64,000 nt of DNA from Antedon mediterranea (Eukaryota; Animalia; Echinodermata): positions 17,980,001 through 18,044,000 of the forward strand of contig NC_092671.1 of NCBI RefSeq assembly GCF_964355755.1, read 5' to 3'. The position numbers were made by a program, and so were the translations under genes. Positions 1-64,000 of this stretch are shown piece by piece (position 1 is the stretch's first letter; every line of letters begins with the position of its first letter). Below the pieces are notes generated by a model that made no database searches, was not told the DNA's origin, and saw nothing but the letters and a program-made list of their open reading frames with translations.

Positions 1-786
1 ATTTACCCCAGTTTTGTGGTTCAAATGACAAGAATTCTCGATAAAAAGAATGTAAAAAAATTAGAAAAGGTAGAGCAGGTTTACACATATAAGTTGATGT
101 TCTTCTGTTTATGTTTACGAAAGAACTGCAGAGAACAGTCGGTACAACAAAAAATAACATATTAACAGAACTTTATGCCACTTAATTAGGTTGAGTTGTA
201 AATAAAACATTATTCAACAACTGTAAAAAAAACATTTTACTAATCCCAATCTTTAGATCTAAACATTACCTATAACACCTATTACCACAAACCAAACTGG
301 AACAACGGTATAGTCGGCCGAATATATACTCTCATCTGTGTATATTATTTACAGTATCTTTCTAAACTTCTTAAATTTGACAACGTAAAATAGTATATAT
401 ATCATTCTTATGCACCTTTTACAATGGTTTACAGATAGTTGTTATTGTTTTCTTATGCCATGAGTTCCAATTTGTCAGCCGCGTAAATTCGTTTTAGCGT
501 AAATGTAAATGAAGTATGCTATCATGTCACGTGATTCTAGCCACTAGCCAAATTGTGTGTACTTTTAACATAAACAATATTTTTAATGAATGTGTTCTTT
601 AAATAAACGTAAATTGTGTAGGCCTATAAAATGTGACAAATACAAAGTTTGGCCCTTGAACCACTATTGCCGGCCCGGTCTGTGCAACATCGTCCTCTTC
701 GGTTAGCCTTTTGCAAAAACAGCAACTCAGCTCTGTACCTGAATTTGGTCAAGTGAAAATTCGAACCAATAAGAATGATCGAACTT

Positions 787-994
787 TCAATCATCAGTTG
801 ATTGCTGCGGAGTTATACATCCCCTCAAACCTGTATTACCCCCAGTTAACAAGGAGGGCGTGCTTTCCATTAGTTGGTGCCATTGTGCTACCTGTTTTCG
901 AGGTGCCTGGAGCATTTCCTGCCAGTGTTCAGAACCTTGTCCTGGTGAATTTGCTCCCACTTCACAGACTCCTATTAGTTCACTATGCCCTACC
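787..994 (-). CDS. Synaptotagmin last coding exon (C2B end, WHxL motif, short tail)
   Basis: CAG acceptor at 997-995 (phase 2); encodes VGHSELIGVCEVG...HWQEMLQAPRKQVAQWHQL...STDD then TGA at 789-787. Confidence 0.93.
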
Positions 995-1745
995 CTGTTT
1001 ATATAAAAATGTAACAATTATTATGTTAACGCCTCTTTATTTTCTTGAGTATGTAATGAAATGTTTTAATAGAATCAACGTGTCATCTCAACAATAGATG
1101 AATATACATTGCTAGTAGTAGGCCTACGGTATAATTGGATTCTTAGAATAGATTGAAAACTTTTTTTCTTTAAAGACTAACAATAGACCTACTTATCTAC
1201 TACCACAAAAGAGAAAAAAAAAATAGACCTACTTATTATTTACAATTATACAATTATATCCTTCTTAAAGGCTTCCCTATAACTGATTACATTTAGTTAG
1301 ATAAAGGAAGAGTGAAATTTCACTCTTCCTGGTCAGATAATTAAAATAAGTCGTTATAAAAATGGACAGTTAGATACATGTTCAGAAATTCCGCAAGAGA
1401 ATCAGAAAGTCATCACGTGATATTATTACGTGTGTATTTTTCAGTCGCTTTTGTATGTAATGGCCATCATACAAAAAAAAGTAAAGAGCATTTCCTGGCC
1501 AGGTGGTGTACAGTCTGCTGGTGGTCTTTTTTAGTATGAAGACAAGGTGACAATAAAGCGTCTGAGATATACTATTTACCTTCTGTTTTTTTGTTTTGGA
1601 ACATTTCTAATACGTTAAGTTGTGGCATGGAGGTACAACATATATGTAAACCTCAATGGTTATAGTAATGATATTGAATCTCTGAGCTTATATTGATATC
1701 CTGTCCATGTCATAGCGCAAGAACTCCCTTTCAGTCAATACATAC

Positions 1746-1917
1746 CAATCATGATCTACCACCGCTACGACTAGAATGATCTCATCCATACATTCTGGTG
1801 TGACGTCAAAGACCATTGCTTCATTATACACAGGATTGAGGGTGTTCTTCTTGACTGTTGTTTTCCGTTTCTTGAGACGCTTACCTTGACTTATTAAAGA
1901 CACTTTGACATATGGAT
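1746..1917 (-). CDS. Synaptotagmin exon, C2B core
   Basis: ttccag acceptor, 172 bp encoding (D)[38 protein letters not shown]...VVDHD(W), donor TG|GTATG. Contains the C2B polybasic patch. Confidence 0.95.
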
Positions 1918-4900
1918 CTGGAATAAAGAATATCCAATTATATATAGCGTTACATATATGAAACATATTCGTTACTGAATCGAGTTTTCAAACTGAAAGT
2001 TATTATTTCTGGGCTGCTCTTTCGGTCTCTTCTATATATGTCATAGCTCTTGGGGCTCTTATTGCAATTAATTGGATTTAGCCCAAATAGTTCGTTTATT
2101 TCACAGTAAAGAGAACATTATATTTCCTTTATAACATCCTTCAACCAATCTTTGACAAGATATGTTGTTATATCCCATTACGTTTCAAAACACGCATGAT
2201 TTATCCAATCTAATCATCAATGAAAGTGTCTACGGCGCAGGGTACAGTGTTATCAACTGAATAACATCGCATATTGAAGTATTAGAGCATTAATCAATTA
2301 CATTGATTTGACATCACAGATTAGCTTACGGACATAAGGGTAATTTTGACACACACAAGGGAACCTAAGGCGTTAAGGAAACCAAATCTGCGAAAATTCG
2401 TGCTTAGCTAGCTGCATAAAGCATCTTTAGAATGAAAGAAACATAATTTCAAGATTATCAACATTGGACATCAGTTTGGTTTCATTATTCCAGCTATCAT
2501 TATCATGCTATGACAACTCACAATTTGACAATGATATGCTCAAATTCTTGTTATTTGATTAGAAGATTGTTGATCACATGATGTTTAAGAAAAAAGACTA
2601 TTACACGATCGTATGATTTGTACGAAAACAAAATCTTCTCGCGTACGAAAAAAAAAATCCCAAGGCCAACTGTGAACCTCCCTGGTGATTTTCACTAAAA
2701 TTTGCTTATCTACACTAGGCATAGGACTATGTTTCGGTTGTTGACATATTATGCATAGTAATAAATAAAATGTTTTATATAAGTGGTAGAGAATACTCCA
2801 TTTGTTGAAAGAGACTGTTCCGCTTCTTTAAATATAGCAATCATTCATGAAATATTTCCCACCATTCAACTCATGAAATATTCTCTACCATTCAACTAAT
2901 AAACGTTGATGTAAAACGGTAGCCGATAAACATACTTTAATATTTACTATTTCTGCTTTTATGATATACTGTATTCATTTTGTTTGGATATAAATGAATA
3001 TTTGAAGATGTGAGGATTTGATTAGGTAAGTACCTCATTATTATTTAACCATTTCCAGTAGTAGTGTGTATAGACGTAAACTGTGTATGTATGTACGCAA
3101 AATATCGTTATTAGAAAATAAATAATTGTGTGAGATTTGTTCGCCAAATTCATTTTCATCAGTATCTAATTTTGCATTTAGCCTTAGTATGGAGTATCAA
3201 ATGTAATCTAAACGCTGCTACATAAGCATATTGAATTATATATTATACTGATATATTAATTCGTCAATATGATTCATATGGTATAGTGAATGAAATGCAC
3301 AGTATTGTTGACATGGTTGGCGCTACATACAGCAACTGTCATCATCGTTTTGAAATGATTAACCTCTTGAACGCTATGCACATTATTCCTAAATACACTT
3401 AATGATCGAAATTATCACTGTAATCATTCATAAAAATTGTCCTACATTTAGCGGTTAAACAGACTGCTCCCTGTCCCAATTAAATGGTTACCAGTATTAT
3501 AAGTAAACGCATTATAATAAGACTAATTAAATAGAACAACATTTTGTATGCAGTAAGTGTATTTCCATCTAAATCTCATGATTGGTTTATTACGGTTATA
3601 GTAATTAATAGTCATTTCTCTGATATCTTATTTAATATTTCAATACAGTTATACATTCCAATTTTATGTTAGTATGTCAAGGTAAGTAAAAAAACCAACC
3701 TATTTTTGCACGCCTAGCGTGGACTAAACTGTCAATTTATAATGATAATATCTACTGGACAAGAAATCGACTTCTTCAGTACACGCTTTAACTTTATTAC
3801 GCTGTCTATAATTTGGTTTTATTTTTTCGGTTTATGGCAGAGATATAATTGATATCATTCTTATTGATATTTCTTGTGGTCTGCTAAACATTTCGTATAC
3901 AACATTCCTTTCTTGGTCCAATTGTTCTTTTGTTTGTCGTCAGAAGTATTATTAACTAAATGTGGCCATTTCAGTCGGCTGTATTTAATTCCTGGGCTCC
4001 ACTTTTTTTATTGTTCATTTAGTCGCACGTTACTACACGTTTGTCTACAGTGGAGTGCCATAGATAAGATTAATGGCATCCCCCTTAAGTTGGATATCAT
4101 CTTGGGGCCATTTCATGCGTGAATGGAGACCAAGCTTATTTGACAGTGTTACGATTACAGACATACGAGGCAATTTGAAAAAAACACTATTCATAATACA
4201 TTTTTTTTGGGATAGTAAATATCGGGTAGCTAAAACTTGTTTGAAGTTTAGAAAACTTAGAGATATTATGAAATAAGGTTGTGTCGAGTTATTGACAATA
4301 AATCAGATTGAACAACTTTAAGTCTATTGAAACCGACATAAATGGTTGAGTTCCCTCCGGCTTTTTAACTGATCGAATATGTATAATGGTAGTTTATGGA
4401 TACTGAATCTATCGCCGAATGGTTATATTGTTCTGTTTGAAAATGTTTGAACTTACCGTTGTTTTTCAAGTGGTTGTTTAATACTGTAAATATAGGCCTA
4501 AGTATTGAATTGGGGAACAAACATTCTTGAAAATCTGTTTTAAAAGCTAGGTGCGGGCAAAAAATTTCTATTGATCATACATTCCAATAATTATCGGTCT
4601 ATAGTTTCCCCTATGTTTCATAATTTTTGGGATTTTATTTGTGTTACAGGAGCTTTTTGAAAATTAGCACTTTCATATACTGATATGATAGTTCAAAATT
4701 ACACAGTAAAATCTCTATTTTTTTGTACACAAATTTTGAAAATAGAGAGGTATTTTAAAAAGCTATGAAAAATAAACGGTGTGGTAAAAAATGTTATCAG
4801 ATGACTAAATATAGGTAATATAACTTGAATTTTACATTTCTGGTATTTTTATTCAACTTCAGAATTTTATTTTCATGCTATAGCAAAAATTATCCACCGT

Positions 4901-5824
4901 ATATCCACTATCTTTGTTCACCTTCTAGGGAGTCACCAGACATGTTATTACATTATGTTAACTACCTAACTACTGAAAAAAGGTCTTCCTGGTTTTTTTG
5001 GCAGAGTTTTGCCAAATTTTGTATTTGACCATATTAGGGGAAATTCATGGTTTTTCGTCTTGATTTCTGTTACAAATATTTGATTTATGTACAATTAACC
5101 AGATTTTATATTTAAAATTCATGCCTGTACCTGAGCTTTAAAAAATGTTACCGCACCATCGACACATTCTTTGTTATCAGATCAATCATTTTGCTATTTT
5201 TAATTGATAAAAATAGTAACAAGTTTATCTTATATTATAATTTCCTAGATAGGTAATACACAAATAAAATGTTTTTAATAAATATATGGTATGGCTAGTG
5301 GTTATATAATAAACTATGACGTTGTTTTTATAACGTATGGTAGAAAGAAGATTAGCATATTAATTTACGGTTTATTATCGTTGCCAGGGAATTCCATATT
5401 GAGTAAAAATACATTCATTATCTTGTACTCATGGTTGTAGGCTTTGATTAACTTAATTTAATTTTTTTTTATAATACACAGTAAACGGTCTATTTAATGC
5501 ATACGTTTATTATTGTTTTAATGTTATCCTGTATTAATTAATTAATTCATCTTTTATTCCGGAGGGTACATCTATATAATAAAACATACAAAACAAAGAA
5601 AAAATTCAACCTGAAATCAATACATTTTTTCACAATCACAACCTAAAATATTAATTTGCAACGCTGGTGAATGTTGGAATGTGGAAGTACATTGTAGACT
5701 ATTATTAAACTAATACAAATGTCATTAATTCTTGTTGAAACACTTATTGATGGACTTCCTTGAATACTATCTGAAGTTCCTAACTTGTTCTTAAAAAATA
5801 AATGTGTTCCTAGATGATACTTAC

Positions 5825-5945
5825 CGGAAGCACCAGTGATATCCATGGCCCGCAGGTTCCTCGCTTTTAACACATTCAAAGTTAACCGATGGGCAGTTGG
5901 TAGAAAACATAACGAGAACATAATTTCTCCAAGGTCCGGTTTATC
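5825..5945 (-). CDS. Synaptotagmin exon, start of C2B
   Basis: tttccag acceptor, 121 bp encoding [40 protein letters not shown], donor G|GTAAGT. Phases 0 and 1 fit both neighbouring exons; closely resembles the Syt9/10/6 C2B start. Confidence 0.95.
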
Positions 5946-8900
5946 CTGGAAATAGAAATATGTAATGTTTAAAATAATTCATTCAAGTTTTTTCAAATTT
6001 ACTCATTCTTTTCACTATGAGACAATATAAATGTTGTGATTCTTTTGTAAGTTACTAATAATTAATTTTGTAATAAAGTTCTCCAAAGACGTAGGCTACA
6101 GATTGCCAAAATATTTTCATCAGCGTAACTTTTTCCTATCTTTTTCATGCTTTTCTGCTTTTGAACCAAATAATTTGTTACTTTTTCTTGTTCTGTTTCC
6201 AATCATGTTTTGCATTCATATTATACTAAAACAGCATTTATTCAAGATCCAACAGTGTAACGATATATTTTATTTTTGTCTACACCGCAGCAGTGAAAGC
6301 TGAAATAGTTGAAATAAACGATGTTGTTTAGAGTTTTATTTGATTAGAAGAACAGATATAATAAAAAAATAAACTGTGATTCTTTTAATTACCGGTATAT
6401 TTGATGGTATATTTTCATATCCAAGGTATGTATACTCCTAATGTCTTTGTTAGGACATTCACGCTAAACGGTCGTCATGTGACTTGTAATGTGTTTTTTG
6501 AACCGATTCGCAAACTCATTCAAAATGAAAACAAAGTGATAAGGTTTTCCCAAGATGCAGCGCAGAAGATTCCGAATTAGTAAGCTCATCTTCTTGGTGA
6601 CCAATAACCCCAGAGACAAAATGTCTATGTTCATAATTCTTTACAATTAATGAGATTGGTTCAGACAAACATTGATATTTCCTGTTAACTGCGTGTTCAT
6701 TATTGTCTTAAAACGCACCCTTCAATTATTTGTCCACATAATTAAGTTTGTGTTCACATTTATAGTTTTACGGCATTAGATATCCTTGTAGACATACGCT
6801 CATTATTGCAAATCCGCTGTTAATTTCTTGCCTCGCATGGAAAAACATTCGATGCACGAACAATAAGTTGCAATTTGCGTTTCAAATTAAATTACGTGCG
6901 AGTTATATAGAAAATATAATTGATCACATTAAACTAAGGTTGGCTATTTAAATGTAATTATAGTTTTGTAATTTTAAATATAAATCAAAATGGGCTTCAA
7001 AAGCGTTGTGGCCCAGAAAACCAGAATACATTTTAATGTTTAGAGTGTGTGAGAATGAAAGTGAGAGATGGTGAATTTGGTGCACAACAACGAGCGTCAT
7101 GAAAAAAGTCAATTTTTAAGGAAGTGGTGCTACAGGACTCTTTTAGTAATATAGGAATGACGAAAAAAGAATGTGGATATAATCAAAAATGTTTATGTTT
7201 TAGGCTTAAACAGCATATTTTAAATCAGGAGCTACCCTTTTAGCAGACATTGACCGATGATTATTATACAAAACTATCAAAGCAATTTAGAGGTATATAA
7301 CTGGGGCAGACCAAAATAAATATTGCTTCAATCATATAAGAACTTGATTTGAAGCATATACCTACAACACAGAATTTTTATTGAAATTATATTGTAGATA
7401 ATGATATCATTTATGATTCTGAGTACTGGCAAACTAAACTGAACAACCTTCGTACTAGATTATCTGAAAACATTCATATTCTTGTCAATTACACTATAAT
7501 GAGATGGCTTGTGTATATAAGCAGCACATCAATCGAACTTTTACCAACATAGGCTAAATAAATGACTTTGTTAGTAAATTTAATTATTTCTGTTATATTG
7601 ATATTATGTTCAATGGTTGGTTGTTATAACCACAAAGGAGGATATAAAACATACTACATATAGATATAGAGTTTATAAACATTATTTGGATCGTTAATGG
7701 TAAGGGGGTGTATTGACATATAAAATATTGACCAAAATTGTTATTGCTAATAACGAACGTTGTGCGAATACAATCACGAAATATTCTATTTATGAAAGAA
7801 GCGTTGTTTGTGTTATGGATCATTAATTAAATAAGGTCCATGTTTCAATATCAGTAAAACATTAAGGACAGCAGCTGATGAATACTTTTATTGGTCCCAT
7901 TGTTTATAATATACAGTCTGTGCGAATATTGATTGTTAGTCAAGTGGATCGCTTGTGCTAAAATAGTTAGCAGATATCACTAATTGAACATAGTTAGAAC
8001 CAAGTGAACAAGGCTAATAATTTAAGACAGACTGTCTACCATGGCTTGTCGTTCTTCAGATACCGACCGACCAGAAATTAATTACGGCATTAACACATCA
8101 TGAGCTGTGATAGAAGCTTGATATACAAACAGACCATGCATTAGTTATTAGTTAGTTATTTTCTGTAAATTTGGACCTGCAAGTATTACGCCATGTTTAT
8201 ACATGTTAATATTATGCTTGTTTTATTCTAAGTTGACATAATTAACAATCTTCAAATGCCGAGGGATATTACGGGTTATTTAATAACCCAAGTAATCCAT
8301 TTCTGGAACTTGAACTCGCTCGTGTAAAACGACTATACTTAATGAAGGCGATTAAGTGTAAGCTTTGTGAACAGAGCTTCTGGACATCGATATCTTTAAA
8401 TTCTAAACTTATCATCTACAGTAGTTAGTGATAAATTAAAGTGACAATCCACAGCGGTGATATGATTAAACTTCAATCCATGTGTTCATATTGGTAACAA
8501 TAATGCTAATGGAATGTATAATCAGTCCCTGAATGTACAACGCGTGGTAATTTAGTACCAGTAAATCGCGTAAATGATTTTCTTTCGGTATTTTAGATTC
8601 CTGACGTTGTGCCGGCCCAGACTTCTCTGTATAAAGGCAGCGGAGGACATGGCGTAGTAGTCCTACATTGCTTTCGAAAGACAAGGCTTACATATTGTAT
8701 TTAATATTAGAAAGTCAGGAAAGAGGGAGCTAAAGTGCGCTACAGTATAATCATCTACTTGCGTTAGGTTTCTATAGTTCGTGTGTAGACCTACACAATA
8801 CGGATGCCCAAAATCTCCGAACAAAATTCATTCTAATATCCACTAATTCTAAAAGTTTCGAGATAGGTTATATCAATAATTATTTATTTAAGCGATAAAA

Positions 8901-10313
8901 ATCCAGGATTTCAGATTCAGAGATTTTATAACCCCATAAAATGATATATTCATAACTTGTATGATTTGATCTAAGGGAATATCTAATGTTATGGAGTTGA
9001 ACTAGTATATCCGACGATTCTAAAATTGGTCTTCCATTGGACAGAATAGAATGTTATTGCATGTATGTTCACTATCAATCATTTATTTATATAATAAAAT
9101 TCAGTTACAAAGACATTTGGCTAAAACGCTACTGGCATACAATCTCAATTACTGTAGCAAAATAACATAGGTAATACATGACAAGATAAATAAGATTGGA
9201 TATACGCATTAAGTTGTTGATATATGTTCGTAGGCATCAATTAGAGAATGGGCCAAATATAGGGGCTTGATGGAAGGATTTAAACATGGCGTGTAGTAAG
9301 TAGTGGGGTATTGTAGAACGTTTAATATTTGGCCTACAGTAGGAAAATATAGAGGGTTGTCTTGATTGTGTTCTAAGTTTTAGAATGTTAATAACGGGTA
9401 TTGTTAAACTGGGCAAATGGTGATCTGGAGAAGGGTGTTGGAGGCTTGCGCTGTTTGCACTGCGAAATTCTGAATTTTCATAAATTGTCTTTGGTTTAAC
9501 TCAAGTTGTGAAATCAATTTTAATTAAGCAATTTGGAGGATGTTTGCGCAATTGTTTAGTATACCCGAAACAGAAACTTTGAAATACGGTACGGTAGTAC
9601 TTGCTTGCATGATTCTTAACAGTTTGAAATAAATTTACTACTTAATTAATTGCTTGCAGATAGATGGACTTTATGAGAATATGATAAGAATAGAATCCGG
9701 TCACGTGTGCTCGAATGCACTATTTAGTTATGTGATTGGTCCTTTTTAAAATTGTCTTTTGAACAGTGATTTATTTTTGACATTTTTTGCTTAAGCACAA
9801 ATTGTTCTAGAACAAATCTTTAATTATGTCTGAATAAATCGAAGAATTATAGTTCACATTTTAAAAATCATCAATCGAATACAGGCATGGAACATTGATT
9901 TATTAAACATGAATATATAATATGCAGTTCTTGATAATCATAGTAATCAATTATTTATCTGAATTAGCACTTGAGAAAAACAAGAAAAAATGAGCTCCTG
10001 ATGAATTTAATACAGTAAAAACAACTTTTATATGTATATGTATGTTTATTTGTATACATTTTAGGTTTTAGTTAAATGCATGAGGTGTATGCTATTTAGC
10101 ATTAACACAATTAGCCTATACCAAACTGTATACGGTACCGTATACTATTAAAAATACCTTTTTGAGTTCAGTGGCACGTACCAACCAAAGTAAGTAATTA
10201 TAAATCAATTGTTGTTGGTCTGAATAAGATTTAAGAATATTACTTCTTTAGAAAAAAAAAATATTACAACGTAAAAGATACCAGTTCCATAATAAGAATA
10301 CACACAAATCTAA

Positions 10314-10469
10314 AACTCTGTCTACACTATCAAACTAGTTTGACAAAAAAGTGTGATGTGTCCAAATATGGTAGTGATATATCCAAATATGGCAGTGATA
10401 TGACATCATCGTGTCCATATGGGCACATTATATTTTTGTCGCATAAAGTTTGAGAGTGGATACAGAGCT
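10314..10469. mobile_element. PIF/Harbinger-type MITE, copy 1
   Basis: TIRs resembling AGCTCTGTCTACACTATCAAACT; homologous copies at 21269-21394 and 56090-56230 carry TTA/TAA TSDs. Confidence 0.7.
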
Positions 10470-11113
10470 AAAGGCTTAGTCTAGTGTGTATATATTGTTA
10501 TTTTATCTCAGTTTTCATTTATGAAAACCAAGAATGTTTTACAATCTCCAGTTCAAGGTAGCGATGTAATTGAAGACGCTGTTTAATTATAATGTCTTAT
10601 TAATCTTCATCTTATTTCCAAATGATCATTAAATCTTTGGTCAATACGTCTAGAATTTTGACAAATTACTAATTAGTTTAAGGTACATATGTCTAGTAAG
10701 CATTTAAAAAAACTGATAAGGTCAGACTTCAAGTCTAGTCGCACACTTATGTTCTATAGGCTAGTAACAGTTTTTAATTTTCCATCAAAAATAAAATTAT
10801 TTAATATAGGATAATTGAGAATCACTCTTAAGTATTATTTTTAATTCCACAATTTAATCAATTTGCATAAAAATATATTCAATTTGTTCTTTTTGTAAAA
10901 TGCACGATTAGAATCACTGTTGTATAAATAACTCTTAGGTCTTAACTTCGCCGAATAAGTGATTACAAATTTAATTTCAGTCGCAATGTTCTAATGAAAC
11001 CGAATTGTGTTAATTGAATTAACGTCGAATAGTTAATATCATTTTAAGAACAGATTGTTTACGTACATGCATAAGTTTCGATTTGGACTCTTGTTTATTA
11101 TATAGCCTCTTAC

Positions 11114-12003
11114 CTGACTTTGTGTACTGTAAATATCCAGTTGAAAAGTTCTTGCACCCCTTGTTGGATCCACTTTATTCATCAAATCATCAACAGATAT
11201 TTCTCCAATTAAATCATGCCGGGAAAACCGATCAAAATCATATATTGTAAATTTGAGAGATTTTTCGGATAAATCCGAATAGGCAACATTAAATTCAAAA
11301 GTTTCGTGAAAGGTAGGGTTGCAGGTTTTCCGATGAACTTTAGTTTGGAATTTTTTACGGTCTGGATAGAGATATATTTTAACATACGGGTCTGAGGTAC
11401 CGGAGAAGTCTTTGGCTGGTAGTCCCGTTGCTCTAATAACGTGAACCATTAAACTTTCGCTCGGTTGATCATATTTTAATGATACTTCCATTTTGCCACA
11501 CAATTGTCCCCGGGATTCCGCCTCATTAAAAACATTACGATATAATTCTGGTCTCAAGATTCCAATTTTAGGCTCCTCTTTGAGATGTTTTTTTATTTCA
11601 AACTCTACACTTCGTGATGGGCTACCTTGTAAGGAAAGTTGTTTACGGAAGGCTTCTTGTCGCTGTTTTTGGGTAAGTAGCGGCACAGTCGCCTGTCTTG
11701 GAAGCACCTTTGCCGGTGAAGACATTGGAGAGAATGCGGTGTTGTAGTCGTTGTGATTGTTTCGTTCGATAGTCGTCGGTGATAGATCATGCATTGAAGG
11801 AGGTACCCCGTCACTCTCTACGTCAGTATCATCTTCGCTGAGGTGCCAGTACTTGCGATGTACAACCTGTGTACTTGTTGAGCGACTGAGCGATCTTGAA
11901 CGTCGACATACGCAGAGAACAGATAACACAGCCACGAAAATAATCACCAACGCAGAGGTAATTGGAATCGCTACGGCTTGCCAAGGGACATGTATGACGT
12001 TAC
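11114..12003 (-). CDS. Synaptotagmin (Syt3/6/9/10 group) exon encoding TM helix, linker and complete C2A domain
   Basis: Pyrimidine tract and AG acceptor at 12005-12004 (phase 1); donor CAG|GTAAGA at 11113 (phase 0). Encodes hydrophobic ALVIIFVAVLSVLCVC followed by RRSR, then C2A motifs LPAKDFSGTSDPYVKIYL and IYDFDRFSRHDLIGE with all five Ca2+-binding aspartates. Confidence 0.93.
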
Positions 12004-12984
12004 CTATGAGAGAGAAAAAAAAATGTTATTATTACATCCGTCTATTTACTTTTAAATTAAACGCCCAAAACTCATTTACACGCACTTTGTATACTTAGAT
12101 TTATTAATAAACGTGGCAATCTCAATTGACTATTTAACAGGCTTCACTCAGCACGATTTGCTTTCTTTGTTATGATTTCTAATAATAGCGATTCTGTTTG
12201 ATAGATAAATCAGAATAATTGACACACGACAAAATATTTGTATTGTTACTTACAGATTCTGTTGATTAGTTTTTAACTTTAGGTAGAAACTGTACATGCA
12301 TTTGAAGGATGTTACACGGATACACACAACTTATACGACGTAACTCAAAGAAGCATTTATAGAATATGTCATAATGCTTTAATAGTTACATTGATAATTT
12401 GCATACCGACATTTATTAGACATGCGCATTCTTTAAAAAAATTCTATTATTATGTTGCTAGTGGGTATTTTTTTTAATCAATTTGAATCTCTATGCAGAT
12501 TAAAGCAGTATAGTTGTATATCACAGATCTATTAGCAAATTTCAAGCCGATGTGCATTTTATAATTACAATCGATGCTTTAGGTAATGAAATCAGCAACA
12601 AAAAATAGGCCATACAAGAACATTGTAATTATAAGTACACATTTAATTTATCATTAGTACCAATTTTGAATATTTACTTTTTTTTTAATCTGACTGATTG
12701 GAGATGTGGGCGGAGTAATCGGCATATCAAAGTATATAATTTTTTTTAAATTTTAATTCTTTCTTTATTCAGTTGTTTTTTTACTACACGCAAGTTTATA
12801 ATAATTTAGATTAATTATTGTTGGTGTTGTTGAGATTGACTTAAGCACATTACGTACGATTGAACATCAGAAGTATAGACAACGAATCAAATAAAGTCCA
12901 TGTATCTTTATTCGTACATAACTCGTTGAGATTATGTAAAAGAGGATTTTAGATCTCTAACACACACTTATACATTATTTAGCC

Positions 12985-13140
12985 CTGACGAAGGAATCAT
13001 GTTGTCTAAAAGCTTGGCATTTTTTCTGCCTGTTTACTTTATCGTTTCACTTTATCGTTTTGATTTAGCTTTCTGCTTATTATCCAGCCACTGATACCCA
13101 CATCATTATCATTTTCACTTTCCAGTAATTTGCCTTTGTA
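12985..13140 (+). mobile_element. Diverged copy of hammerhead-bearing Penelope pLTR-like repeat
   Basis: CTGACGAAGG start and body (tttatcgttttgatttagcttt...atccagccactgataccca...cagtaatttgccttt) homologous to copies near 18.6, 21.8, 38.9 and 54.1 kb. Confidence 0.6.
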
Positions 13141-13307
13141 TTTTTATTTACTACCGGGCCTCAGCCTTAGATGACGTGCTTAAGTAAGCATATGCTCATT
13201 TCTAATAATTAATTGTTGGACGATGCGCCGAGATATGTTATTGGGTAGTAAATATAATATTTCCATTCTCTTCTTTGGTGCTTCAGAACCACCATTGTTG
13301 CTTATTA

Positions 13308-13838
13308 CTGTTGTAGCACCCACTAACGTAACAATCAACCACTAATGTAACAATTTCATTAACCACTAATGTAACAAACTTCATTAACCACTAACGTAAC
13401 AAAATGTAACCACTAACGTAAAAACAGTAGAAAATGTTAGTGGTTAAACTGTTGTTACGTTAGTTTGGAGTTGGATAGCCGAGCGGTTAGGACACTTGAC
13501 TGTCATACAGATAGACAACTCCCAATCCACTCAGCTGTAAATGAGTACCTGGTTGAAAATACTAGGGAGAAAAAGGCGGCGTGGAAAGGAACTGGTCACC
13601 CTACCACATAATGCCGAGGCTTAGTACAATGAGCTCCTAACAGTTCATTTTCCTACGTTCAGAGAACACGGGACTCACCATTACCTTTTTTTTACGTTAG
13701 TGGGTAATGGTACGTTAGTGATTGATCTATGTTACGTTAGTGGTTAATGTTACGTTAGTGGTTGATGTTACGTTAGTGGTTGATGTTACGTTAGTGGTTA
13801 GGCCTAATTTTATGGTACATTAGTGGGTGATACAACTG
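13308..13838. mobile_element. Foldback MITE with subterminal AACCACTAACGTAAC repeats, interrupted by a SINE
   Basis: Imperfect TIRs (ctgttgtagcacccactaacgta / tacattagtgggtgatacaactg); motif arrays in opposite orientation on the two arms. Confidence 0.7.
13466..13691 (+). mobile_element. tRNA-derived SINE with Deu/Nin-like core
   Basis: A-box head (TAGCCGAGCGGTTAGG), core ccactcagctgtaaatgagtacc, 3' tail attaccttttt, flanking 10-bp direct repeat ttacgttagt. The B-box appears deleted. Confidence 0.65.
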
Positions 13839-16804
13839 TTCTTGTAGGGTTTTAGTAGCAATTAATACATAGACCTACATCACAACATATGTACGATCGG
13901 TGGTCATGCTGACATGTCGAAGGTGATAATGAAGACAAGTGATGATAATCATACTAATTTTCGAAGATAATACATTATAAAGCATTAGTGGAATCACAAA
14001 TAACGATATTTTATATTACGGACGCTATTAGGCACATTTGTATTTTTATCTCTTCATTCACAACTGTTTTTATAATGTAAAAGTTAAATACTAAGTGTTC
14101 TATTGTATCAGATGTAATTTCTAACTTTCTAGGTTAAACTATAAGAGGCTTCAATCCGCATAAAAACTGAACTCAACAAAAGTGCTAACCTTGCCTTCAG
14201 CAACCATATTATATTCAAGCCAGGCCAGGCACCAATGTGCCGTGCACTTTTACAGTCAACAACTGTTTTGGGACAGGCTTATTAAAGGGACATCATCCCG
14301 TCAAACATGCGAGGAGCAATATATTATATTTTAACGGTCAACTCGTATTCATAGGACACACTATTAAGGTTAGTGGTTCTCTAATATTAGTATAGTATAA
14401 GTTACCAATATTTTATTTATATGACTTTAATTGAAAAGTCTTAAACAAGATGATTGTACCTTGTATGCGGATCGAAGCAACTAGGACATTTATTTTCTTA
14501 AGTAATTTTTTTCAGTCGATAAATTTATGATAGATTAAGGAAATTTTACTGAGGCAAGCCAAACAAGAGTTTCAAAGGAGGTCGTTTGTCAACAGAAACC
14601 CAGGAGAATAATGATAATAAGCGCATCATGATTAGAGTAATTAATTGATAAGAAAGAAAATACGTGACATCATCTTTGTAATTAATCAACAAAACAGTGC
14701 GAGTGAAGCAAAAATGAATAAACCTGTAATAGATTATCGGTGTAAATTTTACAGTAGCATAGGCAAGTTTTGTAATACAGTGTCATAAATGTATAATAGG
14801 CAATAAGTCTAACCCAGCCTTGGTATAATACATGCGCCATGTGATACATACGGTATGTGATTATCTTATTTTCAGAATTTGTCTGATACTGGAAAGATTT
14901 GGAGATACAGATAATCGGGAGATTAATTTATGCAAATGCGTTCCGGAGGTGCTTGGTTGGACGTGTTATGACTGCGCAGATTATTAAACTTGATATTTAA
15001 ATTCTTTTAATCTAGAAAAGCTTTGTTGGAACAATGGTGGTTTTTACATATCATGCGTCACTCCATTAAGAACGAATCTTTCAATATTAAGTTAAGACAA
15101 CTGTGAAGAAGAAAATCCAAAACTTCTCAACGTTCTAACGATATTTTTTAATGGAACTTAGTTTGAGCACTCGTCTATAACGATATAATAAATCCTTCTA
15201 ATGAAGAGTGGATAACTCGATTAAGCGGCATTAAATATAACGATGCGTCATGTGATGTGTCCTGTATTGTTGGAATAAGGATCATCTTCTTCAACCAAGT
15301 CATGTTGCGGCATCTCAGAGCAATCAGCTTAAATGTATTGGCATATATTATAGAGATTCAATCCATCATGCGTTGCGTTGTCTTAATAAAGTTGAGAATA
15401 TTTCAAACTTTAGATATATCATTCTGTCTTGTCGATTAAGCACAGATAATAAATTCTAAAAAATATAGCGAATGCTTAAAAACAATGTTTAAAAAAAATA
15501 ACATCTCATTTTAGTAAATGTTTGTATTACATGCAAAAGCAGATATCGTCTTTAACAGGACGCATTACCGTGCTTATAAACATAAGTATCATGTGTGGAG
15601 TGAACCCTGGAGTTTGGGATTACTTACCTCAAAATAAAGATGTATTCATTCAGTAATAAGTAATATTATATGATACTATACAATAAAACCAGCTTATACG
15701 ACCCTAACGTTGTCGTTTTGTGTTTTCACGTGATCGATAGCATCATTCATCATTGGCTATTTTTTATACGGTGAGATTTAATATTTTTTATCCAAGCACT
15801 TTCGTTTTATTACTGTCTGTGGTCATAAAAATGTTGATTGAGAATTTCAATGTTTTGATATCTTAATTGATTATAAAACATAGTCTATAAGTGCATAGTT
15901 TTTAGAATATTTAGAAATCCGAAATACGTACAGGGAACTTGCAAACAGACAGTCAATCAATGAAAATCTTTGCCGCCGAACATTGAGAGATTATTATTTT
16001 TATTATTATTACTTCACGTATGATAAAATTGATGAGCCGTGTAGGCCTAATGGATGAAGGAAAATAGTCTACATTTAAATGTTAGTACTGGGCAAACATG
16101 TTAGATCCTGTGTTTCCTGTACAAATTTGCTGTCGCCATAACAGGTCGGATCGCAAGAGGGCACGCACGAAACCAAAAGTAACCACGGTGAATCCGGAAG
16201 CGAAATCGAAATATTACGATCGAAAACCGAAATACATATTGACATATTACTCTCTTTTTTTCCCATTATTTTCTTGAATTTAGGATACTCAAGTTGATAG
16301 TAAATAAAAGTAACAATGCATAAATAATGTTTACAATACAGTGTAGTATATACATCAGTATATCTAAAATGGCTATATAAAATATCTTATCAGGAGGTGG
16401 GAACACCATGAATGATTAATAAAAAAGTATCTTATATATTGTAAATATATGAATGTACATAAAAAACTAGCACCATTCGCATTGCAGATTTTTTTTTTTC
16501 ACTTTTGTTGTTTAACATAAACTGAATATATTTAAAATTAATTCATGCAATATAATTATGCTATTTTGTATGGTAAAATAAATATAATAAAACACATTTA
16601 AATCAAACCTACGGCAGTCATATTAACTACATTAGATTTAAAGACCACCCATGGATTTTGACAAAACGGTTTTTTAATTCATTATATATATTTTTTTTAT
16701 AAATAGAATAGGTAGCGATGGTATATAATTGGTTTTTTGTACAATTTCCACTGCCAAGAATATAACGTTTTAGTGAATATCCGAGACAGCCAGGCTGGTA
16801 TCAA

Positions 16805-17418
16805 TGGCCCCGTTTCTGCTGCCAAAAATATACCGTATATATACGGTATATTTTATATACGGTATATTTTTTGGCAGCAGAAATGGGTCTCATAAAAAAT
16901 ATACCGTATATATATGCGGTATATATACCGCATAAATATCCCCATCGTTTGTGGATATTATACGGTATATTCCAAAATATACCGTATATTTCGTACCCCG
17001 TTTCTGCTGCACTCAAAATATACCGTATATGTGACCGGGCCCATGACACGAGGTCAAAAACTAACAGAGCGTGACGCGTTTGTTTGGGTTTTCTGCTGCA
17101 TTGACACACACGTGTATAATAAGCAAGCAACAGATCAAAATATCACTGTGGACTGAAGAAATAACTATTTTTGCAATTCAATTGTGGGGAGAAGCGAAGG
17201 TTGGGGGGAGACTACATGGCAACAGAAGAGATACCGAGATTTATAGGTCAATCCATACTTCCGTCTCACAAAATGCATTTTGGGTATATGAAAGCCAACT
17301 TTTTTTACAGCCCACCCACGAAGTATGTGCAGCGGAAACGGTGCACGAATTTCATATACGGTATATTTATACGGTATATTTATACGGTATATTTGGGATT
17401 GGCAGCAGAAACAGGGCC
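16805..17418. mobile_element. Palindromic foldback element built from ATACCGTATA/TATACGGTAT motifs
   Basis: Termini ggccccgtttctgctgcca and tggcagcagaaacagggcc are inverted; internal nested inverted blocks. Confidence 0.65.
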
Positions 17419-18567
17419 AAAGACGGTTATTTCCACAAACGTGTATTGCATTACGTCCGCCCACCTCAGAATTCATAGTTCAAAAATGTGAAATCAATGT
17501 ATTTCATTGTCAAAATGGCATTCCGTCTGTAATCATAAAATACAGATATGCATAGCAAAAATAAGGTCACGAAGGCTCATTGTATGTGACCTTTATATTT
17601 CATCACATTAACCAATCAAACTTGAGCCACATCAATATTCTTATTTTTTCAATTTTGAAGACAAAATAATGATTAAAATTGTAGCGTACACTTCTAGATT
17701 GATGTATACGATATGTTTGAAGCATGAACTTCCTGAAGCTGCAGGCTGTGGTCGATCATGTGTCCGGGGCAAGACAATAAATTTTATCTCACGTACGTGT
17801 TGACACAAGTATTTTGAATGAAACGTATTTCACATATTAGCAAACGTGAACCATTAATTTGTTTGGTTTGGATTTGTTTCATAGTTTTTCGAGTAATTTT
17901 TTGTCAGAAATTTATAGAGATTCATGTTCAATTTGCTAGAAAAAAGTGTTTTAGACATGTGTAAAGATTAAATAATGTTGATCTGGCTTTGAGTGTTTCT
18001 GAATGAGAGCCATGAGACTTGTTGAATAATGTATGGGACATCTTTGAATTCGAGTGAATTAAAAATGATATTAATGACAGACTCAGGACTTTGATTAGTA
18101 CAGCCAAAAGCCCAGCATGTGTTTGCTTTGTGAATCAGAAAGATAATGATTGTGACAAGACACTCTTCTTCGCATGTACATCTGAAGGATGATGTTACCG
18201 TGGGCCTACTTTGTATTTTCAAATTTAAAACTCACAACTATAATTAAGCTGGATATAGTATAGCATTACTTAGGAGCTATATTTATATTATAATCATATG
18301 TTAGTGATCTCAGTTGTAGGCCTATGTAGGCCTAAATGTAGGCCTATGTAACATTATAATTCCACTTTTCACAGGTTATTTCTTGCTTCACCTTTGCTTT
18401 GGAATACGTCTCAAAATATTCAGATTATTATTAATTCCAGAAGCTCTAATCAGCCGATATGGTATCAAACAATTACAAATTCATATTTGCAAATTAATCA
18501 TAAATATTGACGTATAAAATTGATTTATTAATGTATTCAGCAATTGATTATATTATTATTATTATAT

Positions 18568-18888
18568 ATATAAATCCAAAGGCAAATTACTGAAAAAATG
18601 ACAATGCTGTGGGTATCAGTGGCTGGATCTCAATGGAGATACAAAATAAAAGCGAAAAGCTAAATCAAAACGAGAAGTTTTATTTATTATTATATATATA
18701 TAAATCCATAGGCAAATTACTGAAAAAAATGACAATGCTGTGGGTATCAGTGGCTGGATCTCAATGGAGATACAAAAAAAAAAGCGAAAAGCTAAATCAA
18801 AACGATAAAGTAAACAGCCAGAAAAGTTAGCATTTATATATATATAGGTGAAGGACTAGTGTTGCCCGAAAGCTCTGCTAACTTTATT
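18568..18888 (-). mobile_element. Penelope pLTR-like repeat: partial tandem duplication plus small inverted fragment
   Basis: 18568-18675 repeated at 18697 onward; opposite-orientation fragment gtgaaggactagtgttgcccgaaagctctgctaac at 18848-18883; (TA)n at junctions. Confidence 0.7.
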
Positions 18889-19011
18889 ATTATAACTTTA
18901 TATATTATATTATTTTGGAAGTTACATTGGGCCTAAACAAATTTTTAAAAACCACCATGATTTGTTTACTGATATATCTTTCGCACATTTAAAGTGATTA
19001 TAGTATCAATA

Positions 19012-19157
19012 TTGGTTCCCAGAAAAGGAATGCATGGACGTATACGCACCGCAATTGAATTGACCAATAACAAGCGACAAATAATCCATAGCCTGTGATT
19101 GGTCATCACTTACGTTGCGTTACGTCCTTGTATTGCGTCTCTAGTGGCAACCAAGCA
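19012..19157. mobile_element. Degenerate small MITE
   Basis: Ends ttggttccca / tggcaaccaa and internal inverted tgaccaat / attggtca. Confidence 0.4.
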
Positions 19158-21268
19158 TAAAAAAGTTTGTGATCGAAATACTGATATGCTAATTTTCCTT
19201 TAGATATGTTATGAATCATGGTCTAATCTTACTTAAATCAAAATCAATGTAATAATATTTTAATATTAATAATATTGTTATCCTATTTTTTTATAATTAA
19301 AAAATAAAACAAATTATTGATACATTTTTAGAATCTTTTATCACAAATGCAAATCTAAAGGTTAAATTAAGAAACGAAGATACCTTAAATATGATCAAAT
19401 CCATTGTGGAATGAACAAGGAAAACGAAACAAGAAAATCAAGTTTGTTAGATTGTAGAAGAAGTAACATTTAATTTTATTTATTTTATTTATTTCAATTG
19501 TACACCCAACAGCCATAGCCAATGTAGTAACATTTTAAAATTCATATAGTAAAGTAAAAAACCATTGGTACAATACATTAATACTATAAAATGATTAATC
19601 ATAGCCAATTATTAACTTATTAGGCAGAAATGTGTATTGTATCTCATCTAGTAAAAAACACCTGCAGTGAATTTCTATAGCGGCAAGAAATGATAAAGTG
19701 AATTATTTATATAGATATCTGCTCTTGAAATGATTAGGCAACCTAGAAGCAGGTGACTAATATTAATAACAACAACAACCACAACTGTTTGTATAATTTA
19801 AAACATCACAATAAGACCTTTAATAAGCTGAGTTTCAATACAGTGCTGAATTTATCTAATTATCTATTATAAAATAGATCGAGACAGTATTCAAATTTAA
19901 AATAACAAACAATTATATTACATTATTACGCCTGTCTACACTACGCGGCGCTAAGTACGTATTGGGATAACTTAACGACTGTTTGCGCATGTTCACAAAC
20001 CAATTTGATCATTGTTTTCGGTTTCGTCAAGGAAAATATCACATTTCTACGAGACATGCTCAGATCAAGATATTCGTTACGATCTATGATTTTGTAGTTT
20101 TTGATGTCGCGTATTTTCGTACTTGTGACAGTACTCATCACGAAATGTCTCATACTTAATCAACATAATTAAACCACTCAGTACATTAACAGTAAACTGA
20201 TACTTTCTTGTCATCATGTTTGTCAATGGAAATATAAACGTTAACATATCAAATTGACTGTAAATGAAGGAAACTGTGTATGTAATGCATGTCAATTATA
20301 ATAATACACTTATTCAAAGATCTGTTTGTTCACTGCTATTTTAGTCTTTTTTTGAAGAATAAAAATGTAATAAAAAAAATTTATTTACCTGAAAAAAATT
20401 GTAATTTAAAGCAAAAATAGTAAAATTGGATGCCAGTCAATGGGTTTTTGGTTAAATTTGACCATTTATTTTGTCATTTTATATGAGAAAATAAAAAATT
20501 ATTATTATTTTTTTACGGAAGGGATTAAATTTATTAAAACTACAAAATAACCGATTCAAAGTCTGATTTAATTAATCTTCATTTTTCATGTTTTTTGGGG
20601 GAGAATACATCTTACCGATAAATCCTTTACTCATGTTAGCAAGTTTCTAAATGTCAGAAAGTACCTTACTTCATTTTAAACAGAAAGGCAAACTTTAAAC
20701 ATTTGCTTAGTTCTTAAACTGTCTTGTACAATTGGTATTACAATGATTAAAACTGTAATCATGAATTATACACCTGCCTTTACAGAGTTTGAAGTAGTAT
20801 AGGCTGTAGACCGTAATATCAATAACAAGATATCATTTTGGGACATATGGCGTTTCATACGTAAACGTTGATTGGTGGACTAACATAAAAAAAAGAAAAT
20901 TACTACAGAATTAGGACAAGTCTAAGTTTGAAGTATCTCCAATAAATTTTAGTTTTGAATTATATGACAAATTATTTTTTAAAAGTATGATTGACTAACA
21001 CAATAATGCCAATTTACGGTTTATATTTTGTTGATGACAGTTAGATAACAATCTATCACCGAGATACATCATTTGGAACACTGGTTCTTTAATGTGACAA
21101 CATTTTAATCGTTTCTATAGGTCTAGTTCTTATAATGTGAGCAGTAGGTGCATTATCATTTTGATAGCTTTTATGCAAGTCACATGGGGCGATATACTTG
21201 CATGAGGCGTAATTAACATCAACATGGGTGAATACAGATTGTGGTGAATTCAAAATATGCATCTGTTA

Positions 21269-21394
21269 AGCTTTGTCTACACTAGCAAACTTTAAGTGAC
21301 AACAAAATGTGATGTGCCCATATATGAAAAGGATGATGTCATTTCACTACCATATATTATTTATTCAAACTAGATTGGTAGTGTAGACAGAGCT
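21269..21394. mobile_element. PIF/Harbinger-type MITE, copy 2
   Basis: TTA | agctttgtctacact...agtgtagacagagct | TTA. Confidence 0.75.
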
Positions 21395-21796
21395 TTAAGA
21401 TAAACTCGGGTACACATGCATTTGTTAATATCGACTTTTCGTGTTCACCATGCGTTATTGTGTCTAATGGTCATTCTGCAACTACCCATAATAATATTTT
21501 TGAGCGTCACGTAACAAAATTGCTAACTACGTAGTCAAGTTGAGTGTCGTGAAAACGATCCGTAACGATATAGTATGGACGCGTATGCCAGTATTTTGAT
21601 TTTTTTGTGCTTTTGATTGCCGACATCGGTGCCGAAATGTGGTGGCCTAATATTATCGTTTTATTAGTTTTTGAAAATCATATTAATACATTAAAGTCAA
21701 ATACGATTTGCAATTTAAAAAAATTAAGCTTTTTGTCCTTGAAATAAATGATGAATGAATGAAATATATAAATACAATATTTAAGTTGTTTGAATT

Positions 21797-21986
21797 ATAA
21801 ATCCAAAAGCAAATTACTGAAAAAATGACAATGCTGTGGGTATCAGTGGCTGGATCTCAATGGAGATACAAAAAAAAAAAGCGAAAAGCAAAACAGCCAG
21901 AAAAGTTAGCAGAGCTATCGGGCAACACTAGCCCTTCATCAGTGCAAGTGAAGGAATTTGGATAACGTCATAGTATAAGAGCTGGC
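21797..21986 (-). mobile_element. Penelope pLTR-like repeat with 14-bp flanking duplication
   Basis: aagttgtttgaatt at 21783-21796 and 21987-22000; hammerhead-like motif at 21909-21945 with GAAA changed to GATA. Confidence 0.75.
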
Positions 21987-24451
21987 AAGTTGTTTGAATT
22001 TTATAAATTGTTTGTTTGAATTAAAACATAATTCACATTATTGTGGTTATTCCTGAAGCTACTTAAAAAAAAAAAATACTGGAAACTATTTGATAAAAGT
22101 AGATTAATAATCATTGTTTCTCGTATGTTCTAGACTGCATTTCTACTTAATATTGGAAACAAGATAAATATGTTGGCACACATGGCGTTATATACATATA
22201 CCACTTTGTTTGAAGTACAGACCAACATCGAAAACGACAACAATCCACAGAAGTGAAGTCTAGAGAAGTTAAAAACAGCGTGAACAAAACCACACAATTA
22301 ACTGGTTGTATATTTTAGAAACCGGTATTTCTGGCTAAAATACTTCGATTGTTACACGTTGTAGAATTTAAATGTCAAAGGAATTCAATATCCATAAATG
22401 TATTATTGAAACAATTTAGAGACAAATATGTATTACTTTTAAAGATTGTATTATTAATTTGATGTTATGTAAATCCATAAAACCTTTCGGAGATTTTCCT
22501 TTAACATAAACAACAGCCACAAGGAACATTGTGATTATTGCAACAAATCATCTCGAACAGTCAAAATGCTGACAATAATAAAATATATTTATATATAGAT
22601 ATTTAACTGTATGTATGTTTAAATACAAAGACATGATTTCTTAACGTTCTCTATTAACCAGTCTTGTATGGAAAATTACTGTACATCTGTATATAAGTCT
22701 CAGTCTGTAAAGCATTCCAAAATTAGGTAATATTGACTTTTCGATTTGCACCTTTTTTTCTTTAGATAGTTGTGTGTATACAGTTTTCTTTTGTTGCCAG
22801 ACGTATTAACACTAGATAGTTTTAGAACGTATAAATGCATACATTAGGCCTACCTGTTTTTAAGTATAATAAATAAGAGGAAAGTGGTAAATTTACCTAC
22901 ACCTACTTTGTCACAATACAGAGTAAAAGCATAAAATGTGTTAATGTCACTAATCTAGAATAAAACCATATTTTAGTTTACTGCCTTAAAGCAGTAATCC
23001 GATAAGAAAGCATTAAATATTTAAAGCTTTCTGACTAACAAACAAAATGTCCAAGGTTGTTTCTGATGTCATTTCCAATCGGTCTTAGAAAGATAGACCA
23101 CGCATGACAGATATGGATTACTTGCTAAATGACATTTAGCCTACTGCAGTTGCAGTGTCTTCTTGCTTAGTGTTGTTATGTAAATCAAGATTCCATTGTG
23201 AGCTTAAATATTAATAAGATAATAGGAACAACAACCACACAAAATAAAACATTAGAAATTGTATTTCTATTCATTTAATCTAATAATATATAATTTGTTA
23301 AACGTACTATATTAACGATTGCTACGTAAGAGGCAAAACGATACCTCAATAATCAAACTCAAATAGGTGACGTTCATACGACTTATCTGATTATCTTCAA
23401 TAACGTATGCCATTTATTTTGTGAAAATATGTGTCAAATTTTGGAAATGCAGGTACTTTTGCGACCCTACCCCATGGAATGCGGGAAGTAATAACGTGTT
23501 ACTCGCAGTAGAATCAGTATAAGCCCAGTAGATATATTGTGAGACCGATACAGGCTAGGTAGGTTGGCGCAGCACGTGTACAGAGACGTTCAATGAATCT
23601 CGATGTTTGTACACACGTCGACTAGTGCGTTTATTCACGGTAGCCAGCATTTTCTAGTAATAAGCTGTCCTCGTATTATTTAGTTAAAATTGGACACACA
23701 TGGACAGATTTGCATAACCACCTTAAGGGGACAGGCCCAAACACATAATCTCTGAGCTAACGACATAATTACCACTTGAATTATAGAAGCTTAGGTGCTT
23801 TATTGTTTCAACTGTTGGGCATACATTATACAAGATAGCATTTAATGGACACATTTATATTATAGTCACATTTAATGTACCTATAGATTGTCTTTAGTTT
23901 CTTACTGACAGCAATGCAACAAAGATTGATCAGTTTGATAACACAACGGGATATAGACAAAATAATTTAATTGAAAGAAAGTTAAAAAAGAATGTGAAAA
24001 TACATATGAGATTATGTTGAGAAAAAGATTCTTCTAATAAGGAGGGCTTTAAATTAATGTTATGTTTTTAGTGAATTTAGTGCATAAAGAATAGTATATG
24101 CAATTATGTATGCAAAACGACCATTGCAAATCCTACTTACTGCGTAGTGTCCACTGTGTTACGACATTAGCATGTACGGGCCTATTTTGCAAATTATACT
24201 TTTCGTTATGGGCACTCATCTATGGGGAAACAGAGTAGGCTATACAAATAATGATGAGTGTCTATGAGTGCAGTGGGTACAAACAAGTTCATGAGGCGAA
24301 AAATAGAACATTTCATCTTTCATTGAATAAAATTATTTGTACCATTGCACGAATATAAAACATTCATTATTTGGTTTGGCGCCAACTTTTAATTAGAGGC
24401 TAGGCAAAGGCCTAAACCATCGGAGAAGGCAGCAGAGTAGATGGGAACAAT

Positions 24452-24530
24452 TATAGTGTCGTGTACGCGCACTAAGTTGTATAGCTCTGTAAACATGCGC
24501 ACTAAACGATATAGCTTCATATACATGCGA
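24452..24530. repeat. 3 x ~30-bp tandem cassette downstream of the LINE
   Basis: Units start at atag 24453, 24481 and 24511; consensus TATAG-N8-ACATGCG; homologous to 28059-28140. Confidence 0.75.
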
Positions 24531-24729
24531 ACTAACTTGGTACTGGTACTGGTACTGGTTCAAATAACCGTCTCACAGAGACATCTGGTAGCCATTGACT
24601 TGAAGTTGGCATTTGGATGTGTTACTTTTAAATGTAGGCCTACAGTATGAGAGTGACTACTACCAAATTACACAGTCACAAAACAACTTATAAAACAGTT
24701 CATATATACAGTTAAAACATTGCTGGGAA

Positions 24730-27700
24730 TTATAAATTTCTGTTGAAGCAGGCTCTAATGAAGTTGCATCTAGTAAATTGACTTTGTTGTACAACTCTAT
24801 CAAGTACTGATGGTATCTTCCGACCTCTTCGTTTACTTTGTGTTGTGTGAAAAGTAAGAATTTTTGTAGGATCTTCATTTTCTTTTCTAATTACATGTCC
24901 GATCCAGTTGAATTGTTGCTTGTAGACATATTCTTCTAGCGGTTGACAGCCAGTAATTTTGTAGAGATCGTCATTATCAATTACGTAACGCCAGTCTATA
25001 TAGTTTTCATCTGTTTCTTCATCTGAGGATATGTCTACATGGTTTGGTGGGCAGACTCTTTGAAAGCCATTCACTAGCATTCTTCTTAGGAAGGTTTTGT
25101 ATGTTGTGCTAAGTTTGGACATTTCACTTCCTGTTGCCCTCCAAGCATGGCAACCATAGGTAAGTCTACTCCTAACTAGACCATTAAGAAACATCATTCT
25201 TGTTTGTAGGTGGATCGTTCTGTTGGTAAGCAATGCCCTATTCTCTGCAAATGCTCCTTTGGCTGAATTGATTCTGTATTTTACTTCTTGATCTCCAATA
25301 TGAACATCATTGTAGGTAGCCCATACACCAAGGTATCTAAAGTGTGTTACGTTGTTAATGTGTACGCCGCCAATTTGTATGATGCATCTTGGGTATTCTT
25401 CAACTTCCTCTTTCCAGTTCCATATAATGGTTTCTGTTTTGGGGGCACTAATTCTTAGACCAAATTCCAGACAAACTTTATTCAAGATGTTCACAATGGT
25501 TTGCAGTTCTTCTTGTAACCAGGAGCTTACAGCAAAGTCGTCAGCATAGCCACTTTCAAAGTCGTCATAGATGCCCCTTGATGGTGCTTTACATCTTTGA
25601 GCACGATTTGTAGCTTCAATAGGAATTAGGTATTGTATCATTAGGCCATCCAAACTAGCATCTTTACAGCGTTGTTTGAACACTCTAATAACGTAATCAA
25701 AATATTGGTTAAACATGCTGGTACTCTCAATACCACCCTGTCGCACCCCAGAAGATGTTTCGAACTTATCACCACTCGGATCGTCGTCAGCAAGGTATGC
25801 TTTCGTTGAGCTGTACAGTGATTGTATAATGTCAATCATAGTAGTAGACTGGTTTAAGTGAAACCTATTACGAACGCTTAGGAAAAGAAGATTACGATTC
25901 ACATGGTCGAATGCTGCTGTTAAATCAATGAAGCATTTATAGAGTTTGCGATTTGAGCGATACGCAATTTCCTGGATCTGCTTGATTACATATATAGCAT
26001 CATTGCACCCTCTGTTGGACCTGAATCCAAACTGTGTGCGTAGAAGTTGACTTTCATAAAAGATGGAAAAACGTGAAAGAATGATAACCATAAGTATCTT
26101 TGAAAATGTAGACCCAATCGATATTCCTCTATACATTGATGGATCAAGTGGACTGCCTTTTTTTTCCAAATGGTTGTTAATTTGGACAGTCCCCAATCAC
26201 TTGGTACTTCTTTCGTTCTCCAAATTTCCTCAAACAGTCTATGTACATGGTCGACGAATACTGGGTTCTCTGTGGCGACTTGCAACATTTCAGAAGCGAC
26301 ATCTAGGGTAGCTTTGCGACCTTTTAGATGTCCGATTGCATCAATAATTTCTTTCTTGGACGGAGGTTCATTGTCTATCTCTAGCTATCTCTACTATGAT
26401 TGACATTATACAATCACTGTACAGCTATCTGGTTGTCTCAGGTTGATAATATATTCTGGAGGTGTGCTAATTTCATCTGGGATTTTAAGGCTAGATTGGT
26501 CTGGATTAAAGTGATCTTTAAAGTCTTCACGTAATCCAGGACATTTTATAGGCTTTGGTGCTTTTCTTATAACATCACCGTGCTCTTTAGCTTTTCTCCA
26601 TAAATCAAATATTTTTCTATTTTGGTGGGCTTCATTTAACTTGCTTGCTTCTTCATACAAATATTCATTCCGTAGTTCCTTCACCCTTATCTTAATTGCT
26701 TTCTGTATAGCCTTGATCTCCTCTTCTTTGTAGGTAACTGTGCTTTTGTTAATATTCTTTCTTTCTTTTATAAGCTGTTGTAGTCTTTCATCACCATCCC
26801 AGGGATGAGCATTTTGGTTTCTTGTTTTCTTCGGGACTTCTTCAACTGCCTTATTTAGCACTGTCATAAGTGTTGTATAGCGCTCAGTTGATGTAGTGGT
26901 TGTTGTCTTTTCAGGAGAAGTAATTTTATTAATTTCTTCTTCTATCTTTGTTTTAACATTATTTCTTACTTCTCGATCTTTAAGTTTACTCATGTTGGCT
27001 CTCTTGCTCTGTTTTTTCTTTTTATGCTTCTTCCACCTGGCTGCTTTGTTGGCTGGTGTTGTCATATTACTCACAAGGATTCTATGATCCGACGAAAGAT
27101 AATAGTTGTTATAGACTCTTGTGTCAGTAACATACTTCCTCAACCAGTGATCACATATGTTGTAATCTAGTGTTTTCTTTGTAACACCATCGTTGCTATG
27201 CCAAGTGATCCGATGAACGTTTGGATGGTCAAACCAGGTGTTCAGTATGCATAGCTTGAAGTCAGAGCAGTAGTTGATGAGTCTTGTGCCATTGTCGTTA
27301 CTAATGTCATCTGTGTCTTGAAATCTATGTAGGTTTTCATCAAAGAGTGATTTTCTGGTTGTTATTGTTGATGTTGCATTAAAGTCTCCCATCAGTAAGA
27401 GTTTTGTGTTGTTCTCGACTCTTGTTACTTTGGAGAGTTTTGCATAGAAAATATCCTTTGATGATTCTGAACCGGATTCCGTAGGAGAGTACGCAGACAC
27501 AATTCTTAATTTACAATTTTTTATTGTGACGTCTATTGCCATTAGGCGTTCATAAACATAATAAACATTAGACACTTTGATATGGGTGACTGTTTGATGG
27601 CAATAGCAACCCCATACATCTTTTTGATTTTCAGTCCAGTCCAGTATACATTGTAGCCCTCATGTGAGATTGCACCGGTACCAATCCGTCTCACTTCCTG

Positions 27701-27928
27701 CATACACACGATGTCAAGGTTTGCTGCTTTAATTTGAATGAGGGTTTCATGTAGTAAGAAGTCATCTGAGCAGGTATTAACATTAATCTGTCCTGCTCGC
27801 CAATGAAAATATTTTGCAGGCTTTTGTTTCCTAACTGCTTCTTGTACTTTCTTGTTTATGTTAGAAAGGTTTTTAGAATCTATTATCTTTATTACTCTTT
27901 GTGTGAAATTTTGACTTGCGTCCACCAC
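24730..27928 (-). mobile_element. RTE-like non-LTR retrotransposon, single APE endonuclease + RT ORF, disrupted
   Basis: EN motifs QINVNT, CMQEVR, SAYSPT, MGDFNA, TLDY, SDH; RT motifs YRGISI, QFGFR, CFIDLTAAFD, GVRQGG, YADD, FRYLG, WIGHVIR. Lesions: frameshift near 27580, stop-containing insertion at 26391-26426, frameshift in the T8 run at 26158-26165. Confidence 0.9.
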
Positions 27929-28058
27929 GGGTACCTCTATAATGGAAAATTCCCAAGTCTTTCAAAACACTTCCAACCGCAGTAGTAATTTTTCCAGCAT
28001 ATTGTCTCAGGTTAAGTAGCTTTGAGTAGCTATAGTTATAGGTCAACATAGTTTACTG

Positions 28059-28140
28059 TATAGCGTCGTTTACATGCGCACCAAACTTGTATAGCGTATT
28101 CTACATGCACAATCATCTATATAGTACCATATACATGCGA
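28059..28140. repeat. 3 x ~30-bp tandem cassette upstream of the LINE
   Basis: Units at atag 28060, 28091 and 28121; same consensus and orientation as 24452-24530. Confidence 0.75.
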
Positions 28141-28421
28141 TAGGTCTAATTGCGCAGAGGTAACATTATGATTATTACAACAATAATTTATATACCCAAT
28201 TAGCCAACACATGTTTGCGCATCATTAAGTTGAGAGAGATTTTTAACAGCTAATCATGAGAAAAATAATTGATTTGGATTTGTGTAGTTTAAATGTATTC
28301 ACGGTCATGGTTGATATTTAGTATTATTTTTCATTTAGCATTTTAGAAGTTGACTTCGATGAAAAATTGTGACGACATGATATCTTTTTTCTCAAAAAAT
28401 TTCATCTGGTTTCAAATGGAT

Positions 28422-28523
28422 ATTTAATAAATAAATGTTGACTTTTTGGTTAAACCAGTTGACTAGTACTTACTAGTACTTGTCAACTGGTTTAACCAAA
28501 AAGTCAACATTTATTTATTAAAT
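28422..28523. repeat. Perfect inverted repeat, 42-bp arms, 18-bp spacer
   Basis: 28422-28463 is the reverse complement of 28482-28523. Confidence 0.9.
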
Positions 28524-31500
28524 GATATCTTTTTCTTTGATACTTTGGTGAATATGTTATGTATAATTACCGCATGCTTTATTATAAAAGATGTATATTT
28601 TAGTATTATACTCCATAAGGTTCTAGTGGTAATTACCAACAGCGTTTCTACTGAACTATTACTAGAATTGTTAGCTGTTATTCGTTGGCAATACCGACTA
28701 TTTTTAATGCTACCCACAATACTCTAGTACTGTATTACAGTCACTTTTTTACTGCTGCCACTTCTGTTAGTCATTGTTATGAACTATTATTTGTACTACC
28801 GTATTATTTCTACCCATACAATGATCAAACTATTGTGCTTAGTACTAATTGTATATCTAAATGACTTTATCAATAGTCAATACACTACCAAAAATGCATG
28901 CGTCTCACAAAGTGAGTGAGTTGCGCACTATTCTATGCACCTTTTACCAAAAGTAAGCTGCGATTATTCTCAAACCAAAGTGAGCTAAGTCCAATTATCC
29001 AACACATTTGTACGCATCATTGAGTAGCTCGAGATTTTCATTTTCAACAGCTAATCATGAGAAAAATAATTGATTTGTATAATTATATGTGACCTTCGTG
29101 CAATGTTTCTGCTCTAATTTAGACCGGAATCTGTTCTTTGGCAACATAGAATTCTAAATTAATCAAGCATTTCAAACACTAAGTAGAATATTGAGTGTAA
29201 CATCGGTCCAATGGTTAATTGATTTGGCCAGTAATCTGAGTGATGCTCATTATGGCGGTTAATAGTTTCTCAACTTTTTCCAATATTTCTTTTTTTCTTA
29301 TATAACCAAAAGCATTTTATTATATAATTATTGTTAGATGACTGAAAGTTTACTTATCAATAAATATTATGATCTATTTCCATTATATATTTTTGGTGAT
29401 GTGCGTCTTAAATTGCTAAGCACTTGATTATTTAACAACAGGTATAGGTGACATAAAGGTGACACTAAGTAGGTCAATTGCCGTATATTTTAATTAATAC
29501 TATAAACATGAATCTAAATTTTTGTCGTTGCTTAAAATGTTTTACACTGAAGATTGTGTTGATACTATACGCGAGGATCACGTGATATCTACTTAATAAT
29601 ATTCTGGGAAAGACATTACCGATTTAGCTTGAAGGGAATAATATGTAAAGTGGCGGAATAATTTCTATGGGGACATCTGTAATCAGGCATTTGCCATAAA
29701 AATATGAGTTTACATTTTCAATTTTCTACCATCATGCGTACAATACTTTAAAAAGAATAGAGGCATTAATGTATCGTATACAAAATTCGGTATTCATAAT
29801 CACGATAGGCCTATTATATACATCTGTTTACATTTACAAAATTGACATTTATGGTCAATATTTGTTGTATTTGACAATAGGGCCTATAAATATGTTTACA
29901 ATGTGCTCAGAGCATAACCTTTCTTTCTGTATGATATTCGCATAGTAACTATAATGTATAATAACGTTTACACAATAAAGATAAACAGAGGATATTATAC
30001 TAGTGTGCCGTATTAGTTTAACCCTAGACATTTCTGACTTGTTATTTAATTAATGGTGTAAAATGATACGCTTCAGTAATGGATTTGACTTAAGTTTTTT
30101 CTTAATTCCACTCACGCAGAAAACTACGTTTAAATAAAAATAAAAACACAAATAATATATGAATAAAAGTGGTGGTTCAAGCCACAAAAGAGAAAAAAAA
30201 GAAAATAATATATGAATTTAAATAAGTAAATATTTTATAAAATCTGGTAATGTTTCTCTATTAATATTATTGAATAACAATTACATTTTAAATTGGTAAA
30301 TTTTATGAGATATGAAGGCTAATAAGTTCGGGTATTAACCTTAGATTTATGAATATCATTACCTACGTTGGTTATACACTGCTGAATACATAAAATGAAT
30401 CAATATCATTGATTTATTTCTAAGGACTTGATTTGATTCAACAGAAAAAAATCACTAATTAGCGTTTTCTATTGATCAAGAATAGAAGTACACGGTGAAT
30501 AATATGATATGTAACATTGAATATTTTATCTAAGATACCATATTACTCACCGTGTACTTTTCCCCTATACTTAAAAGTATAATGAATTTAGTATTTATGT
30601 TGCTGTGAAGAACGAAATATAATGTATGTGTTGATAGTAGCCTCAATAGAATGCTGATAGTGATATCTAAGATAATTTAAAACAAATGAATCATGATGAT
30701 AATTATGATAATGATGATTATGATGACGAGCAGTTTATCTATGGTTTGAAGATTGTTGTAACCATTTTATATGAATTCTCGGATTATTATGCTATCGATT
30801 TTGATACAATGAAAATTATGCGATGACAAGTTAATATCGACTATGGTGAACACGTTGTTCCAGTTCACTTTGTGATTGATCAGATCGTTGCTATACACGT
30901 GGGTGACGTATTTCACACTCAAACTTGCAAAAAGTGTTCCCATAAATAACTTCAACGTATTGATTATGTCGGCAACTCTAAGAAGTATATAACAACACAA
31001 AGGTTACACTGCAGTTTCGTGAATGATTAAATAAAAGGCGATACGTTTTCCGTGACATTTGACATTTGTACATAATTCGCTTTTTAAATGTTAGTCAAAT
31101 GTTAATACATATAGGCCTACGTTGTAGAATCCAACGAAGACTAATGTATGGTAATATTGACCCAATAATGTCCATTTCGGAGACGAGATTCGTGCATAGC
31201 CTGTTATATTAATTTACAGTGTTTATTGTTATTATATCATCACTTATTGTTGTCATTTTAAATTATTAATGGCATGCTGATCTATGTATATATATTTGTA
31301 TCGCTGCTGATTTTGAATGAAAAATAAATTAGGAAAGCTTAAAGAATCGTAAGTACACCTTGCTATCTGGCACTACTGTAGTCCTATGATGTACAATTCA
31401 ATAGGATTCCATATAGAACTTGAACCTTCTTAAATTTAAATTTAAAATTAAATGCGTAAATAGTATATGGCTACCGTCTACAGGCTGCATGTTACGTACC

Positions 31501-34419
31501 CCCCAAATGTGCACTGCTCTATAGCTTTATGATATAGATCCTTCATTAAAAAAAAGATGAAGAAGCTAGTTATCATAACTTCGTAGTAGAGTGTACCAAA
31601 GCCACTCTCTAAATAATAAGGATAACTACAATCCAACATTTTATAACTGCTGTACTGAATCTCAAACCACCAATTCTCAAGGTGGTATCGTATAGGCTTC
31701 CTGAATTATCACTATGATTAATGTTCTTTGAAGACAATGGAATGTAGGCTCTATAGAACTACACACGTAAGTACATAAACAGGTAAACAGTTCATTTTAT
31801 TCATGTATATTATTCAAGAATACGGTAGGCCTACTGGTATTGAGTACTAAAACATAAGCTATAACCTACCGTCATCATCATGAAAACGTACAATTAATAA
31901 TACGTGTATGATATTATTATTGATAACAAGAACGCGTTTTGGTATAAAACAGTTTAGATTATGCTAAAAATATGAAACAAAATCGTTTTACCTTTTTCTT
32001 AAATTCAAGAGACCATAGAACCGTTAACGCCACAGATTAATGCAAGCAATGCTATAAATCCACTAGCGAGTTATTAATATTACAAGTCAGTCGTGTGTGC
32101 AACTTGAAGTATATGATGTATTCACTGTACATCTGTTATAATGAACCACACGTTGAACAATGCAGATAGTGATGCTAATGCTACAATCTTCACCTCGTTC
32201 TTGTAATATATTCTGTATATTGTATCATGACGGATGGTACAGCAGAATTACAAAATGAAGTTTACCGTATATCTCGCCTGAAAATGTTCATATGCGCTTG
32301 TGTAATGGCAATACAAAATGGTGGTATTCCTTAGAGGTAGCTTCTGAGCGACAGTGAAGCCCCCCGAGTTAATATCTTGTTGCTTTTTAATACAAACTCT
32401 TCCGTAATTAGTTCAATTTCACACTTCATGTCCTGGTCGTGACTGTTCTATATCCAAGCAGTACATAATTAGAAAAACATAGACGTGGTTGCCTATGCAT
32501 TATTTTGTTTTATTTAAACGATAATAAGGTGTACTTCAAAATAATTTAGTCCTATAGTCAAATAAATTAACTTCTATGCAAACGCGATTCCAATTATGAT
32601 TCGTTTTGATATAAGCTATGACGAAGCTAATGGTTACTGATGAACAATTGCACTGTAAACTACGTCACCGTGCCAATTAATCAGAAATGGAATATGGATC
32701 TGGCTACCGCAATCGCAATTTATTATTACTATGCATGTTTTGTGTAAATTGGAATCGTGCATTTGGAAGGCGAGCATTGATCGCTGCAGCTGATACCTCT
32801 TTTTGTTATACTGGCTTTGATTAACTGTGAGAACAGAAACCATTTCAACGATCGCTATTCAGAAGCATCGTTCTGTAGCTTTTTATGCATAATTAGGCTA
32901 GTGATGCGTCTCAGAATATAAAATATGAGGATTTTTGCCAGTATGTGTTTTGTTTGGTTCTGCAGCCTTATTGCCACTGTAAATTTAAAAGATCTCATTT
33001 TCTTTCAAATAAATAGCACATGCACGCAACTAAATAAACATGATACAAGATTTATTTCAACGTGTTTCGCGTAAAACAGTTCCTCATGATATCGCATGGC
33101 CAACATTGCTTTTGAATTTTGTAGTATTTATTTCAAATGCTTCATTATTATTATCTAATTAATATATTTTGATTTAGAAACAGTAGGCATAGGTGTATTC
33201 AACTGGTCTGGGTTTGCGCAGATGAAGCTTTCCTCAGACCCGCTTTTTGTACGCGCACGTGTAGGTCACTGCGAGGAGACATTTGCTAGGAACCAGCACG
33301 ATTATCTAATACAATTTACCTTAATACAATTAAAAGTCATATGTTTATTTGTAAATGTAAGTTTACTAATATGTTGAAGAACAAGGCCATGTAAATGACT
33401 GCAGTCGCGTGCTCAAGTGAGTGTTTACCCACCGACAAGAGTGATCTGAGAGTCGCGTTGCAGGCGACTAAAAACTAAACAAAAAATGGTTAGATGTTTT
33501 GAAGGAAATGCAATACAAGTTTCACATCATTATATGAAAATGAAACAGGTGAAATCACAGTTTATGTTGACATACTCTAACAATTGTTGTTTTGGTTTAT
33601 CGCCCAAATACACTTATTATAACATAACGTTGTATATGGGTCTATAAGGAATTTATCAAATAGATACTAGATGCTATCAGTATTAATCATAACCATCGAA
33701 TATCTTTCTTAATGTATCCTATTGTTACTGTTATTCTTCGATAAATTATCGTGACGTATTTATACATTGAAAGAATCAACATGTTGATCAAAACGAGATC
33801 ACTCAAATACTGAGGTCATTTGAATAAGTCCACCTAAATCGTATGTTTGTTATTGTACCATTTAATTTATCGCAAAAAAATTAGTAGGTTTTTATGATAA
33901 TTAATATTGCATTTGAAATAAAATTCATAACCCTACGATTTTCATTTAAAAAACGATATTATTATCACCTTATTTTTAGAAAAAAATGTATATCTAAATA
34001 TAATGTAATTTCCAATTTTAAGATTTTTTTTTTCTTTTAATGACACACACGCATAGCTTTAATTTCTAATTAAGTATAGGAGCAAATTCCTACATCTCGT
34101 AATTCCCCTTAACGATACTTTACATCTGGGAAATCACAATCATTAGAATCTGCCATCTTGTGACCTTTTGTCAATAATCTAAATCAGAGTAATTTAAAAT
34201 GATTATGACTATTGTAAATTATACATTTATATTATAGATCTGTCGAAAAACACTAATCTAAATCTTATTTACAATACAACCTTATAACCTATAGTTCAAG
34301 AATGCATCATGGTTATTATCGGTGATTCTAGAACGTTTTCGTATTTCAATCTCAAATTATTTTAATAAGAGACGCTATTTAAGTATGGTATGTTAAGTTA
34401 CAGAATAATATTATTTCCG

Positions 34420-34892
34420 ATACTGTGCGTACTAGTACTGGTGCACCACAAGGTACCGTATTGGCGATCATGTTGACCATAGTTAAGAAGTTAAATAAAA
34501 GGCTGTACTGCCTGAGGAAACTCGGTTCGTTCAGGGTAACGCAGGATATTTGTAGAAGGTTTTACTCATCAGTGATGTTATCTATTTAGGGTTATTCTAT
34601 ATTGGGCTGGGCAGGGAATATCAGTAAAAGGGATAAAGACCGAATTGAAAAGTTGCTGGGTAGAGCGGGGAAAGTAATTGGTTCGTCTGTTCAAACGCGT
34701 GACTCTTTCTACAGCGAACGTCTTGCCGATGTGTTCCATGCTATATTGGAAGACACCAACCATTCTCTTCATAACGACATTATCGGCTCCGTTATCGTTA
34801 GATGTGGTCGGATGAGGACGGTGAACGCGCAGACGGACCGTTACAAGTACTCGTTCTATGCAGCTGGGATAAGGCATTATAATAATGTATGA
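34420..34892 (+). mobile_element. L2/CR1-group LINE 3' remnant with internal deletion
   Basis: TGAPQGTVL joined to KKLNKRLYCLRKLGSF, then WAGNIS...IEKLLGRAGKVIG...HSLH...RYKYSF. Confidence 0.7.
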
Positions 34893-35396
34893 GCACTGTA
34901 ATTTCCATTTATATTGGACAATAAATGAATCTGTATCTGTATTATTCTGTGGTATAGAACGTATACAGTGAAACAAAAGCTGTTATAGTATACATATACA
35001 GTACTTCGTAGTCACAGTGGCCAATATTTTATAGTTGAAGTATAGTTCTTTGAAGCTGAAACCAATACCAAAATGAGAACATCTGGGCCCAAGGAGATGG
35101 TTAATGATTCTTATTTAAAAAACCACGTACAGGAAGATGACGTTGCAGTTATTGTCATGAAGGTAACTTGAAATGATGGTTGACATATAATATGTTTAGT
35201 AAATGCGTATGATAAATGAACTCGAGTGTTTTGTTTACTCTATCGATTTCTTGATTCAAATCGAACCACATGGCATTAGATATTGCGCTCCAGGATTAAT
35301 TACATAATACCATTTGGTATGTCCGATTTCACTTATCAAAATTGATAAGTTTCAATGGAGGTGATTCAGTTTTGTTTTGGTTAAAACAATGCTGTA

Positions 35397-36073
35397 CAAC
35401 GTTATATAGAGACATTATAGCAACGTTATAGCAACGTTTATAGAGACATAGAAACATTGCAGCAACGTTTTAGAAACGTTTATAGAGACATAGCCACATT
35501 GCAGCGACGTTTATAGAAACAGCAACATTGCAGCAATGGTGTAGCAACGGTTACATAGACATAGCAACATTGCAGCAGCAATGTTGTAGCAACGTTTACA
35601 GAGACATAGCAACATTGCAGCAGCAATGTTGTAGCAGCGTTTACAGAGACATAGCAACATTACAGCCATGTTTTAGCAACGTTTATAGATACGTAGCAAC
35701 ATTACAGCAACGTTTTAGCAACATTGCAGCAATGTTGTAGCAACGGTTACAGAGAAATAGCAACATTGCAGTAGCAACATTAGGGCAACGTTTACAGAGA
35801 CATAGCAACATTGCAGCAGCAATGTTGTAGCAACGTTTACAGAGACATAGCAACATTACAGCCATGTTTTAGCAACGTTTACAGATACGTAGCAACATTA
35901 CAGCAACGTTTTAGCAACATTGCAGCAATGTTGTAGCAACGGTTACAGAGAAATAGCAACATTGCAGTAGCAACATTACAGCAACGTTTACAGAGACATA
36001 GCAACATTGCAGCAACGTTTTAGCAACGTTTATAGAGACATAGCAATATTGCAGCAACGTTGTAGCAACGTTT
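35397..36073. repeat. Compound minisatellite of GCAAC(A/G)TT-based subunits with higher-order repeat
   Basis: Repeated agcaacattgcagcaacgttt / acagagacat blocks; an approximately 195-bp block recurs near 35590 and 35785. Confidence 0.9.
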
Positions 36074-37357
36074 TAAAAAACACTTTGAACATGTATAGGT
36101 AATATTGTAACATCATTATGGAAACATTAAAGAAATGAAATGTTATATAGCACCTGTCTACATTTCCATATTTAAATATCTTTAAGTCGCACTTCCTTCC
36201 CCACACCCAGTATGCATTACGTTATTGGTGATTCAGGTCGTTAGGCTAGTAATTTACACACATCAAATTTGAAACAAAATAAAAACGAAATGCACTCGAG
36301 GAAATTTGCTTTATTGTTGTAAAGAATAATAGTATTACTAGTAGTTACCATAGTCATTCTGTCTTGATTCATAATTAATTAATATTTATCACACTCCGCT
36401 AATGTTGCATGACCTAGAATTATATATCAATCGAATGACGATGTTGATCATACACTGGAGTATTCATTAACAATATTAATACTCTTCATTTTTAAACGTG
36501 AACATTGGTTAACCATAAATAATGTTAGACCCTGCGTACTTAACAAATGATATATCATATTTCTTGGAGGATACAGTAAGACATTACTCTTAATCTAGAA
36601 CTTTTTGTTTGTTTCGTTCATTTATTAACAAATTGTTGTGCATTGTTTTTTTTTTTGGTGTTTAACTCACTCGAATTTCGATTTCTAAGAGTTTAAGAGT
36701 AAGATATAAATATACATCATTATGCTCGTAAACATGTTACCTGAATTTGTAATTGGTAAGTTTTTTTTCAACGAAATGAAGAATTAGATGGATAGAATTC
36801 TGCTCGTAGAGGGCGCGTGTTATATTGTTCTTATGTTAGAGTACCCAATGAGGTAGGCCTGCTGCTTTACTTGTAAGATATAATTACTAGCACACTAAAT
36901 GTTAAAATAAATAAAATATCTCAAAAAAGACGACTTATCAAGTTCAATTGTGTATTGTAAATAAATAATAAGCAATATTAAAGTGTATAGCTCCACCTAG
37001 AAAATTTCTATTTTTCATATATTAAATGTTATTTAAAAACATCATCCCTCATAAGAGTATTCCATAATTTTGCCTTGAATTTTATTCTGTGTTGATAAAA
37101 ATGAAAAACATTCCAATAATACTCATTTTTAGTATTTACCAAATTAATTTCAGGCATTCTTACCGTTGTAAATGTTCCCTTCGCTCTGGAGGTGAAACGG
37201 TGAGCGTGTGCTTAGCTCTGAACCCGCCATTACAAAATGCATTCTGCAAAAAAGAAAGTTTGAAAGTTATTTCACAATGTATAGTAAACCAAGATACGTT
37301 CACGTAAGTGTATATCTGTCTATAATTGTTAAAACATAATATGTATTTCCGAATGAC

Positions 37358-37501
37358 TAGTTGGTTGTGTAGGTAGGTAGTTGGTTGTGTAGGTAGGTAG
37401 TTGGTTGTGTAGGTAGGTAGTTGGTTGTGTAGGTAGGTAGTTGGTTATGTAGGTAGGTAGTTGGTTGTGTAGGTAGGTAGTTGGTTGTGTAGGTAGGTAG
37501 G
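37358..37501. repeat. 20-bp minisatellite (TAGTTGGTTGTGTAGGTAGG) x7
   Basis: Direct reading; one substitution. Confidence 0.95.
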
Positions 37502-37763
37502 CGCTGCATAGATTTCAAGCACCACTTGCATACTGTCAAGGCAGGCCTTGCGCCTTAAATTGCAGAGATACAGTGCGGTGGTGTTTGTTTGATGTTCTAT
37601 TTGGTTAAAAAATACCAATACTCAATGTATTCACTGAATAAAATACAGTAGGCCTAGAGTACTGTAGGGACCAAAAAAAAGTTTCTCTTTAATATATAGG
37701 TGTCCCTTCAAATCATGAGAACATTTCTCTTTAATTGTCCCAAAGGAGGAGTTCAACTGTGAA

Positions 37764-37951
37764 GGCTAATTTACACAGACGATGGATCGTGGTAAACTGT
37801 AAACAAAAATATAAAATATGTTGTTTCTTATGACCGTTACACAAAACGCAGAGCAGACGGGTGGTTGAGCGCAAACCCGCCACGGATAAATACAGTTCTC
37901 ATTTGGAACAACGTGGTTTTCCGCTTTTACCGCCGTCTGTGTAAATTGGCC
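37764..37951. mobile_element. MITE with ~18-bp TIRs
   Basis: ggctaatttacacagacg at left and cgtctgtgtaaattggcc at right. Confidence 0.65.
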
Positions 37952-38272
37952 CAATACAGTCTCACTCCATACCCGATATATTTCAAGAGCTTGGCAAGAC
38001 ATATCTTCTTAACTATTATTATTCCGCTCTGAGCTAGTTAATCAATAATTCAGTACTTTCTGTAATTAGAAATCACTACATAAAACCGTACTCCTAATTG
38101 GTTATTAAATGATTGATAAATTCTTGATGTATATCTCGAATTATCAATAGAAAATCAGAATTAACATTTAATTATATCCCAACCATTAAATTAAAGTATT
38201 CAATAAACTATCGTACCACGCCGAGAATGTTAAAGAGTCGCTATCCAATCAAGTTCGAACAATACCATGAAA

Positions 38273-38344
38273 GCCCCAGTGGTCTAATGGTTAGGACATC
38301 TGCATATCAAGCAGGCGGTCCGAGTTCGAGTCTCGGTTGGGGCG
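38273..38344 (+). tRNA. tRNA-like gene with anticodon ATC (Asp-decoding), copy 1; may be a SINE head or pseudo-tRNA
   Basis: 72-nt cloverleaf: acceptor GCCCCAG/TTGGGGC, D arm, anticodon stem TCTGC/GCAGG with loop ATATCAA, T arm CCGAG-TTCGAGT-CTCGG; TTTTT terminator just downstream. Confidence 0.6.
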
Positions 38345-38637
38345 ACTTTTTCTCATTCTCACAGATTTCCTCATCTTTATCGTTTCAAATTAATTAATTA
38401 AATTTCAGTATATCACCGGGCGGTTTAGAATTAATGTTCTTTGCCTGATTTGTTTATATATATAAAAAGTATCTCTTCGGAGATCCCGCCTCGGGAATAA
38501 AAATACTGTAAGATGAGGGCGTATCAATTTGATCTCTGGTGCGCGTGCGTACAACTGAGAACTAGTGCTGTTCCGCCGTACCACGCCGAGAATGTTAAAG
38601 AGTCGCTATCCAATCGAGTTCGAACAATACCATGAAA

Positions 38638-38709
38638 TCCCCAGTGGTCTAATGGTTAGGACATCTGCATATCAAGCAGGCGGTCCGAGTTCGAGTCTCG
38701 GTTGGGGCG
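38638..38709 (+). tRNA. tRNA-like gene with anticodon ATC, copy 2 (G1->T)
   Basis: Identical to copy 1 except the first base; part of a 365-bp-period duplication. Confidence 0.55.
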
Positions 38710-38816
38710 ACTTTTTCTCATTCTCACAGATTTCCTCATCTTTATCGTTTCAAATTAATTAATTAAATTTCAGTATATCACCGGGCGGTTTAGAATTAAT
38801 GTTCTTTGCCTGATTT

Positions 38817-39258
<442 letters not shown>

Positions 39259-39763
39259 CAATTATTAGCTAAAATGCATTATTGAGTTTGGTCAACACCG
39301 CGCATTTTATGATTGAGGGCAGTAGACTTAAAAATTATTAAACTTTTTATTTGTACAGAATTTCACCAACCGTTGGCAACGTCTTTCTTAAAGTTAAGCT
39401 CCACCCAGAACATTTCTATTTTTCATACATTTATGTTATTCAAAAATATCATGCCTCATACTTCATATTTTTTTTTAATAGTTTTCAAAACGATTTTCTT
39501 GAAAATCACGCCTTTTCGTAATTATGCTAGGGAGTATTATCACGTGACATTTTTCACGATCACACTATTGTACCGGCATAATCTGTTCTCGTCGCGAAAT
39601 TGTTTTTGACGGGTGAAAAGTATATTAAAACATTCTGGATGTGACCCTATCATGTTTTCACTGTATAATGATGTCATTATGAGATTATTACTAAAATGTC
39701 AAATTTAACGAGATCTGAAAAAGACGTGGCTATATATTCAGTAAAGCTAGGCCTACTAGGTCT

Positions 39764-40266
39764 TGTTACCGTAGGCGTCCATCATAAATAAATTACAAAT
39801 TTTGTAGATACTGATGTTCCTTTATTTATTCTCTGAACTATCTCTTGTATCTCTACAAATTACAGTATCATTAGCAACTTGAATAAACACCGTGAAAACT
39901 ATAATAAAACAAAGATTAGCATTACAATGTAGGCCTAATCATATCATCATCGTACAGGCAGACAAGCACAGGTCTGACTCATGGGGCTGGGGAACATGAT
40001 ACCCTAAAGCCTAGGGCTAGCTCTCAGCAATGAAGTAAAACTCAACTAATTAAAAATACAAGTCATAAGTTATAATTACAATCACATGAATAACCATGTG
40101 TAAATACCTTGTAGCCTTATTGGAGCCTATGGTAAAGATACTTTGAACAATGATTATCTCTAAACTTTATGTCATAAAAAATGTCTTATAAAATGTCTTA
40201 TTCTCTCTTATCACTTTTTATTTATTTGAACTCTAGAGGGCCTCCTATAAGTAGGCTGCAGTTACA
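39764..40266 (-). repeat. 3' LTR
   Basis: Direct repeat of 43302-43804; begins TGTAAC and ends TAACA on the minus strand; AATAAATAAA near its end. Confidence 0.95.
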
Positions 40267-40398
40267 CTCCCACCCAAATCATCTATGATTTAACCTTAAC
40301 TCCCACCCTTGCCAGAATAAACACAAGTAATGCAAAACTGGAAGTATATTAACAATATTTACCAAAACTATAAAGAATAAGTTAACAGTTTGTATTTT

Positions 40399-43323
40399 TT
40401 AATTCTTTTCGTTCACTTGTTGAAGCTCGACTTTTATATTTACAATTTGTTCCTTTAATTCTTTTCCTTGATTTTCAATCCAATCTTTATTCCGATTCTG
40501 CTCCGTTGATACCTTCTCTTCAGATATATCATTTATTCCTTTGAAGAGCTTTTTCGTTTCCTCCTCTAGCATAATCTCATGCTTTTCAGTTAATTCATCT
40601 GTGATTTTCTTTGTAACAGCTTCAATCTCTTCTGCATGAGATTCTGCTAACTGCTGTCGAATGTTCTGGAATTCTTGAACAAATTCGTTCTCTTTGTCCG
40701 ATTTTTCAGTACAGAATTGAACCTTGAAATGGTCTTCAACTTCTTCTACTTTGGGTTTCATTTTGCGATCAATTTCAGCAACAACTTCAGAACGCTGTTG
40801 GTTTAATGCAATGCGATGGATATCTTCTTGATGGGCACTTTCATCTTCAAACCTTTTCCGATATTCATTTTCCAATCTTTCCTTTTCATCAATAAACTGG
40901 GTAACTCTTTCATCTAACTCTGAAGTTTTCTTCTTTATTTCTTGGTTAGCTTCATCAAGCTCTCGATGAAGTTGCAAAGTTACATCTTCTTCTTTCTCCA
41001 TTTTCTCTGTTAGTTCCTTGTTGTGATTATTAAGAAGTGCAACTTGATCTTCGAAGTCTTTTTGGATGTTCTGACAAGCCTCTAAGTCCATCTCTTTCTC
41101 ATCTAATTGGTCTTGGAGTTCCTTTAAATTCTGTTCTAATGCATCTCTAATTTTGTTGTTAGTTTCAGCATCTTCTTCACATTTCTTTTGCAATTCTTGC
41201 ATTTCATTCTGGTGTCTTTCCTGCAGCTGTGACTTAATCATAACAATTTGTTGTCCATAAGTCTCATCAAGTTCTGCATGTAGTAAAGCCAATTGTTCAC
41301 TAATGTTAGATGGATTAGACGCTACAGCCTGTTGAAGTTGTTTGTTCATATAAGCAAGTTCGTCATCTGATTTCCCTTTAACCAGATCTCTTTCTTCTTT
41401 AATTTCTGCTAACTCATCATTTTTCTTAGCATACTTTGTGGCTAAATCCTGCAATAGTGTCTCTTTCTTAGTGACGGTCTCTTGTAACTTGATAACCTGC
41501 ATTTGTGCTTCAGTTATCTCGTGAGCTGAATCTCTCTCCTTTACATGGAGACTTGTTGGATGTCTCCTTTGGCAAATTTTACAAATACTTTTCTGGTTAC
41601 AGTTCCTTGACACATGGCCATGTTGTAAGCAGCTGAAGCATAGACCATTTTGCTTGATGTATTGCTGTTTTTCGGTTTCAGGTTTTCTGGCAAACGCTCT
41701 GCAGTCACTTAGGTGATGGTTATTCATTTTACACATGAAGCATGATGGCATTCCACTGATACTGGTGGCTAGCGTTTGAGATTGGTTTCGATATCTTGAA
41801 CTTTTTTCTGTGAATTTTGTTTCATTTTCTGGTATTAAGGTAACAGGATCGCAAACAATTTCGGCTTCGGTCGTCAAAAATGTGGAAAAGTCATTGAATG
41901 TTGGATAACTACCCTTGATTTGCATAGCGCTCACTGCGTTTCTTCGCCATCTATTCACTAACCAATCTGGTAATTTTTGAAGAATTTTCCGGTTTTCTCT
42001 GCTGTCATTAAGAACTTCTAAGCCTTTCATTTCCTTCATTGCTATGTTGCATTGGTTCAGAAAGTCAGAGAGTCGCCTAAGGCCATTGTAATCTCTTGCT
42101 TGAATCCTTGGCCAGCTGTCTAATTTGTCTCTAAATGCTTCGGAAACTATAAATGGATTTCCATATCTTTTTTCTAAAACTGCTTTAGCGTTTTCATAAG
42201 CATGTTCACCTTGTAGCAGAAAGTATCCACTGACAACTTCCTTTGCTGGGCCTCCTATGTATCTCTTAAGGTAGTGAATTCTGTCTGCCTTAGAAATTCC
42301 TTTATTTTCGATTAACCATCTAAAGGATGCGTTCCAATCATAGTACTTAAGAGGATCGCCATCGAATATTGGTGGCTCTGGTGCTGGTATGCGGTTCATA
42401 CTGAAGGCTAAAGAAAAGGCTTCTGCTAAAGCGTTTAAGTCTGTGGTACTGCTAGATTGATTTTGAGGCATTGTCGGTTGGGCTGTTGTTGCTTGTGTCT
42501 GTGTCATTAGAGGTTGAGGTTTGGTTAAGTTGCAAAACCTTAGTGCATGATCATTTGAGGTTTGGTGTGGTGTGGTCATAATTTCTCCATATCCGTTCTG
42601 AATTTCCTGTTGAATTGCATCAACTCGTGCATTCTCTACAGCTGCAGCTTGTTTAGCCTCTAAAACTTTGAACTCTGCTTCAGCTTTGGCATGTTCTGTT
42701 CTTTGCTGTGCTTCCCGCCTTATTTCTTCAAGCCTTGCTTCTGCTTTTTTAATTTCCATTTCAGCTTCCTTTGCTGTAAGGTCTGCTTTCTGTTTAGCCA
42801 TTTTTTCAGCAAATTGAGCAGTTTTGTTGGCTGCAGCAGCATTCGCCACAGCTTGAGCTTTAATGCTAACAATAGATCGACATGAACTCCTTGATGCTGC
42901 AGATTTTGAGGCTTGACACTCCAGGGCTAATGCATGTGCCCTATCCATAGCGCTTGTTATACTAGCTTGGATGGAGTTGGTAATGGTGAGATATATGTTC
43001 TCATTCTCCAGGTGATCTTCGCGATGAATACCATCTCTATCTTGTGCATACAATTTATTCAATACGCACCAAGCATCACTATATTCCTTTAATGCAGCTT
43101 TAGCTTTGCATAATGCAGTTTGTATCTCAAATTCGTCACTTGAAACATCTTCTAGTTCACTTGATGCTTCTTGAGCCTTTCTCTGAGTTTGACTCAACAG
43201 TTTTACTTCAGTAGCAATGCTAATTGACAGGGCCTTAGCTGTAGGGCGTCTCTCACTCTGTTCTCTTAGATTCATTGAGTTTTCATCAGCTAAGTTTTCA
43301 CTATTACCGTAGGCGTCCATCAT
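40399..43323 (-). CDS. Gag (BEL/Pao, DUF1759-like capsid + 3 zinc knuckles) fused to AKAP9/pericentrin-like coiled coil, 974 aa
   Basis: PPIFDGDPLKYYDWNASF...RIHYLKRYIGGPAK...LEKRYG...ILQKLPDWL capsid-like region; knuckles CFMC..H....C, CFSCLQHGHVSRNC, CKICQRRHPTSLH; then ~380 aa E/K/Q-rich heptads including LHAELDETYGQQIVMIKSQL. No protease, RT or integrase motifs. Confidence 0.88.
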   Translation of the reverse strand: MMDAYGNSENLADENSMNLREQSERRPTAKALSISIATEVKLLSQTQRKAQEASSELEDVSSDEFEIQTALCKAKAALKEYSDAWCVLNKLYAQDRDGIHREDHLENENIYLTITNSIQASITSAMDRAHALALECQASKSAASRSSCRSIVSIKAQAVANAAAANKTAQFAEKMAKQKADLTAKEAEMEIKKAEARLEEIRREAQQRTEHAKAEAEFKVLEAKQAAAVENARVDAIQQEIQNGYGEIMTTPHQTSNDHALRFCNLTKPQPLMTQTQATTAQPTMPQNQSSSTTDLNALAEAFSLAFSMNRIPAPEPPIFDGDPLKYYDWNASFRWLIENKGISKADRIHYLKRYIGGPAKEVVSGYFLLQGEHAYENAKAVLEKRYGNPFIVSEAFRDKLDSWPRIQARDYNGLRRLSDFLNQCNIAMKEMKGLEVLNDSRENRKILQKLPDWLVNRWRRNAVSAMQIKGSYPTFNDFSTFLTTEAEIVCDPVTLIPENETKFTEKSSRYRNQSQTLATSISGMPSCFMCKMNNHHLSDCRAFARKPETEKQQYIKQNGLCFSCLQHGHVSRNCNQKSICKICQRRHPTSLHVKERDSAHEITEAQMQVIKLQETVTKKETLLQDLATKYAKKNDELAEIKEERDLVKGKSDDELAYMNKQLQQAVASNPSNISEQLALLHAELDETYGQQIVMIKSQLQERHQNEMQELQKKCEEDAETNNKIRDALEQNLKELQDQLDEKEMDLEACQNIQKDFEDQVALLNNHNKELTEKMEKEEDVTLQLHRELDEANQEIKKKTSELDERVTQFIDEKERLENEYRKRFEDESAHQEDIHRIALNQQRSEVVAEIDRKMKPKVEEVEDHFKVQFCTEKSDKENEFVQEFQNIRQQLAESHAEEIEAVTKKITDELTEKHEIMLEEETKKLFKGINDISEEKVSTEQNRNKDWIENQGKELKEQIVNIKVELQQVNEKN

Positions 43324-43804
43324 AAATAAATTACAAATTTTGTAGATACTGATGTTCCTTTATTTATTCTCTGAACTATCTCTTGTATCTCTACAAATTA
43401 CAGTATCATTAGCAACTTGAATAAACACCGTGAAAACTATAATAAAACAAAGATTAGCATTACAATGTAGGCCTAATCATATCATCATCGTACAGGCAGA
43501 CAAGCACAGGTCTGACTCATGGGGCTGGGGAACATGATACCCTAAAGCCTAGGGCTAGCTCTCAGCAATGAAGTAAAACTCAACTAATTAAAAATACAAG
43601 TCATAAGTTATAATTACAATCACATGAATAACCATGTGTAAATACCTTGTAGCCTTATTGGAGCCTATGGTAAAGATACTTTGAACAATGATTATCTCTA
43701 AACTTTATGTCATAAAAAATGTCTTATAAAATGTCTTATTCTCTCTTATCACTTTTTATTTATTTGAACTCTAGAGGGCCTCCTATAAGTAGGCTGCAGT
43801 TACA
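43302..43804 (-). repeat. 5' LTR
   Basis: Matches the 3' LTR except that it ends TAATA instead of TAACA; contains the first in-frame ATGs of the ORF. Confidence 0.95.
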
Positions 43805-44455
43805 GGTCTGTACTGATGCTGCATGGTCTAGCTAGGCTATGATAGCCTTACAGCAGTGAGGTTTGTTCTGGCACCCAACCTCGGACTACTCATGATAGGG
43901 TGTCTGAATAATTGCTCTTCAGTCAGGCCTAGGCTTCCATATCGCTAACCTATTTTGTGATCTGAGCAATAGAATTTGTAAAGGATTTTGTGTTTAAAAA
44001 TTCTTAATGTGGGATAAATGGGGCGAACGACCAAGCTTTTCGAACCCATGAATACATAGGCCTGGTCCTATACATAAATGAGTATGAGCCTACTATGAAA
44101 GAGTAGACGGCCTAGCTACTGTAGGCCTAGCTTAAAATGAATAAGCAAGTTAATTATGAAGCTGTTATACAGTGCAAATCATGATGATAATATTTTTATC
44201 TGAAATATTACTTATGACATTATTACCTAAACAAATTAATTGTGTGTATACAATTGATTCGCCATTTTTCGACACTATAATTTACTAAAGGGGAGAAATT
44301 AAACCAACGAACAAAACGCGTCCATCGCCAAATGTAACAACGTATAAACTAATAACCCCTAACTTACTGAACAAGTGTAATGTATTAAAAACACTATTTT
44401 CTGACCGATTTTTTAGAAATAAGTTTTTAGAAAATATTGTCATATTTTCCCGGTT

Positions 44456-45241
44456 TTTAGTCGCGTGGAAGCGACTCTATAGTTCACTATGTCGGTCGGT
44501 CGGTCTGTCTGTCTGTCGGTCTGTCTGTCGGTCTGTCTGTCTGTCGGTACGGTATCACTATGCGTTTTATCGCTTTATGACCTTATCTTGATATCAGTTT
44601 AATCTAGCTAAGTCAATTTTTCACAGAATATTCCTTATGGCCAGGAATCGATGTGGTTATGTTTTCACGGTGCGCAATAAAAAATTACGCGGTCTACGCA
44701 CGATTTAACGAAATCACGTTTGTAATCATATCTTAACAACCATGAATCACAATTAAATAAAAGCTGGTACTCATAAATTTCAGGGCATAAATCATCATAT
44801 GGCAATACAATTACGTGCGTAGCGCATGTAACGCATGCATACGCGCGCTTAAAATTTTCAAAATTTATTTTCGATGAAATAAGAGTACGTTTCAGGCAAT
44901 TTGCCATGAGTGCGCAGATTTTTGCGCGCGCACTGCGCGTTAAATTTTATTGCGCACTCTTTTTGCCCGATTTCTGTTTTCTTGACTTACTTTTCAACTC
45001 GAAATTACGTTATACGAGCACGTCAAAAGTGACAGGCTACGCACGTGTAAATTAAAAAAATATAAATGTTTTTAAACATTTCAACATTTTTAAACATGTT
45101 CAGTAATTTCGGTCAGTATAGTTCACTATGTCGGTCGGTCCGTCTGTCTGTCGGTCTGTCTGTCTGTCTGTCGGTCTGTTTGTCTGTCGGTCCGGTATCA
45201 CTATGCATTGTAGCACGCGACTTAATGGCTGTTGGCCTTGT
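44456..45241 (+). mobile_element. Helentron-associated (HINE/DINE-1-like) non-autonomous element
   Basis: T-rich junctions, subterminal inverted repeat agtcgcgtg / cacgcgact, (GTCT/GTCG)n microsatellite inside two core repeats (~44477 and ~45117), 3' hairpin ggctgttggcc followed by ttgt. Confidence 0.7.
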
Positions 45242-46329
45242 TTATTTATGTAATCACTTTCAATTAAACATACTTAAACATAATATAAGATGAGAAAGTC
45301 TGAGTGGAGCTCCACTTTAATGTTGAGTAGGTATTGATTGTAGATATCGGTCCATCCGTTCAAAATGCAGTTATAATTATTACAAAATATTAGTAATAAT
45401 AGTAGGCCTATTCTGTTTTTACACCCAATAAAGTCAACAACCAGTAAGCTGGTAATGTAAAGTTTTAATTGGTAATTTACTAAACAAATTCCATTTCTAA
45501 TAATATCCTATTCAGTATGACTTTATATACAGGTTACAGTGAAGCGTTATTAACAGTTTTAATTATATTATTCATAATTTAAAGGTATTGCGGAAGTTTA
45601 AATCATTTGGGAACAAAACTAATTTTATGTTTCAATGGGGTATCCTCTTGGGGTGCCTTATTCTTATGTAAGTCTAGTTATTTTACATTAAGTGTTGGTA
45701 ATAGCAGAAGATCATAAATTTACTAAACTCAGTTTCTTATCCTGGTCATTGAATGAAGGCAATGCTGGTATTTAAAATTTTTACACGATTGCTACTAAGT
45801 ACGTATTATACTGTAATGATTTCCGAACTGTTCATTGTAGGCCTACAGATCTTTAATTTAAGGTCACAAACTCATTTTATGTACAAATAAATACTATATG
45901 GAACTATTGCGATAATTTGTTTCGTCTTCAAACAGTAAAACATTGTCGATTCTAATGATTTAAAGACACATTACCTACGGTACCATTTTTGACTCTTTGG
46001 AAAAATAATGCATATTACTTTTAAAACATTAAACCCGGTCATTCCTTGTAATAAATGTACGTTTGTGGTAAATTATGATAAAAATAGAGACACAGTGCAC
46101 AATGCTCCCGTCGAATGTCCTCTCGTGGACGGTCTTAAGGCCTAGCTAGGCTTATAGTTTTTAAAGTCTATAGCTGGTAAACAGCAGAACATACGAACAT
46201 CGTACGCTAGGCCTTGCCTGACATTGTCTAGTTGAAATCGGGCCGAATCTTCCCACCAATCGTCCCGGATTCTTCACGATCGATCGAAATTGGATGAGTC
46301 GCAGAAGAAAAACGAAAATATTAATCCGC

Positions 46330-46550
46330 GCGCAATGCATGTTGGGATTTATAGCGGACTGCTTAAATCATTAGAATCGACTAATTAATGTTCACATTTG
46401 TTACACTTTAAAGACGAAGAGAGTTATCGCAATAGGACCATAATAGTATATATTTGTTTACGTTAAATGTAGTTTGCGACCTTAAATTAGATTAAAAAAC
46501 GTAGGGAATGGGACTTTAAGCGACCAGCTACAAATACCAGAATGCATCGG
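46330..46550. promoter_or_regulatory. Two divergent Staf/ZNF143-like motifs in a CpG-richer inverted repeat
   Basis: ctataaatcccaacatgcattgcgc (minus, 46354-46330) and ctacaaataccagaatgcatcgg (plus, 46528-46550) resemble ACTACAATTCCCAGAATGC. Confidence 0.35.
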
Positions 46551-48319
46551 GCGCGAATTTAAATTTTCATATTGCTTTTGTGATGCACCACATTCGATCG
46601 ACCGTGAATGGAAAACAAATAAAAGAACCGTAACTTTTCAGCAAAATTACCAGTTCTTCCCCAATTTGTATTTACGGATTCTGCTAAAAAAGGAAAGACA
46701 ATCAATTCAGCAACGAGACTTCAGGCTATTATATACTGTGCATAACATTATAGAACGAACATAGCCCCCTCTATCATCAACATATTTTTTAATTACTATA
46801 GAGGGCGCATTATTTGTTGCATAGAAATAATTTAAGTATGTTATTTTTATAGGCCGACTACTTTCTGGATGTATAAAGAAAGTGCAATCATTAGTATTTG
46901 TGGTTTCATTCATACTTTACCAGACCCTACGTACTTTAATAAGAAATATTTCTCACAAAAAACGTCGCTCGACCTTTTGACGTAATTGTTCTTTCTTCAT
47001 TAAATAATGCTTTTTTTATTTATTGATATTCTATTTAATAATTTAAGAAATAATGATTTGTTATCAATTATTTTTACTAAAATCAGCAGTAAACATGTTG
47101 AGTAACGTAAATATAGTCTGAAATTAAAAATTCTAAACTAAACTATAGTACATACTGTACATATTCCGGCTAAGGCTAAAAAAATCTAATTCCTCAGCCG
47201 CCGAAAAACGTACTCACTAATAAAACAATTCTTCATCTATACACCCCCTTCGCCAAAAATATTTCCATAGAGGAAGGATTGATTTGACAATGATAAACAA
47301 ATACTGTCTGCATACATCTTTTTGGGTTTGCGCATGCCCAGTCCGAGTTTCCAAATTCACATTTTTGTTCAGCCGTAGTAGACATAAGCTTCCTCGTGAT
47401 ACAATTTCCTAATGCTTCCGTCCATTTGAAAACCCAAAGGCACGGCGCGAAAATATACATCCTATAATAATACAAAATTGTCACTAAACTGATTCAGTAG
47501 GCCCATGTTCATATAAAATGTAGGACTACCGTAGCCTACAAACAGGGAAGAGTTACAACATTAGTAGTAAAAAAGTAATTTTATTCTTCCCTGGGAAAAT
47601 TAAAATGTTAATTTACAGATAGTTAAATAGACATAGGGTTACGAAAAACTGATAATATTGTATATAATATTTACAATTTATATGAATTAAGAATTGTCTA
47701 TTATTCATGAGTTCGTCAATCAAGCGTAAAATTACGTCAAAGTTTTTCCATAATGAAATACTAGTAAAAGCTATTTCAGAGAAAATAAAACAGTGATAAT
47801 AATTTACATTTTGATGAGGTTAATCAAATAATAACGAGCTCATTATAACAATGTAGTTTTTATAATAATAATAATAATGATAATGTATTGTTCTAGTAAG
47901 ATATGATATGCGTTGAAAATGCATAATTTCTCAGAGACAAAAGACAATAAAAAAAAAATCAAATTAAAAACGAATTACAGAAGCAGGCGTTATTTTTAAC
48001 GCTAGCGTTTTTAGATTCCCTGCGGAAATTACGTTTGTAAGATTTATACGGTAATCATTGTCACATTGAATACATTGAAACTTAAATTACAGTATGCAAG
48101 ATGTGTATTGTTCACCCCTAAATGTTCTTAAAGTCTTCTGTACGCAATTCTACTATTTTATTTTCACGTTGTCATAATAGGTAATACATTTTATTTTCGC
48201 AAATTAAATAAAAATTTAGTACCTAAACATTACATGGGATCGATGAATTTATTTTCCGATTTAATCAGATCAGATATCAAGATCAAAGTATCATTTTGTT
48301 AACTATAAATATATTCCCT

Positions 48320-48361
48320 ACTCCTCTAACCTCTCCCTCTCTAACCTCTCTAACCTCTAAC

Positions 48362-48392
<31 letters not shown>

Positions 48393-48412
48393 CTTCCTCT
48401 AACCTCTCCCCT
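48320..48412. repeat. (CT)n / CTCTAAC low-complexity tract
   Basis: Direct reading. Confidence 0.85.
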
Positions 48413-49444
48413 TTTTGTAACTCCAGCCACAATTTTAAAAAGGTTAGATGGGTGAAATTGCCATTGTAAAGCTAATGTGTTGAAAGAAAAACTATAAAGC
48501 TGATTTTTTTTTTCAATAATTTAAATAGAAAGGAAGACTAAAATGATTTTTAAAATACTATAAATAGAAAGAAAAAATAAGCTGATTTTTAAAATAATTT
48601 AATTAGAAAGGAAAGGTTCTTTTATTAAAGATAGACAACTATTTTGAAAAAAAGTTAAACAAACGACATGCTTTATCAATGGATTTATTTGCTCCTCCCT
48701 AATAATATATTATGATGTTTTACAATTTGTCAAGTGAAATATTCAGATGATACGTATCCATTTACAGATAACCTTGTGCAAACGTTTTCTGATCAATTTG
48801 AATTGGAACCTAGCCACTCTCGTCTGTAATTAAAGCTATGTTATTAAATATAATCGAGATAATGCACGTATTTATGCCATTGTGCATTACGTCATTATTA
48901 TGAATTAATCATGCATAACGGAGAGTAACTAGCGCCATCACACAACTATACTAATTAAAACAACTACGTTTACCCCACTGCGTTAACATTTTCTACAAAA
49001 ATACATAAATCTAATTTTTTTTTGGTTGGTGGTATTGTGTAAAAACAAATAAGAATAGTTTCATGTGCCTATGTACTAATTTATGAAACAATATAATATA
49101 AATATTGATAAATTAAACAAAAAGATACATGTTGGTTCCTTCTCTGTTCTGCTGTAATACCAAGTCGGATCATCTCTTTTATTTTACAAAGGTGTTATAA
49201 CATTAATACGTTGTGGTTTACCTCATTTTCAATGACAGTACCGTCACGTGATTTATGATAGCGAAATCAAATCCGACATTGCTAACAGTCATTGATCACA
49301 TGATCTTCATATAACGATCTACACATTAAACGAATCTAAATGTACAATAAAGGTTATTAATGTGCTATATCATATATATTGACATGTAGCCTTTATTCTA
49401 TTTTAGTAGCACCTTCTAAGAAAGATCAATTATGTAAACATATT

Positions 49445-50373
49445 GTACGAGTTTGACCAGCCTGTCCTCTGTGTACGAGTTTGACCAGCCTGTCCTCTGT
49501 GTACGAGTTTGACCAGCCTGTCCTCTGTGTGCGAGTTTGACCAGCCTGTCCTCTGTGTGCGAGTTTGACCAGCCTGTCCTCTGTGTACGAGTTTGACCAG
49601 CCTGTCCTCTGTGTGCGAGTTTGACCAGCCTGTCCTCTGTGTACGAGTTTGACCAGCCTGTCCTCTGTGTACGAGTTTGACCAGCCTGTCCTCTGTGTGC
49701 GAGTTTGACCAGCCTGTCCTCTGTGTACGAGTTTGACCAGCCTGTCCTCTGTGTGCGAGTTTGACCAGCCTGTCCTCTGTGTACGAGTTTGACCAGCCTG
49801 TCCTCTGTGTGCGAGTTTGACCAGCCTGTCTTCTGTGTGCGAGTTTGACCAGCCTGTCCTCTGTGTACGAGTTTGACCAGCCTGTCCTCTGTGTGCGAGT
49901 TTGACCAGCCTGTCCTCTGTGTACGAGTTTGACCAGCCTGTCCTTTGTGTGCGAGTTTGACCAGCCTGTCCTCTGTGTACGAGTTTGACCAGCCTGTCCT
50001 CTGTGTGCGAGTTTGACCAGCCTGTCCTCTGTGTGCGAGTTTGACCAGCCTGTCCTCTGTGTGCGAGTTCGACCAGCCTGTCCTCTGTGTACGAGTTTGA
50101 CCAGCCTGTCCTCTGTGTACGAGTTTGACCAGCCTGTCCTCTGTGTACGAGTTTGACCAGCCTGTCCTCTGTGTACGAGTTTGACCAGCCTGTCATCTGT
50201 GTACGAGTTTGAACAGCCTGTCCTCTGTGTACGAGTTTGACCAGCCTGTCCTCTGTGTACGAGTTTGACCAGCCTGTCCTCTGTGTACGAGTTTGACCAG
50301 CCTGTCCTCTGTGTACGAGTTTGACCAGCCTGTCCTCTGTGTACGAGTTTGACCAGCCTGTCCTCTGTGTACG
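49445..50373. repeat. 28-bp minisatellite, ~33 copies
   Basis: Unit (A/G)CGAGTTTGACCAGCCTGTCCTCTGTGT head to tail with no spacers. Confidence 0.97.
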
Positions 50374-52204
50374 CATAAAACAGATTTATAGTGAATAGTA
50401 GGACTACAGAAGTAGGCCTAGTTTTCTATTTCATATGATTATAGCTAGAAGCTGCCCAATGCTATGAGTACCTGTAACCAGACTCTAGTAATATTTTACT
50501 CGTATTGTAATAGACAATATTCAATATTAAATTCAAATGTAAATTACCGTAACTGAAAAATACAACACTGTGGGTATCAGTAGAGAACAAAATACATCTA
50601 AATCAAAACGATAAAGTAAAATAGGAAAACACTGTCCGCGTTATGTGCTTATCTCTCTCTATCACTATCGCCATTCAGACATTACGCTTTCCACGATTTG
50701 TTTCCATATTTTGGACAGGACGGTTTGTTATTGTGTTAAAGTCTACATTTTTTCCATTTAAATCCTTTTTATTTGTTTTATATCCAGTTATCTTTTGGTC
50801 TTCCTGGTGTTCTTTTTACTTTCTTTTAGTTTACTCCATTTGTGTTTCGTCCGGTAGTCTAATTACGGTTTCCATACCATTTTAATCTTCTTCGTTTTAT
50901 TATTTTACTCCATTCTTGTTTTGTTATGCACATCATTTTAAATAAATAATAACAATAAAACAATTTCCTGTATTAGTACTCATTATACAACCAGGGTTAC
51001 TCCTGATACGACAACACGATTTGGGAAAAACAAAATGTGTATTTTTTATATAAAATGGTCAGCATATGTGTTTAAAAGTGTAATGCATTACTATCAACTG
51101 TATTAGAAGATGTAATTTCCGTGTGTTACATGCTTCGTAGCTTGTGTTGATCTGTAAACTAAAGTTCAGCCATAAGTCTCATCACAGTACTAACTTGCGG
51201 TACGTTCCATCGACAGAATTCATGTTCATGCTAATGGTACACTGGTCATGAATAACAGCTCCTTGGGCGGCATTCATGTTTTCAACATTGGACGTGAAAT
51301 GATTATGAAAACAGTAATGTTATTGGAAATTTAATTATTATGGAATGCTTACTCAATTTAGTAACATATTTAGTTGCTTGCTTGCCAAGTAGGTTCAGCC
51401 GAATATCGTACGGTATATCTAGCCTGTCTAAGGAAAATAACCATAGCCAATAAATTAGAAGACATATGTTAACATTGTGAGACTTAGCCTGTTTAGGCCT
51501 CTGGGCCTAAATTGTAGACACTTTGTTATGTATACCATGCTTTAGTTTAGAAGTGATACTTAATGTTACTGTATTGATTTTAGATTCAGATTGCAATGCT
51601 GTCTCAAATAGGCTGGATTGCAAAAATTACCTTGTTTAGTTAGTGTCGATTGTCAACTGGGGTGATCGATATTGAATGAAATTGGATATGATGAAACAAA
51701 TTTACAAATTTGCATTTTCTTAAGATCTAAAACAGTGATTGGATGACAAAAAGAACACAAGATCCACGTATCTTGATACGTATTACATAGCGCATGATAT
51801 TAGTCGTTTTGGGAACTCAAATTAAGATTTTACACAGCGAAACTATTAAAATATAATAAGAAAAACACATTTAAACATATTGATGTTAATCTTGAATTGT
51901 TGTTAATGGTCCCGTTAATGATATGGTGATATGCTAAAGAATGATGCGTTTGTATCGAAATACATTGATCTACAGTAGTAAGTAGTAACATATATGATGT
52001 TTACTAACACTTGCCCGTCTTAGGCATACATCTGTAGCTTTCGAAAATGTAGAAAAGATGAATTGAACATTTAACACTACGGTCAAGAGAAATCGATATC
52101 AACAATCATCAACAACGCACAGCGAACGAAAGGGAAGGAAGGATATCGACAAAAAGATGACACCAAACACTGGTGATGCTCTTGCTTGCCAGACGTCCAC
52201 TTAC

Positions 52205-52298
52205 ACAGAAATAGGTTTCCAATTTCATACAATGTTTTATATATCGGATTGCGATAGTATCTAAACATTCCTAGTTCACCTTCTACCTGAGCTTCCAT
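52205..52298 (-). CDS. Candidate first coding exon of the synaptotagmin (unconfirmed)
   Basis: ATG in good Kozak context (AGG ATG G), 31 codons plus 1 nt, then GTAAGT donor in phase 1, matching the phase-1 acceptor at 12003. No recognisable homology. Confidence 0.2.
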
Positions 52299-53411
52299 CC
52301 TGATTGGAACTCAAGCTTCCCGTTCACATCCGTTTTTTCACTTGGAGTAACGCAACCAGTTTGTCCGTTTAAAGTAGACAATCTTTTCCATATTCTTCAT
52401 GTACAAAGGTACATAATGTAAGGCTTCATATTGGCCCATGGTTACTAGTGTTGTTTACCACATAAATGTTTTAAGAATATATATTTGTGGTTTGAATATC
52501 TCTAAAATGTATTATGATAAAACTTTCTCTAATTGAAAAGAAAGACTCTTGTACTGTACACTCACTATACATGCAATTCAGACAATTATACTTGCTTGCA
52601 CTTATGTCGGACATTCCGATTTATGAGACATCACTATATCATGGGATTAGAGTGTGATTCTATTCTAAACGTAAATTGATGAATATTAAGAAGCATAAGG
52701 CTTAAATTCGCCCTACTTTCTCATAGAGTGTGTGAGGACATGGGTAGATCTAACACGGTCGAGTCGTTTAACATGTAATCAGAGTTTCATATATTTTACT
52801 GGTCTAGTTTTTTTCAAAAGTACCGTGTATAAACCAATGTTTGAATAGTATTAGGAATAATTTTTTTCAATTGACTGAATTTCCAGTGTATTTAGAAATA
52901 CACTGGAAACGTGCTATGAAAATAGGCTATTTTGTTTTTCTTTAAATATCAATATCATCACCATCATCACCATCATCATCATTTCCACTGTATATATTAT
53001 CATGAGGTGGTCGTACACATTTCATAAATTGTATTGGTTGCTATAAAATTGTTGTTTAAAAAATGATTACACTTCAGTGAGTGTGTCAAGACTAAAAGTA
53101 TATACATTAAACGCCATTAACCATAACCTTGGTTTATAGTAAAGTCTGTTTGGGTGTTTTTAACCGTTATTTTTACGATGTCATTTAATCGGTTATTGAA
53201 AATTTGTTTCTATTGTCAATAAATTTGAGTTAATGTATTCACACGGTAATAATCGGTTAGTTTTTGAGCACATTGGTTGTCATTAAATAGGTAAGTCCTA
53301 GCAGGAAGAAGTACCATGGCAACTGCCTACTAAGGACACACATCTCACGTCGCCATTGTACTCGTACATTAAGCTGGCTAGAATTGACATTGAAGAAAAT
53401 CACATTAAATG

Positions 53412-53850
53412 GCTGTTAGGTGTTTAAAAAGAAACTCATTTATGTCCGCAAGAAAATGATCTTGTTAGATGTATTACGAACTATCTGTTACGATCTTCAA
53501 ATCTCTGTTAGATTTTTTTTTTTAAACTCACATATGTCCGCAAGTGCGTCTATGGTTTTAAAATAAGAGTTTTGAATAGTGAAAATTATCTTGTTAGATG
53601 CACTACGAACTACCTGTAACGATTTTCAAATCTCTGTTTAGGTGTTTAAAAAAACCTCACGTACCGTATGTCCGCAAGTGCGTCTATGGTTTTAGAATAA
53701 GAGTTTTGAGTAGTGAAAATGATCTTGTCAAATGCACTACGAACTATCTGTTACGATCTTCAAATCTCTGTTTAGGTGTTTAAAAAAAAAAATCAATCTA
53801 TGGTTTTAAAATAAGAGTTTTGAATATTGAAAATTATCTTGTTAGGTGTC
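53412..53850. repeat. Degenerate ~130-bp tandem repeat, 3-4 copies
   Basis: Recurring tatgtccgcaag...tctatggtttt..aataagagttttga...atcttgttagatg...caaatctctgtt blocks. Confidence 0.8.
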
Positions 53851-54097
53851 AAATCTCTTCACTAAATGGAAGAAAATCCTCTTTTAGTGTGATTTTCTGT
53901 TTTTTATATTGTCTGTTATATATCAAATTTTATTCTGAAATAAAGAGATCAATCAATAACCCATAGTCCGTAATTAGCACAAGTAGATTATTTACATTCA
54001 CGAAAACATTCACATTTCGTTATTACCAGGGTATATACATATCATTTTGTAACATCTTTGTACAATTTTATCGTTTGCATACCTGTTTGTATACATG

Positions 54098-54265
54098 AAA
54101 AGGCAAATTACTGAACACATGACAATGCTGATATTGGCTATCAGTGACTGAATCTCAATGGAGGTACAAATAAGCAAAATGCCAAATCAAAACGATAAAA
54201 TAAAACAGCCAGAAGAAATTGTGCAGAGCTTTCCGGCAAAACCAGCCCTTCCTAAATGCAAGTGA
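54098..54265 (-). mobile_element. Old copy of the Penelope pLTR-like repeat
   Basis: aaaggcaaattactgaa...tgacaatgctg...aaatcaaaacgataaa...gcagagctttccggcaaaaccagccctt; hammerhead core degenerate. Confidence 0.65.
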
Positions 54266-55009
54266 TAATATTTGTAGGTAGCTGTTTGTAGGCCATATGT
54301 AAACTATCCTACAGTACTAATATACACAGTGTACAAAAAGATCGTTCCATAAAGATAGCAAGCAGCCAATCAAAATTAATTCTTAAAAGTCGGCTTACCA
54401 GTCTGAACCCAATACATACAAACATTCTCAATAGATTTTGAAATTAATCAATTATTATACAACGTTCAACTAAGATGGTTCATTTGTTTACTTTATTCCC
54501 ATACGTAAACTATCTTGATGATTTCTGTCCTTTGAATATCATTTAACAGATTATTAGTGTATTGTAAAATAATAGATAGTTAATAGAATAATCACTATTC
54601 ACTTGACAGATTATCATTACAAAACAAAGTGTATTTGTAACAAGAATGTAGAGCAATACTTCTACAAAGTTCAACGTCTATAGTTTTATACTTTAACTGT
54701 TTAGTTATTCAGCTTTTAGTTGAACCATGAATCTAAAACTGACAAAAACTTACGTTAGTGATATAATGCAAGGCTTCTAAATATACATTTTAGCACGTTT
54801 CTATACGTGTAAATAGTGTAGCAATGTGTTGCAAAGCCGTCTCCAGATATTTTAAATAGGTATACAAAGGGTAATGTAAGGCCTACAATATCAGTCAATT
54901 GTTAATACTATTTAATACACAACCCAACTCGATCGTTTAAGCGAAAAAAAACCTCATTTTGTTTACAGCTGACTACATAGTTATATGTTATATTTATTAT
55001 ATGTAATAA

Positions 55010-55275
55010 TCAAAGACTTGAACTAAATACACAGTTATTTTTAAGTTTGTTAATTGTTTGTTTAACGAGGGTTTAAGCCAAATGATTTGTAACGTTTCTT
55101 TTAGTTTAAGTTGATAAGGTGTGTGTAGATTCCAGCTTGGTGCATTGTTGACAATCGCGGTGAACTGCAGGAATGATCTTAACATTGTTCAGATAGCTTT
55201 TAATGGCGTTGTCTATAAGATTTTGGGGGTACAAATTTTTCTTTAAAAAATTATAAACATTCCACGTACTGGTAT
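55010..55275 (-). mobile_element. Penelope-like element ORF remnant (RT thumb + GIY-YIG C-terminus)
   Basis: KKNLYPQNLIDNAIKSYLN and QLKLKETLQIIWLKPSLNKQ match typical PLE motifs; intervening region deleted. Confidence 0.65.
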
Positions 55276-56089
55276 TTTTTAGGGAAGGCCAAATAATAAT
55301 CATGTCATTATTTTGTTGAAACTTAATAAACGAAAGGTGCAGCTTTTAAAGGAAACAAATATGCTAAAAGTGAAGACGTAACTTCCTGGAAAAATGAATC
55401 TTGAATATCTTTTAGATAGTTGTAGAAATTATGCTAAATTGTGCTCAAAATAAGTCAAGTTCAAGTTCTGTCAAATTATGTCATAATTGTTAACGTTATG
55501 TAAGATGTTAAAACAGTCAAAATTATGCCAAAAAGCAAAATTTGTGCCATACTGGGTGTATAAATACTATTTTGTGGGTACACGGGAATTTACAACAATG
55601 ATCTAAATTTCGGTATATTTTTTTTTCAATTTATATTGGAAGAACGTGTGTTTTGTAATAATTGTTTTGTAATCATTACAAATACGACGAAACACACGTG
55701 ACTCTGTTTGGTTTTCCTCCAAGGCATATTGCTTCAGCTCATTACTTATTATTATTATGCCTACATCATTTGCAAGTTTATATAGTGGTCTTTAAATATC
55801 TGGGTCCGTTTATATACTGTAGTATTTTGATTGGTTATTAATTGATGGATTATATAGTGAGAATAATGACTTAAAACCTGCCGAACGGTTATTGGCAATT
55901 TAAGAGTGAATTTTAAGAGCAGATCTAATTTGGTAAACAATCTTGGTATGTTAGCTAATTGTTAATTCGATTAGCTGAATCTGTGTCAATAAATTGAACT
56001 CTGTACAAAGGCTAAACATCACAAACAATTGTTATTCAAGTTGTGTTGCTTGTGAAAAGTTGAAAGCCTAGTAACGAGTGTAGGCCTAA

Positions 56090-56230
56090 AGCTCTGTCTA
56101 CATTATCAAACTAGTTTGACAAAAAAGTGTGATATGCCCAAATATGGTAGTGATATGACGTCTATCGTGTTCATATATGGGCACGACACATTTGTTTTGT
56201 CACATAAAGTTTGATAATGTAAATAGAGCT
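56090..56230. mobile_element. PIF/Harbinger-type MITE, copy 3
   Basis: TAA | agctctgtctacattatcaaact...agtttgataatgtaaatagagct | TAA. Confidence 0.75.
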
Positions 56231-59200
56231 TAAGTCAAACGAGTAAACAGAGGATAAATATATTAATCAAAAACATTGATTTTATTTTCACAAATGATGA
56301 AGATAACATCTTGTCGATAATTGTAATGAAATATTATTATGCCTAGTTTATTGCAAACGATCATATTACTATTGTTTAATTTTCTTAGCAAACTTTCAAT
56401 AGAATGAGCTACATGAAATCAGTCGGTAAAAACATGTAATGGAGGGTATGACCTGTACAAGGTACCTCCATGGTTAATGGCTACAACATGACAATACACC
56501 ATAAACGCCAATGCCAGTGCAATTGTAAGTTTGCTTTCATGTGATGGATATTAGTTGTAAACATTCGGTTCATTAGTTTCTTTACAATACTTAATGTATC
56601 CACTCAATTGTTAAGCATTGTGCTAATTTACCCTTGATTTAATTGTACCAAACACTTAATAAACTATATTTATGCATTGCCAGCCAATATCTAAATTTAA
56701 TTGAATTTACGGTTTTGTGACATGACAGGCTCTGAAACCAAATACATTAACATGGTTAGCCCGTATTGCAAATCTTGAACGACGAGCAATTTTATTTATT
56801 GCGTTCTATATTTATTTAGCGCATGAGGCTCCGGATTTACCGGTTATCACATGTTATATAATGGATTTTCATCATAAATTGCTATTCAGGTCGGTTCTCA
56901 AAGAATTTAGCCGTAATGGATTAAATGTATAGAGTTAGGTTTCGGTCAGGCCGAAGTTTGCATCAAATTCTTGTTAAAAAATACGTTTACGTTCACGTAA
57001 CTTTAGTAAAAAATGTAATTACATTTACAAAATATATTATTTAGGATATTACAAAAAAACATATCCACACCCAATATACGAAAAGGTAATCATAGATTGT
57101 AACGTGTTTTTCCTATAGAGAGCTTTCATCCTAACTACTCCGCATGCGCACAGTGAATTAACTTGACGTAAATTTGTCGATCGACGCAAATCTGAAAGCT
57201 CCCTATTCACAACGTTATGCCAGCTACTCAATGCCTACATTTATTACAACAAAGAAGATTTGATTCATTCATTCATATTCTGGTCAGTGTTCATCGTAAT
57301 GACTTTAATTTAGATTAACCGAATGTCGTTTTCAATTCTGCACGTTTAATGTTAATGTCAACTTGAATATATTTATTGTATTAATTCTGTTATTTCACGA
57401 CAATGGTCGTTGGAAAACAAATGCAAAATTATAACTTTTGAATATCATAGCAGAAAAAATCCACCGCTAAATGGTAAATATAAGTAAATTTTACTCTATG
57501 AGTTGGTTAATCCATGAATAAAATCCCTTTCGAGGCCTGAGGTATCCAGTTTTGATTTATAGTGACAAAACAGTACCCACTATTCATTGCAAACTAAATG
57601 AAAATAACTAGTAGTTGTATTTTGCCAGTGAAATGCTTTTCATAAATTTACTACATCCTACATCATGTCGTTTGCAACTTCACCATAAACATTTACATAT
57701 CCTACTATTTATATATTTATTATTAGTGAATCAAGCTATGTGAAAAGTTTACAATTTCAAATCAAATCAGGCTTACGGGTTACGGTATTAGAATTAGGTT
57801 ATTTTCGGTGTTAATTTCTAGCAACCTTTCTGTATTACTGTGCGTTCACATTGTGAGACTTTGCTGTCTGCCCAATTCAGTAAAGCGTCTTTTTACATAA
57901 TTACTAAAAATGCAAAACAAAACAATAGCAAACATAATTTGTTGACAATCTCCTGTTTCCAACGCTGATCATTAAATTCTAGAAAATTACCGTATGTATG
58001 ATGAAGCAAGCAAGCAAGTAAGTACATGTAATCTTGGTTGATTATGTTAAAGGTCAACTCTATATTAGATAACTATATGGGTTTGTCTAAGATATGTGTT
58101 TTCGAATTAGTTATTGTTAATAGACATTTAACAAGAAATAGGCTAGACCAAGTCCCTAGTTCTTGACTTTTTTGTCCATCAGTCGTTGTCTCAAGTATTA
58201 CACGTATGAAACGCCATGTGTGCCAAAATATTATCTTTTTATCAATATCAATACGAAATGCCGTCTAATACTAGACTACCTAGGAGTATTCTTACCAATG
58301 TTAATGTCTAATGTACATTTTAGGAACATTTAGGAGCCAAAATCTTTAGTGAAATATATTTTATATATGTTTTTAAATCATTAAACTGATGATTTGAACC
58401 AACTCTGCGATAGCTGAGCTTATTACCAAAGCTATTCCAATGAAATTTAAAAAGTAATCTACGGTTTTTTATTCACTACCTTATATCGTATGCATTGATA
58501 TAAATAGATTACGAGTTTATTTCTTAAGGCGATTCGATTTTAAACTTGATCTATCTATTCGGAAAGCAGAAATATTTAAAACCTGTACGGTACTAAATTA
58601 CCAGTCATGGCAGCAATAAATCCCATCGCCATAGACAAATGTTGAATGTGGATTCCGAAACATTATTTTACAGTTGATGTATAAGATAGTCATTAGAAAT
58701 CTTGAAGAACTATAAAACGTGTATCAATTTTTATAGCAATGTAAAATAACAATTTAAGTTTGCAGGTTTTTTAATCTAAAAATAAATTGTAATCAATGAT
58801 GAATACTAATCGATACTCTGGAGAGAACATTCTCAATTTTTAGAGATCACCCAGTATAAAGAATAAATAAATACATGGTATATTGTACCGTATGCAGTTA
58901 CTCATACTATAAGTAAAACTCCTAATAAAACGTAGACTATTATGTACAGTATTACAAATTAAACGTATCAAGCTACTAAAATAAATATTCTTACTTATAA
59001 AATATGCTAATGAAATTTTAATTTACGCCTGTTTCATAAGTAAACATGGTATGCCTACTTATTTCACATTAAATGTAAAATGAGAACTGTTGCTTCTATA
59101 ATCAGATATGTATCTGTATTTAAAGTGTACAATCGTCGCCTGCAATAAATGATTTCACCCGCAGAGAGCGAAAGTCGTAAACTTGCCTAGGTCGTCTTAG

Positions 59201-62200
59201 GCCAATGTTTTGTAGTCAAACGTTGAACTTTCGGATCTGACAAGCAATGAAGCGTTACAGTAGATCAAATTAATGTGTATAATATGAATAGCATGCTACG
59301 CAGCAACAATATTGGTTACCGAAATCTACAATTAAGTATCTCTAGAAAATTGTATACAACCTTTCACAAATTTTAAAAGCGTTTTCTAAAATTAAATTTC
59401 TGTTGCCGTACCGAATTAATCCACATTCTCAAATACTTTTACATGGGACATGCATAGGCCCATATACACGATTTTGGGAATTTAGAACAGTAGTAGCTGA
59501 AGTAGCGCAGCGTGCGAATTTAAACTTTTTTGTAGACCCATGTATATTATATTGGCGTATGATAGTGGTACTATAGTATGTTGATGTTATGTGCACAGAA
59601 AAGTAGCTCTTTCATCAATTCATTAATCCTTCTCTAGAATCTCTGTTTAGACGTAGATTTTGTTTATTACAGACGCATCTTCATCTACGTTTGTTTTCTT
59701 GACTACCATATACAAATGATATTCAGATTACAGCAAATAGCAGCAAGAAACAGAACAAACGTCGCAATTTTTCACTAATGTGGTTTGTTGATTATTCTCG
59801 TGTTATCGATTTAAAAATGAAGATACTATTTGATCTATCATAGACCATTCAGAAGAAAGTCAGTAGGCGTCTTTATTTATAATTAACAATGTCAATAAAC
59901 TATATCATCAGCATCAAATTGCCGTTGACGACCTAATCATCAGAAACGTGTCAAGATTTTCGTATACATCAACCCATTCAAATCTATTATTTCTTGTTTA
60001 ATTTTGTGTGTCGAACTTTGAATAAAGAGCTGTTAGTTTTTAAATGTTAAATGTCAACGTTCCGGTTCAATATTGCTATCTGATCAATCTGGATTTAGAT
60101 AGTGAATCCTCTTCTATTTTATTATATAAATTTCGTTTCTACATAAGACTTACATCTCAGAAGAGTTTGGTTCAATTCTCAATAGTACGATGATACTCGC
60201 GCAACTCAAGTAATTTGACCAATCAAAAGACGAATCAATCACCAGAAGCTTCAGTGTAGAAATTTAAGCTCACTCCAAATTAGTGTATCAAAGTGCAAAT
60301 GATCGTGTATGACGCACATCGAAGCAAACATTAATTTCAAGAATGTATAAAAGGTATATTATCTGTTATATCAGGGTACTGACTGTGTTCCACATTCTGA
60401 TTGTTATATTACAACCGTTCAAAGAAAGAACAAAACATAGGGCCACCCCAGATTCGAAGAACATGGCCTCCATTGGATTAACGTCAAAGAATGATGTGGA
60501 TAGGTTATTAGTTTAAATCTTATCCTGCCGGATTATGTCAAATGTTATCTAATAATCAATGTATTATATTTCCGTGAATATAGAAAATTTCTTTATATCA
60601 AAACCTATGATAAAATATGATGGTAAATATCTTCTTGATATTTTTCCTTCTTCAGAAATAATACAAGTTGTAATTAGACAGAATGACCTTAAGCAGGCCA
60701 ATTCTGCCTAATTATTTATAGGCCTATTTAAGATTTATAAAAAATTGATTTGACTATTTAGTTAGTCTTTTATTATTTGATGTGTAGGCCTGATTTATAC
60801 AACCACCTTTACCGAGCTGATTGCTTTTGAAATTATTTTATTTTAAACTCATAATCCAAATCTTTTTTGGCAGTGGTATTCAAGTATAGTTTTAGGACTA
60901 TGTGCGTAACATGTGACCTGAATCTTACTGCTCAATTATGTATAATGTATATTTTTCAAAGTAACTTTGTCGATCGATTTTAACATGACATATCTTTGAC
61001 AAAATACGAATAATAATAACCTCCTCCAGTTTTACAATACTATAAATTGAATAAGTAAATAAAATAATGTTTCTATTTATATCCATTTCAAAGAGGAATT
61101 ACAAATACAGAAAAGAATAAATATGGAGAGTTTATTAATCAACATTAATAAAATGTTGCACAGTTATATGAAATAATACGGACAAAATCAATTGTAATGT
61201 ATTAGTCAACATTATTATAATAACATTGTAATAAAGTATTTATATTACCAATGGAAACAAGACGACGTGTGCAACATAATATTTTTTTTAATTCTGCAAT
61301 TCATTCATTCATGCGCAACCCATCGTTACCCAATTCAAATTCTAGTACAGTAAACGATTTCCAACTATATTTGAATGGATGACATTTTTATGCCTCAATA
61401 TCCGAGATACGTCAAATTAGGATTTCACTACAATTTTAATTAACGAGATGTTAAATATATAAAGGATAATATATACAGAATGTAGAAGGTATTTGTTCGT
61501 AACCGAGCTACTTTGAAATTTTTATCAAAATCAGACTTGGTATATTAATTGTTTTTAATCTTCCCTGGAAAAAATCCAATATCAGATTAATAAACTATTT
61601 CATGAATCGACTTTCATTCAAGTAGGAAATTAAAAGAAGTAATTAAATATTCTGTTTGTCGGATAAATTATTAAATTAACATTTTATGGATTGACGTCTA
61701 AGATTTCAAAGCGTTACCATGAGATGGTACAACGCTTTTTTTTACAATTCTTTCCAATGAATTGACGTCATCACTATGACTCGGTTATTAAATGTTGAAC
61801 ATAATGTATCTTTTAAAAATATACTGCTACCAAGTGTACCATTTCATTAAATAATGATTACATATAATTATGGATATCGTTTATTTGGCTTTAAAATTCA
61901 ACTTTATCGAATATACGAATAGAAAAATCTTTGTTTATACACTCATGCAGATAAAATGTAAAAAAGCACATAAACATAGGGTTCAAACATATACAAGAAA
62001 AAAGTATTAAGAATATTTTATGATTCAGATGTTTTTTTCCCTGAGTAATTATCTAGCAACATATTTGTTAAATTGTGGAACGAATAACTTATAAAATAAT
62101 AAATTAGGCCTATGTAATCCAATACTATTAAATTAATGATTCATTTTTACAGTTTATTTATATTATGTACTCTCGCTCGGCATCCCTTCCCCTCCCCCAC

Positions 62201-63469
62201 CCGCATGTGGCATAAATTCATAAGGTGGGCAAAGGCCGGGTGGAAAAAGTAACAGTCGGGTGGCAACTGGCCGGAAGTGGCAACAAACCGATTAAAAGCG
62301 GATAAAAAAGTTCGGGTGGCTAGGGACCAACGGGCCTAAATCCATTGCATCAAAATCGAATTCTGTTTGTATAAAAACTCAATATGATTATTTATAACAA
62401 AGTTTATAGGTGAAGAGAAAGTTTATCACGTTACGATATTTTTGGCCTATAAGTCATTTCTATAGGCCTACTGTATGGTTAAAATAAAATAGGCAGAATT
62501 TTTAATTCTTACAGCTGCAGTAAATCAAACAAGTGAAAGTTTGACGTTTTAGTATGCTGCTTACGCACTAATGCGTGTAAGCAAACTTAAGGAAATATTA
62601 TTACGTGTATGGCAATATAAATGCAATTTCAAATATTTCAACCTATACCTGACATACATGTACGAATCTGATTTATATATTATTTAACATTTAAAATTAA
62701 AACTGAACTTTATGCTAGTGTAATTTATATCACAAATTAAGCAGCTGAAGAGGTATAGCACTGTAATAATAAAAATGCTTTAAACAATTTTAATACGAAT
62801 ACAGACACTTTTATACAAAATCTGTAACGTCAGCGCTATCATAATCAGCACTATCATGACCTTCATTACAATAATGTGTTTGTTTTTATTGTGAATATAC
62901 TGTAGATAATAATAGTATTGTTTCATTATCGTTGTTTTTGTGTATGCGTCGAGGTTGCGACACCCGAAGTAAAAATCAGACGAAATCTCAGATTTAACAT
63001 TTTATATCTATTTCAGTATCACAATTAAATTATACAAAAAAATTATACTGATGGTATACTTAAAGAAGAAAGGCTTTATAAATACACAATAGACAACATT
63101 TTGGGGAAAATAAAAATAAACAATTTCAAATGATGTCTCCGAAAATAATAATAAAACATCGCCACGTTGTAATTATTTCTGGGGATTTTGATGAAGCAGC
63201 ATTCAAGTAGGCTAAGTCTAAGATAGTAAAGTGACAGGAAAAACAAGAGTTTTATTCCAGCATAATAAAAACTGCAAATTATGTTCTAGCCAGATCATTA
63301 GGGCCTATGCCATGCTCTAATACAACTATATAGGTTTACAGGAGGAGCGTCATCATAAGTCCTGTTAGAAAGTAAGGAACGCAGTGGCAGATTCAGCGTG
63401 TAGGAGAGGGGGCATAACAATGTCACTTACGATAATTAATTAACTAATAATAATATAAATTCAACTTTC

Positions 63470-64000
63470 AAATTCACAAAGGAGAGGTATAATTTAATTA
63501 CTTTTCAAAAGTGGACAAAGAGAGAAGTTAGAAAACTGGCGACCTATCACACTCATTCATGTAGATTATAAGATATTAGCTCATGTTCTATCAATCAGAT
63601 TACAAAAAGTAATATCAACTATTATACATTCTGATAAAAAAGGTTACATTACTGGAAGATTTGGTGGTGAAAACATAAGACTTGTAGAAGATATACTTTA
63701 TTTTACCAATATCAAAAACAAACACGGCGCCTTAATTTTCCTCGATTTTGCAAAAGCGTTTGATTCGGTAAACAGAAATTTAATGTTAAAAACGCTAACA
63801 AAATTTGGATTTAGTCCTTCTTTTATTAAATGGATTAAAGTAATATATACTGATACAGAAAGTATAATGGTAAATAATGGTTGGATGTCGGAAAGCATTA
63901 ATATGGAATGTGGAATAAGACAAGGGTGTCTTTTATCGGCCTTGTTATTTATATTGGTAGTTGAATTGATGGCCTGTAACATACGGAACAATCCCCTATG
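63470..64000 (+). mobile_element. L1/Tx1-clade LINE RT fragment running off the window
   Basis: Plus-strand frame ENWRPITLIHVDYKILA...ENIRLV...LIFLDFAKAFDSV...GIRQGCLLSALLFIL; one in-frame TAA near 63495; missed by the ORF track. Confidence 0.85.

Follow-up and report, generated by a model that had tools for sequence, protein, structure and literature searches.

How did an LTR retrotransposon come to carry a fragment of a host scaffold gene in place of its pol, joined in frame to its own Gag, and is the fused part of any use to it? The question is raised by an element within the window, that is, the whole 64,000-nucleotide stretch of Antedon mediterranea DNA analyzed here. The original prediction described a complete element with a target-site duplication, a purine tract, near-identical LTRs and one uninterrupted 974-aa ORF, and each of these was confirmed (Table 1). 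The two LTRs are identical over 501 nt, their sole mismatch being the penultimate base (TA in the 5′ LTR, CA in the 3′ LTR); with LTRs identical but for one base, the insertion is young. The start ATG lies inside the 5′ LTR, so that the last 22 nt of the LTR belong to the ORF. The 503-bp LTRs and the 9-nt purine tract fit the ranges that define the Belpaoviridae in the ICTV profile (LTRs of 0.2–1.2 kb and a polypurine tract of about 10 nt; PMC8742986).

Table 1. Features of the chimeric element, numbered along the window.
Feature	Position	Strand	Remarks
Complete non-autonomous BEL/Pao-derived LTR element	39764..43804	(-)	4041 bp
5′ LTR	43302..43804	(-)	503 bp, TG...TA
3′ LTR	39764..40266	(-)	503 bp, TG...CA
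Target-site duplication (TSD), one flank	43805..43809		5 bp
Target-site duplication (TSD), other flank	39759..39763		5 bp
Polypurine tract	40267..40275	(-)	9 nt, abutting 3′ LTR
Primer-binding position	43293..43301	(-)	9 nt; does not begin with TGG; complement of 43430-43438
LTR stretch complementary to primer-binding position	43430..43438	(-)	predicted RNA 5′ end and self-primer
Single ORF, Gag + AKAP9/pericentrin fragment	40399..43323	(-)	974 aa; ATG 43323, stop 40399-40401
DUF1759 (PF03564), BEL/Pao capsid-type domain	41935..42366	(-)	aa 320-463; Pfam, E 2e-13
Three zinc knuckles, end of Gag homology	41545..41742	(-)	aa 528-593
Captured host piece 1	40458..41531	(-)	1074 nt; alignment to host contig of organism B (related organism; X7 record 27, X10 record 10)
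Captured host piece 2	40401..40466	(-)	alignment to organism B contig (X10 record 10)
Best-conserved AKAP9/pericentrin motif	41212..41283	(-)	aa 681-704
Element 3′ region, open 39 codons after the window's stop	40279..40398	(-)	hydrophobic tail in 3 database copies

The Gag part extends to residue ~597, with zinc knuckles starting at aa 528, 562, and 581. It is 41–53% identical to Gag-Pol polyproteins carrying PF05380, PF18701, and PF03564, and this similarity stops at aa 592–609 in 20 of 21 matches, the remaining one weakly reaching aa 689. Gag homology thus ends at the third knuckle, the very point where relatives continue into protease. The BEL/Pao Gag-Pol elements (P0006–P0016) share with the window element DUF1759, the three zinc knuckles, the LTR ends, the purine tract and the start of the internal region, but they have protease, RT, RNase H, and integrase, whereas no Pfam pol domain of these four kinds was found in the 974-aa product and no further ORF of 80 aa exists within the element. 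A Pfam match to Flg_hook fell below the cut-off and was dismissed. The element is a non-autonomous derivative of the Belpaoviridae and, having no pol, is not a full member.

What stands in place of pol is ~1.13 kb of host gene. The junction lies right after the third zinc knuckle, as had been proposed, at about 41531 rather than ~41540, and the AKAP9-like segment predicted at ~41285–41210 was located with a shift of only a few bases. Compared with the host contig of organism B, piece 1 shows 59 differences and one 18-nt indel, which is not element-specific since host-type contigs of run X1 are without it too, and which was left out of the count of in-frame coincidences. The two pieces are joined over an in-frame gap of 387 nt (129 codons), with a 9-nt overlap at the joint. 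The organism B contigs (6717 and 4890 nt) match only 40458–41531 (plus 40401–40466), and their frame is open beyond on both sides; in run X1, a host-type continuation is likewise seen at 40401. The organism B host gene is 94–95% identical to the captured piece.

Is this truly AKAP9, or just another coiled coil? When 1.84 billion representative proteins were searched with the captured part, four matches were obtained, the element itself and three AKAP9-like proteins, and all protein matches fall in N-terminal regions of echinoderm or hemichordate AKAP9/pericentrin. The PACT-bearing AKAP9-like protein of Saccoglossus is matched at E 8e-83 by profile and at 66.6 bits directly; real scores of 61–80 bits compare with a shuffled maximum of 37 bits (400 shuffles per target). 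Host contigs and protein matches agree with the original prediction that pol was replaced, in frame with Gag, by a fragment of AKAP9/pericentrin. The captured part aligns to aa 253–416 and 602–684 of the Saccoglossus homolog, where PACT occupies aa 4554–4635, and Pfam finds no PACT (PF10495) in proteins P0001 and P0003; judging from these alignments, it is a fragment rather than a member of the family. No Antedon AKAP9 protein appeared among the representatives or in protein searches covering 666–2000, 1706–4870, and 2796–5000 aa; it may be longer or unannotated. Solved structures gave no match, and the single-sequence fold of P0003 has a mean pLDDT of 44.9.

Could gag and an AKAP9 exon simply have been joined wrongly during assembly? 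No contig piece among those listed spans the whole stretch. However, the same junction recurs in three annotated proteins on three contigs, an X1 contig covering 41502–43331 reaches 30 nt across it, and insert variants of both element type and host type coexist in X1, so that the chance of an artefact is practically negligible.

The chimera probably arose by template switching, and we consider it likely that it is copied in trans and that its insert is a passenger at the amino-acid level. The parent element's RT would have switched from the end of gag onto a co-packaged AKAP9 mRNA, skipped 387 nt within this mRNA at a 9-nt repeat, and finally returned to element sequence in the 3′ region. The 9-nt overlap at the internal jump is microsimilarity observed at one switch point. 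Because the insert crosses no intron, the RNA route is unproven. All 1,074 nt of piece 1 lie uninterrupted in a contig that is probably genomic, which is also why the intron-loss test first proposed cannot work. With no spliced junction to prove an mRNA template, a host exon might instead have been copied into an integrated element by break repair or gene conversion and mobilized afterwards. This DNA route is decidedly unlikely, as the insert's sense orientation, the clean way in which pol is replaced, and the jump at a microhomology match the template-switch pattern described in the available text of PMC5131818.

That source describes LTR-mediated retrocopies in metazoans, among them a Pao BATUMI chimera (Tan et al., 2016, PMC5131818, available text). 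The window element fits this class, with a host fragment between LTRs on the sense strand and dispersed further copies, and since such a class is already published in that text, the arrangement is less surprising. The likeness extends to the replacement of internal ORF sequence by a sense host mRNA fragment between intact LTRs, to more than two switches, and to further retroposition as a non-autonomous element. The window element differs in that its complete Gag is in frame with the insert, and in that its family comprises two subgroups and has diverged by at least 2% without losing its open frame; the frame discussed in the available text of PMC5131818 is that of the parent gene. Literature searches outside subscription journals and Repbase yielded no paper on the window element or on AKAP9 capture. 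Gag-onc fusions of defective transforming retroviruses also join Gag to a transduced host coding fragment, have lost pol and depend on a helper. All three features are shared by the window element; unlike these viruses, it has no env, its donor is a scaffold coiled coil rather than a signaling oncogene, and selection on the host part is unsupported. As an animal instance of gag-host gene transduction in which the retrotransposon is non-infectious, it is unusually clean and young, and it is multicopy.

The insert is still 92–95% identical to host versions, and might act at the RNA level, AKAP9 sequence entering small-RNA pathways and tuning or silencing the host gene. A precedent is found in the Masc retrocopies of the diamondback moth (PMC9674220, available text), where Pxyfem, like the present family, is multicopy and combines a host mRNA fragment with the gag of an LTR element. 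Pxyfem, however, involves antisense silencing RNAs and decayed elements, while the window element is an intact, in-frame fusion whose insert is sense-oriented, which makes such an effect very improbable here.

Was the chimera copied after the fusion, as originally proposed? Three RefSeq proteins of Antedon mediterranea, 98% identical and lying on three contigs (31.7, 36.2, and 28.6 Mb), show that it was; this family was probably mobilized in trans. The chimera keeps its two LTRs, polypurine tract and primer site, so that a helper's Pol could copy it, and an autonomous sister element would be the likely supplier. One X2 contig combines the element's 3′ region and the gag side with different letters between, and gag depth exceeds insert depth by about the depth of that contig, a hint of an autonomous partner. 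A second LTR flank is present in X2 as a loose end, in keeping with dispersed copies. Candidate “empty site” joints were rejected: at 10–15% divergence from the flanks, they are paralogous copies of a repeat rather than an empty allele. All three database copies extend 40 residues past the stop of the window copy, into a hydrophobic tail (Kyte-Doolittle 19-mer mean of 2.24 in 3/4 copies). The family falls into two sequence subgroups separated by 12–14 residue differences in Gag aa 126–598, and its element-side divergence is at least 2%. Most of the Gag positions at which copies differ also vary among 11 relatives, and say little about Gag decay.

Dominant-negative Gags offer an analogy for a host-serving role, in which the chimeric Gag would enter capsids of the autonomous family during assembly and poison them. 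A complete Gag that carries a bulky fusion at its C terminus, in an element lacking pol, would suit such a restriction factor. The near-identical LTRs and young insertion speak against it, as do the dispersed copies, the two subgroups and their Gag differences, which point to a mobile family rather than one retained gene; moreover, no fused form occurs among the organism B contigs listed. This role is highly unlikely.

Is the fused part under selection for the element's own sake, as the original prediction had considered? Among 40 of 279 difference rows, both host versions depart from the window at 26 sites; 17 of these changes are non-synonymous and 9 synonymous, the latter falling to 6 in the same rows when three window-private sites are removed; the neutral expectation is 20–26% synonymous. 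From these 40 of 279 rows, omega is 0.46–0.99 with 95% intervals of 0.19–3.1, an interval that admits moderate constraint (P = 0.05 with the window-private sites and no transition bias). Proteins P0004 and P0005 retain the host residue at 2 of the 26 sites; the changes therefore accumulated inside the element family. The substitution pattern is near-neutral, and the claim of a selected fusion is so far not supported (omega about 0.5–1.0, interval about 0.2–3).

The open frame is harder to accommodate. The chance of meeting no stop over 23 substitutions is 0.22–0.31, and that of staying in frame is 1/3 at the Gag/AKAP9 junction and 1/3 at the 387-nt gap. The 39-codon tail is open in 3–4% of local shuffles, and both open and hydrophobic in 0.2–0.5%; any open frame is found in the tail region of 6/37 related loci. 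Pure neutrality thus requires several coincidences, which counts against the passenger reading. Under that reading, luck would have kept the frame open, possibly together with advantages in cis that depend on the frame but not on which residues it encodes: ribosomes running almost to the 3′ LTR may spare the RNA from nonsense-mediated decay, and a Gag of its own may favor packaging.

A selected tether would explain the frame otherwise, the Gag-AKAP9 protein, with or without its tail, docking capsids at the cis-Golgi/microtubule-organizing region of germ cells and outcompeting the helper. Its frame is open through two junctions and 23–26 substitutions, the hydrophobic tail is present in 3/4 copies and rare in shuffles, and insert depth exceeds that of the putative partner in both organism A runs, a hint at most. 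By position, the captured stretch that aligns to aa 253–416 of the Saccoglossus homolog would overlap the N-terminal stretch of human AKAP450 (aa 159–463) that binds GM130 and the Golgi according to the available text of PMC3105543. Nevertheless, this tether is unlikely: omega is about 0.5–1.0, the fresh window copy is without the tail, flagging by long ORF pre-selects in-frame cases, and of 17 young fly retrocopies, 14 share the parent gene's frame regardless. The captured part contains no PACT and is remote from it in the homolog, so that tethering to the centrosome, as first suggested, is not supported so far. Quite unlikely, too, is a version in which an AKAP9 Golgi-docking arm and the element's own membrane-type tail were both recruited onto the capsid protein, the chimeric particles docking at the Golgi/microtubule-organizing region of germ cells and out-replicating the helper, and in which the element belongs to a large marine BEL/Pao lineage that is primed by its own RNA instead of a tRNA. 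As the donor gene and a probable helper are in the same genome, selection on such fusions is directly testable.

How, then, is the minus strand primed? In Belpaoviridae, the primer site is an 18-nt complement of the 3′-terminal bases of tRNA-Arg or tRNA-Gly (PMC8742986). The window element differs: no TGG occurs within the 30 nt that follow its 5′ LTR. Instead, the nine bases immediately behind this LTR pair with a stretch inside it that lies 137 nt upstream, a complement reached in 63 of 20,000 shuffles. Across relatives the complement covaries, being found at 14/40 candidate LTR ends against 2/89 control motifs, with seven distinct 9-mers. This pattern predicts, with good probability, Tf1-style self-priming in this BEL/Pao lineage: the first nine bases of the RNA would pair at the primer site. 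A half-tRNA primer may be an alternative. In Tf1/Sushi, Tcn1 and TAR elements (PMC6317226, available text), the primer site complements a stretch of their own 5′ LTR, as here; these belong to Ty3/gypsy and Ty1/copia lineages, whereas the window element is BEL/Pao and its RNA start is predicted. Searches outside Repbase and subscription journals found nothing on self-priming in BEL/Pao, which may be noted there; the available portions of PMC554778 and PMC3118150 hold no PBS passages. The consequences of this side result may be broader: if self-priming is true, the rule of tRNA priming given for BEL/Pao elements (PMC8742986) fails for this lineage, and LTR finders that insist on a tRNA primer site would overlook such elements or misplace their bounds. 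The fold of the whole region 43270–43450 is unexceptional (z −1.1), and duplex energy reaches p ≤ 0.05 in 9/24 ends; the signal is an exact, covarying, position-bound complement, not one of energy.

The pol region of this BEL/Pao-derived LTR element has been replaced by a fragment of the host AKAP9/pericentrin gene, as originally predicted, and the donor is identified by protein matches and by contigs from a second, related organism (organism B). A search of 1.84 billion representatives with the 380 captured residues found just four proteins: the element itself, one from Lytechinus, one from Apostichopus annotated as “putative A-kinase anchor protein 9”, and an unnamed relative. A profile built from these leads to a Saccoglossus AKAP9-like protein of 4778 aa, whose PACT domain occupies aa 4554-4635; the captured segment also matches this protein directly at aa 253-416 and 602-684. 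In this comparison of aa ~595-974, real scores are 61-80 bits, above all shuffles (at most 37 bits; for every target, 200 shuffles by residue and 200 by heptad block); the coiled coil at the N-terminus of Gag scores 17-20. At the nucleotide level, contigs from two organism B runs, X7 (6717 nt) and X10 (4890 nt), align with 40458-41531, apart from 59 differences and one 18-nt indel, and depart from the window at both ends of this interval. In the X10 contig a second match, at 40401-40466, follows 387 nt (129 codons) onward with a 9-nt overlap, and the loose ends of the host contigs can be read as an open frame in register with the element ORF. The same continuation at 40401 is seen in X1, a run of organism A, along with host-type insert variants at lower depth. 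Because of the protein matches and of host contigs running on in open frame, the insert is, judged by sequence, a sense, in-frame piece from the N-terminal part of the host gene, lacking PACT. The X7 contig, which is probably DNA, shows no intron within the insert, so an RNA route of capture is inferred rather than shown.

A short purine-rich motif (repeat D10) occurs at 40398-40418 and 40454-40474, the 3′ end of the captured sequence and the internal jump. Also in X1, a 213-nt contig (summed depth 109.5, 40458-40670) shows no difference from the window, while a nearby host-type contig (40827-40997) has 14 in 171 nt; this contrast possibly reflects a subsequent exchange of sequence between the element and the host gene, or differences among rows other than those listed.

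The rest of the element had been accurately described, with near-identical LTRs, a TSD, a purine tract, a lone ORF of 974 codons, zinc knuckles and no pol. The LTRs (43302-43804 and 39764-40266) are identical over 501 nt, the sole mismatch being the penultimate base; a 5-bp duplication lies on both sides of the element, and the purine tract adjoins the 3′ LTR. The ORF, the only one of at least 80 aa in the element, starts at an ATG within 22 nt of the end of the 5′ LTR and stops at 40399-40401. In this ORF, Pfam recognises DUF1759 (aa 320-463) and finds no domain of pol, and the last of the three zinc knuckles ends at aa 593. Among proteins 1706-4870 aa long, 21 match the ORF, all of them BEL/Pao Gag-Pol polyproteins (best identities 41-53%), and in 20 of them similarity stops at aa 592-609, where the relatives continue into the protease region. 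Both LTRs of the window copy share four substitutions and a 12-nt duplication (39988-40226 and 40178) that the majority contig in X1 and X2 (another organism A run) lacks; the parent of this copy was therefore a variant that had itself transposed. The element sits within another high-copy repeat (flanks 39500-39763 and 43805-44063), paralogous copies of which join both flanks.

The C-terminal 380 aa match a RefSeq protein from the feather star Antedon mediterranea that belongs to a cluster of three (P0003, P0004 and P0005), encoded on contigs of 31.7, 36.2 and 28.6 Mb. Each is 98% identical to the window ORF, has the identical Gag/insert junction and extends 40 residues past the window's stop. 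The exact window protein is absent from that collection. Judged by sequence, there are at least three, and probably four, dispersed copies. They form two subgroups, window and P0003 versus P0004 and P0005, which are separated by 12-14 residue differences in Gag aa 126-598 and by 5-6 within the captured part. In X2, contig depth sums to 330-460 over the element versus 44 on the contig joining the window copy's 5′ LTR to its flank, a ratio hinting at roughly 8-10 copies, contig depth being no copy number. One X2 contig (depth 142) fits the window as far as 40402 and resumes at 41516, with other letters between, and the excess of gag depth (460) over insert depth (330-390) is about that of this contig; in X1 the same gapped variant has depth 9 versus 57-72. 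It fits a putative sister element with common gag and 3′ region. Organism B has a ~92% alike LTR with different flanks (X7).

The mechanism of origin is of an already known kind. In Tan et al., 2016 (PMC5131818), chimeras carry host mRNA pieces in place of LTR-element internal ORFs, include a Pao element with three switches and undergo further retroposition; 14 of 17 young fly cases are in frame with the parent gene. The window element belongs to the class delimited there, to which it adds an in-frame fusion with a complete Gag, subgroups produced by amplification, and a scaffold donor. A small-RNA alternative for host-gene captures appears in PMC9674220. Literature searches found no paper on this element or on an AKAP9 capture.

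Is the captured part then selected? The analysis drew on 40 of 279 difference rows and set aside 14 (7 flank, 5 LTR, 1 gag, 1 at the stop). At the remaining 26 sites, all inside the insert, the host versions from both organisms agree with each other and differ from the window. Of these changes, 17 are non-synonymous and 9 synonymous; leaving out three sites private to the window copy, the counts are 17 and 6. Placing the changes on the element side is supported because P0004/P0005 retain the host residue at two. Depending on transition weight and site set, omega is 0.46-0.99 (exact intervals from 0.19-0.37 up to 1.2-3.1), and P for excess synonymous change is 0.05-0.57. Strong constraint is unlikely and moderate constraint compatible with the interval; neither the proposed selection nor a function of the Gag-AKAP9 fusion is supported so far. 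The insert is fairly probably a passenger. Arguing against plain neutrality are the in-frame junction, the in-frame 387-nt gap, 23 changes without a stop (chance 0.22-0.31) and the open hydrophobic tail, whose 39 open codons and 19-residue hydropathy of 2.24 are seen in 0.2-0.5% of local shuffles; among 37 related, non-independent loci, this region has any open frame in 6 and a hydrophobic stretch in 2. On the other hand, a long ORF is what singled this case out, and the tail is missing from the young window copy. The RNA may also be selected in cis, through escape from nonsense-mediated decay or packaging by its own Gag, which would yield an open frame with freely changing residues. That the captured part was chosen as a docking tool for Gag is improbable, even if, judged by position only, it overlaps the Golgi-binding stretch of human AKAP450 (aa 159-463, binding GM130 and Golgi; PMC3105543).

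As for priming, no TGG was found after the 5′ LTR. Its first 9 downstream nucleotides are instead the exact complement of a stretch within the LTR, as in 63 of 20000 LTR shuffles. Among 79 related loci from metagenome contigs, both LTR ends are visible in 8; in six of these a complement of 7-13 nt lies 97-186 nt ahead of the LTR end, and in two it is only 5 nt long. When the 71 loci containing a Gag core were scanned by motif, 14 of 40 candidate LTR ends had complements of at least 7 nt, compared with 2 of 89 control motifs (Fisher P 9e-7; some of the loci are redundant). The complementing ends show seven distinct 9-mers whose letters change on both sides together, and the covarying LTR stretch lies ~80-220 nt upstream of the internal-region start across related BEL/Pao elements. 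It is often preceded by TTTC or similar, giving an initiator-like start by the Inr consensus. Duplex energy reaches p ≤ 0.05 in just 9 of 24 ends. Self-priming is predicted as likely throughout this BEL/Pao lineage. The layout of primer site and own LTR stretch is that of Tf1-type self-priming, reported in Ty3/gypsy and Ty1/copia lineages (PMC6317226); for Belpaoviridae, priming is by tRNA according to the ICTV profile (PMC8742986). No report of self-priming in BEL/Pao was found in the literature, Repbase and subscription journals being outside scope. The remaining features of the window are listed with these in the table.

Features of the window, with the related metagenome loci (L-numbers) that share the complement
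Feature	Position	Strand	Details
Complete LTR element	39764-43804	-	LTRs, TSD, purine tract
Covarying complement	43293-43301 + 43430-43438		also L004, L017, L024, L035, L050, L055, L061, L068, L079
LINE-type element	24730-27659	-	endonuclease and RT in two broken frames
Large exon	11039-12025	-	hydrophobic stretch and C2 domain; synaptotagmin-like by interpretation
28-nt tandem array	49444-50373		33 copies, open in three frames
Array on 42-45-nt unit	35412-36083		
253-nt near-perfect duplication	38212-38829		beside TA microsatellites
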